DNA of 64,000 bases, from NCBI RefSeq assembly GCF_040938485.1, contig NW_027271166.1, positions 1-64,000 of the forward strand, given 5' to 3'. The notes beneath the pieces are model-generated. The model saw only the letters and a list, made by a program, of their open reading frames with translations. It searched no databases and had not been told where the DNA came from. Shown here in pieces: positions 1 through 64,000 of the stretch (position 1 is the stretch's first letter; every line of letters begins with the position of its first letter). The stretch comes from Diadema antillarum. Lineage: Eukaryota. The position numbers and the translations under genes were made by a program.

Positions 1-2033
1 GCAACGCGCAAAGATTTTGCCGCGTCGTTTCATAACTTTTTTCATTGAAGTCTCCCAAATATTTTGAGACCAAATTTGCGACGTCCGGGTACTTCGTTCT
101 GACGTTACGTAATGTTTTGCATATGCATGTCAACCCGAAAACGGCTCTAATTCATGATGTTGTGTGCAAATCCAATGCAAATTGTGTTTTTTTGTTAAAT
201 TGACATAAATTAGATTACCGTAAAGTTCCATGTATAAGACGCACTATTTTTTCGTCGGAAAACGTTGAAAATCGGGGGTGCATCGTATACACGGGTACAG
301 TCGAATCACGGAAAAAAATCCGTCATGTACACCCAATTTTATAAGGCCAACTTGGGGCTATGTATGCCCATCGACAATTGGAAGGTAAGCAATCACTAAA
401 ACTTACGGATAAATGAGCGATCTTTCAATCTGGACACACACAAAAGCTGCAAATACGAGATAAACTTACATCGGCCTTGTGCAGTAACGATGTATCAATC
501 TGGCCATAGACAACAGCTGTAACAGCACTGCTGTATGCTACCGATGTCAGTCTACCAAGCTACCAACAGCCAACCTAGTAGCTGGAATACGCGATGTACA
601 GGTACCATTTAATACTAAATTACCGATACCGTAAAACTTATCAATGTACCGGTACTAGTATCAATATGGCCATAGACAAAAGCTGTAAAATACGGAGTAG
701 GATCGACGCTATGTCACCGTCAATGTGAACGATGTGTGAAGCATGCATGCATATCCATGTCGTTCGTTTGCTCTTCATTTCACGAGGCCACCTAGGATAG
801 CTAGCTAGCTAGCTAGCAAGCCTTTGGCAAAGGCAGCAGCTGCAGAGAGGCTTTTGCAATGGACTCGCGTGCACACAGCGATCGGATCGAAGCGCGCTTG
901 CCCATTGCGCGCTGTGTGTGCAAGTCCATTGCTCTCTGTGTGCGTGTGCTGAAATTATCGCGAGCTGCCTTTTGCAAAAGGCTAGCACTGTGCATAAAAG
1001 CATGGTACAATGTACAAGAGACACACATGTTACTGGTAATCCCTCCGGGCGAAACAACAGTGAGTGTAATTACCGTACGCACCGTACATCTTGCCGTATG
1101 ATCCCTCTGCTACACTTGTTGATGTTTTTCTTATTTTTCGTAATGAACCTTCCAGTCTGACATGCGTCAATATGCGAGACACCCTCTGCTACCACAGCAA
1201 AGATCGTACTGTACACTCATGAGTACGATATGCATGACACATGTACCACGATTGAAAGGCGAAACAATACTGTAGCAAGTGAGTACCGAGACAAGTCGCG
1301 CATTTTGCGTCTTCCATACATGTATTTTGCCGATGTCCGTTGAATACCGTTAAAAGAAAGTATAAAAGGAAACGAAAAATAGAGCAAATACATGCTGCAT
1401 TCTAGGGAAATTTTGAGCCGAAATAATGTGTATTTTACACACGCAATATCTGCGTGGAAATTTTCGTGTGTTTTTTTTTTTTTTTATTGTAGGTCCGAAA
1501 GTAGGGGTGCGTCTTATACACGGGTGCGTCTTATACACGGAACTTTACGGTACTTCAACTTTAAATCATTGAAATTAATAAATTCTGATGTAAATAAGCT
1601 TGAAAGAGTGCCTGCAATAAATCTTGGGAAAAAAACAATAGAAAACAAAAGGTTGAAAAAACAATGAAATAAATAAGAAATTAACAAAACAATAAAAAAC
1701 AAGAGAAATTGATTTTGATTGTGCTATTTTTTTACAAGAAAATTGTTTAATGTGTCTTGAGGAATTCTGACACAAAAATTTAGAAATCCTTCTGTCTTTT
1801 TAATGGAGTTACGGGGGAGATTATGATTTCAAACATAAATTTGCATAATTAATTTACTAAAAATAGAAAATCAATATTTTTGGATGATTGTGCAATCTTG
1901 TAGTTGACATCTGGCTCTATCTTCAGGCAAAATTTTGCGGCAATCGCGCCATCAGTGGCCGAGATCTGAAGGGGGGGTCAAATTGACCCCCCTCAGTAAA
2001 AACTTGGTCTCAAATGGCCCAGTTAGAATATGG
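1..2033. mobile_element. Right part of a TTAA-ended (piggyBac-like) non-autonomous element, interrupted by the element at 218-1550
   Basis: Ends ...CCCAGTTAGAATATGG|TTAA (TTAA at 2034-2037), so the terminus reads TTAA-CC on the minus strand. The left end is outside the window, so the TIR pair cannot be confirmed. Confidence 0.4.
218..1550. mobile_element. Tc1/mariner-pogo-type non-autonomous DNA transposon
   Basis: TA at 216-217 and 1551-1552. TIR CCGTAAAGTTCC(A/G)TGTATAAGACGCAC, 27 bp with 1 mismatch. Subterminal GTGCGTCTTATACACGG duplicated at the right end. No transposase ORF. Confidence 0.85.
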
Positions 2034-2037
2034 TTAA

Positions 2038-4556
2038 GGGCCATTCTCAGATTAAGTGTTCAATTCCATGTGAGTAAAACCGAAAAATCAACCACAAAGT
2101 AATACATTCAAAGATGTGTTTTCGGAAACTTCAAAACCGGTCAAATACGAAACAAAAAGTGGAACATTCTAAATGATGGCCATTCATTGAGTAAAAATGA
2201 ATTGAAATAGAGCATCATATATGATTTTTGATCACCAATCAGATACGTTACCGTAAATTTACATGTTGTAATGGACTCCTAACTCTGAATTAAATCTATT
2301 GTTTTGATCCAATTTCTGTTCAGGAAAGGACATTCTGTCCCCCCTAAAGATATTGGGGTTTTTCAAGAGGTAAAGATGTTGTCATCCCTTGCTAATTGGT
2401 AGAAATTATTTCTGTGTGGTAGGTTGAAATATGCTTTTTGCTGAAATGAAATATAACCTTAAGATTCACTTTGTATTTTTAGCAAATTTCGCTTACAAAT
2501 AAAGTTTCGAATCCCACAAATCATGCAAAGGGAACGATCCGATCTGGAATTTCCACAGGAAACAAATATGAATTGCTTTCCTGGGGAAATAACTATTGAA
2601 AAACATCGAATCACCTTTGGTAACGTATCTGGTAAAATATAAGTAATAATTTTAGTTGTGTATGAATTAATAAATATCACCTGCTTAATTATTTACCTCA
2701 TGAATTGATGTAAAAATGAATGATGTAAGCCCAAATTAACCATTTTAAACATTGTACGTAATATTTAAACTATGAAATGCAGTGGAAAAGAGCCCTAAAT
2801 GTGAAAGCTGAGTTCTTCATTCACAGAATATTCTCATCTTACGTCTGAATGTATTTATCCATCTGACTATAAATATTCATTAAGTTTTGATGGATAATGC
2901 AAACAAGGTTTAAAAAATATATTTTTGCAGGCACTTAGAAGGAAGTAGGTACAGTCTCTATGAACTCGATATGCTAAACAGTTGTTTGACCTATGGTAAC
3001 GTATTTGGCTCATCCCTTTTAATGAAAATGAATAAATAATTATTCAACTTATCAATGAATCTTGAGTAGTTCTTCATATGTTGAAAAACACTAGAATAAA
3101 TATGCAACAGAACACTGAAACTTTTCTCGGAAGCGTTTCATAAACTACTTTTTACTCTTTCAAAGTTTGGTAACGTATCTGGCGTACCATAAATGAATCT
3201 GTCGGTGAAGTTACAGAGCAATTTCTACTGAATATTCTTCATTTGAACATAACTTTAATTTTTTATGGAAGCGTCATTCTATGCAGAATTGTTTTATGAA
3301 CACTTTGTTTTACATAACATTATTTGTCACCGTGGGTGCCCTGAATTATACGTAACGTATCTGCTAAATCTTAAAAGCAAAAAACTGATATGCTGAATCT
3401 TAGCTTCGTCTTGTAAAATAAACGTTCAAAGTTGTTGCATAGAATATGAAAGTGGCTGGGTTTTATAGATTAGAACTTTGGAGTTTATTAGCACACAACG
3501 ATTTGTTTGTAAAAACATTTACAATTTCTTTTCAGCATTTTGATTATGTGGTAACGTATCTGTCGGAAAACTTGGCATTAAGTTGTGAGACACTGACGTC
3601 GAAAGAAAAATCATGTGGAAGTGTTGCTCTTTTTCACCTCTCTGTCCTTTTGGTGTAAGAATATAATCCTGAGGTCCAACAAAACGAAGCATGTAATGTG
3701 TAGGGATGAATTTTGACCAGATTTGATCCCCAGAAAGCACAAGACCAATGAGCAAAATTCGGTCACGTATCTGGGGTAACGTATCTGTGGTAACGTATAT
3801 GGTCGATCATATTATTATGAGAGCGATATCTACCAAATATTTCTCACTTGTACTAAACTTTAATGTTGAATCGATGCGTCATTCCGAGGAGTAATGTATA
3901 ATATACCATTTGTCTGACATTGCAATATCTGTCGCAGTGGGTGGCGTGAAAAGTATGTAACGTATCTGTCCAAATAAAAGTGTAGAAAACCGATATTTCA
4001 AACATTGTACCGTATTCTCAATAAAGAGCTGTTGCACAAAAAATCTAAGTACTTGCAATGTATGAAGTATATCCTCAGGGTTTCATATACACAGGGGCAT
4101 TGCATAGTCTTGTTATTTTCTCAATGCTGTAACACTAAAGAAACTGGTAACGTATCTGGCGGTGAACTTGGCGACAGGTTTCAAAAGGCTATAAAAAAGA
4201 AGTCAATAAAAATTTTGGAACTTTTTGAGTACTGTGATTAGCACATATGATATGCTCATCGTCCATGAAAATGATATTTGGAAAGTGTGTTTGTGGACGG
4301 AGAGGAGCAATGAAACATAATTCTGAAATAGCCGGCGACACTGCGTTTTGGGGGTCTTAACGAAGTTTAACAGCAAAATTTTATACAAAAAGGCAGACAA
4401 CCGCATTTGATCGTGTTTATTTTTAACAAATAAAGTCCTCGTGATATATTATAAACATTTAAATAGTATCTAATAGGTTTCAGGGAACCGCAACCTGTCA
4501 TGGAATGTCGGCAACACCAAAATTCCGTATTTGAACGCTTTTACTGAGAATGGGCC
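2038..4556. mobile_element. 2.5-kb TTAA-flanked non-autonomous element (Kolobok-like RR..YY termini) with an internal 13-mer array
   Basis: TTAA at 2034-2037 and 4557-4560. Imperfect TIR GGGCCATTCTCAGATTAAGTGTTCAA vs GGCCCATTCTCAGTAAAAGCGTTCAA (right end, reverse complement). No coding capacity seen. Confidence 0.75.
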
Positions 4557-5110
4557 TTAAAAGAGAGACCGACAGAGTTATTTCATTCTGCACTGCAGAG
4601 GACAAAAGTACCACGCAGCTCTCAATTCAGTAGGGCTTTACAGCCACCAAAATCAAGGTGATTGAATTTTCATGCGTCACTTAATCAAGAAATACCCTTA
4701 CCAAGAATGCTGTGGAATACTAGAACAAGCACGTGTGCCATTAAAATCAAGTTGAGGTCTTTCAGCGCGACTTGCCAAGCCTCAAACATTCATAATATCA
4801 GTATATCGCTAGTGTTCCTAAGCAATATGAACTTTGACCGGCAAAACAAAACAAAAAATATATAAATATTTTTATGTACTTACTTTGTGCACTATAAACT
4901 GTCTGTAGAATGTGAGGCATGTTGCGTAGGACCTGGTCCCACTTATGCTGGTCAGGACAAGGGAGTGAAACTTTTCCTCCCTCACAGCTTTGCTTACCAT
5001 GGCATCGCCTGCAGAAATATTGTTATAAATATGATCAGATCAAAATCAGAATGGCTGAATTTTCAATATTATATGGGTATCCTGTAAAACTGACAAAAGT
5101 TCAAATAGCA

Positions 5111-5450
5111 TACAGTAAAGCAAGAAATATTCGCAGCATGAAATTTGTGTGAATTGGAGCAGACAGCCTTTTTCGTGGCCTAAGATTTTCACAAATTGCC
5201 ATGGGCATTCAATGCATGAAGTGTACAAACTGTAGACAAGAACTTCCGCAAAATTTGTGCGTGCATTTTAATTTTGCGAATTTTGCAAGAGCAAAGATTC
5301 TTGAAATTAAAATGCACATAAAAGGTTCTTGTCTGCACTATATGCAATGAATGCCAGTGGCAATGCCGCAAAAAAAAAAAAGAAAAAAAAAAAAGGGCCA
5401 TTGGCTGCAATTCGCGAAAATTTCATGCTACAAAAATTTCTGGTACCTTT
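5111..5450. mobile_element. Degenerate TA-type (TACTGTAAAA family) MITE
   Basis: Clear similarity to the intact copy at 35238-35444 (TTCGCGAAAATTTCATGC and ATTAAAATGCAC motifs). The right terminus has decayed. Confidence 0.6.
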
Positions 5451-6445
5451 TGTTCAAACCATGCACATTTCCTGGGCTAGTCGCATAACATATGTCCACA
5501 CAGGAAAATAAACACATGTGTAACAACAACGTACAACTGATAAACACAGATAAATACCATCCTATGTGTATGATTGCAAGAATGGTAAACTGCAAATTAG
5601 GAGTTGTGGAGTAAAATTTGCTAATGGTTCATATCAGTGATCAAGAATCACCAAACCAACTGAGAAATCAACCAAAATGAGAAATACGTGCAGTGTACAT
5701 CTCTTTTCAAGAAGCACAGTTAGTGATTTACCACATTGGAGACAAGTACATTAAAATATAATAATTCTGTAACATTTATAGGACATATTTATTCAATCCT
5801 ACCCCAATATTGGGGGGGGGGGGGTTCCATTAATAAAAGTATTGTTCCTACTGTGCAGAGACTAAGTTGAACAGATGTTTATTAGACCAAACATTGGCTC
5901 TGCCTGTTCGAAGGAAGCATTCTTCTTGAACTTTGGCATGATAGGCACAGAATCCAATCTTTTCTGACAAAAAGCTCTTGTTGGATTGAGAATTTGCTGA
6001 GCTGTTTTGGGGTATCCCTGAGGAACTGTTCTATCAAAATAGAAGTTTTTACTAAAATCATGATGGGAATTAACCTGATTGATATAAATAAATATGTATA
6101 AACAGGAGAGCTGTGAGGGAATGATTTCTCTACATTTATATTACCTGTGACCTACACATATGTCACTGTTTCATGTGTAAACCTGTAAAACTCATAAGTG
6201 CCATATTCTGTTTAATCTTCCTATCCTGTTGGAAATGAACTTTCACTGTTTACTTGAGTTCCACTATGCATGATCTCTCAAAGTTAACTGAAATATGAAT
6301 TGGAGTTCATCTCTAACATGTATCTACGGGGTTTTGCAAAGAAATTTCTACTTAACACCATCCCTAGAGACATTCCCAGGCCACAACTTGGAATTCGTTC
6401 AGATTGCATTGGATGTCACAGCCATTTATTAATCCCTGCACATAC

Positions 6446-6525
6446 GAAGCCGCGCAACGTAAATTGCAACGACATCCAACGCCACGCTCGTCTCATCTAG
6501 GTCGTTCAGGAAGTCCCACTTAGGG
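6446..6525 (-). CDS. Candidate orphan coding exon (PKWDFLNDLDETSVALDVVAIYVARL)
   Basis: Pyrimidine tract + CAG acceptor, GTATGT donor, 80 nt, only one frame open (phase 2 in, phase 1 out), GC-rich relative to flanks. No family recognised. Confidence 0.4.
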
Positions 6526-7079
6526 CTGGCCACAAACAATGAGAGCAAAGTGAGAGAGAAAGAGGAAGCTACCTATATTGGGTTGTACCTGCATGATATC
6601 AAGACGGGGAGGGAGGAATTATGATCGGCCATTTATGAGTGCACCTAACATGACACAGTACCCCAACTCGTCCGCGTAGCACCGCAGGGGGTCTCACAAA
6701 AGGAAGTCTGGGGCATTTTATATGACTACGCTTCATACAATCACTCCCATTCGGCAATGTCTGTCAGGTTATGATAGACTGAGCACATACAAGCCCAAAA
6801 GAGCGATCAAATTTAGAGAACTTTGGAGGTTGTTTTTTTTAGAACTCTTCAGTCACAATCTAAACTTTCACTGTTCAGATTCTGGAGTATACATAAATGA
6901 AGAAATTGAAAAAAAGCAACTTAAGTGTCAACAGCATTACAGTGGGAACAAACTGGATGATCAGAACATATTCTGGTCTCATGATCTTTACTTTCTAATG
7001 CAATTTCATAATCCAAAACTTTTTCAAGAAAAAAAAAAAGGAAGAGAACAAAAGGTAAGAACATTACATGAACAATTTC

Positions 7080-7251
7080 CAGGGGTGGGTCCAGGAATTC
7101 TGTAAAGGGGAGGCACCTTTACAAAATTAAAGGGGGCATACGCTCCCCCCCCCCCCATTTTTCCCTTTTATCTATTTTGTTTTAACAAAAAAATAAAGAG
7201 GGGGTGCACGCCTGGTGCCGCCCCCCCCCCTCCCCCCTGGATCCGCCACTG
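7080..7251. mobile_element. CAGGGGCGGATCCAGG-family (hAT-like) MITE, copy 1
   Basis: Termini CAGGGGTGGGTCCAGG / CCTGGATCCGCCACTG. Homologous to 12164-12332. No clean TSD. Confidence 0.65.
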
Positions 7252-9895
7252 CTTTCCAATGGCTGTTTCATTAAAATCACAAAGAATTACCATCCCTCAG
7301 TTTGCACAAAATGAGAGACAAAATATGCAACTTTTTGCAACTTGATGAATAAAGGTAAGTTTCCTGGGCTTTTCAAGCATGGATATAACATGAATGAATT
7401 TTCCAGATTAAAAAAAAAAAAAAAAACAAATTGTCAGCTCTGACCTACAATCCTTGTCATGAGACTGCAGCAGTAGTTTTAACAGAACTGAATTATAAGG
7501 TTTGAGAATATGCACATTACAATTCTCATACATTTTGGTGGTTAATATCTCTCCTTCAAAGATAACAAAGAATGGAAGTGAAAGTAACAGTGTAAAAGTA
7601 ATACCAGTATTTGTTGGGGGCTAAGGTATGCTTGCAATCTAGAAGTGTGGTTACTTCTCAGAATTATCTATGTGAAGTTTGCATAATTTCACAAATTGCC
7701 ATTATCATATTTCCATTTATACCACAAGAGCTCTGCTGCATAGTGTGTAAGATTATATCATGGGGATGTCAAATTGCACTAAGTCGATCAGACTGGCATG
7801 ATCATGTGACAGGGGATCACTTGTAATGTTCTTCTGTGGGCATAATGAACAGGCGTTACAAGCTGTTTAAAGGGACATTCCAGATGATTTTCATAATTTC
7901 TCATCATGTAGTACATAAATCCACAGCTCCGTGTATAGATTTGTGGAATTCATTGTGGTCCTTGAGCAGAGAAACCAATACTCTGAAAAATCTCTTAATA
8001 CACTGAACAGCGTTGATGACATAGGAGCCTCACATATTTCAGAAATGTATGATTCCATTATAATACCGCTTGCTGGAACAAGTTCACCTGTGAAGAATCT
8101 ATGCATGCCTTCTTCTTTCGTTCTGCTTCTTGAGCCCCAACTCACGCATTCTTTAATGGTGAGGCTGCCATGCCATCATCCTTGTTCATTGCAATTTGCT
8201 ATAAATTTTGAAAACATTCTTATTCCTCATCCCAATCACTATAAATTCTGAAACTCTGTATTCAGTATAACTGATTTATAGTTGTTCAAATATAAAAGTT
8301 TGAAAATCATCCAGAGGTATCCTTTAAAATGTTTGAGGCAGGTTTTAGTTTCGAGACTAAAGTCTCACATTCATGACTTCCCTCAATGAAAAACATTTCA
8401 ATAGCTGTAGATGAATCATTATATATACTGTATATTCCCTCCCAAGGCATTCAATATCTATTTTGCATGTGCTTTGTACGTGCCACAAACCCCTGCTCCT
8501 CCCTATTAGTCCTTCCTTCTCTCTTTACCTGTCCCTTCCCAATGTCTTTTGCTGTTTGTCCTGTCTACATCTTTGTTCTCTTGATCATTTGTAAGGTCCA
8601 TGCATATGTGCTCCCACAACTTACATCTTTTTTTTTCTTAAATTGTAACTCAAATTAATTGAGTGGCCAACATCTTTTGATAAAATCTTGTCTTTCACAA
8701 GGGCCTCTGTTTCCCATAACACAAAGATTTTGTGTCAAATAGTTCATTATAGGTTTATATGCATTTGCTTTATTTTTTTCTTTTCCACTTTGAAATGTAT
8801 GTTGTATTTAAACTGTATTTAGTATTACATTGGTTGTTGTATTTTTTTAATTATTGTGTCTGGAAATAAAATCTGAATTTGAATAGAATTAAATTTCATA
8901 GGCATTGTTGACTACCATGTATATGGCAAAGGAATTTGCGCGCGCGTGTGAATAGCATTGCTGGATGGAGGGCCTGGGGCTTCGACTTGAGTTAAATCTT
9001 TACTCAGTAATTATAAAACATTCTTTCCCTGTTCATCTCCAACACCCCAGACAGTTCATGACCTCCAAGAATGCGCCAGTACGCGCGGTTTCTTCTGTTG
9101 ATTGGTCTCTCTCTCTCTCTCTCCACCCCTCCCCATTCCCCAGTCTGGCACCTTGGCATCGTGGGATTTTTCTTTTTGCTTGGTGAAGTTGGTGTTCACT
9201 CTTTACTACTCTATCTGAATATGCGCTGCCTAGCTAGTATTCTCTCTATGGCCGCTGCGCTGCGGAGGCAGTCAGGACATGATGGTAAAAGCCGGTCGGG
9301 CGTACATGTTGTACACGTCGTCTCATATCTTGGAAAGATACTTTGAGTTTGAATCGGATATATTGGGACGCGAGTGAACTGAAGGTATGTTATTTGAGAT
9401 CAGGAAAGTTGTTCAAGCTTATTAAAGTGTAGACTTTGAGAAAGGGCATATTATACGTCATAAATTCCCCGTAAAAGGGCACCAAGGCCTCAAGAAAAAG
9501 GACACATTTTTTTTGGCCGTAACTTTGATCAAAAAGCAAAGGGCATTGCGGCCAACGAGAGGGGCACCGACGGCCATGGCCGTCGGTAGCCGTCGGTTAA
9601 TTCGAGGCCTGCAGTGTTTCATCACTCAAACAATGTGGATGTGGGTGAGCACTAGGTAATAATGTAGGTTTTTACCAATATTACTAGTTTCTTCGTTACT
9701 GCAAGGATATTTGCTCCTGACGATTTGGGGTAGTAAGAAGTATATGTATAAAATAAGTACATCTATATGTTTATATATATTCCATAATCCCCTGAACTAC
9801 AAAGCAGCAGCAGGAAGTACAATTGTATTACAGGAATGTTAGGAGGAGAATGTGTTCTGTTCTTATTACTGGTACTCTTTTAATGTTTACATATA

Positions 9896-10684
9896 CAGTT
9901 GAACCTCTTGTATCCAGACAAGTCGGGACCGGGGCTCATCCGGATAAGGGATTTGGCCGGATACGGGAGACTCAATGCTTTATACATGTACATACATACA
10001 CAATTACTGATGTAGCCCATTGTAGTACCACATGTAGTAATGTGTATACTGCAACCTTTTTTTTTTCATTGTTACACTCAGTAACAGACCCCAAAATAGA
10101 GGTTCGTGTTTGCAAGAATGAAATCATTTTCTTTTATAAATTCTTGGAATGATTTACCTAAATAATTATTAAGAAGTGTATCAAGTAGATCTTGAAAATA
10201 AACAGTACGAGTCGACGAAACTACGCTTCAAAATTCGATCATCACGGCTCGGCAAAGTCGACTGTAGGTCGCCATTGTTAGATGGTCTCCCTCTCTCTCT
10301 TTGTGTGTGTACTGTGTGTGAACAATTTTTGAGTATTCAATATCATTCGTTGCTCAGCCAATGACTCGAAACAATGCATGTCTATCTAGTCATATCGACA
10401 GCTGTGTATGGACCTATATGTGGCAATGCGATATGAGAGGACTCGAGCGCATAATCTGTCCATGTTCTTGCGATGATTTGGGGATGTTTGGGGATGTTAA
10501 AATGTCTGAAGGTAAGCAATTTGGAAGGAAATATGTAATTCATGTGTGTTTGTGTAGGAGTTCTCGAGGAGTTAGGAATCCCCCTTTCCTCCCGTAATTA
10601 TTTTTTAAAAAAATCACGGCGAGATTGCGTCCGTATAATAGAGAGATCCGGATAAAGGGAGGCCGGATAAGAGAGGTTCAACTG
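9896..10684. mobile_element. Tigger/pogo-like MITE
   Basis: TA at 9894-9895 and 10685-10686. TIR CAGTTGAACCTCT(..)TATCC. Repeated CCGGATA subterminal motifs. Confidence 0.85.
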
Positions 10685-11506
10685 TACAATATTGCTTTTT
10701 TTTTCTTCTTTTAACAAATTACAAACAAGAATTCATACCCTTTTTCTTAAGTTTAGAGTGTCACTTAAAATGTGGAAAGAGTTCTCCCTTTTTGTACAAT
10801 GTCTATTTATTTTCTCAAATATACTTACGAAATGTCATCTTTTCATAACAAACAAATGACTCACTATTCACCTTTCTATTAGTGTCTGATTTTACTACAC
10901 TACTTGTCAATGGGCAAAGTCACACCTCTCACTTTGTAATGCACTCACAGCAATACTTTGAGCAGCTTGTACACACGAGTTTGACTGTATCTTTTAATCT
11001 CATGAGCAGCACCTTGTCAACACACATTTTTGAAATGTGTTATATCATTTTAGAATATGACGACTTGTAAAACAAAGCATAGACAGAGCGTGGACTTTGA
11101 TTCTTTTTTTTTTAAAGATCACAAGTGCAATAAAATACAATTCCAAAGTCAACTTCAACCTCTTAAACTGGAACTGCATTTAAACATCGGATCCATTGAT
11201 GTAAAATGCCTAAAGTTAAGATTTTAAAGGGTTAAGTCGTGAAATTAATCTGATATGAAGTAGTCACAAATGTGTGGGTAGTTCCAAGAAAATACTACTT
11301 ACATTAAAAAAGTGGACTACAGTTCTGTGAAATGGTAGATTGATCACTGTAAGTTTATATGAATGTAAAATATATTGATAATTGCTAAAATTCATAACAT
11401 CCTTCTAACATGGTTTGCAGAAACACTAAGACTACAGAAATATGTATATTTTCCCTGAATAAGATCTTTGAAAACAAAACTTGACAATGTTTCTCTCTCC
11501 CTTTGT

Positions 11507-11507
11507 A

Positions 11508-11576
<69 letters not shown>
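11507..11576. repeat. (GT)n microsatellite
   Basis: Direct reading. Confidence 0.95.
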
Positions 11577-11577
<1 letters not shown>

Positions 11578-12163
11578 ATCCAGCTGTGACATACTGTATC
11601 TATTAAACAGACACATGATGTAAATTCTTAAATAGCTGTTTCTCCCTTCTTCTTGTTCGTTTTCATGTAATCTGTGATTAAATCACTGAAGCAGGACAAA
11701 GTTATGCTTGGACAGGCCTGCTTTCCATTTAATACGTGTACATGTATGTCTTAATCTTTAGATTGCATGAAATTTTAACATTTCTGGAACGATGCACTCA
11801 ATAATCAGGGAAAGGAGTTTGCATTGCAGGCTCCAATGAAGCCGTCGCAAGAATTAATCATGACAGGTGATCGCTTCTGAAGATCTCAGATATAAATTGC
11901 TTGAATGCGGCTCCGGCCAAGCATCCAGATGCCTTATAACTTGCTGTACTTTTCTTCTTCTGAATAGTTGATGGTTTGGCAAAAGATTTCAAGATATCAT
12001 TTGCCCATCCTCTCATGAAATGAAACAGTATACGCTCTTTTTTCCCCGTATGAACAGGATTATCCACAAAAAAAAACCAAAACAGCTTCTATGATTCATA
12101 TTTTCATTGTGAATTATTAAGCATGGTTTCTCACAGAACTTGTACAGCTATGAGAGGCTGAAT

Positions 12164-12332
12164 CAGGGGCAGATCCAGGAATTATGTAAAGGGGAGGGGC
12201 CTTTGCCAAATTAAAGGGGGTGCACACACACCCCCTCCCCCCCCCCATTTTTTTTCTTTTGAATTCTTTTGTTTTAACCAAAAATAATGAGGGGGCACAC
12301 GCCCGGTGCACCCCCCTCTGGATCCACCACTA
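12164..12332. mobile_element. CAGGGGCGGATCCAGG-family (hAT-like) MITE, copy 2
   Basis: Termini CAGGGGCAGATCCAGG / CTGGATCCACCACTA. Flanks GGCTGAAT / GGCTAATT may be a decayed 8-bp TSD. Confidence 0.65.
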
Positions 12333-12841
12333 GGCTAATTTATGCATAATGTAATCTATTACCCTTTGAATTTCACAATCCATGCATTGATATTTACATT
12401 GTGTATACATTCATATAGCATTTTTTTTTTGCACCTATGACTCTGCATCATTTTTCTCACTCTCATGGTATTACTCATGGTAGCCACATCCATTAACATC
12501 ATTACTTCCGTAATTACATTTTAAGGTCCGTCATTTCACTTTCGATTGGTCATAAAATGTGAACCATAAGCTTAATTAAAAAAAAAAAAAAAAAAAAAAA
12601 TGCTCGCAGTAATAGAGTCACAGTGCCAATCCACAACACACTCAGGCTGGTTTTGACAGATCAGAGGAAAGAAACAGAAAAAAAGAGCTTGTGAGTAGAA
12701 ATTTCATCAAATTTTGACATCAAAACCAATGCCATAGTTCAGTGAAAAACTTGTTTAACTTGAGAACTCTCTAACTTCATTATTCCAGGTTCAACTTTGA
12801 TGAAACTTCTCTCATTCTGCTCATTCTTATTCTATTCTTAA

Positions 12842-13130
12842 CCCTTCATACACCGGGGCACTTAACTTGACCTGCCGAGCTTTTCCATTTGCAATCAGTA
12901 CTGGTAATCTATAAACTTGATGAAGTGACAAATTTCCAAGCCCACCATGAGAGGTGTTACAAAATAATGTGCCTCAGCCTAACAGCAAAGACCATTGTAG
13001 GTGGCACAATAGGGATTACAGGGACTGGATAATCTCTATTCATTGACAATTAGTTTCCAGACATTTGTGCCAATCCTTGAACAAAGCACTCCAGCGAGCG
13101 TGCCAATTGGCAACCACAGCACAGTAAGGG
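12842..13130. mobile_element. Possible piggyBac-like MITE remnant
   Basis: TTAA-CCCTT ... AAGGG-TTAA termini only; very short TIR. Confidence 0.3.
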
Positions 13131-14372
13131 TTAATGAACGTCAACTTGAAAGTGGAACGAAGTTGCCTTCAAAACCTTGGTAACATGAAAGTGACAAGGT
13201 TGTTCATTTTCATTCTCTCGGTACCAGTGTCTGCTTGGCTGACTGGCTCAGTTTTTGTGAGCCACTTTTTTTAAGCAAAATATGATCATAATGTCAAATG
13301 TTGATTGATTTCTTCCCCCTCTTGAAAATCCAGTGCCACGGCTGACGTCCATCCACGCATCACCTCATCCTAAATGAGTTTCCAAGATATGCGATCACAG
13401 ATCCATGCAGGTTTTGTTTCGTTTCATTTTCTTTCTTTTTTTCCATAGAGCAGAATTTCCTCTTTGCAATAAAAACTCAAGAGATACAATAACCAGATTC
13501 ACCGCCCACGAGCACATCTATGGCATGGCAATTTTAATGACCATCGGATGCATGATGGGTCTGTGGGCTCAAGGAGTTAATGGGCCACAACAATGATTCA
13601 TGTCTCTAATTCAATATTCACAGCATCTAGAAGCTGATATCATTTGTACAGGATTTAAACAACCACAAATGAAAATACAGTGTAACTTTGTATCATTAAA
13701 GTGCTGAATTTGAATGCAAAACAGAATAAAAGCTTTCTTTTCATTAAATTGGCATGGATAAAAATCTAGAGGTGTTTTAAAAGGCTGGATGTTCACATGG
13801 TGACTATCAAAAAGTGCATTGTATTTATACAGCAACGTGAGAGGTAAACTCACAGAATCCCAATCTAACCTCCATCAACTTCCCATTCATTGTAAAATAG
13901 CAGGTCAGATCAAGTTTAAATACTGCCAACGTCCAGCAATTTGCAGTCAGCAAGTTGCAGTCTGCAAACTGCACATGGCTTTCAAATAGTGCTAGTCATA
14001 TATTTGCCCCTGTAGATACCCAACATGCCAAAGCTCACCTGAACTTTGATGTTGTTTAACCAATATTTGTCCTTCATATCAAGAAATTGACAGGTATCAA
14101 TGGTCATGATGACCCTTGCAAAATACAGTAACTGTACAGCTTTATTGACACAGGAGAAATAAACGGGCATGGGGGTGGGGCTAACTTTGTGTGATTACTA
14201 CTGATTTTTGATCATGTCTATCATGAGACATGCCCCAATATATTAATGAAAGAATCTACAGGCAGCACATCTTACTGGAGCAGCTGAGGTATAGTAAAAT
14301 ATGTCTATGATAATGCTGTATTTTAATTCAATATTTTTCCGCATTAATGCACATAGAAACATCAGTATTAAG

Positions 14373-14568
14373 NNNNNNNNNNNNNNNNNNNNNNNNNNNN
14401 NNNNNNNNNNNNNNNNNNNNNNNNNNNNNNNNNNNNNNNNNNNNNNNNNNNNNNNNNNNNNNNNNNNNNNNNNNNNNNNNNNNNNNNNNNNNNNNNNNNN
14501 NNNNNNNNNNNNNNNNNNNNNNNNNNNNNNNNNNNNNNNNNNNNNNNNNNNNNNNNNNNNNNNNNNNN
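14373..14568. other. Assembly gap (196 N)
   Basis: N run. Confidence 1.
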
Positions 14569-14584
14569 ATACGCCATGGCTTAC

Positions 14585-14879
14585 CTGGAAAGCATAGGGG
14601 AGGAAGCGAACTGATCATTTCCTGGTTGTATGACAACGGAAGCGCCCTCGGTTTGATTGACAACCGCCTGGCCATGCGCCGCGAGCGGAACTGGAACCCG
14701 CCAGGGCCGATGTCCTTGGACATCGGCGTGGTCGACGTGGAGGGTGTGCGGGGGAAGTCATAGTCGTTGAGGAGGGACTTGTTCTGCGGGAACACTGCCA
14801 TCTGCCGCGTCAGCACGGCCAAGACCTGGGGCTCGAAGGCCTGCGCAAAGATCGGCAAGTCATCCCCCCTCATGCTGAA
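14585..14879 (-). CDS. DENND3: DENND3-like gene, coding exon 2 (uDENN region)
   Basis: TTCCAG acceptor, G|GTAAG donor, 295 nt (phase 0 to phase 1). Peptide ..FEPQVLAV....LPPLCFPG matches recalled DENND3 landmarks (DPEVLSIF..LPQLCFPG). Confidence 0.8.
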
Positions 14880-15283
14880 CTGGAAGATGAGATTCATGGA
14901 AGAGCATCACATCAAATCTTCTTAATATTTTATGCACAACAGAGGAGAGATCGACATTTTGCATGCACATATTATATCGACACACAATGCTTTCGGTAGC
15001 GTGTGCAGCTATTGAGAACTTTGTGCATTGACACTCAAGGTAATGTCTTGCAGCATTATTTGAACTCTCTTATTTTTTAAGATTCTACATTCATCACGAG
15101 ATAGAACAGAATAGCTGGGAACAGTTGACCGTTGGCCATGACCAGTGTCTAAAAATATTGCCCTGGATTTACATTCTGATCAAGGATCTCTCTATTATGT
15201 TTTTGTAACACTAAAAGCAATCATAACAGGTATTTGAGAATGGCTTCCTTGAAAATATACAGATATCTTGAATATAATAGTTA

Positions 15284-15748
15284 GGTTCACACGCTGTTCC
15301 TAAACTTGCAGTTTAAGTCTGAAACTTAACTCTCAATGATTAGCTTGTAGTTTAGCACCGTGTGGACGCACTCGAAAGTTAGCAATCATAAAGTTTAGTC
15401 GATGGTTAGAACCATGGGACATCTTAAGGTTTACGCTTTCTCCAAGAGCCACGGGGGGGGGGGGGGGGGGGGGGGGGTTCCCACTCGTAGTTTTACTCCG
15501 TGTGGACACAATAATCAACGAGCTTGTGAGTTAGTGTGAACATTGCGTCTCATTTGCTGTACATACTATTTTGTATGGGCACAAGGTCATCTAGTAAAGA
15601 CTCTGCACTTCCGTTGTAATCATCAAGTGGGGCTCGCTCGTAAGTTTAGATGCATGTGTGAACCCGCATCGTGAATTCACGAGTGGAGCTAATCATCGAC
15701 AGTTAAGTTTTCAACCTAAACTTCAAGTTTGGCAACTGCGTGTGAATG
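15284..15748. mobile_element. PIF/Harbinger-type MITE
   Basis: TTA TSD at 15281-15283 and 15749-15751. About 65-bp imperfect TIR (TTCACACGC..AAACTTG.AGTTTA..AAACTTAACT..ATGATTAGCT). Confidence 0.75.
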
Positions 15749-16639
15749 TTACTAATGAAGGGTCTTTAATACTAGTCCTTGGGAGGTCTTAAACAGAGAA
15801 AAGCTCTTTATGGTATGTATAAAACTGGTCTGGTATCATCTCTTTACATCAGTGGTATGATTTAGGATAAACAGGGGAAATCCCATGCACTTCCAGAGAG
15901 AGAAAAAAAAAAATTAGCAAAACGAAACTAAAGCAAAGAACAGTCTGCATGCACCTGAGTGTAGCGGTATGCAATAACTATTACACAAGACAGAATAGAC
16001 ATGGTTATTATACCACTTAACACTCTGATCTATTAATATCGTTATTTTTTATGCTGTTGTTTACCTTTATTCACCTCAAAAACAGGGTACAAAATGCCAG
16101 TGAAAGAGTTGCCTGAAGCATAAAATGGCTGAATGATGCTGAACCCTCTTAGTTTGCCCCATGTGATTCACAATAGTTAGCAAATGGTATCAGACAGACA
16201 TACTTGTGTACGTGCACTGTCCCATGAGGGGAGAAGATAGTATCAATATGGTACTGGAATTTTCCTGATAGAAACAAATGAACCCATGCATGCATTTGAT
16301 TGCCAAAATAAACTCACAGAATATTCCTCACCGAGAGTCATTCTATTTATACTGCGCTTTGGAGATTATTCACCCATGATGCAAACTACATACTGTACAC
16401 TCAATACATTTCAGCTCTAAAACATGATGTTTATTGGGATAATCAAAAACAAAGCTTTGGTTTCAGAGTAGACAATTAATACTTGAAATAAGTACCTAAA
16501 TGGTGTCCAGTACATGTAAGCACAAATACTTGTAGTGAACCATTTAACAAGTCAAATCCTGAGCCTGGAAAGTTGATACCGGTACACGATGAACCAACAG
16601 GGTGGTCAGTTTTTGCAGTCTGGATTTATGTATTGTACT

Positions 16640-17285
16640 CTTTTTCCAGCACTGGTCATATTGTCATTGAGCATAGACTGGAAGGCATTAATTGATGATG
16701 CCTCGACAGCATCAGCAGAAAGGCTTTTCCATTAATTTACTGATTTTTCATTTTGGCTCAAAGAGTTGAACCTCTTACTAGTACGGTACATCTTCCCTTT
16801 CAACGACATTTATAAACTCTACATGACCACATGTAATTTGATTATTGACAACAAAATGAACAGCTCAATCAGAGTCTTCCATATCTTGCAATACAACAAG
16901 TCTGTAGTTGAATCATGTCTGCACATAACATCATACTTGAGGGGTGGAATTCCCAAATATTTAAGTTTTTCCGAATATGACAATGATCTATTAAACTTAG
17001 GCCAACTCAGTCACTTTCCTCCCTGATTTGCCTCACTCTTTGTCAGTTCATTCTTTACCCAAGTACAATATTCTCAGGGCCATCTGACTAGTTGTAGGGC
17101 ATTAAACAGTAAGACAAACACTTGCGAGTATTTCAACTCCTTTTGGTCAGACTAATTACAATACAGGTATTTGCTTTCGAAGCAACTTTGTCTACAAGGA
17201 GAGTAAAATTGAGGTTGAGAGAATATACTGCAATCTATTTTTGTCTTTGACTGTCTCAATAATCTCAAGAATATCACTCTCATCA
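16640..17285 (-). mobile_element. Decayed 3' end of a CR1-group LINE
   Basis: Broken frames read NLNFTLLVDKVASKAN, EYCTW, SYSEKLKYLGIPPLKY, ADMIQL and WKSLSADAVEASSINAF, which follow the CR1 ORF2 C-terminal consensus in order. Contains stops and frameshifts. Confidence 0.8.
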
Positions 17286-17341
17286 TCTGGTATTGCATGA
17301 TGTTGATGTTTTGCTATCATGGTGTTTAACATGACATTTTC

Positions 17342-17708
17342 CAGAGCTACCAAGTCTCACGCATTCTGAGTGAGACTCAAGCATTTAGGGGCCATCTCAC
17401 GATCTCACGCATGGCGCCCATTTTTCTCAAGCATTGGGCGAAGTCTGCAACTTGGGCCTATAATAATGAGCATAGGCCAAAGGATTAAAGTGATAGTTGC
17501 AATTGAAGGTATATTTCCCCTCTGTCTTTCAAAATAAGTAAAAAATAGTCACTTAAGTATGCACCTGATTGCACTATATTAGGAGCTCAAAATTGAAAAA
17601 GCTCCCTAAAAACCCCTCCCACCCTCGCTCGCGCGCACATTCGCGCGCCGAGATGCCGAGCCATGAAAATCTCACTCATAAAAATTTTTTGAACTTGGCA
17701 TCCAGCTG
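17342..17708. mobile_element. hAT-like MITE
   Basis: CAG...CTG termini with CCAAGT/ACTTGG subterminal match. Direct repeat CATTTTC(C) at 17335 and 17709 gives a 7-8 bp TSD. Confidence 0.65.
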
Positions 17709-17762
17709 CATTTTCCATGATTGGATTTGAGCTGCCACACACGCCCAGCCAAGCCTCAAGCT

Positions 17763-18518
17763 CAGTTCGGGAAACCCACTCACAAGGGGGGCCCCCTCCT
17801 TATAAGTAACCCGTCCCCCTTATAAGTAACCCCGTCCCCCTTATAAGTAACCCCCGGGGCACCCCTTATAAGGAGTCTCCACGCTTTTTTGCAATGCAAC
17901 GCGAAAATGAAAGGACTGCGGCAATTCGCTTGATTATGTCCATAAAGCTTCACAAGTTTCCTAGTTACTCACGAAATTTGAGCAAAATCGGTTTGAGGCA
18001 TCATATCTAAAACCATGGATTTAAATGCGATGTCAAACGACCCATGCGAATGCTGAAATGCGAGCGATTACTGGCGTGAGTGTCGCCAGGCGCGGCGGCG
18101 CGGCAATGCTTGAGTGCAGACGTGGCGACTGAGTACGGAGACATCGTACTCAGTCGCCACGTCTGCACTCAAGCATTGCCGCGCCGCCGCGCCTGGCGAC
18201 ACTCACGCCAGTAATCGCTCGCATTTCAGCATTCGCATGGGTCGTTTGACATCGCATTTAAATCCATGATTTTAGATATGATGCCTCAAACCAATTTTGC
18301 TCAAATTTCGTGAGTAACTAGGAAACTTGTGAAGCTTTATGGACATAATCAAGCGAATTGCCGCAGTCCTTTCATTTTCGCGTTGCATTGCAAAAAAGCG
18401 TGGAGACTCCTTATAAGGGGTGCCCCGGGGGTTACTTATAAGGGGGACGGGGTTACTTATAAGGGGGACGGGTTACTTATAAGGAGGGGCCCCCCTTGTG
18501 AGTGGGTTTCCCGAACTG
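17763..18518. mobile_element. Foldback (near-perfect palindromic) DNA element, copy 1
   Basis: Arms of 375/374 bp with 2 substitutions and a 1-bp indel seen, 7-nt loop GAGACAT (18138-18144). CAG..CTG termini, 4-bp TSD AGCT (17759-17762, 18519-18522). Subterminal 20-21 bp tandem unit CCTTATAAGTAACCCCGTCCC. Confidence 0.95.
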
Positions 18519-18952
18519 AGCTTGTGGATGGTTTGCTGCAGTAAATGAGTATCATCAGGATCACTTTGTTGGCTGCCAGCATTTAGCATCATCTGTGAAT
18601 TCCCCCACATTATATCATTATATCATTTATATCATTATATCATTGATATCATCAGATAAGGGTACCTCTACTCTATCATTCACAAATACTGGGCCACATG
18701 TCTGCCCTCTGCACGAAGAAGAAACCTCAGCTCAGATGATGACCATATGAATCTTCTCAGTCAGGGAGGAAAACCTCAATACAGCTCAACACATTCCCAC
18801 TGTATATTTCTGAATGAACATTGCATATTGTAGCATGATATTGGGATAGCAGATTCCTCCCCTGGTAGCTGGTGTGCCTGCTCTGTTATCATTGAATAAG
18901 AAAAGCACACACAAAATTGGGAGACTGGGAATCCAGGCAGAAGCTTGATTAC

Positions 18953-19516
18953 CTGGGAGGCTGATGCCATGGATTTCTTTGCGACTTTGAGACCGGTGTC
19001 CTCGTCCATTCCAACGACCACGCACATCTCGATGAGGGCATTTGGTAGTTTCGGAGTGGCCACTGGTGCTTTTCCCATCCCGGGCAGCAAGCCGGAGCTC
19101 ATCGGCCCCGACGACATCCCGGGCACGTTCAGGCTCATGCTGTTGAGTAATTTCGGCCGCGCGCTACCACCACCGCCAGTGCTGGACACACTCGTCGAAC
19201 TCGACGTATTGGTCGCAAATTCTTTCGCACTTTGCCTCCACTTGTTCAGTAACCGCAGCGTTGGAACGATGGAGCCAAATCTGTCCCCTGCTGCCTCGCG
19301 ATGGTCTGAAACGTCGTCTGCACTATGGCATTTCTCGTGGCTCTGCTGCGCGAGACTGATGTTGAGGTGCAGTTTCGGTCTGTGTGATGATGAGTTCGTA
19401 GCAGGCGGCCTCCTGCCATGCTGCTGCTGTTTACCGCCAGCTGCGCGGTCGGTCCTCTCACGTTCGCTGCCCCCACCGCCCCCGTTAACCGAACTGCTTT
19501 CATCATAACCCGACAT
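18953..19516 (-). CDS. DENND3: DENND3-like gene, coding exon 1 (low-complexity N-terminus + start of uDENN)
   Basis: ATG at 19516, 188 codons, CAG|GTAATC donor in phase 0. LIEMCVVVG resembles the DENND3 LLE.C..LG start motif. In phase with exon 2. Confidence 0.75.
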
Positions 19517-21876
19517 CTCGCAGTCATAAAAAGGAGACGTGCCAAAGACTTATGCGGCGTAATGCACTCAAGGACATTTACGGATTTGTAAATATCATAA
19601 TAACTCAATGACAAACATCACATGTAACGACAAGTGAGATACTCAAACGTCATGACAAATATAACGTGACTGGCGAAGCGTTTCGATTGAAGTTCGGTCC
19701 CATTTCTACAGCCGATCGCTCACGAACACAGGCAGCGAACGTTACAAGCCTACTTACTTGGATTGACTTGTCGTTAGGTTTTGTTTACATTGACCAGCGG
19801 GGCGAGCATGCACAAAATAACGATAGACGTAGACGTAGACCAGTGCCAATTACACACGTGCACACTAACAAGACCCGGTGGGATTGCACGTGTGCTAACT
19901 AAATTGTGTGATTTCTGTCATTTATTTGTTTTGCACGGGTCGATGAAGTTGACCACAAAATGATTCTAAAATAAAGGCACGAAAAGCCGAGTGGATTGAA
20001 ATTGGGCGAATGCTGAAATATTTATAAAACACATCAGTGATGTTTAGAGGAAAATTCGGACAATCAAATTAATTAATTTTGAAAAGCTATGAACTTTAAA
20101 ACTTCGGTGCAATAAGCTCTAGATCTGAATATTCTTCCGTGACTCGTTACACATGGACAACGATGATGATAAAGAAAATAAAGAGAATGCACCAATTGTC
20201 CGATTTTCCTCAAATTTTATTATTGTGTTTGTGTTTATGTACAAATATTCCTGTATTCATTCAATCCTCGTATATTTGAGTTTCATAATGACTTATTGAA
20301 CAAGGGGGACATTCCAAGTATAATTATATTAGCCACCAAAAGTTCGCAGTACATCTCAATCCCCAACTCCTTTTCCAAACATGAATTTTATACGCCACTG
20401 ACTTAAAAGAAATAATTTCGGGTGTTTAACGCGCAAATGGGAATGTGTTTCACGAAAACAAAGTGAAATTCCGCGAAGCAGCTTAAAATATGTCTGTCCA
20501 TTGTCATGATCCGAAACAACTGAACACTACATTGCCGGTAACCTTTAGAGTGTTGATTAATCAATCAGTAGATCTGATTTATAATTTATACAGTAGATTT
20601 TATTTATCGGTGCGATATAATCATCACTGGTTGTGGCTCTTATGCATAGACGTGAGACTGAAATAATATTGTAAAAATGAAATAGAATACATCTAAATGA
20701 AAGGGAAAGAAAGGAAAATTAGTGGAGAAAGCTAGTTATTTTACAGTAGTAAACCGGGTACATGCAATGTGTGCATCACTTGTATTATACCTTATATTGT
20801 ATTATATATCGTTTGATAAACTGTCCATTCAATTGAGTTGTGTATGATCACCATTATATCATCTTTACCCCGCCAACAATCTTGAATATTTGAACTTCGA
20901 ACTTTTATTGAAACACAATCACAATCTTTGGACCCGTGGGGCAAAACTTATACATAAAGTCCAATGAAGTATTTAGCTACTTTATCATACAACATAATAA
21001 ATAGGTCACTCATCTTTCTGTCAACCATCCATTGCAGATGATCTCACATGCTGGTAGAAAATTACCGGCTGTCATGGCTGTTGAAATATGAGAAAGTGTC
21101 TAGAATACTGAAGTGAGCACTGAATTATTGCTACAAAGCAAAGCAGAATTGGTATAATATCTTAATCAACTAATGTATAAAATAAAGCTATTACTTTTAC
21201 AACATGTATAAAATAAAGCTATTACTTTTACAAATATTCGAAACCTAAGAAAAAGGCTAAGAATGCCTGAAGGACTTAAATACCAGCTTGATTATAATTT
21301 TATGTAAACTTGGCAAGCCTTATAATACTGGTATATGGTTTTGTATTTATAGTTTCATTCAAAAATTCTTCTATCATATTTGTCATTCGAGTTCATGATT
21401 CTTGAGTCGAGTTTTTTTTTTTTTAATTGCAACTTATTGACACTTGGCCAGCGATTTTTATAGTTGCTTTACTACTAAAACGTTGAATAATCTGTGTTTA
21501 ATGACACCGATGAAAGGCAATAATTATTTGTCCATCAGTTACAAATACACTTATTTGTATGTGGTTTTTTATAATAGTGATTTTGTAATAAATCTGATCA
21601 AATACTCTAAAACAAACTGCGTTCAAAAAGAACATTAAATTCATCGTCAAGTCTCTCAGTTTTACATGACATCTTTCTTTATAATGTACTCTAAAATAAT
21701 ATCCCCCAATAGTACTGTACGATGCATCACCAAATCTGGATGTTAGTAATGAGCTATGCACACACTACAGCATATCATATTTCGGATCAAAAATTGATCC
21801 TCTATTGACTGGTTGAAAGAGCTTCATACCGTCACTCTGTGCAAATAACTTCTCATAAAACAAACTGTGACGTCGG

Positions 21877-22815
21877 GCACTTCCTCGTGACGTCACTCTG
21901 TCAATTTCTGACAAAACAATTGTGACATCACATAACAATTCTGACATCGTTACGTGTGTTGCTTCGTACAGTCAGTGTAGAATAAATGCACAACATCGCA
22001 TCCACCACACATTTCACCCCTCTCTTGTTTACATTTTTTATCCAAAATATAAAACTTACTATATTCTCTGTCTAATTTCGAGTTTCTGGTTAAGACTATA
22101 GGCCCCGGCGCCTCCAAAAGTACTGTTCACTTCGGGGCTGCACCCCTCAGTGAATAGTTATTATTTTGTAGTCACCTCTGTCCATAGTTTTAAATAGAAA
22201 CTATCAAGGCAAATTAGGTCTATACATTTTATACTACAATGGAGTTGTGAAATGATGTCACAAAGCAATTGTGACATCATAAAGCAATTCTGGCATCTTG
22301 CACTTGCTTCTTAAGCTTACGTTACTCTTACACTTGCACTTGCTTCTTACTGTTACATGTCACTCTGTGAAATGTAACAATTTCTAGCAAAATACAATTA
22401 TGACACCACAAAGCAATTGCGGCATCGCGCACTGCTTTGTACCGTCACTTTGTGAAATGCAACAATTTCTACCAGAACAATTGTGACATCATAATTAATT
22501 GTTTTCATGGTAGAAATATTGTTACATCACAAAGCAATTCTGACATCGCGCATTGCTTCGTACCGTCACTCTGTGATATGTACCAATGTGACATCACAAA
22601 GCAAATTTATGTCACGGAGCACCAGTGTGACATCATAAAGGAATTCTGACATCTTGCACTGCTCTACTGTCACTCTTTGAAATGTAACAATATTTTTAGC
22701 AAAACATAATTATGACATCACAAAGCAACTGCGCCATCGCGCATTGCTTCGTTCCGTCACTCTGCGAAATTCCGTATTGTGACATCACAAAAAATTGCGC
22801 AATTCTGACATCGTG
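21877..22815. repeat. Degenerate minisatellite built on TGACATCA(C/T)AAAGCAATT
   Basis: About 15 TGAC(A/G)TC cores, with a higher-order unit of about 90-120 bp between 22270 and 22815. Confidence 0.8.
22090..22195. repeat. Short hairpin element with GGCGCAGCC-type centre (related copy, inverted, at 34170-34260)
   Basis: TTCACT..GGGGCTGCACCCC..AGTGAA hairpin, reverse-complement similar to 34170-34250. Confidence 0.65.
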
Positions 22816-23558
22816 CGCTGCTTTTAAAGATCCTACACTGTCTGTATGTAGGATCTTTGGTATTTACAAGTAGGATTCTTCTACAAGACGGCATTCACAG
22901 CAAGACTTTTCGCCTCCCATTCCCCCTCTTTTGTTTAGATTTATGATGCAAAATCTACTACAGGTAAAACAAATACATGTACAGGTACAGTGTTCTTGTA
23001 CATCTGCCTATGTCTCTGGCTCAGAGGGCGTGATTTTCATTGCCGTGAGAAGGCGTAACTGTCTCAAATTTGGCAGAAGCTCGTTTTATGTAACGTTTAA
23101 TCAAGACAAGTGCTTCAGGTTCAGCAGAAGTAGGCCCTACCAAAGATCCTGGTACTAAGTTCATGATGTAGGCACTAGTAGAATCTAGTTAGTATTTAAA
23201 TTTTAGTACTGATTGTCTTCTCAAACTATCGTATTGAAATTTATGTACGTGTTTATATGTGTGCAATGATCTGCACATCTAACGTTAGCAAATATACACA
23301 ACTCTACTTTATCAGTATGATTTAATCCTTGACATTAATTGTCTTTATAGTGTGAAATAAAATGAAAAATGTAAACATGATCAAACGCAATCACATGCTA
23401 ATCAGAAACCGAATCTAAGCTAGGCTCTCCAGGTCTGATGTTGAACCCCTGCTTTAACGTTAGAAATAGAGTCTATACGGTTCTACGTTTATTAGATTCT
23501 ACCCCAGACCATAAATCCTGAACCTAATCCTAACCCAAACTGTGACCCTAACGTTAGG

Positions 23559-23952
23559 CATGGCTCGATTGGGCCACCAAAATCCTAAATTTCAAATTTT
23601 TGGTGGCCCGAGAGAAAAATTTGGTGTCCCGAAAAAAACAACAATAAAAAACATTAAAAGTTCTTTTTTTTTTTAATGAGTCAAATATTTAAGATTTATG
23701 ATAGTAAGAATTAGAAGTTGGACATATCTACTCATATTATTAAACTTCAACAAACTTGCAACACTCACTCTCAGGCATTCATTCAGTCCTTTTCATCCAT
23801 CCTTTGAACAAATTCAACTGCTAATTTCCAGCGCAAAAAGTTATGAATTTATTGACATACTTTTCCAAAAAATTAGGTGGCCCGAGGCGGGCCACCAAAT
23901 TTGCCCTTTTTTAAAATTTGGTGGCCCGACTTTCATTTTTTGTCGAGCCCTG
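23559..23952. mobile_element. hAT-like MITE inserted in a CCTAA-rich repeat
   Basis: Termini CATGGCTCGA / TCGAGCCCTG. Flanks CGTTAGG(C) / CGTAAGGC are a near-perfect 7-8 bp TSD. Internal GGTGGCCCGA repeats. Confidence 0.7.
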
Positions 23953-25323
23953 CGTAAGGCCTAGGCTAAATAAACCAAAGGTTATCCTACTCCTAGCCAA
24001 TCTTTTACTCTAACCCTTATCACTAAACCGTAAACGTAACCAGTGCTAGCGGTGGTGGTGGGGGGGGGGGGGGGGGGGGGAGGGGGGTAGTCGCCCTGAG
24101 GGAACTTATTATGTTTAGGTATGGTTTTTATTTTAACTTTGTGTGTGTGTGTGTGTGTGTTTTCCTTTTTCATCAGCCACTGTTGCCATTGTAGGACCGT
24201 TGGAAACCACTTGACGTTTCAATTAGGAGTTTCCAGTTTTCAGGTTACTGAGTACAATCTGCTAGTATTTTTCCTTCAACGACCGTTCAGCTATTGTTCA
24301 AACGCCACGTTCTCGGCTAACAGAAAAAACAAAAACAAATAAATTTCAGTCACTGCCTTCATATCATTGCCATTGGTCTTAAATCGCAAAAATTCTGCAA
24401 TATGAAGACTTACAGGTGAAGATGTAATGTTGAAGACTGACTGCGTTCAACTTTTGGTTCTGGCAATAGTCCCTTTCTGCTCGGTTTGATGAGTTAAATG
24501 CGACTCGGTCGAGAGGAACTCGGGAGAACTACATCTTTAACAGTCAATGGATTTGAGATTTGTGCGCATGCGCTGGCCGTCAAGTCGTGTAGCTTTGTGG
24601 CAAGGCCTTATCATACTGTTGGCAAACCCTCTCGCTGTATATTGCGTTGCTTTCTGGGTGGGTGCGCGCGCGCAGGCCTTGTCAGAAGGCTAAACGCATT
24701 GCGACTCCGCCAGCACATGAATATTTACGTGCGCAGTGTACTGCATACTGATTTCGAAAATGGTGAATGGGATGGGGAGCTAGGACTACGGACCCGTATA
24801 TGGCCGTGAAAAAAACGTTTTTTCAAGATCATTGGACCAGTGTGAACAAGAACAAGGTGAACGAAGGGTATTAATTAGATCTAGAGCTCTATTTGTTACA
24901 GCTTAAGACTCTAACGTTAGAGAATCTAGATTCTAATATCCGTGCTAACTCAAGATAAGAGGTCTGTAACACTACAGTTAGAATTAGGAGTAACAATAGG
25001 AGGCAACTGTTTTGTTTGGTGGATATTCCTTATAGATCTAGATTTCTACACAACAGTAACGACTAACGTTAGGCCTATTCGAGTTCGATTTTGCACGCTC
25101 CCGCGCAGCTCCTGCGCCCGGGCGTTACATTCGCTTTAAAAATAGAAAACCTTTCGGCACGATTGGGGAAAAGAAAAAAAAACCGCATAACGTTTTAGAC
25201 ATCTAACTGTTAGTAATTCTACTTCAATACTCTCAACTTCGTGAGTTCTAAAAGAAAGTAGAAACACCACACTTCAGACGTGTCGTTGACGAATAGAAGT
25301 TCTAGATCGAGTTTTCTTTGGAT

Positions 25324-25358
25324 TCTTTCTTGAATATTTGGTGGCTCTAAAAAGAGCC
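25324..25358 (-). terminator. Histone H4 3' stem-loop and U7 downstream element
   Basis: Minus strand GGCTCTTTTTAGAGCC (25358-25343) followed by ACCA and CAAGAAAGA (25332-25324). Confidence 0.95.
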
Positions 25359-25389
25359 GTTGTATTCGCCAGAAGCAGGAAGAAGCTTC

Positions 25390-25786
<397 letters not shown>

Positions 25787-39499: not shown

Positions 39500-40254
39500 C
39501 TGTGAGAAATACACAGATTTTGACAAAGAAAATTTTGCGCATGATTACAATAATTTTAAAAAAAAAAGTATGAACTGCATCTACAGTTTACCTGAATGTG
39601 ACACCTTTGACTCTTTTATCTTTAATTTTGACAGCAAAACCTGTTTGTACAAGGTGTTTATGATAGCATTTTGTGGTGATGATTTTGGAGGATTAATTTA
39701 AGGACTTCTGTTGCCGTTTAAAGAATATATCGTCTAGTCATCTGGCTTCCCTGGAAGATAATTACAATTTGTACTTGCCACTTTTGTGGGGGAAAAAAAA
39801 AGATGCACATTCAAAGAACTGAAAAAAGAGTACTACAAACAATAAATGAAAACACAGCAGTGAATGCAGTGCAAGCATACAAGGGTAAAGATTTGGACTA
39901 CACCCCACCTTGTTCTCACAAAATATAGCCCAAGGGTTTGTGCATTCTCACAATACAAATGCACAAATTTTGTTCTGTATTCCACATATCTATGCATCTT
40001 TGACAATGTGAATGTGTCCTGGTAGTGGTATATATACCTGTGAGAGACAACTAAATCAAACATAGCAACACCAAACTCACTCCTGACACAGATATCTAAT
40101 CTGATCTAATTCAATCTAATCTAATCTATTATCCAATTCCACCCCCCCCCCCCTTCAAAAAAAAAAAAAGAAGCAAGAAAAGCAAAATAGAAATGAAGGG
40201 GACATTGCAATAAGATATTGCATTCGGACAACAACACTGGAATAGTACACTGAC

Positions 40255-40364
40255 CTTGCTGGTCGGGCCCCAGGCCCCCAAAAGCCGCCGAGTAGACCAT
40301 CACATTGTCCTCTCCCTCTGTGTTACCCTGGGCATAGGCATAAGGGTTGGTGGCCGGCTTGCGT
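40255..40364 (-). CDS. ZC2HC1A: ZC2HC1A-like gene, internal exon (RKPATNPYAYAQG...PDQQ)
   Basis: TTAG acceptor, G|GTCAGT donor. Only the phase 2 to 1 frame is open, and it fits the next exon. Confidence 0.7.
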
Positions 40365-40856
40365 CTAACAATAATGTTGTCATACTTTGGGAAGAAATGA
40401 GCAATCAACTTTGTTTGAATCACAGCTTGAAAAATTGAGACAAATTGGAGTTAAAGTCAAACAGCTGACATATAGAGATCTTAAACAGGGAAATGTTTTT
40501 CTCAATTTAGTCCAAATATGGTGACAAAGATAATGATAGACACTTTGCTGATAGCAGTCAACACATCTCTATGCTATATTTGGGTCCAGATGCAAGACTG
40601 GTTCAAAGAAAGAGTTGTTGTTTTTTCTCCACGAGGCACAAGTGTGTCTGCTTGAAATGGGTGAGCTTGCGTCTTTCATTTTAAGTTGAGGCATGAATAG
40701 TTCATCTTTTCATCTTGCATTCTTTCGTGTACATCTTTACCTATTTATTTACTAATTTATTACACCCATCATCTACCATATATGCTATATGTTTTTGTGA
40801 GTAAGATATTTCGCTACTCAGAACTTGAAAAGCAAGCTCTACAGTGGTTGAATTTG

Positions 40857-40980
40857 CATTTTATTCATTCATTCATGCATCATCCATCTATTCGTTCATT
40901 AATTTTTTCATTCATCCATCAATCCATCTATTCGTTCTTTCATTTATTCACTCATTCATTTATCCATTAATTCTTTCATT
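40857..40980. repeat. (TTCA/ATCC)n degenerate microsatellite running into a gap
   Basis: Direct reading. Confidence 0.85.
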
Positions 40981-41320
40981 NNNNNNNNNNNNNNNNNNNN
41001 NNNNNNNNNNNNNNNNNNNNNNNNNNNNNNNNNNNNNNNNNNNNNNNNNNNNNNNNNNNNNNNNNNNNNNNNNNNNNNNNNNNNNNNNNNNNNNNNNNNN
41101 NNNNNNNNNNNNNNNNNNNNNNNNNNNNNNNNNNNNNNNNNNNNNNNNNNNNNNNNNNNNNNNNNNNNNNNNNNNNNNNNNNNNNNNNNNNNNNNNNNNN
41201 NNNNNNNNNNNNNNNNNNNNNNNNNNNNNNNNNNNNNNNNNNNNNNNNNNNNNNNNNNNNNNNNNNNNNNNNNNNNNNNNNNNNNNNNNNNNNNNNNNNN
41301 NNNNNNNNNNNNNNNNNNNN
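40981..41320. other. Assembly gap (340 N)
   Basis: N run. Confidence 1.
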
Positions 41321-41335
41321 CATTGCTTCACTCAC

Positions 41336-41502
41336 AGCTTTCCTGATGGCCATCCTACTCCCCTTGATGTCTGCCGCTGCCCTCTTGTTGAGGGGCTTGA
41401 CCGGGCTACCGTAGGTGTTGGTCCGCTCCCCGCAGAAGTTGATGTGCCTTGCGGCCGCCGTCTGATTGAACCTCCGGCTGCAGTGTGGACACTGGATGTA
41501 AT
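41336..41502 (-). CDS. ZC2HC1A: ZC2HC1A-like exon 5, second C2HC finger (DYIQCPHCSRRFNQTAAARHINFC)
   Basis: ACAG acceptor, GTGAGT donor, phase 1 to 0. Motif closely matches vertebrate ZC2HC1A DYIQCPYCQRRFNENAADRHINFC. Confidence 0.95.
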
Positions 41503-41740
41503 CTGTGTATATGTGTGATTTATCAAAAATAGAAAGCACTGAAGTTAAATCAATATCAACATCATTTGCAGAATACACTGCAGATGTAACTAATGACTGC
41601 CTACGCTTGCTTTTATCACTCATAACCAGTTGCATCTGATAGCATAAGTGCTCTGGCAAAACATCTTGTACACAATGAACAGTCTCCCTTAGAGAACAAG
41701 TCCCTGAACAAACATCATCGTCATCGTCATCATGACTGAC

Positions 41741-41879
41741 CTGGGTTGACCGATGGAGGCGGCGGAGGAGGGAGGGGTTTCCCCGTGCGTATTGCATGCT
41801 GGGCCTTCCTGGCAGACCGGATGGCATTGACGAAGTCTTTGTGGTTCCTTCTCCAGTTTGTCTGTTTGACACCCTGATT
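41741..41879 (-). CDS. ZC2HC1A: ZC2HC1A-like exon 4 (NWRRNH..F...IR.A...PLPPPPPPS)
   Basis: CTCAG acceptor, G|GTCAGT donor, phase 0 to 1, conserved motif. Confidence 0.95.
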
Positions 41880-42487
41880 CTGAGGGGAGATATTTAGAAG
41901 ATGATGGTCTGACATCATCACTGACATTATCACTGACACAAATTTGGTACTAACATTTTCTCAATGTATGTATGACAATCAGTGTGTGCTGTATTTTTCA
42001 TTTAAGGATGAGAGGAATTTTGTACATTATTTGATATCTCCAACAATATTTGCTGGTTATAACTTATTTTTGCTATAGTTCAAAACAGAGAAAATAAATG
42101 CACACTACAATGAAAAAAGGCAAATAAATAATACTGCGATACATGCAGTTATCACACAGAAAAATATACTGACATTGGTAGAAGAAACTCTAATCTTTCT
42201 ATCAATGCCAATTTTCTTGGCAGCATAAAATAAATAGGCCATGAATGCAGACATTCTCATTGACATTTTGGGAACCTTTCATACCAGGTTCCCGTATGTC
42301 AGTTGATGCTACTGGAATCTGGTATACCAGGTTCCTGTAAAAGGAATGAGTCATACAAAAGTCCAACAGGATTCATGGAGTTTTGCTCTTTGGGAGTCAC
42401 GTTGAGCCAAATGCCCAAAGTTGATAAAACCTTTGATGGCACTAGCACAGTTACTGCACAAAAATGAAGAAGAATGTTGTTTCCTAC

Positions 42488-42613
42488 CTTCACTTGTCCT
42501 GGTTTGACAATCTTAGTGACAGATATTCCAGTTCCCGAAATTCTCTGCCGACCAGACTCGAACACTCTCCTCTTGCGGTTGAAGGTTTTGGCACATATTC
42601 CAACATGCCTTGT
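42488..42613 (-). CDS. ZC2HC1A: ZC2HC1A-like exon 3 (RHVGICAKTFNRKRRVFESGRQR)
   Basis: CCTAG acceptor, AAG|GTAGGA donor, 126 nt, phase 0 to 0. Confidence 0.95.
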
Positions 42614-42902
42614 CTAGGAATAAATAGAGGAGATTAAAAAGTTACCATAAATCCACTGCCAGGAAAAAAAATGCCATATCAATCTTTTCAATTTACTAGA
42701 ATATTATAAAAATAACAAAGAAATGAGACAAAAAATAGACAATGCACAGAAACACAAGTATTTACCAGTGCATACACACATCATTTCTCTCAAATTGATG
42801 CAAAACAACAACAAACAAGGCATACATACCATATACCTGTATGCGCATACACAGAGCCAATCCTCTTAATCTAGGCAAATCAAAATATTGCAAATTTCTT
42901 AC

Positions 42903-43000
42903 CAATACATCCGGTAAAAATGTCCTCCCACATGTGTGACAAGGCACAAGGTCTCCGCCCGCAGCCGAGCGTTTCCCACCGGCTGAGAGCTTCCCTGTGT
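42903..43000 (-). CDS. ZC2HC1A: ZC2HC1A-like exon 2, first C2HC finger start (LVPCHTCGRTFLPDVL)
   Basis: TTTCAG acceptor, GTAAGA donor, phase 1 to 0. Confidence 0.95.
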
Positions 43001-43260
43001 CTGAAATGTAAGGTAACGAGGGGGAAGGAAAAACAGATTGATAGACAGAAAGATGGAGTTATAGATCAGAGAGCGAGAACGGGAGGAGAAATCAAAGAAA
43101 ATGAATCAGTAGTGCTGCATTTGTTGTTAAGTTTGAATTAACAGTATATTACATATGGTCAATAAAAAACAAACACAATTTTAAAACAAAAAAAGCATCA
43201 AAAGTAAAACTAGCAACGTTAGACCAATGGTTTTGATTCCTTGCAATACTTGTATGGAGA

Positions 43261-43378
43261 ACTGGGCAATACCAATTAAGTGCCTTGCTGAAGGGCACAA
43301 TAAATGCTGCCATCAAACTTGAACCAGAGACCTTTAACATTGAGAGTCTTTGGTCTTGTCAACTAAGCAACAGCAGTT
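43261..43378 (-). mobile_element. Decayed tRNA-derived SINE
   Basis: A-box-like TTAGTTG and B-box-like GGTTCAAG, followed by GTGCCCTTCAGCAAGGCACTT. Confidence 0.5.
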
Positions 43379-43597
43379 CCTGATGAGTACTGGTAATATC
43401 TAATTAAAGCTGATCAACCTCAAAAATACAATTTGTATTTCTGAGAAAATACTCCATTATCTGCTGCTTCCATTCTTAAAGGCCTGTAATAGTATTCTGC
43501 AATTTATAAAAGCTTAACAAAGAAAATTGTCACTGGGGTGACAAGACCTTGTATCTACAATATGTGAAATGTTCAGGAGAGCAAAAAATATATATAT

Positions 43598-43644
<47 letters not shown>
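43598..43644. repeat. (AT)n microsatellite
   Basis: Direct reading. Confidence 0.9.
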
Positions 43645-43646
<2 letters not shown>

Positions 43647-44624
43647 CCGATAGATCTATATCTATATCTATATATTCTTTTATTAGTCTATAGGGTGTCT
43701 ATATGTCTTGCATTTTTCATATTGCAGGTACAGCTGCAATAATTGTGTGTGTGTGTGTGTGTGTGTGTGACATTGTGAATTTCATAATTATCAAGTAACT
43801 TATAGTTATGATAATTATATGAAACTTGCACAAATTGACATAACAAAAAATTTGAAATGAATTTAGAGTTCACAATATCAAAGATGCACACTGCATTTCA
43901 TATTGTGATTATCAGAGGCATTCCATAAACCTTCAATTCCAGACCATCCTTCTCCATCATTAAACAACATGTTCAATTGAGATGAACAGAGCACCTTCTG
44001 TCTTAATGTCCCATTAAGTTTACTCTAGCGACACAAGCACAGCTCCATGCACAGCCACAATAAACACCTATAAATGTGACCTTGTCAATAAAGCATTTCT
44101 GTAATATTAATTCACACAATATCAATAGTTTTACATTGAGCAAAATGAAGTATAAGAGAGAAAAACAAGAAGGAAATAACGTTGCCACTCAAAAGTGGAA
44201 GTGGTCACTGACACAGTCACACTCACAGTTTCATCGACATTGCAGAGTGAGCTAAACTTAAATTTATTTTGACTGGCCCGCACCCGGCTGCAGTTACAGT
44301 TGGGACTAGAATCTAGATTTTTCTTTCTGTGATAGAAATTCTCAAGTAGAAATTTTGTGCGGCATGCGTTAACCATGTGTGTATTAATAGTTCAAAGTAG
44401 CCTCATACATAATGCGTATGCATTGTCGTCATGTCATTTACCGGACGCTGCACTGCTGGGTATGTAACGAAATGCATTCACTGCCCAAAAATAAACAATC
44501 GTAAGGTAAGTCACAACACAATAATAAGTAGATGGGACCGACATAACAAGATACCGATGTCCTAATAAAAACATGAACATCCTACACACTAAGCATTTAA
44601 AAGGCAATGAATGCCTATCCTTAC

Positions 44625-44637
44625 CTGGGCGTGACAT
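44625..44637 (-). CDS. ZC2HC1A: ZC2HC1A-like exon 1 (MSRP)
   Basis: GCC-ATG context, AG|GTAAGG donor, phase 1 matching exon 2. CpG-richer upstream region with GCGCATGC near 44833. Confidence 0.75.
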
Positions 44638-45575
44638 GGCTATGCATGAAGCAGCATTTCAGTCATTTTTTGGTGACGCATTCAAATCATATTTCCGTTC
44701 AGAGGTGACGATGACAGAGTTCATATATTTACGTCGCGTCGCCAACAGAACAGAATATCCACATTGACCATGTCCGTGAATAGCGAAAGGCGTTGCGTAG
44801 CTAAGCAAGCTGGCAACCACATTGTCATTGTGCGCATGCCCAGTTCAATTTGTTAATTGACCACCCTGCAAACACCGACAGTGCACATGCTTGGCCTATT
44901 ACCATTTATGTCAGTTTGTTTGCCCCCAGGCTTATTTCATTCACAACAGGGTGCCTATCGAATTTTGTTTCTTCGATTATCCGTGGATGACACCTAACGA
45001 TACAGCTACAGGCGAAAGGGTGTGAGTGATCAATGGGAAAGATCAATGCATTCAGTGTTTCAAATTTTCAAGACACCAAAGAAAAAACGATGGTCTTTTC
45101 ATCGGTGTGAGCTTGTAAACAATCATCCCCTTATAGAAGAGCATGGCCATTCATCAGCATCATAGTCTATGAACAATCCAAGGATAATCCACAAACGGTT
45201 CCTTTAATTTGGCTGAAGCCCATGATAAAGCATGGTTCGGAGAGAGAAACAAAATAATATCTTTGTTCCGAAAAAAAGAGAGAAGATTATCGGACCTGGT
45301 ACAATAAGGAGCAGGTCAATCTTTCCATTGAAAACTATTGATGGTATGCACCTGTTGGCTAGTGCTGTGTATCTACTAAGAAAATAAAAGAAATTCAGTT
45401 GTTCCTTGATGAAAAGGGCAAGAAGTTAATTTGGTTGTTTTTATTATCTCTGTTTTTGTTTGTGTTGAGTTTTATTTCAACTTCCTGGTCGATTGTGTTT
45501 GTTTGTTTGTTTTTTTTAATCAAAATCAGTATAACTACAGGATATGAGCAATGAACATGATATCTATGATGTTAA

Positions 45576-45932
45576 AGGGGAAGGCTAGTAACTGATCAGT
45601 GGGAATCAGTGGAAATGCTGGGAGATGATTGTTCCAATCCTTATGGGATTCATTCAAGAGTTCATTGTATATCTATTGTTGCGTGAAAATGATTTGCTTC
45701 AGAATGGTCTCATATTCAAGTAATGTGCAGTTTAATGCTTCCAGGTTAGCGTCCCTGGTCAGTGACGGAGCATTAATCTGCACATTACTTGAATATGAGA
45801 CCGTTCTGAAGCAAATAATTTTCACACAACAATACGTATACAATGAACTCTTGAATGAATCCCATAAGGATTGGAACAATCATCTCCCAGCATTTCCACT
45901 GATTCCCACTGATCAGTTACTAGCCTTCCCCT
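45576..45932. mobile_element. Palindromic TTAA-AGGGG (Kolobok-like) MITE
   Basis: TTAA at 45572-45575 and 45933-45936. Arms of about 165 bp with few mismatches and a loop of about 25 nt. Confidence 0.9.
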
Positions 45933-46024
45933 TTAACCATGACGTATATGTTGCTAATCACGATGTCAAATGAAAATTACAAACATATCGACAAAATATT
46001 CATACAATTTTATTTGCAAAACAT

Positions 46025-47575
46025 ATTTTTTTATTTTGTTTTTATTAGAACAAATTAAAATGAATTACAACATTTACGACAATCATTAAATGATTACAAA
46101 TCGCACAAAGACAAAATGGTTACACGGCACGTAAAAAGGCATGGTGAAACGGAACGTCCACAAAAATGTGATACCCTTACTTTAAATCCCCCTATCCCCC
46201 CCCCCCCAAAAAAAAAGGGCAAAGTGATGACTTCATATAAGTTTAATCAAAACAAAATTAAGTGATTTAGTAAATATTAGAAAAATTACCAAAAAAAAAA
46301 ATCATGATGAAAATAGTTGGAATTATGCAGTAGTTTTCTAGCAATTAAATGATAACATTGATACACACCAGCTGGTCATAAAAAACAATATACATGTATA
46401 AAAGTTTCAATTAATACATCATATAAACTGAATTACAATTACTAAACCTGAGTTGCATGACAAAATATGAAATATGATGTCTACAATCAAGTACTGCTAA
46501 AATATACACATAGAGTGCAGTGTCGTAACAAAAAAGGAAAACTAGATCTCAACAAATTATTTTGTTTGAAACTAATATAAAACAATTATATTTCAATGAT
46601 CTTATGATATTTTGACAGTAAGGAAAACAAATTATATATCAAATCGCCACATTTTTCAAGTGTGCAGGTAACTTATTTCTTTTCTTGGCTATCAATTATT
46701 CTAGGTCCTGTTGTTTTTCACAACTACTTAAAATAAAGCATAACTTGGGAGATTATTCTTAAATTTACAAATATCAATATGATACTTTATCAGTTCAATT
46801 TCCAAAAATTTTTTTTTCAAAATTAGTGACATTTATTTGAACATCATTTTGGGAAATTTTGGAAAAGAGGGCTAGCCAAATAGGAATAACCTTTTTTACA
46901 TTCACAAAATAAGTGCAACATTGTTTCCTCACTTTTATCACACAAAAAAACCACAATTAGGTGAATCCTTAGATTTAATCTTTAAAGAGAAATCAGTTAG
47001 TGGAATAGCTTTATGAAAAATCTTAAAATAAAATTATCTCAATTTAGTATCAATGGTAAAAAAAAAATTAAAAAAATTGTTCTATGAACTTTTTCCCAAT
47101 TAATGGTCACCGGTATGAGTAAACATTCATCCCAGTAGGCATATCTTTTGTCAGGAGTGTGCGATCCCAGTGATAAGTTGTATGTATTCTTAGGGACTTT
47201 TAAAAAACTCAATAGTTTATATCATTGTTTCATGAACACCAACAATATCAGGGTCAAAATTCTCCATCCACTCTGCCTGGGTATAATCATTACACATTGT
47301 CTTTCGTTGAACTCTATCATTACCACCATTCCAAATGAATTTAACAAATAATCTATTTAATTCTTCAAAAACACTTTGTGTAATTTAACCGAAAGAACAA
47401 AGAAAAGATAAATTAACTGTGGCAAAATGAGAGTTTTTATAACACAGACGCTGCCAATTAGAGAAAGATTTCTAGTTCGCCTATTTGCAAAACATAAGTT
47501 AAACCAGGTGGTGACAGTGATTTCCAGGCAGGTGGTCCTAGACACTTTCAAGATTTATTTGCCAGTCCCCTTTTT
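46025..47575 (-). mobile_element. 5'-truncated decayed Tx1/L1-clade LINE
   Basis: Broken frames read LSLIGSVCVIKTLILPQLIYLF, KFIWNGGNDRVQRK, TKLR....KIFHKAIP and a CCHC-like C.DKSEETMLHLFCECKKV..IW. A-rich 3' end near 46025. Confidence 0.85.
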
Positions 47576-47588
47576 TGGAAGTTTTTAA

Positions 47589-48157
47589 AGGACAAGTTCA
47601 CCTTCATAAACATAAGGATTGAGAGAATGCAGCAATATTAGTAGAACACATCAGTGAAAGTTTGAGGAAAATTGGACAATCGATGCAAAAGTTATGAATT
47701 TTTCAAATTTTTGTGTTGGAACCGCTGGATGAGGAGACTACTATAGCTTATGAGTCATATGCGTACAACAGTATAAAGAAAATGTAAAGAAAATTTAACA
47801 TATTTTCACTTTTTTTCGCATAATAAAAGAGCACTTGACTTGCCTCTTTCTAAGGGCAGGGAGAATAATATTACCCATAACATATGTCAGTAAGGAGTCA
47901 AGGGAATGTGTACTTTTTTCAAAAGATGACATTTTGTGAAAATCTCTTTACATTTTCCTTATATTGTTGTACGCATGTGACATCGAAATTAGTCATACAC
48001 TGCAGTAGTCTTCTCATCCAGCGGTTACTGCACAAAAACTTCAAAAATTCATAACTTTTGTACGGATTGTCCGATTTTCCTCAAACTTTCAATGATGTGT
48101 TCTACTAGCACTGCTACATTCTCTCAATCCTTATGTTTATGAAGGTGAACTTGTCCT
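47589..48157. mobile_element. TTAA-AGG (Kolobok-like) MITE with long TIRs
   Basis: TTAA on both sides. First 41 bp of the TIR are identical (AGGACAAGTTCACCTTCATAAACATAAGGATTGAGAGAATG), and similarity extends past 200 bp. Confidence 0.9.
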
Positions 48158-48947
48158 TTAAGAAACATCTCAAAATCTAAGTATAGGGGGTTCCGGGGGT
48201 TCCGGGGGTTCCGGGACCCCCCCCCCCCCCCCCCCGTTTGCCAGCAGAAAAAAAAATGAGGAAATAAAAAGAAAAAAAAAAAGAGTCGCGGCACCCGCAC
48301 CCCTCCCCCCCCCCCCCCCCCCCGCCAGCGGCATTGTATATCATTGTAGCAGGCAACAGCTCTGAAACTTTTTTTTTCTTTATTGTTGCTTGTCAGCTGA
48401 TTAGACCTGGACGTGGCACCAGAAATATTTTTGTGCCCCGAATATTGAACATAAACTTGAACTGAAATATCCACTTTTTCTAAATTATTCTGAATCCTCC
48501 CATAAAAATCCTAGTTACTGGCCTAAAACATATCCCGAAAAGCTCTCGGCAAATCGGTTTATAGCAGTATAAAGATGGTTTAGAAGTTATGTATGCACTG
48601 CCCTTCTAATGATCTCTTATTCCACACTTTAGATCACAGAGATAGACATCAATTCACGTTCATTTAATCGACTGATCTCTATAAAAAGTATACTTAGAGA
48701 AAATTGTGGGGTTAACCACGTATGGGTCAGGTGCATATATAAGTTCTAAGCTATACTATCAAATTTACTTCATTTTAATTTGTAAAATGTTATTTTTCTG
48801 ATGGGTTGGGTACAGAATGATTGGTTTTGTTAATGGCCATACGAAGAGTAGCGACAAATGCCAACTGGCAAATTGATTAGCAACGAAAGATAAATCCCTC
48901 TAAATTTGTAAAGTTTTCATGTCCGGAGCCTTTGCTAAAATATTTAA

Positions 48948-49290
48948 AAGGATGGTACAGTTTCGGTTGAGATGGGACTTCAGGTTTCCAACTTTTTTAT
49001 GATGATTTTTTTTGAGAGAAAGAAATGCCTCTTATGAAATATAGAAGAGCATTTATTTATAATTCATAGGGGAATTCAAAGTCTTTTGATGAAATTTGGT
49101 TTTAAAATGGTGGAGATATACTTTGTTTTTGGATATAGCAGTATCACAACCATTTCAAAACTTATTTTCATCAAATAAACTTTGAATTTCTTTTGGAGTA
49201 GATGCTCTGTAACATTTCATAAAGTGGTTTCTAAATATCTCGCAAATTGTTAATGGCTGAATCATCACCTCAACCAATACTGTAAATTAA
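48948..49290. mobile_element. Degenerate relative of the 29240-29623 MITE
   Basis: GTACAGTTTCGGTTGAGATGGG / CACCTCAACCAATACTGTA ends and similar interior. Confidence 0.6.
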
Positions 49291-49549
49291 ACCAAATATC
49301 ACGTGGGATGATTAGTTGCGAGTGTGTGTCTATGTGTGACAATAGATGCATCCTTATGTTTGAAATTGTGCACATGATGATAAGATATCATTATCTTTAC
49401 ATTATTTCAGTTCTAAATCCAAGGCCCATCTCAAATCCTTCTCCGAAATGCGAAACAGACAGAATCGTACTCGTGAATGGGCAATGTCTCCCTCTTACGT
49501 CTAGTCTGGCCTACTGGTGAAAAAAAAAGCACTGATTGCAAGTGTCGGT

Positions 49550-49856
49550 AAGCACTATCTGGGCACCCGTCCCGCTTCATCATGAATATTCATCATCCCT
49601 ATGTATCCGTAATACCGTGGAAATACGTAATTTTTTCATTTCCCGGCAGCGTTTTTACATTTCTCGGCAAAACTGAACATTTTTCCATCTCCCGGCGAGA
49701 CGTTTTAACATTCCCCGTTGATGCAATTTTTCGAGATTTTCACATTTCCCGGCCATACGTTTTACACGTATCCGGCGTTCTGCCATTTACTAGTACAGTA
49801 TCTTACTGCCTGATGAATATTCATGATGAAGCGGGACGGGTGCCCAAATAGTGCTT
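49550..49856. mobile_element. MITE with 46-bp TIR directly upstream of MRTO4
   Basis: AAGCACTAT(C/T)TGGGCACCCGTCCCGCTTCATCATGAATATTCATCA inverted at both ends. No unambiguous TSD. Confidence 0.8.
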
Positions 49857-49981
49857 TGATTGCAAACAACAAGTGTGTGGTTCGCGTACACGTGTGTTGC
49901 GGGTTGATCGACAGTGTGACAGTGCGACTTCAAGATTGACTGTATTTTCTCTGTGACAGACATTTGAACCAATCAGACAAA

Positions 49982-50009
49982 ATGCCAAAGTCAAAGCGAG
50001 ACAAGAAAA
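49982..50009 (+). CDS. MRTO4: MRTO4 exon 1 (MPKSKRDKK)
   Basis: Conserved N-terminus, A|GTAAGT donor, phase 1. Confidence 0.95.
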
Positions 50010-50348
50010 GTAAGTGAATGCTATCCCTTATTTGCTCAATAAAATTAACCACAATTGGCACTCACAATCATGTGTGAAGCTGGAATGGAAAGAACAGTGA
50101 TGATACCAGATGTAGCCCCATGCACTAGATATGGTGTAAGTTGTATGACATGATAACTACTAAAGTGTAGCCGGTAGGTAGGTGCATTTAATATATTTAT
50201 GTGCATGTGATGTTTACTGATGTGTGTCCGAGTGTGGGCTGTCAATTATTATACTAGCTCAGTTTATGTCAGAATCTGCAGTTTGTATGTCTTTGTTTGT
50301 CTGTGTTTTTTGTTTACATTCGAATCATTCATACATACCACTGCACTT

Positions 50349-51136
50349 CAGTTCGGGAAACCCACTCACAAGGGGGGCCCCTCCTTATAAGTAACCCGTC
50401 CCCCTTATAAGTAACCCCGTCCCCCTTATAAGTAACCCCGTCCCCCTTATAAGTAACCCCCGGGGCACCCCTTATAAGGAGTCTCCACGCTTTTTTGCAA
50501 TGCAACGCGAAAATGAAAGGACTGCGGCAATTCGCTTGATTATGTCCATAAAGCTTCACAAGTTTCCTAGTTACTCACGAAATTTGAGCAAAATCGGTTC
50601 GAGGCATCATATCTAAAATCATGGATTTAAATGCGATGTCAAACGACCCATGCAAATGCTGAAATGCGAGCGATTACTGGCGTGAGTGTCGCCAGGGGCG
50701 GCGGCGCGGCAATGCTTGAGTGCAGACGAGGTGGTAAAGCCACCTGAATGAACGAAAGTCTCCGTACTCAGTCGCCACGTCTGCACTCAAGCATTGCCGC
50801 GCCGCCGCGCCTGGCGACACTCACGCCAGTAATCGCTCGCATTTCAGCATTCGCATGGGTCGTTTGACATCGCATTTAAATCCATGATTTTAGATATGAT
50901 GCCTCGAACCGATTTTGCTCAAATTTCGTGAGTAACTAGGAAACTTGTGAAGCTTTATGGACATAATCAAGCGAATTGCCGCAGTCCTTTCATTTTCGCG
51001 TTGCATTGCAAAAAAGCGTGGAGACTCCTTATAAGGGGTGCCCGGGGGGTTACTTATAAGGGGGACGGGGTTACTTATAAGGGGGACGGGTTACTTATAA
51101 GGAGGGGCCCCCCTTGTGAGTGGGTTTCCCGAACTG
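50349..51136. mobile_element. Foldback element, copy 2 (same family as 17763-18518), in MRTO4 intron 1
   Basis: CAG..CTG termini, 4-bp TSD ACTT (50345-50348, 51137-51140). Near-identical to copy 1, with one extra 21-bp subrepeat on the left and a different centre. Confidence 0.95.
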
Positions 51137-51221
51137 ACTTGTTATTACATATGAGGGCACTGAGAGGGCCGAGTTTATACCAGCTAGGCTGAGTTTACCC
51201 ATAAATACAGTACTGAATTTA

Positions 51222-52457
51222 TGCACTTGTCAATGTAATGACGCACCCCACTACCCCCGGACATGGGTGCGTCATGGTCATTTTTTGACTGACCACACGG
51301 GGTTTTTGACGCACCCCCAAAGTCACTTTTTGACGGACCACACGGGGTTTTTGACGAACACCACAGTCACTTTTTTGACGGACAACACAGGGTTTTTGAC
51401 GAACACCTAGGTCACTTTCTTGACGGACATCCTCGGTACATTTGACGCACCCCGTAAATACTGAAAGGATTTTTGCATACGCTTTATTCACGCAATTTCA
51501 TTTTCTTTCGGTTCGTAAACACAATTTGTCAAAGTTTCGGCAAGTTTCCCTTACCCTGGCCCTGTAAGCACCGTACCGTCATTCACCGTACATCACTCTG
51601 CTGCTACGATATTCCGAATGTATGTGCATGCAATCCATAGTCACCTGGCCATGACTTGTCTGCAGATGCGCTGTATGTGCGCGGCCATTTCTAGTCCGGT
51701 TGAATGCAACACATGGACGATGTACGTTCGATGAGGAATAACGAGCACGCTGCTCACTTGCGAATTGCACAGCGTTAGCTAGCGAGTCGCGCACCACTAA
51801 CACTCGACTTGCCTGCTACTATACTGCAGGTACGCGCAGTACGCACCACGCAACGGTATACCAAAGATCGTATACGGAATTCCGTATACGATCTTTGATT
51901 TTACTATTTAGTACTGTGAGGTTGAAATCATTATATCGCTAAACAGTCCGTCTGGCTTGAGATTGAGTATGCGTGATTTCATGAGTTTGTTGGAAAGAAA
52001 ATGTGAGGAGAAAGGGTGGCTTTTAAATCATTTGCTTGCCAGATTCGGGCAAGCATTTTTCCCTCTCAGGCCTACTCCAAAACGCTTCCCGACTTTGATT
52101 TTCACTTGCCGCGGGAAAGCGCTCACTGTAAATTCACTCGCGGTACGTACGTGTATCCGGTACTGGTAGCGTGCAAAAATGCGTGCAGTTTTCCATAGCC
52201 AAGTGCATACCATGACGCACCCCTCGGTTCAGAATAATGCGTGTTATTTTCCATAGCCAAGTGACGTACCATGACGCACCCCTCGGTCAAAAATTTGACG
52301 ACAATGATGGGATTTTGATGCACCTCTCGGTCAAAAATTTGACGGACATAGCTGGTAAAATGACGCACACCTGGGTCACAAATTTGACGGACCAAACGAG
52401 GAAATGACGCACCCATGTCCGGGGGTAGTGGGGTGAGTCATTACATTGACAAGTGCA
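51222..52457. mobile_element. Non-autonomous element with 54-bp TIR and TGACG subterminal arrays, in MRTO4 intron 1
   Basis: TIR TGCACTTGTCAATGTAATGAC(G/T)CACCCCACTACCCCCGGACATGGGTGCGTCAT. TTA direct repeat at 51219-51221 and 52458-52460. Confidence 0.9.
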
Positions 52458-52951
52458 TTATGCACTGCTAGCAGATAAGTAAATCATTAGAAAGAGGCAA
52501 TGGCCCTTTTTTTTAATGTGGTTGACATTTGTATGGCAAGTATGAATAAAAACGTTCACTTTTGTCAAAAATACCAAAATACAAATTACAATGTACTGAC
52601 TTTGTACTTTTGTAACAAAAGAACACTTAATCCCATTCTTCAGGGAATGATGTGTAGTGTGTTACCATTTGACAGAAGTCATTATCATGCGTCATTGATG
52701 ATTAGTTCTGTCATTTGAAATTGAGTTCTTACTAAATCCATGTCAGTGGAAAGCTGATGTTCAGTTTCCAAATTCATGTAGAAGGGAGAGTTCTTTGTAC
52801 ATATACCTTTCATGTGTGACTGCTATAGCCATAAAGGGACACTTTCTATGAGGGAAAATCAAAAACCATGCAACAGTAGCATCAAATCATATCCTTTTTT
52901 TCTGTGGTGTTTACTAATTTTTCTTTTCATGTGTAATTTCTTTTGTTTTAG

Positions 52952-53010
52952 TTTCATTAACAAGAACAAAGAAGAAGGGGCTGGAGACCAAGCAGAGCCT
53001 TATAGAAGAG
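52952..53010 (+). CDS. MRTO4: MRTO4 exon 2 (ISLTRTKKKGLETKQSLIEE)
   Basis: TTTTAG acceptor, GAG|GTAAC donor, phase 1 to 0. Confidence 0.95.
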
Positions 53011-53427
53011 GTAACTTTGATTTTGAATGTGCTCTGATTGTTGTTACATCACTTTCTGTTTCATGTCATTTCTTATTATAGAATGGGTAGCGAGAATCCT
53101 GCGATCTGATTGGTCGAGAGCTATGTGTTGATTTTTACTGGCCGCACGCTGAGTCACAGTGGTAAACATGTTATCGCGCACTTAGCAAGAGTACGCATAC
53201 TTGTAACAAAGGTTCGCGCACTAAAGCAAGCGTTCGCGCACTCAGCTTGGCAATGCGTCCAGCAAAAACTGATGCATGGCTGGCCATGCATCCAGTAAAA
53301 ACGGTAAGCACGGGTATGCATGCCCGTTACGGCAAGCCAAAAGGGAATGCATCTAGTAATTTTGTCATCGGGTAACACGATAGAAAAATGGGTTTTTGAC
53401 AAGAAAATTACCCATTATATAAATCAG

Positions 53428-53586
53428 ATGACGCACATGTCTTTTTGTGCGTCAGTCGGAATATAGTGTGCATGCGGTAACTATGGAATTTAGCCTAAAC
53501 CCACTCGGCTTCGCCTCGTGGGTTAAGCATTCCATAGTTACCTTATGCACACAATTCCGACTGACGCACTCAGACCTGTGCGTCAT
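53428..53586. repeat. Nested-hairpin imperfect palindrome with ACTCGGCTTCGCCTCGT centre (unclassified non-autonomous element)
   Basis: Arm pairs ATGACGCACA.GTCT, GTGCGTCAGTCGGAAT, GTGTGCAT, GGTAACTATGGAAT and AACCCAC. Confidence 0.75.
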
Positions 53587-54324
53587 TTGTAAACTGGTGG
53601 TGATGAAAAAACTACATGTATATAGGCCTATATTTTGCAGCTGTGCTGTGTGGTGTTGTAAATGACTACCAGTATTTAGTATGAGAAATAGTGTAAGAAT
53701 GACATCAGTGGGGGGAATCAAAATGATTATAGTAAAAACACTTATACTAACTAAAGATGCAATGTTGCACTCAGGAACGCATGTAGTTGTTGTGCCTTTA
53801 ATAATGCTTACTGGATGATTGTTTAGGTGCTAAATGTTACCTTTACAACAGTCAAATCATGTAAGATACGGTATGAGAATATTCAAGATCAAGCACTTGA
53901 AGTTTGATGATTGATTTTGCAATCAATTCTGTCATTTCATTTTGGAAAAGATCTCAAGACTGAATGAAATTACCTGAGTAATTTCCCACAAACTAACCAG
54001 TAGATGATAAGTCCTTATATGAAACATGTTTCTCCATTGCTTTCTCTATCTTTATCTTCCAGAAGATAAATATAATCTGTTCATAACATTGAAGGAATTC
54101 CCACTACGAAACATGTATGGTACTCTTCATCTGCATGATTATCTTCATGTTTCATTTGATCTGTGTATCTTATCTATAGATGAGGAGTAAATTGATAAAC
54201 ATTGTAATGAAATTGCAACAGATTTTGATTATCTTGTTTGATGTATATACATGAAAATCAGTCACTGCATGTGCATATATTTATCTAAATAATTGAACAA
54301 TTGATGTATTCATTTATTTTTCAG

Positions 54325-54428
54325 ATCAGGGATTGTGTCGACAAATATGCCAGGATCTTTGTGTTTTCAGTAGAAAACATGAGGAATAGCAAAATCAAAG
54401 ATGTAAGGAACAGCTGGAAACACAGCAG
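54325..54428 (+). CDS. MRTO4: MRTO4 exon 3
   Basis: IRDCVDKYARIFVFSVENMRNSKIKDVRNSWKHS; TTCAG / GTATGT; phase 0 to 2. Confidence 0.97.
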
Positions 54429-55758
54429 GTATGTAATGAGCGAAGCAACCAACAATGCCTACACATAGTAGTTGTTGTTGTGGTAACCCCGGCGCGGGGC
54501 GCTGTGACCAGTAACAGCGCCACGAAGACTTCATATGCAATTTAGTGAGGTAATCAAGTGCACTGCGATGCTTGCAATTCAGTAAACAACTCATCGTTCA
54601 AAACGACATTTGGATTCACAACGAAAAGCCACATGTTGTAATAACATATTGTTGAATATTATAGGCAACTATGTATCACTCACCATTACCTCCAAAAACA
54701 AGATTAATCGTCATCATCTTTGAGACAATCTCCGCGAGATGTGAATCGCCATTTTGAACATATCACGTAAATAAAATGATCTGCGCATGCGCAAATGAAT
54801 ATTCATTTCAGTTCTCAGCAAGCCGTCCTGTTTTTTTTTTTCACCAACAAACATTGTGTATTATAACATGTGCTACGTTTTATCCATACCCGATCGACGG
54901 CAAGGCTGTTAGCGCATGCGCTGTGTAAGTTGTACTACGATACGAAGTGCAGAAAGACTAAAACCTCGAATAAAATCTTTCACTGGGCTATTAAAACAGA
55001 TCGTATTGTAAATTGATTTCGGCGGCTCTTATTGTAAGTATCTTATCTAACAGTACGGCTATTATTTTCAGTGTAAAACCATGTATTTTGGTCTCTGGTC
55101 ACCAAAATGCTAAGCCATATCAGGCTTTTCTTCGATAGCCGTAGGGCTGCCATGCGACCCCGACTCGGTACGGGTTGGGGTCACTGGTGCGGTTATTGTT
55201 GTGGTATCATGATTATGTGAGCACTTGGCTTGTCATACTCTGTTCTTTCCTATCACACTGCTCCTACCCTGTGATCTGCTGATACTACCATACTCACTGC
55301 TTGCACGGACCTACAGATCCACACTGGCTCTACTCGCCAATTGATCATAGTACTACACAACTGTTGGGTTCAACTCTGTTCATTTAGGTGGTATCCGCCC
55401 CAAACAATTCCACCTTACAGTGGAAATGAGTTTACAAGGAACTTATTCCAGAAGCATTCTCATGAATTGTACAGATAATGAGATTGTAGCCAATGTACAC
55501 CAATTCGGTTTCGATGACCTGTACCCCTTGCACTGCTAGTGGTGTTATATCGGTTGCTGTGGCTGGGGACTAATGGTGAACAATCTGTGGTGTTACTGTA
55601 GGATTTCATACTGGCAGTTTTAAAGAAAAAAAAAAGAATTCTTTATATCAAGGAAAGAATGATAGTGCGTAATCAACTTCTCTGACGTTGAGATATTTGT
55701 CCTAGCTTATATTATGTCGTATCTTTAAGATTATCATTAGATTTGTTTTTGTCTTCAG

Positions 55759-55908
55759 ATTTTTCTTTGGCAAGAACAAAGTGATGATGGTAGCCTTGGG
55801 CAAGAGTTCGCAGGACGAATACCGGGACAATCTTCACAGAATCAGCAGGAAGCTGCTGGGCAACGTGGGATTGCTCTTCACCAACCAGACGAAAGACGAG
55901 GTCGTAAG
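55759..55908 (+). CDS. MRTO4: MRTO4 exon 4
   Basis: [14 protein letters not shown]...GNVGLLFTN; TTCAG / GTGAG; phase 2 to 2. Confidence 0.97.
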
Positions 55909-56831
55909 GTGAGAAATATGCTTCAGCCCTCCGCATGAGGTCCCGCTATGTGGAACATGTGTGCCATATATAGCAGCTCCCTCTCCTCCCCCCTCAAAAA
56001 AAAAAAAAAAAATAGCAGAAGATCAGAAATGATTACATGAAGACTATGTAGATTGTATGTGTGTTTGGGTGCATTTAAATCGAACTTTTCTGGGTAGAAA
56101 CATGGCTTTGAAACCGTGTTTTGTGGTTTTAAGTTTGCCATAAATGGTAGTCGTAATTACAAACACGGTTTTGAAACATGGTATTGAAATGCACTGTGGA
56201 GGTGCAATTCAAAACACTAGAAGCAAGGTTTTGAAAGTCTTAAACGCAACTGTGATTTTAAACACAGCTTATATTGTGTCATAGTTGCGCGCTCCCTGTT
56301 TGACCAATCAAACTGCCACGGGACAAACTGCACATGATAAAATGCACTATGGCACAGTCTTAGATTCAGCACACCGTGCCGCCACGACACGTACACGCAC
56401 GAGCAACTCACAACCACGCACAAAAACACTGCATATCGTGCTGAAAAACCAGAAAGCAACACAACAACAACAACAAAACCAGAGTGAGCCAGAAACGCAC
56501 TCGGGATAAACTCTTATAAATGCTTCTCTGTCAGACCATGTTTCAAAACCATGTTCTGTGGTATGCAAAATCTTATGATGCAGCCTTAGCCTAACTTGGA
56601 ACCTAGTGAGAAATCTGTCTAAAGTGGTTAGGTTCTTTACCAATCAAGTCTTGGAGCAAAGTTGTAAAGCAAGCAGATGTAATGTCCACCACCATGCATA
56701 CAACCTCTTCACCAACAGGGATATGAATATTGTTCCACATAAGAATATTTGCCCCTCTTACAAACCTTCTCAGAATTCTTGTGTTTTGAACGTTTATTAT
56801 GATTGATGTATCTGAAACTTTTCACTTGTAG

Positions 56832-56983
56832 CTACTTTGAGACATATTCAGAAGCCGACTATGCACGATCTGGCAATGAGGCCACAGAGACGGTAGTGTT
56901 AGCGGAGGGCGCCCTCGAGGACTTCCAGCACTCCATGGAGCCGCAGCTTCGCCAGCTAGGTCTCCCCACAGCCCTCAGGAAAG
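56832..56983 (+). CDS. MRTO4: MRTO4 exon 5
   Basis: DYARSGN...[18 protein letters not shown]; TGTAG / GTGGGT; phase 2 to 1. Confidence 0.97.
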
Positions 56984-57066
56984 GTGGGTGTACTGTTTGG
57001 TCATAGCACGCCCCTCTCCCTTCAACATGTAGACTGCTTGTAAGACTACTGGTTGTCATCACTTAA

Positions 57067-57427
57067 AGGTCTTGTTTACCTTTGGCAGCAGTGATTTAAA
57101 ACATTTTCAAGATATGACATTTAATGCATATGTGTAGGTCTGTTGTACCACAAAACATCCAATCGTATAAAATTTTCGCAATAAAGCCTAAAATATAAGG
57201 AGATATCTGTATTTTTCTCAATACACCGTAATTGTAGATGGTTTAGTCTTGGAAACATTTTTATTATAACTATTGTTCACATTTTGTATATTGTAACAAT
57301 ACTTAACATCGATTTTACCGATTCAAATTTTTACAGTGGTTGTTTCTATTCCTAACTCACATTTTAGAACTATTTTAAAGCACTAATGCTGGGTTTTTGC
57401 TTCATCTGCAAATGGTAAATTATGCCT
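57067..57427. mobile_element. TTAA-AGG MITE (degenerate TIR)
   Basis: TTAA|AGG...TTTACC.TT.GCAG at both ends. Confidence 0.6.
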
Positions 57428-58128
57428 TTAAGTGTGTACATTGACAGCCTTTCTGTAGCATTGGCTGAGTGGTTAAAGGCATTCTTGCTCTTACTTTCAC
57501 TACTATATGCACCGTATGTTTACAGAGTCTAATTTTTCATGAATCATGACTTCCCGACAAGTACACAAGTGGTTAGATAGTGGAGTATTGTAGTGAACAC
57601 AGAAATATATGTCGCATTCTTGCATACTTGTCGGGATCACAGTTAATGTTTTCGCATGTTGTCAAATTTGCAAATAGCACCCAACTCATGAAATTTGCAA
57701 AAATAAAAACCCTGAGAAATATATGGCATATAAGGTATCACCCTTACTCATATGACAAATCATATTACCATTTCTCCTCTTCCTAGTCCCGATACAATCA
57801 CAGTTACTACCACTACAATATTTTATTTCTTCCACAGTTGTTGCAAATATTACTGCAATCACCCCTTCATAGACTACCAATCACTTTTATTGATACCACC
57901 AACAATATTTATTCTGCTGTTACTACAGCCATGACCACAAACAATGACTGCTGTCATTGATTGTAATCTAACATGAACAGTTCTTCATTTTACTGAATAG
58001 TTGGCTGACTGCATAGAATCAGTAAACAATGGTCACAAGTATTTGGAACAAAATGTATGTGGTAGCGATGGTGAGATACTGTTTGTACGTGGTGTAATGG
58101 TTGCGTGTCATTTTTTCTAATTGTACAG

Positions 58129-58205
58129 GTGTCATCCACCTCACGTGTGAACACACAGTATGCAAACTTGGAGACACACTGACACCGGAACAGGCCAGGA
58201 TATTG
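58129..58205 (+). CDS. MRTO4: MRTO4 exon 6
   Basis: GVIHLTCEHTVCKLGDTLTPEQARIL; TACAG / GTGAGT; phase 1 to 0. Confidence 0.97.
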
Positions 58206-58238
58206 GTGAGTAAACTCCAAATACCATGTGTTCATACT

Positions 58239-58433
58239 GGTGACAAGACATTTACTAGTGCGATTTTCTCCAAGGACTTAGGATTAGGGTTAGGGTGGTG
58301 GTAGGGTTTTAGGTTTAGTTTTATGTGAGGGTTAGGATTAGGATTAGGGTTGGGGTTATTCTTGTGGGTAGAATTTATGTTTGGCTTAGCGTGCAGATAT
58401 TTCATGGGAGCAATTGTCACTGGAGCAAATGTC
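58239..58433 (-). mobile_element. HINE-like element with degenerate (TTAGGG)-like interior, copy 1
   Basis: Reverse-complement similar to 60196-60407; ACATTTGCTCC-type sub-terminal IR. Confidence 0.7.
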
Positions 58434-59011
58434 AAAGAACTGTTCATACCAACTGGTAAGAATGGTGATGTGAGGATCAAAGGGATGATGGTTCAAAATC
58501 AAATTCAGTGTTGTGATAGCTATACTAATTGATGAGAAAGTAATATGAGAACTGAAATAGCAATAATATGAGTATGTGATTTTCTCCACATTGCATTACA
58601 AAGTTTCATCATTTGTTTTTTCATGTATTTTCAGACTTGATGATGAAAGTTGGACTATTCTTATGTTTGTTTCCTTAATTGCCTGTTTTACAGTGGATAA
58701 AATTGTACTTGTGAAAGGGGGAAAAATGGACATACTTCATTATTTTCTGTTTACATGGGTTACCCATCTCTCTTTAACATTGCAGCTTATCCAGCCCCAT
58801 ATTCTTGACTACAAATTGGAAAATACTATTATCAATTTAGATACTTTGAGTTTTAGGTCAGTGCTAAAATGAAAGATTTTTCACTTGCACGGAATCACAT
58901 ACAAATAAATCATGTAGATGTATGTTCATCAATTAGTTCACAGAGTACCTGGTGACTTAATTTAGTTCTAACTCTCATTATCTTTGCTTTCCCCATGCTT
59001 TCTCACATCAG

Positions 59012-59176
59012 AAACTATTTGCAAGACCCATGGCAGAGTTCCGCGTCAAGCTGGTGGCGTGTTGGTCGAACGACGGTTCGTACGAGGACTTGAAGGCAAT
59101 GGAGCCCAAGGGCAGGAGTGATGGGGATGATGATGATGACGACGATGAGGATGAAAACATAGATGATGAGGACTAA
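59012..59176 (+). CDS. MRTO4: MRTO4 exon 7 (acidic tail, stop)
   Basis: KLFARPMAEFRVKL...DDEDENIDDED*. The seven exons sum to 735 nt = 244 aa + stop. Confidence 0.95.
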   Translation, partial: KLFARPMAEFRVKLVACWSNDGSYEDLKAMEPKGRSDGDDDDDDDEDENIDDED

Positions 59177-59780
59177 GAAGCCACCAAGGGCAGGTCAGAC
59201 TCCTGTACAGACTCGTGGCTAGATGTCCACTTGTGACATTGATACAACTGGAATGATACAGAGACTGAATTCTGTCAGACATGCCGCAAGTCCACTCGCA
59301 AGATGCCTGTACTTAGCAGCCATCATCTTGTGCATTACTTCTTCTCCAGGTCTTGGAAATCCTAAGATCAGTGGTTGGTGCATTCAAGCGTTTTCTCTCA
59401 TAGAATGTTGGCGGAGACTGTGAAGTGAAGGGAAAGCTTGTTTTTGGGGGGGTTTTTGTCCTCTTCTTGTCAAGGTATGGTGGAACCTGGTTATATGAAG
59501 TCGGAGACAGCAAAACCCTCCTATGCTGAGGTGATTACACAGCTCCCAACCCATCATTATACTTTGTTTTTATTTTGTTTACCCTGATATAACAAGGTAA
59601 TTGTCATGGTTTCTAAGTCCCTGTTACGGTGAGGTTTCCCTATACATGTTGTCACAGTCCACCAGAAAGAAAGTCTTAAAAAAACAATACCAACTTCTTC
59701 GCAGTTCCGTCATCCTCGCCTATTATTTGTTATGATAATATGATGTGCTTTCGGTGTCACATGAGTTCAAAATTGTTTGG

Positions 59781-59786
59781 AATAAA
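59781..59786 (+). terminator. Probable MRTO4 polyadenylation signal
   Basis: AATAAA about 600 nt after the stop, following U-rich UTR-like sequence. Confidence 0.55.
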
Positions 59787-60195
59787 AAGATTTTGATTTG
59801 GACAAAATCAAACCTCATGTATAGGTCCAACATTGATTCAATGTTAGCATGGTTCTTATATTGAATAGAATGGTGTCAGGATATTATGGCATGCAACCCC
59901 CTGTTTTGCCTGTTTATGGGAAGTAAACTTTCCTTACAGTTTCTGCATACTTTCTTTAAGGGAATCAAAATTGTCCTATTGATCGTCTAACCCAAAACTT
60001 GTTCTCCCATCTGATGTTTCATCTTGACTCATCGCTTGAATCTGGGGATATGATTTTGTGCTAAGATGGAGATATGGCTGAAATGACACTGTTCCTGCTG
60101 TGGAGTCCACAGTGCATTTCAAAGGAGTGCAGAAAATGCAGGTTGCTTTCATTGTGGCAAATGAGAGTGATGTATTCCAGTTGTAACAGTTCCAT

Positions 60196-60407
60196 GACAT
60201 TTGCTCCTGCGGCAATTGTTCCCATAAAATATCTGCACGCCAAGCCAAACATAAACTCTACCCACAGACATTACCCCAACACTAATCCTAATCCTCACAT
60301 CAAACTTTCACTTCACCTGAACCCAAACACTAACCCTAACCCTAAACCTAAGTCCTTGGAGAAAATACGACCAGAGCAATTGTCGCAGGAGCAAATGTTG
60401 TGTCACC
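60196..60407 (+). mobile_element. HINE-like element with (CCCTAA)-like interior, copy 2
   Basis: 25-bp IR ACATTTGCTCCTGCG(G/A)CAATTG(T/C)TC with interior CCTAA/CCCTAA repeats. Confidence 0.7.
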
Positions 60408-61440
60408 AGATGTAACACAATGTCCTGTGCAAATTTCAAAGCAAATTATAGAACAAAAGAACATACATTGCATCCCGAGTTGTCCACGATAATGTTAGTC
60501 TGTGCTTTAAGGTACTTCAGTGTTGCAACCAATACAACATTTTATTCAGATAATTTTTATTCATTCCATTTTATGTTGGCATTAGAAACGACATGTTTCG
60601 AAGCCTGCTCAGGTCTTGCTTCCTGGCCATAGAAGGTAGGTCATGGCAAGGCACAGCTCATAATTTCCTCTGAATGAGAATGGAACAAGTGAAGAGCAGA
60701 CTCACCAGCCTCCCCTACCTCACCCCTCCCCCTCCCCCCCCCCCCCCCTAAAAAAAAAGAAGAGGAACAGGCAAAGAGGTGATTGATAAAAATTGGATAA
60801 AGAATTTGTATGCATTGACAAAAGGAAGTAAATATTCCTTTGTAGAGGAACTTCAAGAAAAATAATGTCCTTTGTATCTTTGTATTTGTATTATCCTACC
60901 ACATGTAGAATCAATCTTTTAAGTAACTTTTGACTACTTGGTAGATCTTTCAGACATTGCAGAATTTGCCCGAGAAAAAAAAAGAAAGTTGTCTTTATCA
61001 TCTACATCATAGATATGTTGTTAAAGGCATGAATTTAGTTTATATCAATGATGATTTCAAAAAGAAAATGGGTGTATTTGATTCAAAGAGACTCAGAGCA
61101 CTGAGTTTGTTAATGTGGAATGTAAATCTTTGCTGGAAGTGCAACACACATACCTCAATATTGGTTTACCTTGTTGTTTTCCTTTTCTTTTGTATAAGAA
61201 ACAGTTTTCTTTTTTTTTTGCCTTTTAATGTGCAAAAGTATATTGTTCTTGATGTACGAACATGAAAGACATTGAAGAAAAAAAATTAAACTGAAAATAT
61301 TCCGTTGAGGACATTTTACATGTATATAAAATAAGGAACAGGATTTGAAACATTTAATTGATTTGAATTTGAATTGAATTGAATTGAATTGGTTTATTTT
61401 TACATGACCGGCAAAGGAGCATTGAATGTTTATAAACAAG

Positions 61441-61555
61441 CAACCCCTTGTGTGGACCAGGCAAATGAGGATAAAGTGCCTTACCTAGGGCCACAACTGC
61501 TGCAGCCAGAAACATTGTAATTGATAGTCCATGGTCTTCTTTCACTGAGCTGCAT
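61441..61555 (-). mobile_element. Decayed tRNA-derived SINE
   Basis: GCAGCTCAGTG head and GTGGCCCTAGGTAAGGCACTT core, like 43261-43378. Confidence 0.45.
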
Positions 61556-62230
61556 TGGCACCACAAACATGGGAAAGGCAGCCATTTGGCAAAGCTGTTA
61601 GTATGCCAAGTAAGATCATTTCATCAACAATTTATATGGTAATGACCCTCATGCGGCTCTTTTCAGCTCCTCTGTTCACTTCCAGATCTGTTCCTCTATA
61701 TCAGCCAGTCCCATACTCGCAGACCTCCCAACCATTTTGGATTTTGGAGGAAAGATTCTGAATTTTGACAATTCCTAGCTCTTGATTCAACAGGAGTCTT
61801 GCAGTCTTGATAATTTTACTCACACACTCCTTTGGGAACTGCACTTTCTTTCCTACCTTTGAACCAAATCATCCCTATTTTCCAATTGGAAAGGTTGGGA
61901 GATCTTTATTTGTATGAGAATGACTGTGTAATGGACCTAAAATAAGTGATCTACTTCATCTCACCTTACTTACCTATCCATTTACTTTTGCCAATCTAAT
62001 GCCAGTCAGAATCAGCCCCAGCAGTTTAAAAAGTTCTTTGAACTCTGGTTGCCCCGGCAACCACTCGGAGCGCGTTTCCGCGCTTCCCTTTTGCACTCAG
62101 ACCACTCTGAAAAATATATATTTTATTGCATATCGAGTAAGATGTCATGTTGTGAAACAATGAGTTTTCTTTGTGTGGGTTACACAGAACATGTCGCGGC
62201 ACTACTGTCAGTGGAAAGAGATGCTGTGAG

Positions 62231-62402
62231 NNNNNNNNNNNNNNNNNNNNNNNNNNNNNNNNNNNNNNNNNNNNNNNNNNNNNNNNNNNNNNNNNNNNNN
62301 NNNNNNNNNNNNNNNNNNNNNNNNNNNNNNNNNNNNNNNNNNNNNNNNNNNNNNNNNNNNNNNNNNNNNNNNNNNNNNNNNNNNNNNNNNNNNNNNNNNN
62401 NN
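62231..62402. other. Assembly gap (172 N)
   Basis: N run. Confidence 1.
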
Positions 62403-62540
62403 CTGTTTGGTGTTTTAGCGAAGGATTTCTGTCAACATTGGTGTACATCTGAATACGTCATATACATCTAGTTGATTAACGACAAGATGATATGAGAGAT
62501 ATTGTACAAGGTTTATATAGCATGCTATCTCTTCCTCTCC

Positions 62541-62816
62541 NNNNNNNNNNNNNNNNNNNNNNNNNNNNNNNNNNNNNNNNNNNNNNNNNNNNNNNNNNNN
62601 NNNNNNNNNNNNNNNNNNNNNNNNNNNNNNNNNNNNNNNNNNNNNNNNNNNNNNNNNNNNNNNNNNNNNNNNNNNNNNNNNNNNNNNNNNNNNNNNNNNN
62701 NNNNNNNNNNNNNNNNNNNNNNNNNNNNNNNNNNNNNNNNNNNNNNNNNNNNNNNNNNNNNNNNNNNNNNNNNNNNNNNNNNNNNNNNNNNNNNNNNNNN
62801 NNNNNNNNNNNNNNNN
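62541..62816. other. Assembly gap (276 N)
   Basis: N run. Confidence 1.
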
Positions 62817-63019
62817 AGAAGTGAAAATGTTCTCTCTTGAAGGAGTGAGTAACAGATAAAGAGCGAGTTTAGAGTGAAATTGGAATACGAGAGATCGATC
62901 CTGACTGAAACGTATGCGGTGTCTCATTGTGAAGCATATACACGATATAATATATAACAATAATAAATATGAGGAAGAAATCAAGTTTGAGGAGGACGTT
63001 GCTCTCTACTGTTCCCTTT

Positions 63020-63057
63020 AATCGAGCTTTCGGCCTGTCGTGGCCTTCATCAGGATT
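63020..63057 (-). ncRNA. Minimal type-I hammerhead ribozyme (Penelope-associated, dimer-cleaving type)
   Basis: Minus strand reads AATC-CTGATGA-A-GGCC(ACGACA)GGCC-GAA-AGCT-C-GATT. This gives an intact core, 4-bp stems I and II, self-complementary AGCT in place of stem III, and a CUC cleavage triplet. Confidence 0.7.
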
Positions 63058-63066
63058 CTCTTGGTA

Positions 63067-63104
63067 GATCCTGATGAAGGCCATGGCAGGCCGAAAGCCT
63101 GGTT
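63067..63104 (+). ncRNA. Mutated hammerhead twin (probably inactive)
   Basis: GATC-CTGATGA-A-GGCC(ATGGCA)GGCC-GAA-AGCC-T-GGTT. The U16.1 position and the AGCT palindrome are disrupted. Confidence 0.45.
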
Positions 63105-63157
63105 CAAGGGAAAAGTAGAGAGCAACGTCCCTCTGAAACTTGTTTCCCCCCATATAT

Positions 63158-63190
63158 ATATGTATATAATTATGTATATTTGTGTATATA

Positions 63191-63222
<32 letters not shown>
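63158..63222. repeat. (AT)/(GT)n microsatellite
   Basis: Direct reading. Confidence 0.85.
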
Positions 63223-63225
<3 letters not shown>

Positions 63226-63974
63226 TGTTTATACATATATTTGTATATACAAGTATATGTATATGCATATTAGTAAAGATGTAAGTAGGACCCTACATTT
63301 TGTATATATGGCACACATATGTTATACGAATTGTATGTACATACTGTTTAAGGCACAAGTGGAAGAATGAACTCGGAAAATAAGTAAAAAGCATGAATTA
63401 TCACTCGAAAGGACCAGGTGAAAAAAACAAGCAAAACAAAACAAAACAAAAACCAGAGTAGCACAAGTTTGTTGGGATGATAGTACCTCCAAGGTTACAA
63501 CAGCAATGCATATCCATCACTCTTTCTTAACCCTTCCTGTGCCAGGGACTTTTGATAGTGTGTAGAATGCTGTGGGGATTTTCTGTACCAATCGGAACTC
63601 AAATCACACGAAGGGTTAACGGACACTTTCCCTGATTTAATATTTGATGATGGCGTTCCGACCTTTACCAGAACGGGTAAGGCGCCGCGGCGCCATTCAA
63701 AGCACGCATGCTGAATTATACTGGTATCGAATTGATCAAATCTCACTGCGCCAAAACTACACGCAGTATTGTATTCTTGGCGCCATGCCTATATGGAGCG
63801 CGCTCATGTTTCCCCAATATTCGATGCTAACACACTAGTCTGATTAACACATGAAAGTCAAACGAAGGAAGAGACAACCAACTGTCACGGATATGAATTC
63901 GTCGACCTTGAACAATCAGTCTGTGCATGTGCGTATGCATACAGAAACAGAAAAGTATGTAAACATATTCATGC

Positions 63975-64000
63975 ACACACACACACACACACACACACAC
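63975..64000. repeat. (CA)n microsatellite to the window end
   Basis: Direct reading. Confidence 0.9.

What the first reader, a model, noticed from the sequence alone, without database searches (positions are those of the whole stretch)
2240..4158. 13-mer GGTAACGTATCTG repeated 11 times on a ~190-bp lattice with unrelated spacers inside a TTAA element
Seen: exact copies at 2240 (minus strand), 2619, 3169, 3550, 3775 and 4146; one-mismatch copies at 2995, 3351, 3761, 3789 and 3956 (3761/3775/3789 form a 14-bp-period triplet). Successive spacings are 379, 376, 174, 182, 199, 211, 14, 14, 167 and 190, i.e. about one or two times 190 apart from the triplet. The spacers are not recognisably similar beyond a partial extension (ATCTG(G/T)CGG..AA.TT). 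I did not find the motif outside the element 2038-4556. This repeat-spacer architecture differs from the usual subterminal clustering of transposase sites. Inference: phased binding sites at nucleosome-repeat spacing (transposase or a host factor), or an old satellite in which only a protein-bound core was retained.
Basis: partly seen in the sequence, partly recalled or inferred. Interest (0 to 1): 0.7.

Follow-up and report, generated by a model that had tools for sequence, protein, structure and literature searches.

The report
Conserved binding-site array in a Sola-like transposon
The repeated 13-letter word is real and marks a young, roughly 400-copy non-autonomous DNA transposon; it is not a TTAA/piggyBac element, and the word is most likely the docking site for the family's own Sola-like transposase, a known kind of feature spread unusually widely and regularly.

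Summary
There are 11 copies of GGTAACGTATCTG (at most 1 mismatch) at the stated places. They lie on a ~193-bp lattice that 13 of 5000 random placements match.

The element 2038-4556 is a real 2519-bp transposon, here called family A. It has at least 40 copies at 98-100% identity and about 360 candidates.

It is not a TTAA element. Other copies carry variable AT-rich 4-bp duplications such as ATAT, TTAT and ATGT.

Two further families in the genome share the first 11 TIR letters and the same 12-mer core, GTAACGTATCTG. These are family B (~3.2 kb) and family C (more than 6 kb long form).
- Between families the right arms are only 46-54% identical.
- The 12-mer is nevertheless invariant at collinear sites.
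- Its spacing is kept: 167/166/167, 190/192/192, and 410/411/413 to the end.

The long C form carries a frameshifted DDD, RNase H-like transposase. It has no Pfam match, and its motif blocks resemble a published Sola2 transposase by eye.

Family A looks like the two arms of such an element joined without the gene, plus one duplicated two-site block.

Best reading: these are cis sites selected for mobilisation, probably bound by the transposase. Nucleosome phasing is untested.

The spacers are mostly unrelated to each other; only one pair aligns.

Word look-ups in the scan's notes found no earlier record of this motif.

The parts
2034..2037 (.). Left target-site duplication (TTAA in this copy only)
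   Evidence: 18 of 20 copies have a perfect 4-bp duplication of varying sequence (ATAT, TTAT, ATGT, ATAC, TATA, AAGT and others). TTAA occurs only in this copy.
2038..2050 (+). Left terminal inverted repeat GGGCCATTCTCAG
   Evidence: (I1). The first 11 letters are shared with families B and C.
2240..2252 (-). Left-arm motif copy, inverted relative to the array (exact)
   Evidence: An inverted copy lies 379-389 bp before the first direct copy in family A, in the C1 copy (family C) and in the C15 copy (family B).
2619..2631 (+). Motif copy (exact)
2995..3007 (+). Motif copy (1 mismatch, GGTAACGTATTTG)
3169..3181 (+). Motif copy (exact). It starts the two-site block 3169-3550, a diverged duplicate of 3789-4146.
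   Evidence: (D2)
3351..3363 (+). Motif copy (first letter differs; 12-mer core exact)
3550..3562 (+). Motif copy (exact)
3761..3802 (+). Triplet of motif copies with 14-bp period (3761, 3775, 3789)
   Evidence: A collinear triplet occurs in family C and a 24-bp-spaced pair in family B.
3956..3968 (+). Motif copy (12-mer core exact), 167 bp after the triplet's last member
   Evidence: The orthologous site lies at 166 bp in family C and 167 bp in family B.
4146..4158 (+). Last motif copy (exact), 190 bp after the previous one and 410 bp from the right end
   Evidence: The orthologous spacings are 192/192 and 411/413 in families C and B.
4168..4177 (+). First of three GGCGACA-type islands in the right-terminal 410 bp. 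The others are near 4333-4341 and 4507-4517.
   Evidence: These islands are conserved in all three families.
4544..4556 (-). Right terminal inverted repeat (CTGAGAATGGGCC on the + strand)
4557..4560 (.). Right target-site duplication (TTAA)

Best explanation
The stretch 2038-4556 is one copy of a young, high-copy, non-coding cut-and-paste DNA transposon (family A, 2519 bp). It has a 13-bp TIR and a variable AT-rich 4-bp TSD. It belongs to a lineage whose gene-bearing member (family C long form) encodes a Sola-like DDD transposase. The 12-mer GTAACGTATCTG is a cis-acting site of that lineage. It lies in both arms: inverted in the left arm near the end, and direct in the rest. It is kept by selection for mobilisation, most likely because the transposase binds it. 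An N-terminal DNA-binding part of the protein is inferred as the binder, or else a partner protein. Many spaced sites would load several transposase molecules on each arm and help pair the two ends. Sites were multiplied by duplication of ~190/380-bp blocks, and only the bound core was then retained. Family A is essentially the left and right arms joined without the gene, plus one duplicated two-site block, which makes the sites look like one continuous lattice. Shown: the element, its TSD and its copies; motif and spacing conservation across three diverged families; and a broken RNase H-like transposase gene in the long form. Inferred: who binds the site, and that binding promotes transposition.
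For: - Mobile element: at least 40 full-length copies at 98-100% identity and 363 candidates. Copies have distinct flanks and 4-bp TSDs. The genome holds 2373 exact 13-mers against 36 for the reversed control.
- Sister families: families B and C share the first 11 TIR letters and the motif.
- Right arms: they are 46-54% identical between families, yet the 12-mer is invariant at three collinear sites. The distances are 167/166/167, 190/192/192 and 410/411/413. BLAST between A and B or C finds almost nothing but the motif cluster and the terminus.
- Drift within families: among 20 family A copies, variant cells make up 0.11% of motif positions against 0.98% elsewhere. Among 7 family B copies the figures are 3.4% against 10.7%.
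- Transposase: the long form at C120 carries overlapping open frames with MDFxENY, WTDSPTSQYRN and FFESGHGKxxCDG blocks. They have 51 unnamed eukaryotic homologues. The model has an RNase H-like fold whose best PDB matches are integrase cores. The blocks are collinear by eye with Sola2_DFa-2.
- TSD: Sola1 and Sola2 elements make AT-rich 4-bp TSDs (AWWT) (PMC3845634; PMC3627910).
- Precedent: Hermes subterminal repeats are bound by BED domains, with end requirements reaching far beyond the TIR (PMC10368747). Lemi1 binds the subterminal motifs of the Emigrant MITE (PMC1636448, abstract).
Against: - No binding data exist.
- The nearest 12-mer lies 203 bp from the left tip and 410 bp from the right tip. 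Known transposase sites usually crowd toward the tips.
- The tip-proximal DNA holds other conserved islands (GGCGACA), which could be the true transposase sites.
- No intact transposase of the motif-bearing lineage was found. The copies at C120 (two) and C247 are broken, and the next relative is only 62% identical. Yet family A copies are up to 100% identical.
- No DNA-binding domain could be named in the N-terminal open frame.
- Sola assignment rests on TSD type and a by-eye block comparison.
Confidence: 0.62

Rival explanations
1. The sites bind a host factor, or position nucleosomes. On this reading the 12-mers sit at about one per nucleosome repeat, so the element carries a phased chromatin array. 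The array might favour access by the transposase or protect the element from silencing.
For: The spacing is regular: about 193 bp in family A, 202 bp in B and 186 bp in C. The distances 167 and 190-192 bp are kept within a few bp across families despite saturated spacer divergence. Subfamilies of B that are only 16% apart already differ by 4 bp. The sites lie far from the tips.
Against: No chromatin data were available. The left-arm spacings are about 380-400 bp, with 14-, 21- and 24-bp clusters that do not fit one site per nucleosome. From general knowledge, sea-urchin nucleosome repeats are longer (about 210-240 bp). Equal lengths may simply be inherited from duplicated blocks.
Confidence: 0.15
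2. The sites are regulatory elements of the transposase gene, such as promoter, enhancer or autoregulatory operators. Deletion derivatives merely inherited them.
For: In the long form an inverted pair and the triplet lie within about 1-1.4 kb upstream of the start of the reverse-oriented gene.
Against: Families A and B have no gene, yet keep the sites invariant while everything else drifted. Non-autonomous elements are selected only for being mobilised.
Confidence: 0.1
3. This is an ordinary decayed ~190/380-bp internal satellite, and the identical cores are a by-product of recent duplication or gene conversion with no function.
For: One two-site block, 3169-3550, is a diverged duplicate of 3789-4146. 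The flanks alternate between two types. Internal tandem repeats are common in non-autonomous transposons.
Against: TRF finds no long-period array, and most spacer pairs show no similarity. Conversion tracts would not be limited to the same 12 bp at every site in three families that are about 50% diverged. Variants avoid the motif within families.
Confidence: 0.05

Closest known systems
Sola superfamily of DNA transposons (Sola1/Sola2/Sola3; Bao et al. 2009, as cited in PMC4455052 and PMC3845634)
   Same: AT-rich 4-bp TSD. Short TIR starting GG(G/A)CC; Sola1 MITEs start GGACCG. The transposase has no Pfam match, as PMC5751038 states for Sola. Its D/D/D blocks are collinear by eye with Sola2_DFa-2.
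   Different: The subgroup is not determined, and no formal alignment to a reference Sola transposase was run.
Subterminal repeats of hAT elements (Hermes STRs bound by BED domains; Ac/Ds, Tol2 and Tag1 end requirements), PMC10368747
   Same: A short oriented motif is repeated many times in both arms, asymmetrically between the ends. It is needed beyond the TIR and is recognised by an N-terminal DNA-binding domain of an oligomeric transposase.
   Different: Hermes sites are 4-5 bp and concentrate within tens of bp of the tips. Here a 12-mer is spread over about 1.2 kb per arm at roughly 170-400-bp steps and is absent from the terminal 200-400 bp.
Subterminal repeated motifs of the Emigrant MITE bound by Lemi1 proteins (PMC1636448); En/Spm TnpA 12-bp motifs (general knowledge)
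   Same: A non-autonomous derivative keeps the repeated motifs recognised by the proteins of the autonomous partner.
   Different: A different superfamily, and a much wider and more regular spacing here.
piggyBac superfamily
   Same: The TSD is 4 bp long, and this one copy happens to sit in TTAA.
   Different: The TSD sequence varies between copies. Thirty loci of the two commonest piggyBac families in this genome lack the TIR and the motif. The partner transposase is not PF13843.

Membership tests
piggyBac superfamily | Insertion at, and duplication of, TTAA | tested here: not met
   of 20 copies only the window copy has TTAA. The others have ATAT (5 perfect copies), TTAT, ATGT, ATAC, TATA, AAGT, TTCT, TCAT, ATGA, TTCA, TACT and TTTT.
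piggyBac superfamily | Autonomous partner with a DDE_Tnp_1_7 (PF13843) transposase and the same ends | tested here: not met
   30 loci of the 613-aa and 620-aa piggyBac families hold neither the TIR nor the motif. Rarer piggyBac families could not be fetched. The motif-bearing long element encodes a different protein.
Sola superfamily | 4-bp, AT-rich TSD (AWWT-like) | tested here: met
   18 of 20 copies have perfect 4-bp TSDs, mostly A/T-rich and often ATAT.
Sola superfamily | DDD transposase homologous to reference Sola transposases | tested here: inconclusive
   Five collinear blocks match Sola2_DFa-2 by eye (MDF-x-EN; EE-x-Q; SD-x-L-x-H; W-S/T-D; HGK-x3-D). No formal alignment was run, because the reference sequence has no tool reference. 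There is no Pfam hit, as expected for Sola.
Sola superfamily | RNase H-like catalytic fold | tested here: met
   The AF2 model has pLDDT 70.6. The top Foldseek PDB hits are retroviral integrase cores, terminase nucleases and RNase H (E 2e-4 to 5e-3, TM 0.3-0.48). Support is moderate, and the fold is not specific to Sola.
Subterminal transposase-binding repeat arrays | Same short motif repeated in both arms, with opposite orientation at the two ends | tested here: met
   one inverted copy lies about 200 bp from the left tip, and direct copies run towards the right end.
Subterminal transposase-binding repeat arrays | Motif shared by the autonomous element and its non-autonomous relatives, and conserved above background | tested here: met
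Subterminal transposase-binding repeat arrays | Motif is bound by the transposase and needed for transposition | not testable with these tools
   This needs EMSA or footprinting and a transposition assay.
Satellite / tandem repeat | Units align head to tail along their length | tested here: not met
   TRF finds only the 14-bp triplet. Of all spacer pairs in family A, only 3169-3350 against 3789-3955 is clearly similar (z 24), and 3351-3549 against 3956-4145 weakly (z 4.4).
Nucleosome-phased site array | Sites coincide with phased linkers or dyads in chromatin | not testable with these tools
   Only contigs of DNA-type runs were available. There were no MNase or ATAC data.

The most novel reading that the evidence does not exclude
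The ~167-192-bp distances between sites are themselves under selection. On this reading the element builds a phased nucleosome array, or a transposase filament or loop ladder, with one site per repeat. The Sola-like transposase would then recognise a chromatin-scale structure rather than naked ends. That would be a new way for a eukaryotic transposon to mark its arms.
Probability: 0.08. Interest if true: 0.75.

Novelty: new member of a known kind. Interest (0 to 1): 0.33.

Why it matters
In the papers read here, nothing is reported about which DNA sites Sola transposases need beyond their short TIRs. This lineage offers a clean candidate site. It is a 12-mer kept invariant in three families that have otherwise diverged to saturation. 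A recently active ~400-copy substrate is available, and the distances between sites are conserved. That makes a binding and transposition test straightforward. The finding also corrects the superfamily call from TTAA/piggyBac to Sola-like, which matters for repeat annotation of this sea-urchin genome.

Tried and rejected
- **piggyBac partner.** A PF13843 search found 116 matches. Thirty loci of the two main families have no TIR or motif. Rejected.
- **Exact TTAA+TIR pattern.** Only 4 genome hits, which led to the variable-TSD result.
- **Pfam on all transposase open frames.** Nothing found.
- **PDB sequence profile search.** Nothing found.
- **ESM Atlas.** The catalytic part returned only unnamed or DUF7869-like clusters. 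The N-terminal part returned nothing informative.
- **Bao et al. 2009 paper.** Not held in the library.
- **'DUF7869' in papers.** No hits.
- **Rfam over 1500-5100.** No match at E up to 1, so the units are not known RNA genes.
- **Helical (10.5-bp) phasing.** Absent.
- **Docking-site/selector reading.** I considered a mutually exclusive splicing layout, with one inverted copy plus many direct copies. Rejected, because the unit is a non-coding mobile element present in hundreds of copies.
- **Public runs.** Only contigs were available, so no starts, strands or chromatin information could be read. An 'RNA?' run holds a few low-depth pieces that may be DNA.
- **Formal alignment to the published Sola2 transposase.** Left out, because that sequence has no tool reference and long letters are not to be typed.

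Full report
**1. The observation**

The window holds 11 copies of GGTAACGTATCTG with at most one mismatch, at exactly the stated places. The only other hit is a 2-mismatch match at 38299. The count of 12 hits with at most 2 mismatches compares with 0.83 expected, and 0 of 100 shuffles reached it. Tandem Repeats Finder reports only the 14-bp triplet at 3761-3802. With the triplet counted once, the eight direct sites fit a lattice of about 193 bp. The Rayleigh R is 0.90, and 13 of 5000 random placements reach it. There is no 10.5-bp helical phase. The invariant core is the 12-mer GTAACGTATCTG.

**2. The element**

The stretch 2038-4556 is bounded by a perfect 13-bp inverted repeat, GGGCCATTCTCAG. 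The genome is 1.75 Gb in 2963 contigs. It holds at least 40 full-length copies at 98-100% identity among 363 candidates. It also holds 2373 exact 13-mers, against 36 for the reversed control.

Aligning the ends of 20 copies shows a 4-bp target-site duplication of variable, AT-rich sequence: ATAT, TTAT, ATGT, ATAC, TATA and others. TTAA occurs only in the window copy. The 'TTAA element' label is therefore a coincidence. Thirty loci of the two commonest piggyBac families lack both the TIR and the motif. The element has no long ORF and no Rfam match. I call it family A.

**3. Relatives**

Pattern searches for closely spaced motif pairs found two further families.
- Family B is about 3.2 kb and has a 24-bp-spaced pair. 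At least 36 copies were found (loci L051-L058).
- Family C has a 21-bp-spaced inverted pair. At least 17 copies were found (loci L059-L064).

Both end in GGGCCATTCTC, the first 11 letters of the family A TIR.

BLAST between A and B or C finds only the motif cluster and the last ~55 bp. A global alignment of the right arms (~770 bp) gives 46-54% identity between families. Even so, the 12-mer is invariant at three collinear sites, and the distances are kept:

| Interval | Family A | Family C | Family B |
|---|---|---|---|
| Last clustered site to next site | 167 | 166 | 167 |
| Next site to last site | 190 | 192 | 192 |
| Last site to the tip | 410 | 411 | 413 |

One family B subfamily (L052), 16% diverged from the others, has the first two intervals each 4 bp longer (171 and 196).

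Other conserved islands are three GGCGACA-type words in the last 410 bp, and the tip itself.

Spacer similarity between families is detectable only in two places. It is clear in the terminal unit (z 8.6-18.7) and faint at orthologous units.

Within families, variants avoid the motif. In 20 family A copies, variant cells make up 0.11% of motif positions against 0.98% elsewhere. In 7 family B copies the figures are 3.4% against 10.7%.

Among the consensus differences seen in contigs of two coded organisms, none of those listed falls inside a motif copy. That alone is not significant.

**4. The gene-bearing form**

Walking inward from a family C copy on contig C120 gave a 6-kb stretch. Its interior is present only three times in the genome. 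It carries overlapping open frames of 338, 177, 210 and 104 codons on one strand. These contain the blocks MDF-x-ENY, WTDSPTSQYRN and FFESGHGK-x-x-CDGIGG.

This copy is broken by frameshifts, and so are its twin and the C247 copy. The next relative in the genome is 62% identical, with a 946-codon open frame at C406. A distant family (32% identical) with an 864-codon frame has more than 40 copies.

The evidence on the protein's identity is as follows.
- Pfam finds nothing.
- The word search finds 51 unnamed eukaryotic homologues at up to 57% identity (alignment A1).
- A PDB sequence profile search finds nothing.
- An AlphaFold model (pLDDT 70.6) matches retroviral integrase cores, terminase nucleases and RNase H. 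The scores are E 2e-4 to 5e-3 and TM 0.3-0.48. This is an RNase H-like nuclease fold.
- A published Sola2 transposase (Sola2_DFa-2, supplementary file 3 of PMC3627910) shows the same five blocks in the same order by eye.
- Sola1 and Sola2 elements make AT-rich 4-bp TSDs (AWWT/AWDT), and Sola1 MITEs begin GGACCG.
- PMC5751038 notes that Sola transposases have no Pfam model.

I therefore file the lineage as Sola-like. The formal homology test remains open.

**5. Anatomy of the arms**

Coordinates of exact motifs and the match of the C120 inner left segment to C1:1509046-1509444 show the layout of family C.
- The left arm has an inverted site, then direct sites at +389, +379 and +176.
- The gene follows, on the opposite strand.
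- Next come an inverted pair, the triplet, two more sites and the tip.

Family A has the same left-arm steps (379, 376, 174) and the same right arm (triplet, 167, 190, 410). Between them, 3169-3550 is a diverged duplicate of the right-arm block 3789-4146 (z 24 and 4.4).

Family A is thus the two arms without the gene, plus one duplicated two-site block. That is why the sites look like one continuous lattice. This part therefore rests on coordinates only.

**6. Mechanism**

Non-autonomous elements are selected only for being moved. A 12-mer that stays invariant in three families while the rest reaches saturation is therefore a cis requirement of mobilisation. The commonest such requirement is binding by the transposase.

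Precedents exist. Hermes subterminal repeats are bound by BED domains, and several hAT elements need 150-200 bp or more of each end (PMC10368747). Lemi1 proteins bind the subterminal motifs of the Emigrant MITE (PMC1636448, abstract seen).

Several points argue against a simple reading.
- The sites are absent from the terminal 200-400 bp, where GGCGACA islands are conserved instead.
- The spacing is wide and regular, and is kept within a few bp between families.
- No intact cognate transposase was seen, although family A copies are up to 100% identical.

The sites may act like an internal enhancer of synapsis rather than as tip-recognition sites. A host factor or a nucleosome-scale arrangement cannot be excluded.

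**7. Comparison and novelty**

This is a known kind of thing: a TIR transposon with repeated cis sites shared between autonomous and non-autonomous members. It sits in a superfamily for which the papers read here describe no such sites, and the layout is unusually wide and regular.

Earlier notes of this scan call the genome the sea urchin Diadema antillarum and report Sola elements in it. I did not verify the species. An 'echinoderm metagenome' run does hold parts of the element. Word look-ups in the scan's notes did not turn up this motif.

**8. Verdict**

The superfamily label is wrong. The binding-site reading is supported by comparative evidence, and nucleosome phasing is untested. Interest is moderate to low.

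Noticed in passing
window 4168-4177, 4333-4341, 4507-4517: A second repeated word, (T/C)GGCGACA(C), occurs three times in the right-terminal 410 bp. It is conserved at collinear places in families A, B and C, and may be the tip-proximal recognition site.
   Followed up: partly
window 1621-2037: The DNA just left of the element is itself a repeat about ten times more abundant than family A in the contigs of public runs. It includes a G7/C7 palindrome near 1963-1990. The family A copy lies at or inside its edge.
   Followed up: no
G000 C406:502383-502901; many loci with an 864-codon frame, e.g. C278:1312185-1312637 on the window's own contig: The genome holds several Sola-like transposase families with long open frames. 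One has a 946-codon frame and is 62% identical to the motif lineage. Another has an 864-codon frame and more than 40 copies.
   Followed up: no
L022-L050 (e.g. G000 C640:1281385-1282503): At least two piggyBac families have intact 613-aa and 620-aa open frames. The 620-aa family has more than 30 near-identical copies, so it looks recently active. They are unrelated to this element.
   Followed up: no
window 3419-3619: One contig of run X15 (organism B) skips exactly 199 bp here. That equals the length of the lattice step 3351-3550, so it may be a unit-loss variant. It is a single contig and the evidence is weak.
   Followed up: no
L059-L064, C120 stretch (inverted pair at L059:1501-1534): Family C has an extra inverted pair of the motif with 21-bp spacing, about 370 bp before the triplet. 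In the long form it lies upstream of the start of the reverse-oriented transposase gene, so it could act as an operator.
   Followed up: no
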